Source of the DNA: a bacterium
GTDB taxonomy: Bacteria; Zhuqueibacterota; Zhuqueibacteria; Oceanimicrobiales; Oceanimicrobiaceae
Assembly: GCA_046757025.1 (NCBI GenBank)
Contig: JBHHXN010000154.1
Location: forward strand, 1-12,316
DNA length: 12,316 nt
Reading direction: 5' to 3'
Shown here: positions 1-12,316 of the stretch, piece after piece
Layout of the letters: the number at the start of each line of letters is the position of its first letter
Numbering within the stretch: the first letter of the stretch is position 1
Made by a program: the position numbers and the translations under genes
Notes under the pieces: model-generated
The model's database searches: none
What the model was told of the DNA's origin: nothing
The model's input: only the letters and a program-made list of their open reading frames with translations

Positions 1-63
1 TTTTTATTTTTCTTGGCAAAAAAATGCAAAAGTTCAGTGTTAATACTATAAAAAGTCGCGTTT

Positions 64-109
64 CGTGTGTCATCGTTAGGAAACCCGCTAAAAGCGGGAT
101 GTGACCACG
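64..109 (+). promoter_or_regulatory. Nested stem-loop in the putative 5' leader of the TIR-STAND operon
   Basis: CCCGCT(84-89)/AGCGGG(93-98) is enclosed by GTCA(69-72)/TGAC(102-105) and CGTG(64-67)/CACG(106-109), just downstream of an AT-rich promoter-like stretch (TATAAA 47-52). Confidence 0.35.
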
Positions 110-318
110 CCATCTTAAAAAAAGAACCCGGTTTCACCTCGGAAAAAATCACAGAGGGAACGCAGGGGAACAACCAAGCTTTCGGCTGTATTTTTCCCGG
201 CCAGCGAGAAAGCCCGTCGGGGAGGAAAGACTCGTCATCGGTCTGCCACTTCAAAAATAATTGATAAAGCACCCCCTCTTTGCATCAACACCTTTTTGTT
301 GAAAAACCAAAAGAAGTC

Positions 319-1845
319 ATGGCGTATATTCCTGGTTTTGAATTCGATCTATTCATCAGCTACGCTCACGTCGACAATCTGGCAGATGACGACGGAGCCA
401 GGGGCTGGGTCGAACAATTTTGTAATCATTTAAACATCAAACTCACCAAGCGGTTTGGACGAGAAGGTCTGGTGAACATCTGGTGGGATTCAGCGTTGGA
501 CGGCAGCCAGCTTTTCGATAAAACCATTCAGGATAAAATAAAAGGCGCGGCTTTGTTCCTGTCGCTGCACTCAGTGGGTTATCGAGAATCAGATTATTGT
601 CAAAACGAGCTCAAATGGTTTTTTCAGAAAGCAAACCAGGAATCTTTCCGTTTGAAAATAGGCGACCGATATCGAATAATCAATGTGTTGCTGAACAACA
701 TTCACCATGACCAGTGGCCGGCTGAATACAGCCGTACCAGCGGTTTCCCCTTTCACGACGCAAAAAATGAAACGGACTTCGGCGAGCCAACCCAACCCGG
801 CAGTCAAGAATTTAAACAGCAGCTGCGCGCTTTGGTGGACGCCATTCATAAATTCATAGAATCTTTTCGAGAGCAGGCCGCCTCTGCATCATCGACTGCA
901 CAAACTGAAGCTCCCTCAGAGCCGGACGAGGCTTTTCGCGTTTTTTTAGCCGACACTTCGGACATGCGCAGAAAAACTTTTGAGCGCACTAAAAATGAAT
1001 TAGAAGCCCAGGGAGTCAAAGTGATCTGCGGAGTACCGCCGCCGTATGAAGCCGAGACACATGCGCAAACCGTCAGCGAAGAAATCAAAAACGCCCAGCT
1101 CGCCGTTCATCTTCTCGACATTTACCCTGGCCGTCCCATAGAGGGAGAAACAACCAAAAGCTATCCACAAAAACAGGTAGAGCTGGGAATCGAATACGCA
1201 AAATCGCAATTTATCTGGGTGCCCGATTCTTTCAAACTGGAAAATATCGAAGAGGACGAGCCGTACAAAAATTTTGTTACCTCACTGGAAAACGAACGTA
1301 CGGAAAAGGCGCGGTTTACTTTTGTGCAAAGCCGTCCGGACAATCTGACCCACGACATTCTGGCAAAAATCGAAGAAATTAAATTGCTAAAACAAAAACA
1401 GCAAGACCCCACCGATTCCACGGTTTTTTTAGACACTCATGAAGTGGATGAGCTTTTTTCCATTGACTTGTATAAATATTTGCGAGAGCACAAAATACGC
1501 ACCTATTTGAATCCCCAGGAAGAAGAACCCAAAAAAAATATGCACGAGTTTGAAGAGCGCTTGGAAAAAGTCAATTCACTGTTGATCATCTACGGAGAAG
1601 TCGTGAAAGACTGGGTTATCGAACGGCTGCATGCGGCGCTGGAGCTCATCAATTCGAAAAATTATCCAGTGACTTCCTACGGCATCTATCTGGCGCCTCC
1701 TAAAAAAGAAATTTCTGAGTTTCAGTTTTATGAGAAAATGCACCACGTTAAAATTTTTGACAACAGCAATGCGAAGACGTTCAATCCAAAACTTCTGGAC
1801 AACTTTCTGCAGAGTTTGTCGGCAGGAGCGGGAGGGGCAGCTTGA
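319..1845 (+). CDS. TIR-domain protein: N-terminal TIR (TIR_2-like), central DUF4062/TIR-like Rossmannoid domain, C-terminal degenerate TIR-like domain (508 aa)
   Basis: TIR box motifs FDLFISYAHVD, IWWD..LDG, and S..Y..SDYCQNELKWF (catalytic-position Glu at 607-609). Two further beta-alpha units begin RVFLAD (937) and TVFLDTHEVD (1420). ATG 319 is preferred over TTG 280 because the recognisable domain starts right after it (MAYIPGFEFDLFISY). Confidence 0.88.
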   Translation: MAYIPGFEFDLFISYAHVDNLADDDGARGWVEQFCNHLNIKLTKRFGREGLVNIWWDSALDGSQLFDKTIQDKIKGAALFLSLHSVGYRESDYCQNELKWFFQKANQESFRLKIGDRYRIINVLLNNIHHDQWPAEYSRTSGFPFHDAKNETDFGEPTQPGSQEFKQQLRALVDAIHKFIESFREQAASASSTAQTEAPSEPDEAFRVFLADTSDMRRKTFERTKNELEAQGVKVICGVPPPYEAETHAQTVSEEIKNAQLAVHLLDIYPGRPIEGETTKSYPQKQVELGIEYAKSQFIWVPDSFKLENIEEDEPYKNFVTSLENERTEKARFTFVQSRPDNLTHDILAKIEEIKLLKQKQQDPTDSTVFLDTHEVDELFSIDLYKYLREHKIRTYLNPQEEEPKKNMHEFEERLEKVNSLLIIYGEVVKDWVIERLHAALELINSKNYPVTSYGIYLAPPKKEISEFQFYEKMHHVKIFDNSNAKTFNPKLLDNFLQSLSAGAGGAA

Positions 1846-4334
1846 TGGAGAATCCTTTTGTGGGGCTGCGGCCGTTTCAAGCCAATGAAAGCCTGCTCTT
1901 TTTCGGCCGGCGTGAGCAAACCATGGAATTGCTGCAAAGACTGCACGAAACGCGTTTTCTCGCCGTGGTCGGCAGCTCTGGCAGCGGCAAATCTTCGCTC
2001 ATCCGAGCGGGATTGATTCCCAAATTAAAAGCGGGCTTTCTGGTGGACGAACGCGATAAGTGGCATTTTCTCAGTGTGATGCACCCGGGCGACAAACCGC
2101 TGCACAATCTCATTTCCGCCTTTTCCAACTTGTTAGCCGACGAGAAAAATCCGGCTTCGGTTTCCCGACTTACCGAAGAAGTTAAAATTCGCGGTGTGCA
2201 GGCCATTGTTCAAAAATTAGCGCTGTTGTTTGAAAATTCAAACAGCAATTCAAACAGCAATTTACTGTTGCTGGTAGACCAATTTGAAGAAATTTTTCGC
2301 ATCGGTTTAAAATCCGACCAGCCGGAAGTGCGGGAAGAAGCGGCTGATTTTGTAGGCATCATGCTGGGTTTGGCCAAACAGCGTAATCTGCCCATTTACG
2401 TAGTCATGACCATGCGCTCGGACTATCTCGGTGACTGCGACATTTTTTACGGCCTGCCGGAAGCCATGAATCAGAGTCAATATCTGGTGCCACGTCTCAC
2501 ACGGCAGCAGCGCCGGGAGGCCATCCAAGGACCGATCAGGTTATTTGGCCAGCAAATCACCCCGCGCTTGTTAGACAAGCTGCTGAACGCTGTAGGGGAT
2601 GAATCGGATCAATTGCCGGTGCTGCAGCACGTTCTCTTGCGCTCCTGGGAAAACTGGCAGCTAAATGGCAACGGGCCAATCGACCTTGAAAATTACCGCG
2701 CCGTGGGCACTATCGAAAACGCCCTTTCCAATCACGCGGACGAAGCTCTGCAAGGTATGAACGAACAGGAACTCAAATTAACCCGACAAATTTTTCAAGC
2801 CCTGACCGACACCGATAACAAGCAGCGGCGCATTCGGCGCCCGGCCCGCCTGAGCGAGCTGCAGGCCATCACCGGCGACAGTCTGGAAAACATCCACAAC
2901 ATCATCTCGCGATTTTGCTCTGGCAACAAATCGTTCCTGGTGTTATCCAGCCAGGATGCCTCCGGCGACGCTCTCGTGGACATCTCGCACGAAAGTTTGA
3001 TCCGCCAATGGACGACTTTGCGCAAATGGGTGGATGAGGAAGTCGATTCCGCACAAAAATATCAAGACCTCGCCAAACGCGCCGAAAAGCACCGCTATGG
3101 CGAAGCGGGATTGCTGCGCGATCCGGAACTGCAGAAAGCGCTGGAGTGGCAGCATCGACAAAATCCCACAAAAGCCTGGGCCAAACGCTACAATTACGAC
3201 TTTGAACTCACTACAAAATTTCTCAAATCGAGTATGTGGCGGGTGCGAACCATCATGTCGGTGGGATTGATACTTTTCACTCTGGCTGGATTTTTCACCC
3301 TGCAAAATGATAATACCCTCAACCATACATTTGAAAGATTGATGTTTAAAATGCTCGATCCGATTTCGGTTTCTCCAGAACTGGTGGTCGTGGAAATCGA
3401 TGCCGAATCACAGTTTTCTTTAGATCTGGAGCAAGAAACCGACCGCAAATTGTGGCGTCAGTATCATGACGACCTCATCGATTCGCTTTCCGTGCATGGG
3501 GCCAAAGCTATCGCGTTTGACATCTGTTTTTATGACACCTCGGAATACGATGCCGACCTGGCACGGGCCATCGACAACGCCAAAAAACGCGGCACCGCGG
3601 TGGTCTTCGGAGTGGGGTGCGACAGAAATGGCCCGACTACTACGCCATTGCTGACAAAAGCTTCTACCGGCATCGGCTGGACCCTGATCAAATTTGTCGA
3701 GGATAACATCAAATTCCAGGTGTTTGGCGAAAATGATACCACGTCTTTTGCCCTGCAAGTTTTCAAGCCGGGCAGCAGCAGTTCAAAATCCTTTGACATC
3801 CAACTCGATGACCAGGACTTTGCTGATATCCGTTTTATTGCCGCCAAAGACAGCTTCCCGGCGGTTCCTTATACCGATATTGTCGATGACGACGTGGTTT
3901 GGACGCTCTTTAAAAACAAACTGGTGCTGGTGGGATTTACTTTAGGCGATCTGGATTATTTCGATGCCCTTGAGATGCACGGGGTGTATATTCAGGCCAA
4001 TGCGGTGAACACCTTGCTCTCTGAGCCGAAATTGCGAACAGCCAGCATCAACCTGCAAAGAGCCGTGGTGATGGTGGTCACGCTCCTGGCATTGCTCATC
4101 TTTTTGAAAATCCGCCTACAACTAAAATGGTCAACTCCGCTCACCGCACTTTTCGTCACGGCTTTTATTAGTGCCGCTGTTTTACTATTTAATGTTAAAT
4201 TGATTTTACTGCCCATCGCGGTACCGTTATTTATGCTCATTTACACTTCTCAATTGATCAGTTTGCTCGCTTACGGAAAGCTATTACCGGGAATGACCAC
4301 TAAAAAGAGGACGAATCAAGGAGAAAATAAATAA
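1845..4334 (+). CDS. nSTAND1-family P-loop NTPase fused to TM helix, CHASE2 sensor domain and 3 TM helices (829 aa)
   Basis: NPFVGLRPF...FFGRR start, Walker A GSSGSGKSS (1971-1997), Walker B LLLLVDQFEE, TMRSDYL, LPVLQHVL and VDISHESLIRQW..LRKW are typical nSTAND1 motifs. A TM segment (IMSVGLILFTLAGFFTL) is followed by CHASE2 motifs LVVVEID, GAKAIAFDICF, D..LARAI, FKNKLVLVG and HGVYIQANAVNTLL, then three hydrophobic helices. ATG 1845 overlaps the upstream TGA, with GGAGG at 1831-1835. Confidence 0.88.
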   Translation: MENPFVGLRPFQANESLLFFGRREQTMELLQRLHETRFLAVVGSSGSGKSSLIRAGLIPKLKAGFLVDERDKWHFLSVMHPGDKPLHNLISAFSNLLADEKNPASVSRLTEEVKIRGVQAIVQKLALLFENSNSNSNSNLLLLVDQFEEIFRIGLKSDQPEVREEAADFVGIMLGLAKQRNLPIYVVMTMRSDYLGDCDIFYGLPEAMNQSQYLVPRLTRQQRREAIQGPIRLFGQQITPRLLDKLLNAVGDESDQLPVLQHVLLRSWENWQLNGNGPIDLENYRAVGTIENALSNHADEALQGMNEQELKLTRQIFQALTDTDNKQRRIRRPARLSELQAITGDSLENIHNIISRFCSGNKSFLVLSSQDASGDALVDISHESLIRQWTTLRKWVDEEVDSAQKYQDLAKRAEKHRYGEAGLLRDPELQKALEWQHRQNPTKAWAKRYNYDFELTTKFLKSSMWRVRTIMSVGLILFTLAGFFTLQNDNTLNHTFERLMFKMLDPISVSPELVVVEIDAESQFSLDLEQETDRKLWRQYHDDLIDSLSVHGAKAIAFDICFYDTSEYDADLARAIDNAKKRGTAVVFGVGCDRNGPTTTPLLTKASTGIGWTLIKFVEDNIKFQVFGENDTTSFALQVFKPGSSSSKSFDIQLDDQDFADIRFIAAKDSFPAVPYTDIVDDDVVWTLFKNKLVLVGFTLGDLDYFDALEMHGVYIQANAVNTLLSEPKLRTASINLQRAVVMVVTLLALLIFLKIRLQLKWSTPLTALFVTAFISAAVLLFNVKLILLPIAVPLFMLIYTSQLISLLAYGKLLPGMTTKKRTNQGENK
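2235..2262 (+). repeat. In-frame 12-bp tandem duplication (AATTCAAACAGC x2 + AATT) encoding NSNSNSNSN
   Basis: Exact copies at 2235-2246 and 2247-2258, read directly from the sequence. Confidence 0.9.
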
Positions 4335-4407
4335 ATGTAACAATTTCTAAATTATCACTCACTAATGGTAGTTTGTGTGTACTTTTCAAATATAGATAAA
4401 TTGTAGA

Positions 4408-4426
4408 TCCACGAGAAAATCGTGGA
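4408..4426. promoter_or_regulatory. Perfect 7-bp inverted repeat TCCACGA-N5-TCGTGGA; possible terminator hairpin or regulator site after the TIR-STAND operon
   Basis: The inverted repeat is seen directly about 75 bp after the stop at 4334. There is no U-tract, so its function is uncertain. Confidence 0.35.
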
Positions 4427-4761
4427 CATTCACCACTTTATTAACAAGTTCACTTTCAGGCCGCACACTTAAATCATTTTCGATTTTCACTGGGGGATCT
4501 TTATTGAAGACCGTGATTCTTTCGAAGCTCGGTCCGCAACGCCTCCCCGCGAACTTGATTTATCAATTCATCTTTCATTTTTAAGTTACACACAAATTTT
4601 GTATTAGTGATGATTAGTGTAATCAATCACAAAGTAAACGGCCAATAAACCGTATCCTTTACTAATTTGTGACATCGCGTATCTATTTTCAAACACATCT
4701 TTACCGAGCTCCATTTTAAACAGCGGCAATTAAAAACCACATCTAGGCAGGGAGAACCGGC

Positions 4762-7700
4762 ATGAAAGTGAAACTCAATCGAAGACGTATTCCATTTTTT
4801 CTAACCATCCTTTTTTTGGCAGTAAGCCAGCTTGCTTTTTCACAAAAGATTCCCGGCACCATGAAAAAGAATAGAACGAAGCTTGCACAAACTGCTGCCT
4901 CGTTGCAACCTTTCTTTCGGGTCACGGGTAGAGTGTCGGTATCGGTGGACGGCGTCGGATTTCTCGGCTCAGACAGTTTGATTCAAGTTAACAAACCACC
5001 CGGTGCCACCGTTCGCAAAGCATTTTTAGCGGCGGCAAGCACTGGCACCAGCGAACGCAAATTAAATGATGGCGACGTCGAAATAAATGGTTTTCCAGTT
5101 GAATGGGACTCCTTGCAAACAACCGTCAACAGTATATTCTCATTCAATCACCTGGCAGATGTTACCGCCATCGTTGAAGGTATCGTGGATAGCGCGTCGG
5201 CCGGTCGCATCGATTTAAGCATCACCGAAAAAATCTCAGAGGATATCGACGGCGAAATTCTGGTCGTGGTATTCGACGATGAAAACCTGCTGGAAGATAA
5301 TACCGTGATTTTATTTTTCGGAGCGCAGGATTTTGCTCCAGACGAGTTTGAAATCCAACTCGACAATCCGCTGGATTTCAGCAAACCTGAGCTGAGCTTA
5401 GAAATGGGCCTGGGCATTTCATTCAGCTTTCAAAAAGGCATCCCATCCACAATGGATCAATTCAGTACGGTCTCCGTAAACGGCAGTCTGTTAACCAGGC
5501 GCGCCGGCGGTCAGGACGACGGAAAAGGCGATAATGGCGCCCTGTTGACCGTGGGCGGTCTAGGCGATTGCGACGTCAATCCCCTTCCAAATTCCCAATC
5601 CAATCCCTCTTTTAGAGTAGATGATGAGCTCTACAATCTTAAACCGTTCGTTTCAAATGGTGAATCCGTTATCAGGGTGCAGACCATCAATCCCTCTCGT
5701 GACGACAACATTTTCTTTGCTTGGTTTTTTTTACATTTTCCCGAAGACGCGGGGGAACAAATTCTTCTGCAACCGGCGACGGCGGCAAATCCCCTGGGCG
5801 CGGAGCACACCGTCACCGCCACTGTCATCGATAAAAACGGACACGTCATCGATTGCGGAATCGTAAACATAACCGTTGTTTCCGGTCCAAATGCCGGACA
5901 GTCTGTCACCCAGGAATTAAACGAAAATGAACCAGCTTTTTTGGCTTACACCGGTCAAAAAGCCGGTACCGACAGCATTGCCGGTTATTTTGTCAACAGC
6001 CGGGGAGACACTGTTCGAGCCAAAATGGTGGCCAAAACCTGGGTGCGCGCTCCCGTGTGCGAAGTCATCATCGACTCACCGCCAAACGATGCCTTCATCT
6101 GCAAAAACAGTGTGCTCGTGACCGGCACGGTGACAGTGACGGACGGACTGCCGCCGTTCAATCAAATTTGCACCGTCAACGGCATACCAGTCTCACTGGT
6201 GGATGGGGCTTTTTCCGTCACTGTCCCGCTTATGCCCGGCGCCAACTCCATCGAAGCGGTTTGTGTGATCACCGATAGTCTCGGCAGCAGCACGCAATGC
6301 CAGGATACCATCACGGTGAAACGCAGTCCAGAATTGAACTGCTCGGTGGAAATCATTTCACCGGTTGACAGTACCACCGTCCGAACGGATAGCATCGAGG
6401 TTTCTGGTGTGATAAAAATCAATCAGGGCAGCCCGCCGTTTACTATCGCGGTGAAAGTTAACGGCTTTGCGGCCAGTCGGACAGACAGTTTGTTTCAAGT
6501 CACCGTGCCGTTAGAGCTCGGATGGAATACCCTCATCGCCAAATCCGTGGTTATCGATAGCTGCGGGAACCAGACCCTCTGCACAGACACCGTCATGGTA
6601 CGGCGAGAGCCCGGCGGAAAGGACACTTTACTTTGCAGCGTAACTATCACCGCGCCTGCTGACAACCAGCGTGTGTGTCAAGACAGCGTGCAAGTGGACG
6701 GCGTCATTCGAATCAATGGAACGGATCCGCCCTTTGCCATCGAATGCGAGGTCAACGGCGTACCGGCTGTGGTCTCCGACACCACGTTTCAAGCGATGGT
6801 TCCTTTGCAATTTAACAATAATTTGATAATCGCCACCTGCACAATCAAAGATGCAGTTGGTAGAACCGCGGTTTGCAAAGACTCCATTCAAGTTTCGCGC
6901 TTGATGCCACCGCAATGCGACGTCAAAATCGTTTCACCGCAAGACAGCACTGTGGTCACCGCAGATAGTATCGAGATCAGGGTGTTGACCAACATCGAGC
7001 AGGGTGCGCCGCCATTGGTGGTTGACTGTCAGGTGAACGGTGTGGTCGCCACGAAAATCGACTCCTTTTTTATCGCCACCGTGCCGTTGGAAATTGGCGA
7101 AAATACCATCACCGCAACCTCAACCGTTCTCGACAGTTGCGGTTTTCAATCAACTTGCAGCGACACCATCACCGTGTTTCGAGAAAGAGAACCCCTTGCC
7201 TGCCAGATCGAAATTACCACGCCAGAGGAGCAAGCGGTGGTTTGCGACAGCCTCCTGCCAGTCGCGGGCGTTGTGAAGATTATCAACGGCACGCCCCCCT
7301 TCGCCATCGAGTGCGAAATCAACAGTAACCTTGCCAGCGTGACGGACAACAATTTTAACGCCATCGTGCCGCTGACCTCGGGCGAAAACCAGATCCGCAT
7401 CAAATGCACGGTCACGGATCAGCTCGGTGCCCAGACAGTCTGTTTGGACACCGTGCAGGTTATTTTTGATGACATTCCGCCCACCTGCACATTTACCGAC
7501 GCCGGCGCGTTTGTTACCGGCACGTTCACCGATCTGGAAAGCGGTTTATTCGCCATCGAAGCGCCGCGGCTGCGGAACGCCACCCTCACTGTCGATCCGT
7601 TCACGCCCGGGCAGCAAACCGTGAGTTTTCGCATCGATGCCATCGATCCCAGCAAACCCAAAGGATTTGTTCTGGACGGCGTGGATGTTTGTGGCAACGT

Positions 7701-8355
7701 GTTCAGATGCGATCCGATTTTGTTCACCCTTTCCACCGACCAGCAAAATCGTCAGATGGAGTTGACATTTCCAGCTTTTGAGCGCTACCTCCGTATCTCT
7801 AATCACGGTCTGACGGAAATTCAAGCCACGCTCAATGGGCTCGCTTTCCTGCTTTTAACCTCGCCTTCCAAAGTCGAACAGGAGCTAAATTCGTATCTCT
7901 TGCCCCAGAATGGCGCCGTCACCATGGATCTGCAAAACCATTTGCAAAGCGGTGAAAATCATCTAAAACTCGCTTTTGCCGGTGGCGCGGGTTCAAAGGC
8001 GGATTTGATGCTCATCGACCAGGCAAACAACGTGGATTACGTTCTGGAAATCCGCACCTTGCCATCGGAATTTCATCTGGCGCAAAATTTCCCCAATCCG
8101 TTTAATCCCACAACCAAAATTCGATTTGAAATACCCGAAAGATTGACGCAAGGCACGCGTGTTCGATTGCAAATTTTCAATTTGTTGGGAGAGCGGCTGG
8201 TGACGCTGGTGGATGAGATCAAATACCCGGGCCTGTACACGGTGGAATGGGACGCCCGCGATGCCAACCAGGAGGCGGTGGCCACAGGAATTTATATCTA
8301 TCGCATGGTCGCGGAGGATTTTCAGGCCACCCGCCGGTTGATATTGTTAAAATAG
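4762..8355 (+). CDS. Large secreted/surface protein: signal peptide, uncharacterised beta-rich N-terminal domain, Big_1/invasin-like Ig domain, five Cys-rich Ig-like repeats, C-terminal FlgD-Ig/T9SS type A sorting-like tail (1197 aa)
   Basis: GGAG RBS at 4751-4754; signal peptide ending LAFS|Q; 'HTVTATVIDKNG...V.ITVVSGPNAG...YTG..AGTDSI' is Big_1-like; repeats have the pattern C.V.I.SP...PPF....VNG....F...VPL..G.N.I...D..G....C.DTI.V.R; tail FHLAQNFPNPFNPTTKIRFEIP...IFNLLGE.L.TL...WDARD....VATGIYIYRM...TRRLILLK. Confidence 0.85.
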   Translation: MKVKLNRRRIPFFLTILFLAVSQLAFSQKIPGTMKKNRTKLAQTAASLQPFFRVTGRVSVSVDGVGFLGSDSLIQVNKPPGATVRKAFLAAASTGTSERKLNDGDVEINGFPVEWDSLQTTVNSIFSFNHLADVTAIVEGIVDSASAGRIDLSITEKISEDIDGEILVVVFDDENLLEDNTVILFFGAQDFAPDEFEIQLDNPLDFSKPELSLEMGLGISFSFQKGIPSTMDQFSTVSVNGSLLTRRAGGQDDGKGDNGALLTVGGLGDCDVNPLPNSQSNPSFRVDDELYNLKPFVSNGESVIRVQTINPSRDDNIFFAWFFLHFPEDAGEQILLQPATAANPLGAEHTVTATVIDKNGHVIDCGIVNITVVSGPNAGQSVTQELNENEPAFLAYTGQKAGTDSIAGYFVNSRGDTVRAKMVAKTWVRAPVCEVIIDSPPNDAFICKNSVLVTGTVTVTDGLPPFNQICTVNGIPVSLVDGAFSVTVPLMPGANSIEAVCVITDSLGSSTQCQDTITVKRSPELNCSVEIISPVDSTTVRTDSIEVSGVIKINQGSPPFTIAVKVNGFAASRTDSLFQVTVPLELGWNTLIAKSVVIDSCGNQTLCTDTVMVRREPGGKDTLLCSVTITAPADNQRVCQDSVQVDGVIRINGTDPPFAIECEVNGVPAVVSDTTFQAMVPLQFNNNLIIATCTIKDAVGRTAVCKDSIQVSRLMPPQCDVKIVSPQDSTVVTADSIEIRVLTNIEQGAPPLVVDCQVNGVVATKIDSFFIATVPLEIGENTITATSTVLDSCGFQSTCSDTITVFREREPLACQIEITTPEEQAVVCDSLLPVAGVVKIINGTPPFAIECEINSNLASVTDNNFNAIVPLTSGENQIRIKCTVTDQLGAQTVCLDTVQVIFDDIPPTCTFTDAGAFVTGTFTDLESGLFAIEAPRLRNATLTVDPFTPGQQTVSFRIDAIDPSKPKGFVLDGVDVCGNVFRCDPILFTLSTDQQNRQMELTFPAFERYLRISNHGLTEIQATLNGLAFLLLTSPSKVEQELNSYLLPQNGAVTMDLQNHLQSGENHLKLAFAGGAGSKADLMLIDQANNVDYVLEIRTLPSEFHLAQNFPNPFNPTTKIRFEIPERLTQGTRVRLQIFNLLGERLVTLVDEIKYPGLYTVEWDARDANQEAVATGIYIYRMVAEDFQATRRLILLK
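6058..7470 (+). repeat. Five tandem ~95-aa Ig-like protein repeats, diverged at DNA level
   Basis: Repeat-initial Cys codons at 6058, 6340, 6634, 6916 and 7201, with conserved PPF/PPL, VNG, VPL and terminal C-x-D-[TS] motifs. Confidence 0.9.
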
Positions 8356-8445
8356 TTTTTTACTTATGCGGGATTTTGGGATCGACCATTGTTCGGATAG
8401 TGACGAATTTGAGCGCTTACAATCCCGTCAGGATTTATCAGATGT

Positions 8446-8497
8446 GTGTTCACGCTTTAGCGTGCGCTGCTGCCTGCGTAAGCTGAAGCCAGAACAC
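8446..8497. repeat. REP/REPIN-like inverted doublet between convergent genes
   Basis: Left unit GTGTTCACGCTTTAGCGTG contains the hairpin CACGC-TTTA-GCGTG. The right unit on the minus strand reads GTGTTCTGGCTTCAGCTT. Both share GTGTTC-NN-GCTTYAGC. Confidence 0.5.
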
Positions 8498-8509
8498 CAA
8501 GTCGCATCC

Positions 8510-10339
8510 TCATCGCCGACGTTCCGCCGCATTTACATTTTCTCTAATGAAAATACGCTTTGGTGTGCGATTATTCTCCTCATCAATCTCCGCTACTGTT
8601 TCGTCCACATCCGCCTCAACCAGAATATTTTTCCAACCAGCCAAACCAGTGGGAATGGTGATTCGCAGAGAATCTCGCAGGAGGCCTTCAAATTGCAAAT
8701 CCTGAGTATGGATAGCGCTGCTTTTCGCTAAGAAGATGGGAATCACGCCGATGGTGTCCGCAGAAGAGGTGATGGAGAGCTGTTCGCGGTAGGTCTCCAT
8801 GACGGTGTTGCGGCCGATATTTTTCACTTCCCAGCTCACCCAGATTTCCTCACCCGCAAAAGCCGAATCCGGCGCAGAGACGTTCACGATCACCAGATCT
8901 TTTTCCGTGAAAATGTCGATAGGCTGTGTTGCAAGGTTATTATTTTCATCCTGTTCGGGGACTCTGTCATCCGCATCCACCTGTATGATCAGGAAATACG
9001 CACCCGGTGTCAGTGTGTCCGGAAAAGGGACCTCTGCAGAAGCGTCATGCGTTTGCCCAGTCGCTAACGGCGACGTGTGCTCAAATTGCTCGAGCAACAG
9101 GGCATTGGAAACGGATTCCTTGGCGCCGAGCCAGATTCGGTCAATAAAATTCTCCGAAGTGGATCGAGTTCCCTGATTCTGCAGGCGCCAATCGATGACC
9201 ACCGTTTCACCCACACGAATGGAATCCGGCGCCTGCAATTTCTGTACCACCAGATCGGACCGTTGTGGTGGTTCGATCGAAATCATCCGCGAACCCTGAT
9301 TGTTGGTCGTGTCTTGTTCCAAAACCGAATTCTCCACATTGGTTTTGACCAAAAGGTAGTGTGGTCCCGGAACCAACCCTTCCGGCAACGCCACTTTCAG
9401 GGTCACCGAGCTGGACAGGCTCGATGGCAAACCCTGCGGATGCACAAATCGAGCGAGTCCTCTGGCGCCGTTGAACGAATCCCTGTCGTTGATCCAGAGT
9501 GAATCGGTAAAACTCCCTGAGATCTCTTTGGCGCTGGCATTTTTAACTTGCCAACTGATAGTCAGAGAATCGCTTAGCTGCAACGAGGGCGGAGCGTCAA
9601 TTTGTAAAAGCTGCAGGTCGAAAATGGTTTCTGCGGCTTTTTTGACTTCATTGCTGGCGGCGAACAAGCCGGTTGAATCAAACACAAAAATTTTGTAGAA
9701 ATAATCGATTTCCGGCAAAATAGAGTCGTCCAGAAATTCGGTGTCGCTGTTCAAACTGGATGCAAACATCAGGTCGGAATTGAAATCGACGCCAGCCTGC
9801 TCACTGCGAAACAAGCGGTACGCAGCGAAATCTGTATCGTGGTTCGAAGTCCAGGATAAAGTCACGGAAGTGCGCGTTGCGGCTTTGATGGCCAGCTCAA
9901 TTGCTGAGGGCTTTTTCGATTGCAGCTCAATATTGACTTCGAAACCGTCGTTCAGGGTGTTCACGGTATCGGCGCCGCAATAGGTAATCTGGCCGGTTTC
10001 GTTAAAGGCATTTGCAAAAAAGATGCGGTTGCGACCCTGGCTCACTTCAACCGTGCCGGTCGCAATGGAATCGGCGAGGGTCAGCTCCTTGGTGATCTTC
10101 TCGAAATTTTCAGCTTCATCCAGAGCGGTTACGTCCAAAGTCACTCTGGTAATCGCAGCAAAGGTCGCTTTTTTAGGATGTTGCAGGCTCGCTGGTATTT
10201 CGATTTCCAGATTCACCAGCACTTTGCTTCCCGAATCTGTGGGATTGCCCGAAAAACATGAAGCAAAAAATGATGACCACAGCGCTGCGAAAACTGCACT
10301 ACCAGCCGCCCGCAGCAGGCGTTTATGATAACATCTCAT
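8510..10339 (-). CDS. Lipoprotein with N-terminal beta-sandwich, fibronectin type III domain and three CARDB-like Ig domains (609 aa)
   Basis: Basic n-region plus lipobox FFAS|C; FN3 motifs VTLSWT..DFAAYRLFRS...YFYKIFVFD..G..AASN; three units DL.....AP.S...G....I.W.V.N.G ending EQDTTNN / EQDENNN / EIDEENN. Confidence 0.82.
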   Translation of the reverse strand: MRCYHKRLLRAAGSAVFAALWSSFFASCFSGNPTDSGSKVLVNLEIEIPASLQHPKKATFAAITRVTLDVTALDEAENFEKITKELTLADSIATGTVEVSQGRNRIFFANAFNETGQITYCGADTVNTLNDGFEVNIELQSKKPSAIELAIKAATRTSVTLSWTSNHDTDFAAYRLFRSEQAGVDFNSDLMFASSLNSDTEFLDDSILPEIDYFYKIFVFDSTGLFAASNEVKKAAETIFDLQLLQIDAPPSLQLSDSLTISWQVKNASAKEISGSFTDSLWINDRDSFNGARGLARFVHPQGLPSSLSSSVTLKVALPEGLVPGPHYLLVKTNVENSVLEQDTTNNQGSRMISIEPPQRSDLVVQKLQAPDSIRVGETVVIDWRLQNQGTRSTSENFIDRIWLGAKESVSNALLLEQFEHTSPLATGQTHDASAEVPFPDTLTPGAYFLIIQVDADDRVPEQDENNNLATQPIDIFTEKDLVIVNVSAPDSAFAGEEIWVSWEVKNIGRNTVMETYREQLSITSSADTIGVIPIFLAKSSAIHTQDLQFEGLLRDSLRITIPTGLAGWKNILVEADVDETVAEIDEENNRTPKRIFIRENVNAAERRR

Positions 10340-10353
10340 GATTTTGATTGAAT

Positions 10354-11127
10354 TTAATTTTCCTCGGGTAACTTGATTTTAACGGTTCCAGTAACCGTTT
10401 TATTGGGGCGGTCGATTATCAACGGCGAAGTGAGCGCGATGACAGGTGGAATCAGGCAGACCCAGCAAAAACCGCCATCCAGTGGATTGGTCCATATTTT
10501 CATATTTGAAACAATCGAGGCAAAATAAGTCGGGTCGGGATTAAACGCCGGTACCGAGGTGCCGCTGACAAAAGCCGCGGTATTAGCGCCCACCAAAATC
10601 GTACTATCAGAGGCCGTAAATTTAACCGTCCCATTGATAACCAAAAGTTCAGTGGTATCCTTTTCCGGGAAATAGCGCATCAACAATTCTGTGCCAGGCA
10701 CGCCAGCCGAAGTGGTATTCGTTTCGATATAATATTCACCAGCGCCGGCCCGCTTTCTTTTATTCATGAAAATCTCGCCTTTTTCCAATTTAATTTTGTT
10801 ATTGACAAGGATGGTGATCGTGGTATTTTCGTTGATTTTCACATATCGATCGTTGCCGAATTTTAATTTCACGCTCACATCTTTTTTTGTGATCACCTGG
10901 TCGTCTTTAATAAGTTTAACTTTTTTCTTTAAGAGAAATTCCTGTGGATTCAATCCACTCCGTAAAACCTTACCGTGTTCAAAAGTAGGCTTTTTCAATG
11001 TTTTATTTTTATTATTTTTAAAAACATTGACTTTTAAAATCTCACCAACCACAGGTTGTTGGCACCATCCCGCTGTTGAGAAAGTATGGAGAAAAAATAC
11101 CAAACCAATTAAGTGCAATTTATTCAT
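10354..11127 (-). CDS. Exported FecR-domain protein with C-terminal hydrophobic segment (257 aa)
   Basis: ATG 11127 is preceded by AAAGGT and gives a signal peptide MNKLHLIGLVFFLHTFSTAGWC-QQ, so it is preferred over the ORF-track start at 11196. FecR motifs: DDQVIT...VKLKFGND..VKINENT, IKLEKGEIF, IETNTTSAGVPGTEL, TELLVINGTVKF. The 14-bp gap to the lipoprotein gene implies an operon. Confidence 0.8.
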   Translation of the reverse strand: MNKLHLIGLVFFLHTFSTAGWCQQPVVGEILKVNVFKNNKNKTLKKPTFEHGKVLRSGLNPQEFLLKKKVKLIKDDQVITKKDVSVKLKFGNDRYVKINENTTITILVNNKIKLEKGEIFMNKRKRAGAGEYYIETNTTSAGVPGTELLMRYFPEKDTTELLVINGTVKFTASDSTILVGANTAAFVSGTSVPAFNPDPTYFASIVSNMKIWTNPLDGGFCWVCLIPPVIALTSPLIIDRPNKTVTGTVKIKLPEEN

Positions 11128-11514
11128 AAAAACCTTTAATTTTTCACGGTTTGACGTTAGTTTCAAGACACTTTTCTTGAAGCTGGAAAAATACAACGTG
11201 AAATGTCTCTAATGCAGTTATTGATAAACCGAATGATGTATTCAGGAAAGGAATTAAGCGTTATCAATAAATCGGATAAAAAGGTAACACTTCTGGTTTT
11301 AAAAAGCAATTATTTTTTCAGAAATCACATACTGCCAACGCCCTTTCATTCGTTCGGGAAGGCACAGTTTTTACTTTATTTTACAAACTGGATTATTTAT
11401 ATTTATGTTCACACACAATAAACCATTTCACGAATCAAAATAAAAGTGAGCCGAATCATCTTTCCGCAAATTATCGAAGGATGAACTCTGTGCACCACAC
11501 AAAGGGAGGGAAAC

Positions 11515-12316
11515 GTGCGTTTTTATAAACAATATTTCTTGATCTTATTTAGTCTGTTAGCCGTTTCGCCGGGCTGCAAAAAATCAGCGGATACGCAAAA
11601 CCAAAACGCCGCTGGCCAGGAGTCCATCAAATCCGACGCCAAAGCGCTGGCGGTGGTGGATGAAATGTGGCAGGCCCTGGGGGGAAAACAGAATTGGCAG
11701 AATACGCGTTATCTGAGTTTTCATTGGAAGGCGGAAAGAGATGGCAATCTGGTTGCGCACTACCGCCACGACTGGGACCGTCACACCAATCGCTATCGGG
11801 TGGAGGGCACCGACCGGCAGGGTCGGCATTTTGTGGCGTTGTTCGACACCAAGACCAAACTTGGCGATGTGTACTTAAAGGGTTCGAAAATGCCAGAGGA
11901 CTCCACCAAAATTCAGATGCTGGAACGCGCTTACCAGCGGTTCATCAACGACAGCTACTGGCTCATCATGCCGTACAAACTCAACGACCCGGGCGTGATT
12001 TTGAAATACGGGGGGGAACGCCAGGTGGCGGAAAAAACTTACGACGTTATTGAGATCACGTTCGAGAACGTCGGGCTCACACCCGGTGACACCTACTGGG
12101 CTTTCATCGACAAAGCCGACCGCCTGATGCACAAATGGGAGTACGTGCTGCAAAATCGCCAGCCACCGCCCACCGTGGTCTGGTGGCAAGACTGGCAGAG
12201 TTTTGACGGCATTAAGCTGGCGTTAAACCGAAAAATTGAAAACCGCCCGGCGCGAATTTATTTTGAAGATGTCAAAGTATCTACTCTGGTGGACGAAGCG
12301 GTTTTTCAGATGACGA
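11515..12316 (+). CDS. Lipoprotein, DUF6503/LolA-fold-like family, truncated by the window edge
   Basis: Absent from the ORF track because there is no stop in the window. Translated by hand: GGGAGG RBS, GTG 11515, MRFYKQYFLILFSLLAVSPG|CKKS..., SDAKALAVVDEMWQALGGKQNW, HDWDRHTNRYRVE, FINDSYWLIMPYKLNDPGVILKY, FENVGLTPGDTYW. The frame is open to 12316. Confidence 0.8.
   Translation, partial: MRFYKQYFLILFSLLAVSPGCKKSADTQNQNAAGQESIKSDAKALAVVDEMWQALGGKQNWQNTRYLSFHWKAERDGNLVAHYRHDWDRHTNRYRVEGTDRQGRHFVALFDTKTKLGDVYLKGSKMPEDSTKIQMLERAYQRFINDSYWLIMPYKLNDPGVILKYGGERQVAEKTYDVIEITFENVGLTPGDTYWAFIDKADRLMHKWEYVLQNRQPPPTVVWWQDWQSFDGIKLALNRKIENRPARIYFEDVKVSTLVDEAVFQMT

Follow-up and report, generated by a model that had tools for sequence, protein, structure and literature searches.

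Pairs in which a TIR(+DrHyd) gene precedes an nSTAND1 gene with a transmembrane (TM) segment and a variable C-terminus made of WD40, TPR, peptidase or GH19 domains are tabulated by Kaur, Iyer, Burroughs and Aravind 2021 (PMC8195603), where the string "nSTAND1+TM" occurs 461 times in one supplementary file, about twice per row. One row of Figure 2-source data 1, RQW03303.1, reads "TIR+DrHyd -> nSTAND1+TM+CHASE2+TM+TM+TM". This entry is a single table row without discussion in the main text, its operon string contains neither FecR nor lipoprotein, and "FecR" occurs 0 times in that file. Such membrane-spanning nSTAND1-TIR pairs are common, and the literature search found neither an experimental test of them nor defence activity of TIR + nSTAND1 pairs.

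CHASE2 cyclases are found in gene clusters with a FecR-domain protein in Campylobacterota (PMC9239204) and respond to a protein signal via an outer-membrane barrel (PMC13001267), and the S. meliloti proteins CyaD1/D2/K, with NsrA, are CHASE2 cyclases with an outer-membrane partner (PMC13001267, PMC7529298). Operons of LysM-FecR and a CHASE2 kinase are also on record (PMC5192318), and the same source called the stimuli of CHASE2 unknown in 2016. No direct test of a FecR-CHASE2 interaction was found in the literature search. Fusions of N-terminal effectors to CHASE2 are also described, namely EACC2-caspase-CHASE2 and TIR-TM-CHASE2 (PMC8195603) and metacaspase-CHASE2 (PMC2853523). Clusters with AAA_35 and CHASE2 in the Atlas are known from family co-occurrence, and the search found no literature on CHASE2 with AAA_35, or on CHASE2 with a TIR domain and NADase.

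The window analyzed here is a stretch of 12,316 nucleotides from a genome of the phylum Zhuqueibacterota, with the following features:

319..1845, + strand: TIR partner gene (508 aa) with three alpha/beta domains in tandem (TIR_2 E 6e-10)
1845..4334, + strand: nSTAND1-TM-CHASE2-3TM gene, 829 aa, with a full-length homolog, P0126, at 38% identity
1854..3092, + strand: nSTAND1 NTPase module, aa 4-416, without N-terminal effector (Pfam nSTAND1 E 1.4e-95)
3093..3248, + strand: helical linker ending at the likely swap point between STAND chassis and CHASE2 cassette, around aa 450-470, placed by a drop in identity
3249..3305, + strand: TM1, aa 469-487, predicted in-to-out by hydropathy (K/R: 4 before, 1 after)
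3294..4094, + strand: CHASE2 domain at aa 484-750, diverged and predicted to lie outside the cytoplasm (Pfam E 4.8e-23)
4047..4334, + strand: TM2-TM4 (aa 735-810), followed by a basic cytoplasmic tail and the stop codon, with no output domain
8510..10339, - strand: predicted lipoprotein with Cys28 following a hydrophobic leader (Pfam CARDB E 1e-27)
10354..11127, - strand: FecR-domain protein of 257 aa, predicted to be secreted, with a hydrophobic segment at the C-terminus (Pfam FecR E 6.8e-10)

Domain order and membrane topology of the STAND-CHASE2 protein

The sequence-only reading had proposed a STAND NTPase joined to a CHASE2 sensor, and both profile matches were confirmed (Pfam E 1e-95 and 5e-23), with 321.6 bits for nSTAND1 (PF20703) against a gathering score of 27.1 and 82.5 bits for CHASE2 (PF05226) against a cut-off of 26.3. 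The STAND motifs are all intact, namely Walker A GSSGSGKS (aa 43), Walker B LLLLVDQFEE (aa 140), TMRSD, QLPVLQH and SHESLIR, and the protein is the single nSTAND1 match in its own genome. The fused CHASE2 keeps 23 of the 45 columns that are conserved in 25 other aligned CHASE2 proteins and has lost 22. No PDB sequence match was found, and the CHASE2 model gave no Foldseek match at E<=0.001 and helical bundles alone in VIA-align (Z<=7.5).

The order nSTAND1-TM-CHASE2-three TM, with no C-terminal output domain, is borne out by Pfam, hydropathy and AlphaFold. In the window, Pfam places no cyclase, kinase, GGDEF or HD-GYP output after CHASE2, and no cyclase remnant was found at 4100-4800. The tail that follows the TM helices is indeed short, with about 19 aa in the AlphaFold model instead of the 15 aa first estimated. 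TM helices in this protein and its relatives were assigned by hydropathy, and the three C-terminal ones also by AlphaFold, whose model of aa 458-829 (pLDDT 69.7) has helices at aa 735-755, 760-785 and 792-810 followed by the low-confidence tail. Of the three helices after CHASE2, hydropathy alone resolves only two in the window protein, whereas in P0126 it resolves all of them.

By these assignments, one TM helix precedes the CHASE2 profile match and three follow it, and the K/R distribution agrees with an N-in, CHASE2-out, C-in arrangement. Ordinary CHASE2 cyclases (e.g., L069) likewise have a TM helix ahead of CHASE2, and the inverted topology that had been claimed was rejected; the predicted topology is canonical, and only the output has been moved to the N-terminus. 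Membrane-spanning had also been considered as a unique property of this protein, and this idea was rejected, given that a TM is predicted at the post-STAND position in 230 of 238 close nSTAND1 relatives.

That the gene arose as an assembly chimera or by truncation of a CHASE2 cyclase is hardly credible. Single contigs bridge the STAND-CHASE2 junction in 4/4 runs and span the whole gene in 3/4, these runs being of one study and three of them possibly source DNA; no joints are listed at the gene. The independent homolog P0126 aligns over aa 3-815 and has the same end point, and the downstream DNA is without cyclase remnant. The check for a chimera or a lost C-terminal domain thus found the gene intact, and both were rejected. 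Since neither copy has a C-terminal output and the STAND switch is intact, any signal would have to pass to the N-terminal STAND, which supports what the sequence-only reading had supposed.

The TIR partner and the exchange of the sensor block

The upstream TIR gene, overlooked in that reading, likely supplies the predicted output. Its stop overlaps the STAND start (TGATG), and the two genes are, by prediction, translationally coupled. The first domain is a TIR with a conserved Cys-x-x-Glu, of which C94 and E97 are invariant in 12/12 aligned TIR partners. Profile and fold matches are to plant and bacterial TIRs, and the Foldseek matches of the AlphaFold model (pLDDT 80) include the RUN1 and SPARTA TIR structures. 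The partner combines the TIR fold with a catalytic-position glutamate, as in a TIR NADase, where we take E97 to be that glutamate. In the TIR partner of G091, the genome that encodes P0126, the middle domain has a DUF4062 match. TIR partners are present in 15 of the 167 genomes of the phylum, and 13 of 15 TIR-partner loci have nSTAND1 downstream.

At the window, PADLOC returned only a 20-aa P-loop match and a weak ThsB-like match, with no curated defence model called, and no defence-island neighbours were found in the window. The lack of such neighbours and the origin of the input module in a signalling operon would fit a peaceful output, in which the TIR makes a nucleotide messenger or scaffolds, replacing cAMP in ordinary envelope signalling outside defence, and STANDs also serve as regulatory switches (PMC8195603). 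Such an output is nonetheless unlikely, given that the patchy spread (15/167), the rapid cassette exchange and the conserved catalytic-position Glu fit conflict systems, and that no messenger receptor is encoded nearby.

RQW03303.1 is P0126, 38% identical to the window protein, and its architecture and upstream TIR gene are identical to those of the window locus. The nSTAND1-CHASE2 fusion is, for this reason, less new than had been proposed: it was already listed with the exact architecture in the 2021 supplementary table (PMC8195603). The two copies sit, however, on different STAND and TIR subclades. Their CHASE2 ends group in quick trees (SH-aLRT 98, with a long-branch warning for this sister grouping), as do the FecR proteins (SH-aLRT 90), while grouping is rejected, also in quick trees, for the STAND domains (AU p 2e-76, 21 rows) and for the TIR partners (AU p 3e-53, 12 rows). 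A quick 50-row STAND tree agrees with the 21-row tree, for which 29 rows had been dropped for speed. For the three closest STAND relatives tested, identity is 52-66% at aa 301-400 but drops to 16-24% at aa 451-500, whereas identity to P0126 stays at 34-54% over aa 401-600. Because the CHASE2 and FecR pairs group while the STAND and TIR pairs fall apart, a CHASE2-lipoprotein-FecR block was likely swapped between two TIR-STAND chassis and joined at TM1. What appears to be new is that the CHASE2 sensor end travels with two envelope genes onto two switch lineages, and the discordant trees would show how these receptors gain new inputs, namely when a block with its downstream genes is exchanged at TM1.

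The CHASE2 cassette was found in one of 247 homologs, and CHASE2 itself in 146 of the 167 phylum genomes. The sister cassettes of nSTAND1 relatives are M15 peptidase, GH19, tectonin, TonB_C and SPOR, and an nSTAND1 protein from a Streptomyces plasmid has a cassette annotated as transporter substrate-binding. The Atlas cluster "CHASE2/Novel STAND NTPase 1" has 84 members, in all of which both families co-occur. A pattern scan of genome contigs returned the known homolog P0126 (1/60 candidates), that of metagenome contigs nothing (0/355 for the cassette, 0/551 for FecR), and plasmid searches no record covering both halves (0/162 at 80% cover). A Nostoc CHASE2 protein from the plasmid search was examined and is not a STAND fusion. 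P0126 was missed by word-indexed searches whether the whole protein or its C-terminal half was used, so that their blanks are weak.

The rarity of the cassette and the 22/45 conserved columns lost could indicate a passive product of shuffling, with the diverged CHASE2 a mere membrane anchor or a decaying passenger that senses nothing. This is very improbable, as both copies are full-length open frames with 33% identity over the cassette, the neighbouring pair has been kept, and the Atlas cluster holds both families in all 84 members.

The FecR and lipoprotein genes and a possible envelope relay

The lipoprotein, which has a conserved N-terminal domain and CARDB repeats, is the variable member of the block, and the FecR gene lies 14 bases upstream of its gene. 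Both are convergent to the STAND-CHASE2 gene, 4 kb off and behind an unrelated secreted gene. G091, of another family in the same class, has the same four genes, also convergent, with identities of 23% (TIR), 38% (STAND-CHASE2), 28% (FecR) and 29-31% (lipoprotein), and the block analysis draws on these two members. At E<=1e-6 the FecR protein has matches in 2/167 phylum genomes, itself and the gene beside P0126, and the C-terminal half of the fusion has one strong match in the 166 other genomes (E 3e-41; next 3e-8), in the G091 locus. In the DNA fetched for 15 other TIR-partner loci, reaching 0.6-7.5 kb downstream in nine and cut by contig ends in the rest, there was no FecR, lipoprotein or CHASE2 profile match. 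In G151 and G157, a FecR-like + lipoprotein pair adjoins another kind of membrane protein, and 8 of the other loci opened have the lipoprotein domain but no FecR.

Among 60 further FecR-profile matches, at least 26 have a listed CHASE2 gene 2.3-3.6 kb downstream in the same orientation. All four such loci opened contain FecR, an 850-880 aa protein and a CHASE2 gene of about 700 aa, and one of them is a complete FecR-barrel-like-CHASE2-cyclase operon elsewhere in the genome of the window. FecR is also found beside an output-less CHASE2 at L129. The conserved FecR + lipoprotein pair, likewise overlooked in the sequence-only reading, suggests that the input may be a protein relay and not a free small molecule.

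In a version of the sequence-only reading, CHASE2 itself would bind a small extracytoplasmic molecule and trip the STAND, in which case FecR and lipoprotein merely rode along. PMC8195603 describes CHASE2 as a small-molecule receptor domain, other cassettes such as the Streptomyces one are plain ligand-binding domains, and the pair lies on the opposite strand at a distance of 4 kb, which points the same way. Direct sensing nevertheless seems unlikely, since both copies, on two different chassis, have retained the pair at 28-31% identity and FecR adjoins CHASE2 in the operons described above and at L129; moreover, PMC5192318 (2016) states CHASE2 stimuli to be unknown.

The reading that we prefer, with a confidence close to but short of even, is an envelope relay in which FecR/lipoprotein would signal via CHASE2 and STAND to the predicted TIR NADase. 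Given that the sensor end travels with envelope genes onto two switch lineages, it likely relays an outside signal to the predicted NAD-cleaving partner. The variable Ig-like repeats of the lipoprotein would meet an envelope cue, which the FecR protein would hand to CHASE2, as the gene order of the phylum FecR-barrel-CHASE2-cyclase operons suggests. TM1 may then move or cluster, so that the STAND would exchange nucleotide and oligomerise, and the oligomer would gather the three-domain TIR partner, whose first TIR would cleave NAD+ and cause defence-type arrest or death. Speaking against the relay are the position of the pair on the opposite strand, 4 kb off and behind an unrelated secreted gene, on account of which both genes may be hitchhikers of one transferred block, its occurrence beside a different membrane protein, the lipoprotein domain without FecR and the loss of about half the conserved columns of the fused CHASE2. 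The small set of two members, the long-branch warning in quick trees, the short downstream DNA of the control loci, the lack of published defence activity in the literature search and the weak PADLOC matches also count against it.

Integrated domains of plant NLRs offer an analogy for a decoy or guard, in which the fused CHASE2 would be a bait copy of the CHASE2-cyclase pathway, nearly universal in this phylum, and the STAND would fire upon an attack on that pathway by a protein of a phage, predator or competitor. The presence of CHASE2 in 146/167 phylum genomes, the full cyclase operon in the same genome, the divergence of the fused CHASE2 and the sister cassettes, which are other envelope domains, agree with this. 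A decoy should, however, resemble the host target, and the fused CHASE2 shares only about 25% identity with that of the host cyclase and has its own FecR; to our knowledge, no invader protein is aimed at CHASE2, and a decoy is rather unlikely.

Returning to the relay, a wider reading is offered more tentatively: an NLR-like switch may have captured a trans-envelope module, block-exchanged between TIR-STAND lineages, with a cAMP-type pathway either rewired to an immune output that cleaves NAD or guarded by a decoy of itself. If true, this would be a bacterial NLR whose ligand arrives via a protein relay outside the cytoplasm, and it would come with its own readout of the FecR-CHASE2 interaction, which is as yet unproven. 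If the relay holds, NAD+ loss or growth arrest would report FecR-to-CHASE2 signalling across the membrane and also how the STAND is switched from outside. Few CHASE2 stimuli are known, and gene order is the basis for coupling FecR to CHASE2; the four-gene set joins this question to that of the membrane-spanning nSTAND1-TIR pairs.

Comparison with described systems

The window shares with the CHASE2 cyclase systems that include FecR a TM-CHASE2-3TM module beside a FecR gene, whereas those cyclases have a C-terminal catalytic output and here the output would be STAND-TIR. In the FecR-barrel-CHASE2-cyclase operons of the phylum, the genes run in one direction and a barrel-like protein stands where the window has the lipoprotein, while the window FecR gene is convergent and paired with that lipoprotein; the gene set may work like such an operon, but is not one.

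An output N-terminal to CHASE2 is also found in EACC2-caspase-CHASE2, TIR-TM-CHASE2 and metacaspase-CHASE2, a theme of predicted conflict systems, although in these a protease or TIR is fused and in the window a STAND switch is combined with a separate TIR partner. In contrast to the antiviral STANDs Avs and bNACHT, the window protein matches no curated defence model in PADLOC.

With the TIR(+DrHyd) -> nSTAND1+TM+X pairs of PMC8195603, the window has in common a separate, overlapping effector gene upstream, with further alpha/beta domains after the TIR, and, by hydropathy, a TM after the STAND followed by a variable C-terminus. It differs from those pairs in that its cassette, predicted to span the membrane four times, comes from a signalling receptor and has its own envelope partners.

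The STAND-CHASE2 protein and its topology

The gene under study encodes a protein in which an nSTAND1 domain is joined to CHASE2 through a membrane helix (TM1).

Features of the STAND-CHASE2 gene and its product
1845-4334, + strand: STAND-CHASE2 gene, single open frame of 829 aa
aa 4-416, + strand: nSTAND1, Pfam E 1.4e-95, above the curated cut-off
aa 469-487, + strand: TM1, preceding CHASE2
aa 484-750, + strand: CHASE2, Pfam E 4.8e-23, above the curated cut-off

The NTPase motifs of the STAND domain are intact. The AlphaFold model of aa 458-829 (pLDDT 69.7, pTM 0.65), which rests on 27 sequences, places three further helices at aa 735-810, followed by a low-confidence tail. Basic residues of the K/R type are found ahead of TM1, within the loop between TM2 and TM3 and again in the tail, a distribution that fits a predicted topology of N-in, CHASE2-out and C-in. 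The sequence-only reading had proposed an "inverted CHASE2 topology"; the membrane topology is instead the usual one, given that the CHASE2 cyclase of the same genome likewise carries a helix ahead of CHASE2, and it is only the location of the output that is inverted.

A chimeric or truncated gene, the two artefacts considered at the outset, is hardly credible. The STAND-CHASE2 junction is bridged by contigs of all four runs and the whole gene is spanned in three of them, with no joints listed; all of the runs come from a single hydrothermal-vent study, three of them possibly being source DNA. No cyclase remnant was found downstream of the stop, and an independent homolog, RQW03303.1 (P0126, 828 aa, labeled at NCBI as a candidate division KSB1 protein), which was retrieved from 50%-identity representatives, is 38% identical over aa 3-815, has the same two Pfam domains and ends at the same helix. 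It is encoded in a genome (G091) of the same class and a different family. Strain variation was seen as a 12-base in-frame indel within an Asn-Ser run at 2235-2246 (two of the four runs) and as coding changes at 2817 and 3898, the latter with three of the four runs departing from the window.

The CHASE2 cassette occurs in one of the 247 collected homologs and in one of the 166 other genomes of the phylum. The ESM Atlas holds a cluster of 84 members, every one of which has nSTAND1 and CHASE2 (score 0.97), Actinomycetota being the majority among members assigned a phylum, and clusters of 170 and 80 members with AAA_35 and CHASE2 in Cyanobacteriota, all known from domain content alone. These counts make the fusion a rarity among the protein's close relatives, though one that probably recurs.

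A four-gene block and its probable exchange between lineages

The STAND domain has no N-terminal effector, as in 235 of 238 relatives, and the start of its gene shares one base with the upstream gene of the TIR partner (319-1845, + strand). This partner comprises three alpha/beta domains, the first of which has structural matches among plant and bacterial TIRs. Each of 12 partners compared keeps the Cys-x-x-Glu of the TIR, and this conserved glutamate suggests that the partner may cleave NAD+. The partner is present in 15 of 167 phylum genomes; nSTAND1 lies downstream at 13 of the 15 other loci fetched, with nSTAND1-WD40 in all five of those scanned. At L058:1826-4780 (- strand), the partner is part of a 984-aa fusion that begins with a P-loop domain, and nSTAND1 lies downstream.

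In G091, the TIR and STAND-CHASE2 genes are followed on the opposite strand by a CARDB lipoprotein gene and a FecR-domain gene. All four genes recur in the window with that arrangement (lipoprotein 8510-10339, FecR 10354-11127, both - strand), plus one intervening secreted gene (4762-8355, + strand). The FecR of the window has matches at E<=1e-6 in two of 167 genomes, its own and, in the G091 locus, that of the homolog. FecR, lipoprotein or CHASE2 genes were found at none of the 15 other TIR-partner loci, where the downstream DNA covers 0.6-7.5 kb for nine and is cut by contig ends for the rest. The 1197-aa product of the intervening gene has five Glucodextran_B repeats and a FlgD/T9SS-like tail; it has a 46% paralog on contig C182 and is missing at the corresponding place in G091. 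Positions 1-55 are the end of a repeated element, probably a mobile one, with 61 short BLAST matches in the genome, many at contig ends, and a read depth of about 90-190 versus 6-12 nearby.

The CHASE2 ends of the window and of RQW03303.1 cluster together (SH-aLRT 98, subject to a long-branch warning), the CHASE2 end of RQW03303.1 being matched at E 3e-41 and the next at 3e-8, and so do the two FecRs (SH-aLRT 90). The STAND of the window, however, shares 59-61% identity with relatives that carry peptidase or TPR ends and 44% with that of RQW03303.1, whose closest STAND relatives (57-59%) carry WD40. Grouping of the two is rejected for STAND (AU p 2e-76, 21 rows) and for the TIR partner (AU p 3e-53, 12 rows), both on quick trees, and identity within the STAND-CHASE2 protein crosses over at about aa 450-470. 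The simplest reading of these groupings, which rests on two members, is that a single block, made up of the CHASE2-3TM end and the lipoprotein and FecR genes, would have been swapped at TM1 from one TIR-STAND lineage to another, in either direction.

FecR-CHASE2 operons and a candidate envelope relay

A common operon has a more distant FecR relative as its first gene: of 60 such relatives, at least 26 sit 2.3-3.6 kb upstream of a CHASE2 gene, a lower bound with CHASE2 genes taken from 150 of 372 matches. At four of four loci opened, FecR is followed by an 850-880 aa protein, which has no Pfam match and is taken for an outer-membrane barrel, and then by the CHASE2 gene. This operon is widespread in the phylum; at L069:7184-12682 (contig C13 of the same genome) and L112-L114 it consists of FecR/DUF7354 (225 aa), the 850-880 aa protein ending in a Phe/Tyr-rich strand, and a CHASE2 cyclase. 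At L129:6581-11663, three genes stand in a row: a FecR-like gene, one for a CHASE2 protein of 394 aa that lacks an output, and one for a TPR-like protein of 718 aa. FecR adjoining CHASE2 is known in other phyla (PMC9239204, PMC5192318), and S. meliloti CHASE2 cyclases are described as responding to a protein signal via a barrel (PMC13001267, PMC7529298). Direct sensing of a small molecule by CHASE2 is considered unlikely.

The most likely reading, held tentatively and with all four steps inferred, is an envelope relay in which a cue would be carried by the lipoprotein and FecR to CHASE2, the signal would be handed through TM1 to STAND, and a STAND oligomer would activate the TIR partner. The same wiring in non-defensive signalling is improbable, and a decoy or guard role is doubtful to the same degree. 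Several points count against the relay. Only two members support it; the FecR/lipoprotein pair lies on the other strand and may be hitchhiking; 14 of 167 genomes have the lipoprotein domain, in most cases with no FecR; in G151 and G157, the same lipoprotein domain, together with a FecR-like gene whose tail is similar, adjoins a different membrane protein; and the fused CHASE2 retains 23 of 45 conserved columns. That the cassette is a passive passenger is quite improbable.

At L115:201-3376 and L116:6095-8649, both close to contig ends, a multi-TM protein is accompanied by a FecR-like protein, whose end is formed by a hydrophobic helix and GTITVSW, and by a short lipoprotein that shares its N-terminal domain with the lipoprotein of the window; Pfam gave no matches for the FecR-like and lipoprotein genes.

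Relation to known nSTAND1+TM proteins

A hydrophobic 19-mer lies within 110 aa past STAND in 230 of 238 scorable close relatives (nine of the 247 being too short or partial), versus 0 of 247 for a control stretch within STAND. The outer parts are diverse (WD40, TPR, M15 peptidase, GH19, tectonin, TonB_C, FGE). Numerous nSTAND1-TM proteins (P0004-P0014 and others) terminate in an M15 peptidase and others in GH19, tectonin or TonB_C, all of them envelope enzymes or binders, and one (P0003) has two nSTAND1 modules in tandem with several TM helices between.

The membrane-spanning, NLR-like fusion of STAND and CHASE2 first read from the sequence is thus real but already catalogued: RQW03303.1 is entered as 'TIR+DrHyd -> nSTAND1+TM+CHASE2+TM+TM+TM' in the supplement of Kaur et al. 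2021 (PMC8195603), with no discussion of it in the passages of the main text consulted. One file of that supplement holds 461 occurrences of 'nSTAND1+TM', about two per row, and none of 'FecR'. C-terminal CHASE2 with an N-terminal effector, as caspase and TIR fusions, is likewise reported (PMC8195603), as is a NACHT protein with a predicted periplasmic sensor (10.1101/2023.09.22.558884). The STAND-CHASE2 protein is a member of the nSTAND1+TM class whose architecture is listed; what is new here is the four-gene block and its putative exchange between lineages.

Follow-up and report, generated by a model that had tools for sequence, protein, structure and literature searches.

The 12,316-nucleotide stretch of DNA analysed here (the window), a metagenome-type contig, carries a TIR-protein gene (gene 1, 319..1845, + strand) followed directly by an nSTAND1 receptor gene (gene 2, 1845..4334, +), and this gene pair is a conserved two-gene module. 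The reading that we favour, and hold to be somewhat probable, is that the gene 2 product is a membrane-spanning STAND-CHASE2 receptor with a docked cytoplasmic TIR partner, which likely cleaves NAD+ when the receptor is switched on, as an envelope-alarm response.

Gene Junction and Conservation of the Gene Pair

The stop codon of gene 1 (TGA, 1843-1845) and the start codon of gene 2 (ATG, 1845-1847) overlap as TGATG (1843..1847, +), and a ribosome-binding-site-like GGAGG (1831..1835, +) lies within the 3' end of gene 1, 9 nt ahead of the ATG, as a preliminary description of this DNA had stated. Among 135 adjacent homologous pairs, 99 showed an overlap of some kind, 84 of them as ATGA and 9 as TGATG (93 in either form), and the gene overlap therefore exceeds chance. 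The stop/start overlap suggests that translation of gene 2 may be coupled to that of gene 1. Promoter and terminator scans gave results at about chance level.

Conservation of the neighbourhood had been proposed as a test of the pairing, and it was found to be strong. A single-protein scan of GTDB genomes returned no relatives, and an alignment scan found them. We examined 159 loci for which the TIR protein was the sole selection criterion. They comprise the best 80 of 433 and 79 of at least 371 confirmed stretches, a set biased to close kin. An effector-less nSTAND1 gene was located within 130 nt downstream in 135 loci, further away in 2 and absent in 3, and 19 loci were uninformative; the genes are thus adjacent in 135 of the 140 informative loci. 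In independent searches of 167 genomes of the phylum, the TIR gene was detected in 15 and the STAND gene (E<=1e-30) in 14, all of them within those 15. The distribution is patchy (15/167), and only 1 of 20 other genomes of the window's own family has the TIR gene. Pairwise distances of the two proteins were correlated (r 0.85 for 47 pairs, 0/2000 permutations), a value that kinship inflates. The gene pair is also found in the isolates Aequorivita antarctica SW49, Robiginitalea myxolifaciens DSM 21019 and Ulvibacter antarcticus DSM 23424.

These data bear on a very improbable reading, which we strongly disfavour, that a single fused gene was split artefactually in assembly, or that the genes are co-transcribed with no contact between their products. 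The metagenomic type of the contig and the existence of fused relatives (see below) would fit an artefact. However, the junction sequence was the same in contigs from 4 of 4 runs (from a single study, three of them possibly the window's own source), and every one of the 137 loci that have both genes carries them separately, with none fused (0/137). The version without contact is opposed by a specific docking model that passes its controls, as described below.

Domain Architecture of Gene 1

Gene 1 had been regarded as a stand-alone TIR gene, which was not confirmed. From the ORF list, Pfam and AF2, its product, of 508 aa counted from the ATG at which homologs start, consists of three alpha/beta domains (AF2 mean pLDDT 87), namely a TIR domain, a pseudo-NIR domain and a docking tail; a hydropathy scan detected no hydrophobic segment in it. 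Domain 1 (319..903, +) matches Pfam TIR_2 above the cut-off. It also matches FxsC_Nterm weakly and below the cut-off (NF040588, 40 bits versus a cut-off of 130), as do all 46 of 46 gene 1 homologs, with a best E of 4e-14. The putative catalytic Glu97 (codon GAG, 607-609, +, the position given in the preliminary description) is intact in the window, and was conserved in 80/80 homologs and in 105 of the 110 representatives with a residue at that position. The TIR fold together with this conserved Glu fits an enzymatic TIR domain, which would likely cleave NAD+.

Domain 2 (925..1404, +) is DUF4062/NIR-like according to hhalign and Atlas. Compared with 11 DUF4062 sequences it gave an hhalign value of 82% (E 1e-5, 139 columns), and its homolog G037:C129 scores above the PF13271 cut-off; the domain 2 sequence of the window copy alone gave no Pfam match. 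In the alignment to DUF4062, the column of the catalytic Glu is occupied by Gln286 (1174-1176, +), and the same replacement by Gln was found in 78/80 homologs and 142/150 representatives. An NIR effector has been inactivated experimentally by an E-to-Q change (10.64898/2026.09.04.749371). Domain 2 is predicted to be an inactive pseudo-NADase.

Domain 3 (1408..1830, +) has a flavodoxin/TIR/receiver-like fold and provides the main predicted contact with the STAND protein. In fold comparison, TIR, receiver and B12-binding folds were tied at Z 12-13, with no single fold standing out. H374, D377, G426 and R436 are invariant. A profile of domains 2 and 3 found no match among PDB sequences, and hhalign detected no link among domains 1, 2 and 3.

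Gene 2 Encodes an nSTAND1 Protein with a CHASE2 Sensor

According to Pfam and hydropathy, the gene 2 product (829 aa) is composed of nSTAND1, a predicted transmembrane segment, CHASE2 and hydrophobic helices. The nSTAND1 NTPase domain (PF20703, 1854..3092, +; E 1.4e-95) spans residues 4-416 and profile positions 1-371 of 379, with 321.6 bits versus a cut-off of 27.1. This match, together with intact Walker A and Walker B motifs (K49, codon 1989-1991, +; D145, codon 2277-2279, +; each invariant in 80/80), assigns the protein to the nSTAND1 clade. As the preliminary description had recognized, the protein opens directly at the NTPase motif (MENPFVGLRPF), with no N-terminal effector. There is no room for an EAD adaptor ahead of its NTPase, and no Pfam EAD family match was obtained. 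In 133 of 135 STAND partners the PF/YxG motif lies at most 35 residues from the start.

The membrane anchor that had been proposed is likewise predicted, by a hydropathy scan only. The first transmembrane helix (residues 469-487; 3249..3305, +) scores 1.75 in the window copy, near the threshold, and a hydrophobic segment after the ATPase was found by the same type of scan in 80 of 82 complete STAND partners. It is followed by a CHASE2 domain (3294..4094, +; Pfam E 4.8e-23), a sensor predicted to be extracytoplasmic, which the preliminary description had missed. Behind CHASE2 there are two clear, probably three, hydrophobic helices (4062..4271, +), and the protein ends about 20 residues past the last hydrophobic run, without a kinase or cyclase. 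In this hydropathy-derived topology, CHASE2 has one membrane helix on its N-terminal side and several on its C-terminal side, as in CHASE2 receptors.

Predicted Docking of Gene 1 on the STAND ATPase

Complex prediction for the gene 1 product and the STAND protein gave an ipSAE of 0.78, as compared with 0.00 for the best control. Of 157 solved complexes, 116 attain the mark used, as do 2 of 215 mismatched pairs, a calibration that is roughly valid with our own alignments. The runs shared at least 91% of contacts, with a partner pLDDT of at least 82. In the 1:1 model, domain 3 lies, together with the last part of domain 2, on the N-terminal and lid surfaces of the ATPase, and the TIR domain is outside the interface. 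It is thus predicted that gene 1 docks on the STAND ATPase through its C-terminal domain. The earlier proposal that the STAND protein recruits the TIR protein in trans is supported by this model as regards docking, but not as regards the TIR domain as the contact. Interface columns were somewhat more conserved than the rest of the proteins (0.64 vs 0.55 and 0.71 vs 0.66), and inter-protein MI-APC over 80 pairs gave noise, with 0 of the 30 top pairs at the interface. Since it specifies which residues of either protein form the interface, the model is directly testable.

Since the complex was modelled as a ligand-free 1:1 pair, recruitment on activation and pre-docking look alike in it. One reading of a pre-docked pair, which we consider improbable, is a toxin-antitoxin or guard arrangement, in which the STAND protein at rest keeps an otherwise active TIR protein silent on the membrane until activation or damage frees it, with no clustering. 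A confident 1:1 complex predicted ligand-free, the 1:1 synthesis suggested by the stop/start overlap and the rarity of homologs without an adjacent STAND gene (3/140 informative loci) are consistent with it. On the other hand, the TIR domain lies outside the predicted interface, TIR and NIR NADases are described as activated by assembly (10.64898/2026.05.01.722283), and in-frame fusions, if real, would be unable to free the TIR domain.

Variable Sensors, Fused Forms and Effector Exchange

Variable C-termini on the STAND homologs had been anticipated, and we found that the C-terminal sensors are swappable among the 82 complete partners; they include M15 peptidase, TonB_C and pYEATS, with CHASE2 in the window. 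In G037 and G058 the pair is interrupted by YkuD genes, and in G156 a YkuD gene immediately precedes the STAND gene. Fused proteins of the order TIR-D2-D3-nSTAND1, with a short linker behind domain 3, are P0177, P0242 and P0203, and P0230 is a deleted fused form. These four were found by an HMM search, among the top 150 representatives; an earlier word search for long fused forms, insensitive as compared with the HMM search, gave P0018 alone. Each of the four is a single-contig, single-member cluster, and they could be assembly errors. SIR2 fills the N-terminal effector slot in P0264, and TIR domains of other lineages fill it in P0226 and P0248, which suggests NAD+ chemistry. In G069:C109 the module is fused behind ParA-TIR, inside a TIR / ParA operon, and further ParA-fused relatives are P0070, P0123 and L238.

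On the minus strand of the window, a FecR-domain exported protein (10354..11196, -) and a CARDB-domain protein with a lipobox-like N-terminus by sequence inspection (8510..10339, -) were identified by Pfam. Of 167 phylum genomes, the same two have the CHASE2 lineage of gene 2 and the FecR-domain gene, at the same two loci, on two distant STAND lineages (compared by a quick tree and an AU test of 22 rows). The second copy of this CHASE2 lineage on a STAND protein is in G048, where a CARDB homolog directly adjoins the STAND-CHASE2 gene. A first search for CHASE2-STAND relatives had returned only the query itself and one cyclase; a later search found G048, so the first was insensitive. The FecR-domain protein is a probable partner of the CHASE2 sensor, and the CARDB protein a probable accessory of the CHASE2 variant.

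Genomic Context and Proposed Mechanism

A PADLOC check of the surroundings had also been suggested. At E<=1e-15, 6 of 150 neighbouring proteins matched (162 picked, first 400 aa, a raw count without a control set), and the classical defence-island context is thus weak. Searches of 72,556 plasmids and 50,697 phages gave no match to the module. Among 79 loci with flanks compared, the largest recurrent neighbour families reached 8 loci, and there was no conserved third gene able to read a messenger.

This context is relevant to a rather unlikely but substantial alternative, that the same docked receptor is non-lethal, with the TIR domain making an ADPR-derived messenger or acting only as a scaffold in response to a routine envelope cue, as with CHASE2 cyclases and kinases. 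The few known defence genes nearby, the absence from the plasmids and phages searched, the M15 peptidase, TonB_C and pYEATS sensors, and the YkuD genes all favour it, and CHASE2 with a FecR-domain partner is an ordinary signalling layout in print (PMC5192318; NsrA/CyaK, PMC13001267). However, a third gene to read the messenger is lacking among the flanks compared, the patchy distribution (15/167 in the phylum, 1/20 in the own family) and rapid sensor turnover resemble those of conflict systems, and the effector slot can hold SIR2.

In the envelope-alarm response that we favour, the STAND ATPase would span the inner membrane with CHASE2 outside, and the cytoplasmic gene 1 product would be docked on the ATPase via domain 3 and the last part of domain 2. 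By analogy with Avs/NLR biology, an envelope cue, likely passed on via the FecR-domain and CARDB proteins, would reach CHASE2 and cause nucleotide exchange and oligomerisation of the STAND protein. The docked TIR domains might thereby be clustered to form an active NADase, the dead NIR domain serving as a spacer or as a surface for assembly. NAD+ would then likely be depleted and the cell would stop growing or die, as a conflict response. If true, a split membrane-spanning STAND would bring envelope cues under STAND immunity. As a broader hypothesis, which we put forward tentatively with a little less than even confidence, bacterial NLR-like receptors that span the membrane and have their sensors outside the cytoplasm may be widespread, with a dedicated adaptor (dead NIR plus docking domain) on the ATPase that accepts any N-terminal effector (TIR, SIR2, ParA-TIR) without fusion; in the window, a whole CHASE2/FecR/lipoprotein input would have been captured and moved between two distant STAND lineages. 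The split STAND/TIR pair, if true, would be a bacterial parallel of receptor-adaptor logic.

Comparison with Known Systems

Like Thoeris, in which ThsB is a separately encoded TIR protein with a catalytic Glu, the module has a separate TIR with such a Glu in gene 1, which weakly matches ThsB1 (E 1.3e-5) and ThcB4 (best E 0.002). Unlike Thoeris, the partner of gene 1 is a STAND receptor, and none of the six main ORFs of the window, in which 318 nt of contig precede gene 1, is a ThsA-type effector gene.

No description of a split TIR/nSTAND1 pair was found among the papers searched; the nearest systems in print are nSTAND1/EAD and TIR-ParA systems. For nSTAND1-centred systems, a neighbouring-gene effector such as TIR has been proposed to be recruited in trans, and in the nSTAND1-EAD systems one small adaptor, EAD/bDLD, is present as a copy on either partner (Kaur, Iyer, Burroughs, Aravind, eLife 2021, PMC8195603). 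The module shares with these the NTPase clade, variable C-terminal sensors and an effector on a neighbouring gene. It differs in that its STAND protein is without an N-terminal adaptor, heterotypic docking onto the ATPase being predicted via the pseudo-NIR and the flavodoxin-fold tail, and in its near-universal transmembrane segment. TIR-ParA systems of the FxsC/FxsT type (Li, Burroughs, Aravind, bioRxiv 10.64898/2026.10.19.760177) similarly have an active-type TIR gene upstream of an NTPase-sensor gene, contain extra inactive TIR-fold domains and include nSTAND1 and receptor-like transmembrane subtypes. In contrast, gene 2 has no ParA domain by Pfam, and NCBIfam matches to gene 1 up to E 1 include no FxsC C-terminal models. 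The main text of that preprint mentions ParA-less versions solely where TIR is fused directly to STAND, with no split pair, and DUF4062 is absent from it.

Avs proteins are described as single tripartite polypeptides sensing phage proteins in the cytoplasm (10.64898/2026.09.04.749371; Avs5, PMC12931631). With Avs/PsAvs2 the module shares a STAND switch with NAD+-cleaving TIR-fold output (predicted here) and the presence of an NIR domain. Its effector is instead a separate protein, its NIR lacks the Glu and its sensor lies beyond a predicted membrane helix. Membership in Avs/AVAST was rejected as nSTAND1 begins at residue 4 and 0/137 loci are fused, although rare fused relatives exist; PADLOC 2.0 at E<=0.01 gave no match to Avs profiles, only P-loop-level matches to mad3/mad8. 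EACC1 systems were also set aside, as in these the 5' gene encodes a small TM protein and a caspase is the constant enzyme (PMC7159879).

CHASE2 occurs with a FecR-domain or outer-membrane partner in Burkholderia BiofilmReg (PMC5192318), and S. meliloti CyaD1/D2/K are CHASE2 receptors described with NsrA, which pairs with CyaK (PMC13001267). The module resembles these in its TM-CHASE2-multi-TM topology and linked FecR-domain exported protein. The output of CHASE2 receptors is normally a C-terminal kinase or cyclase, whereas here a STAND ATPase at the N-terminus, together with its TIR partner, would provide it, and the protein has no further domain after its last helices. CHASE2 ligands are listed as unknown in PMC5192318 (2016), and the CHASE2 version of the module could supply a simple NAD+ read-out to find them.

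The TIR Gene and the nSTAND1 Gene Form a Conserved Pair

The two long co-directional ORFs, gene 1 (319-1845, + strand, 508 aa) and gene 2 (1845-4334, + strand, 829 aa), meet in a TGATG overlap at 1843-1847, preceded by GGAGG at 1831-1835, which confirms the overlap and the RBS-like motif of the preliminary description. In gene 1, Pfam detected TIR_2 (residues 12-126), and in gene 2 both nSTAND1 (residues 4-416, E 1e-95) and CHASE2 (residues 484-750, E 5e-23); the STAND is, as had been proposed, effector-less and starts at its NTPase. Both genes are single-copy in the genome, and the junction was unchanged in contigs from four runs (one study, possibly the source). It is very improbable that the junction or the split is an artefact. 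The STAND gene also carries a 12-nt direct duplication (2235-2262, encoding SNSNSNSN) just before Walker B, which was missing from contigs of two of the four runs and thus represents an in-frame length polymorphism.

We examined 159 loci chosen by the TIR protein alone: 80 were the best among 433 genome stretches, and the other 79 came from metagenome stretches, of which there were at least 371. The nSTAND1 gene started no more than 130 nt from the end of the TIR gene in 135 of them, lay farther off in two and was not found in three, and 19 loci ended before its position could be read. Fused TIR-nSTAND1 occurred in none of the 137 loci in which both were found. The stop and start codons of the 135 adjacent pairs share ATGA in 84 cases and TGATG in nine. 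The hosts were Bacteroidota, Acidobacteriota, Calditrichota, Desulfobacteraceae and Gammaproteobacteria. When 167 genomes of the window's phylum were searched separately, gene 1 turned up in 15 genomes; gene 2 (E ≤ 1e-30) was detected in 14, each of which also has gene 1. Their 19 distinct STAND genes were located directly after the TIR gene (12), after it with one or two short genes between (three; YkuD in two), at contig ends (two) or after another ORF (one), and one was an ordinary fused TIR-STAND (33% identity). All of these counts, and the cluster counts given below, include kin and so are not made up of independent cases. The anticipated neighbourhood conservation was thus found, and the TIR/STAND pair is a conserved module.

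Gene 1 Encodes Three Alpha/Beta Domains

Gene 1 had been regarded as a stand-alone TIR; this view had to be revised, as AlphaFold2 (46 homologs, mean pLDDT 87) yielded three alpha/beta domains. Domain 1 resembles TIR structures in structure comparison, and its Glu97 is kept in 80/80 homologs. Domain 2 is DUF4062-like by Atlas features and in a profile alignment with 11 DUF4062 sequences (82%, E 1e-5, 139 columns), and that of the homolog in genome G037 exceeds the PF13271 cut-off. In 78 of 80 homologs, the column of the conserved DUF4062 Glu is occupied by Gln (Gln286). DUF4062 has recently been shown to act as an NADase, and an E-to-Q change abolishes its defence function (10.64898/2026.09.04.749371, 10.64898/2026.05.01.722283). 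With Gln286 in place of the conserved Glu, domain 2 is predicted to be a pseudo-enzyme. Glu is retained at 286 in a few homologs (loci L164 and L178; cluster representatives P0141, P0209, P0219, P0238 and P0258), several of which keep Glu97 too, and domain 2 may be active in this minority. The fold of domain 3 is of the flavodoxin type; TIR, receiver and B12-binding domains match it equally well (Z 12-13), and H374, D377, G426 and R436 are invariant.

Predicted Docking and the Effector Slot

When gene 1 was modelled in complex with STAND residues 1-465, ipSAE was 0.78, and the highest-scoring of three controls had 0.00; 116 of 157 solved complexes reach this mark, as do 2 of 215 mismatched pairs, a calibration only roughly valid with our own alignments. 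Contact agreement between runs was at least 91%, and partner pLDDT at least 82. On the gene 1 side, the confident predicted interface comprises residues 374-376, 402-411 and 428-448 of domain 3 together with the last part of domain 2; on the STAND side, it comprises residues 16-34, 59-73 and 219-251. The proposed association of the TIR protein with the STAND in trans is supported as predicted physical docking, with the TIR domain itself outside the confident interface. The domain 2-3 profile had no match among solved structures, making recall of a similar complex less likely. Interface columns were modestly more conserved, and mutual information between the proteins contributed no support for the interface.

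Among clusters formed at 50% identity, 1,109 matched the domain 2-3 profile at E ≤ 1e-10, and 292 did so at E ≤ 1e-30. Among the top 150 representatives, three have domain 3 joined in frame to nSTAND1 by a short linker, and a fourth fused form carries an internal deletion; as every one is a single-contig record, they constitute support, not proof, of a domain 3-nSTAND1 link. The slot before domains 2-3 holds this TIR in 110 of the 150, and in two more with extensions; 32 are short or fragmentary, and the slot can also be taken by SIR2, a different TIR, ParA or an unnamed domain. In P0212 and P0261, domains 2-3 are attached to long N-terminal regions without a Pfam match, which we take to resemble components of MoxR-vWA ternary conflict systems.

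STAND Partners and Their Sensors

Among 82 non-redundant complete STAND partners (of 91 longer than 500 aa), Pfam (E ≤ 1e-5) detected WD40 in 30, TPR in five, pYEATS and pentapeptide repeats in four each, M15 peptidase in three, and Lcl_C, LRR, CHAT and TonB_C in one each, with no match in 32. Walker A and Walker B residues are invariant in 80/80 partners, and a hydrophobic 19-mer follows the ATPase in 80 of 82 (hydropathy only). These data bear out the variable C-termini expected of the STAND and support its membrane anchoring as a prediction, in keeping with a receptor that has exchangeable sensors. YkuD L,D-transpeptidase-family genes lie between the TIR and STAND genes at L004:572-1348 (G037) and L224:2960-3724 (G058), and in G156 such a gene (L223:1-276) immediately precedes the STAND; an M15 peptidase domain ends three Blastocatellia STANDs. 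Together, the YkuD genes and M15 domains suggest a peptidoglycan link.

The CHASE2 Copy and Its Neighbours

CHASE2, the sensor of the window's STAND, was found in none of the 82 surveyed partners. A second TIR/STAND-CHASE2 pair, 38% identical over the full length, occurs in genome G048, which belongs to the same class but a different family. Both pairs are oriented towards opposite-strand FecR-domain and CARDB genes (10354-11196 and 8510-10339 in the window). Signalling units in which a CHASE2 receptor has a FecR-domain or outer-membrane partner are known (PMC5192318, PMC13001267). In the 167 genomes, searches detected both this FecR protein and this CHASE2 lineage at these two loci and nowhere else. 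A long branch with 100% SH-aLRT support separates the two ATPases (quick tree, 47 rows), and their placement in one clade was rejected (AU test, 22 of the 47 rows, p 2e-6). The simplest reading is that the CHASE2/FecR/CARDB input moved between STAND lineages, in a direction that two cases do not give; its ancestral retention in both lineages is a possible alternative.

In the window, between the pair and the CARDB/FecR genes lies a gene (4762-8355) for an exported 1,197-aa Ig-repeat protein with Glucodextran_B repeats and a FlgD/Por-like tail; the tail matches more than 100 contigs of the genome, with a close paralog on C182. An exported, lipoprotein-like ORF without a Pfam match (11515-12316) is cut by the contig end. 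The genome's sole other CHASE2 protein (L236:1423-3552, contig C13) is a conventional CHASE2-cyclase with no similarity to the STAND CHASE2 detectable by tblastn.

Relation to Known Systems and Possible Mode of Action

The module would work like an NLR/Avs protein, but its effector is not fused, which sets it outside Avs; its STAND bears no adaptor, unlike EAD systems, and the window's module has no ParA, unlike TIR-ParA. At L238:1829-5412 (G069:C109), the chain TIR / ParA-TIR-TIR-pseudoNIR-D3 / nSTAND1, overlapping at both gene junctions, nests the module inside a TIR-ParA system. The TIR-ParA preprint describes ParA-less forms, in its text, only as fusions (10.64898/2026.10.19.760177). The module is real and conserved, and the split form was not described in the literature searched; the figures and supplements of that preprint, outside the search, might show the pair.

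We consider it most likely, with somewhat better than even confidence, that an envelope cue would switch the membrane STAND, which would oligomerise and cluster the docked TIR domains into an NADase, causing cell arrest; both activation and output are drawn from Avs and TIR biology. The classical defence context is weak: PADLOC matched few neighbours (6 of 150: three patatins, two helicase-like and one DEDDh, with no control set) and the module had no match among plasmid or phage records, both of which count against a classical anti-phage role. A non-lethal signalling role has perhaps one chance in four, and a hold-and-release guard is more doubtful still. Neighbours recurring in five to eight loci (flanks of L027-L185) include patatin, with a PADLOC match in three, and putative SLATT-like, caspase-like and deoxyribosyltransferase-TPR proteins.
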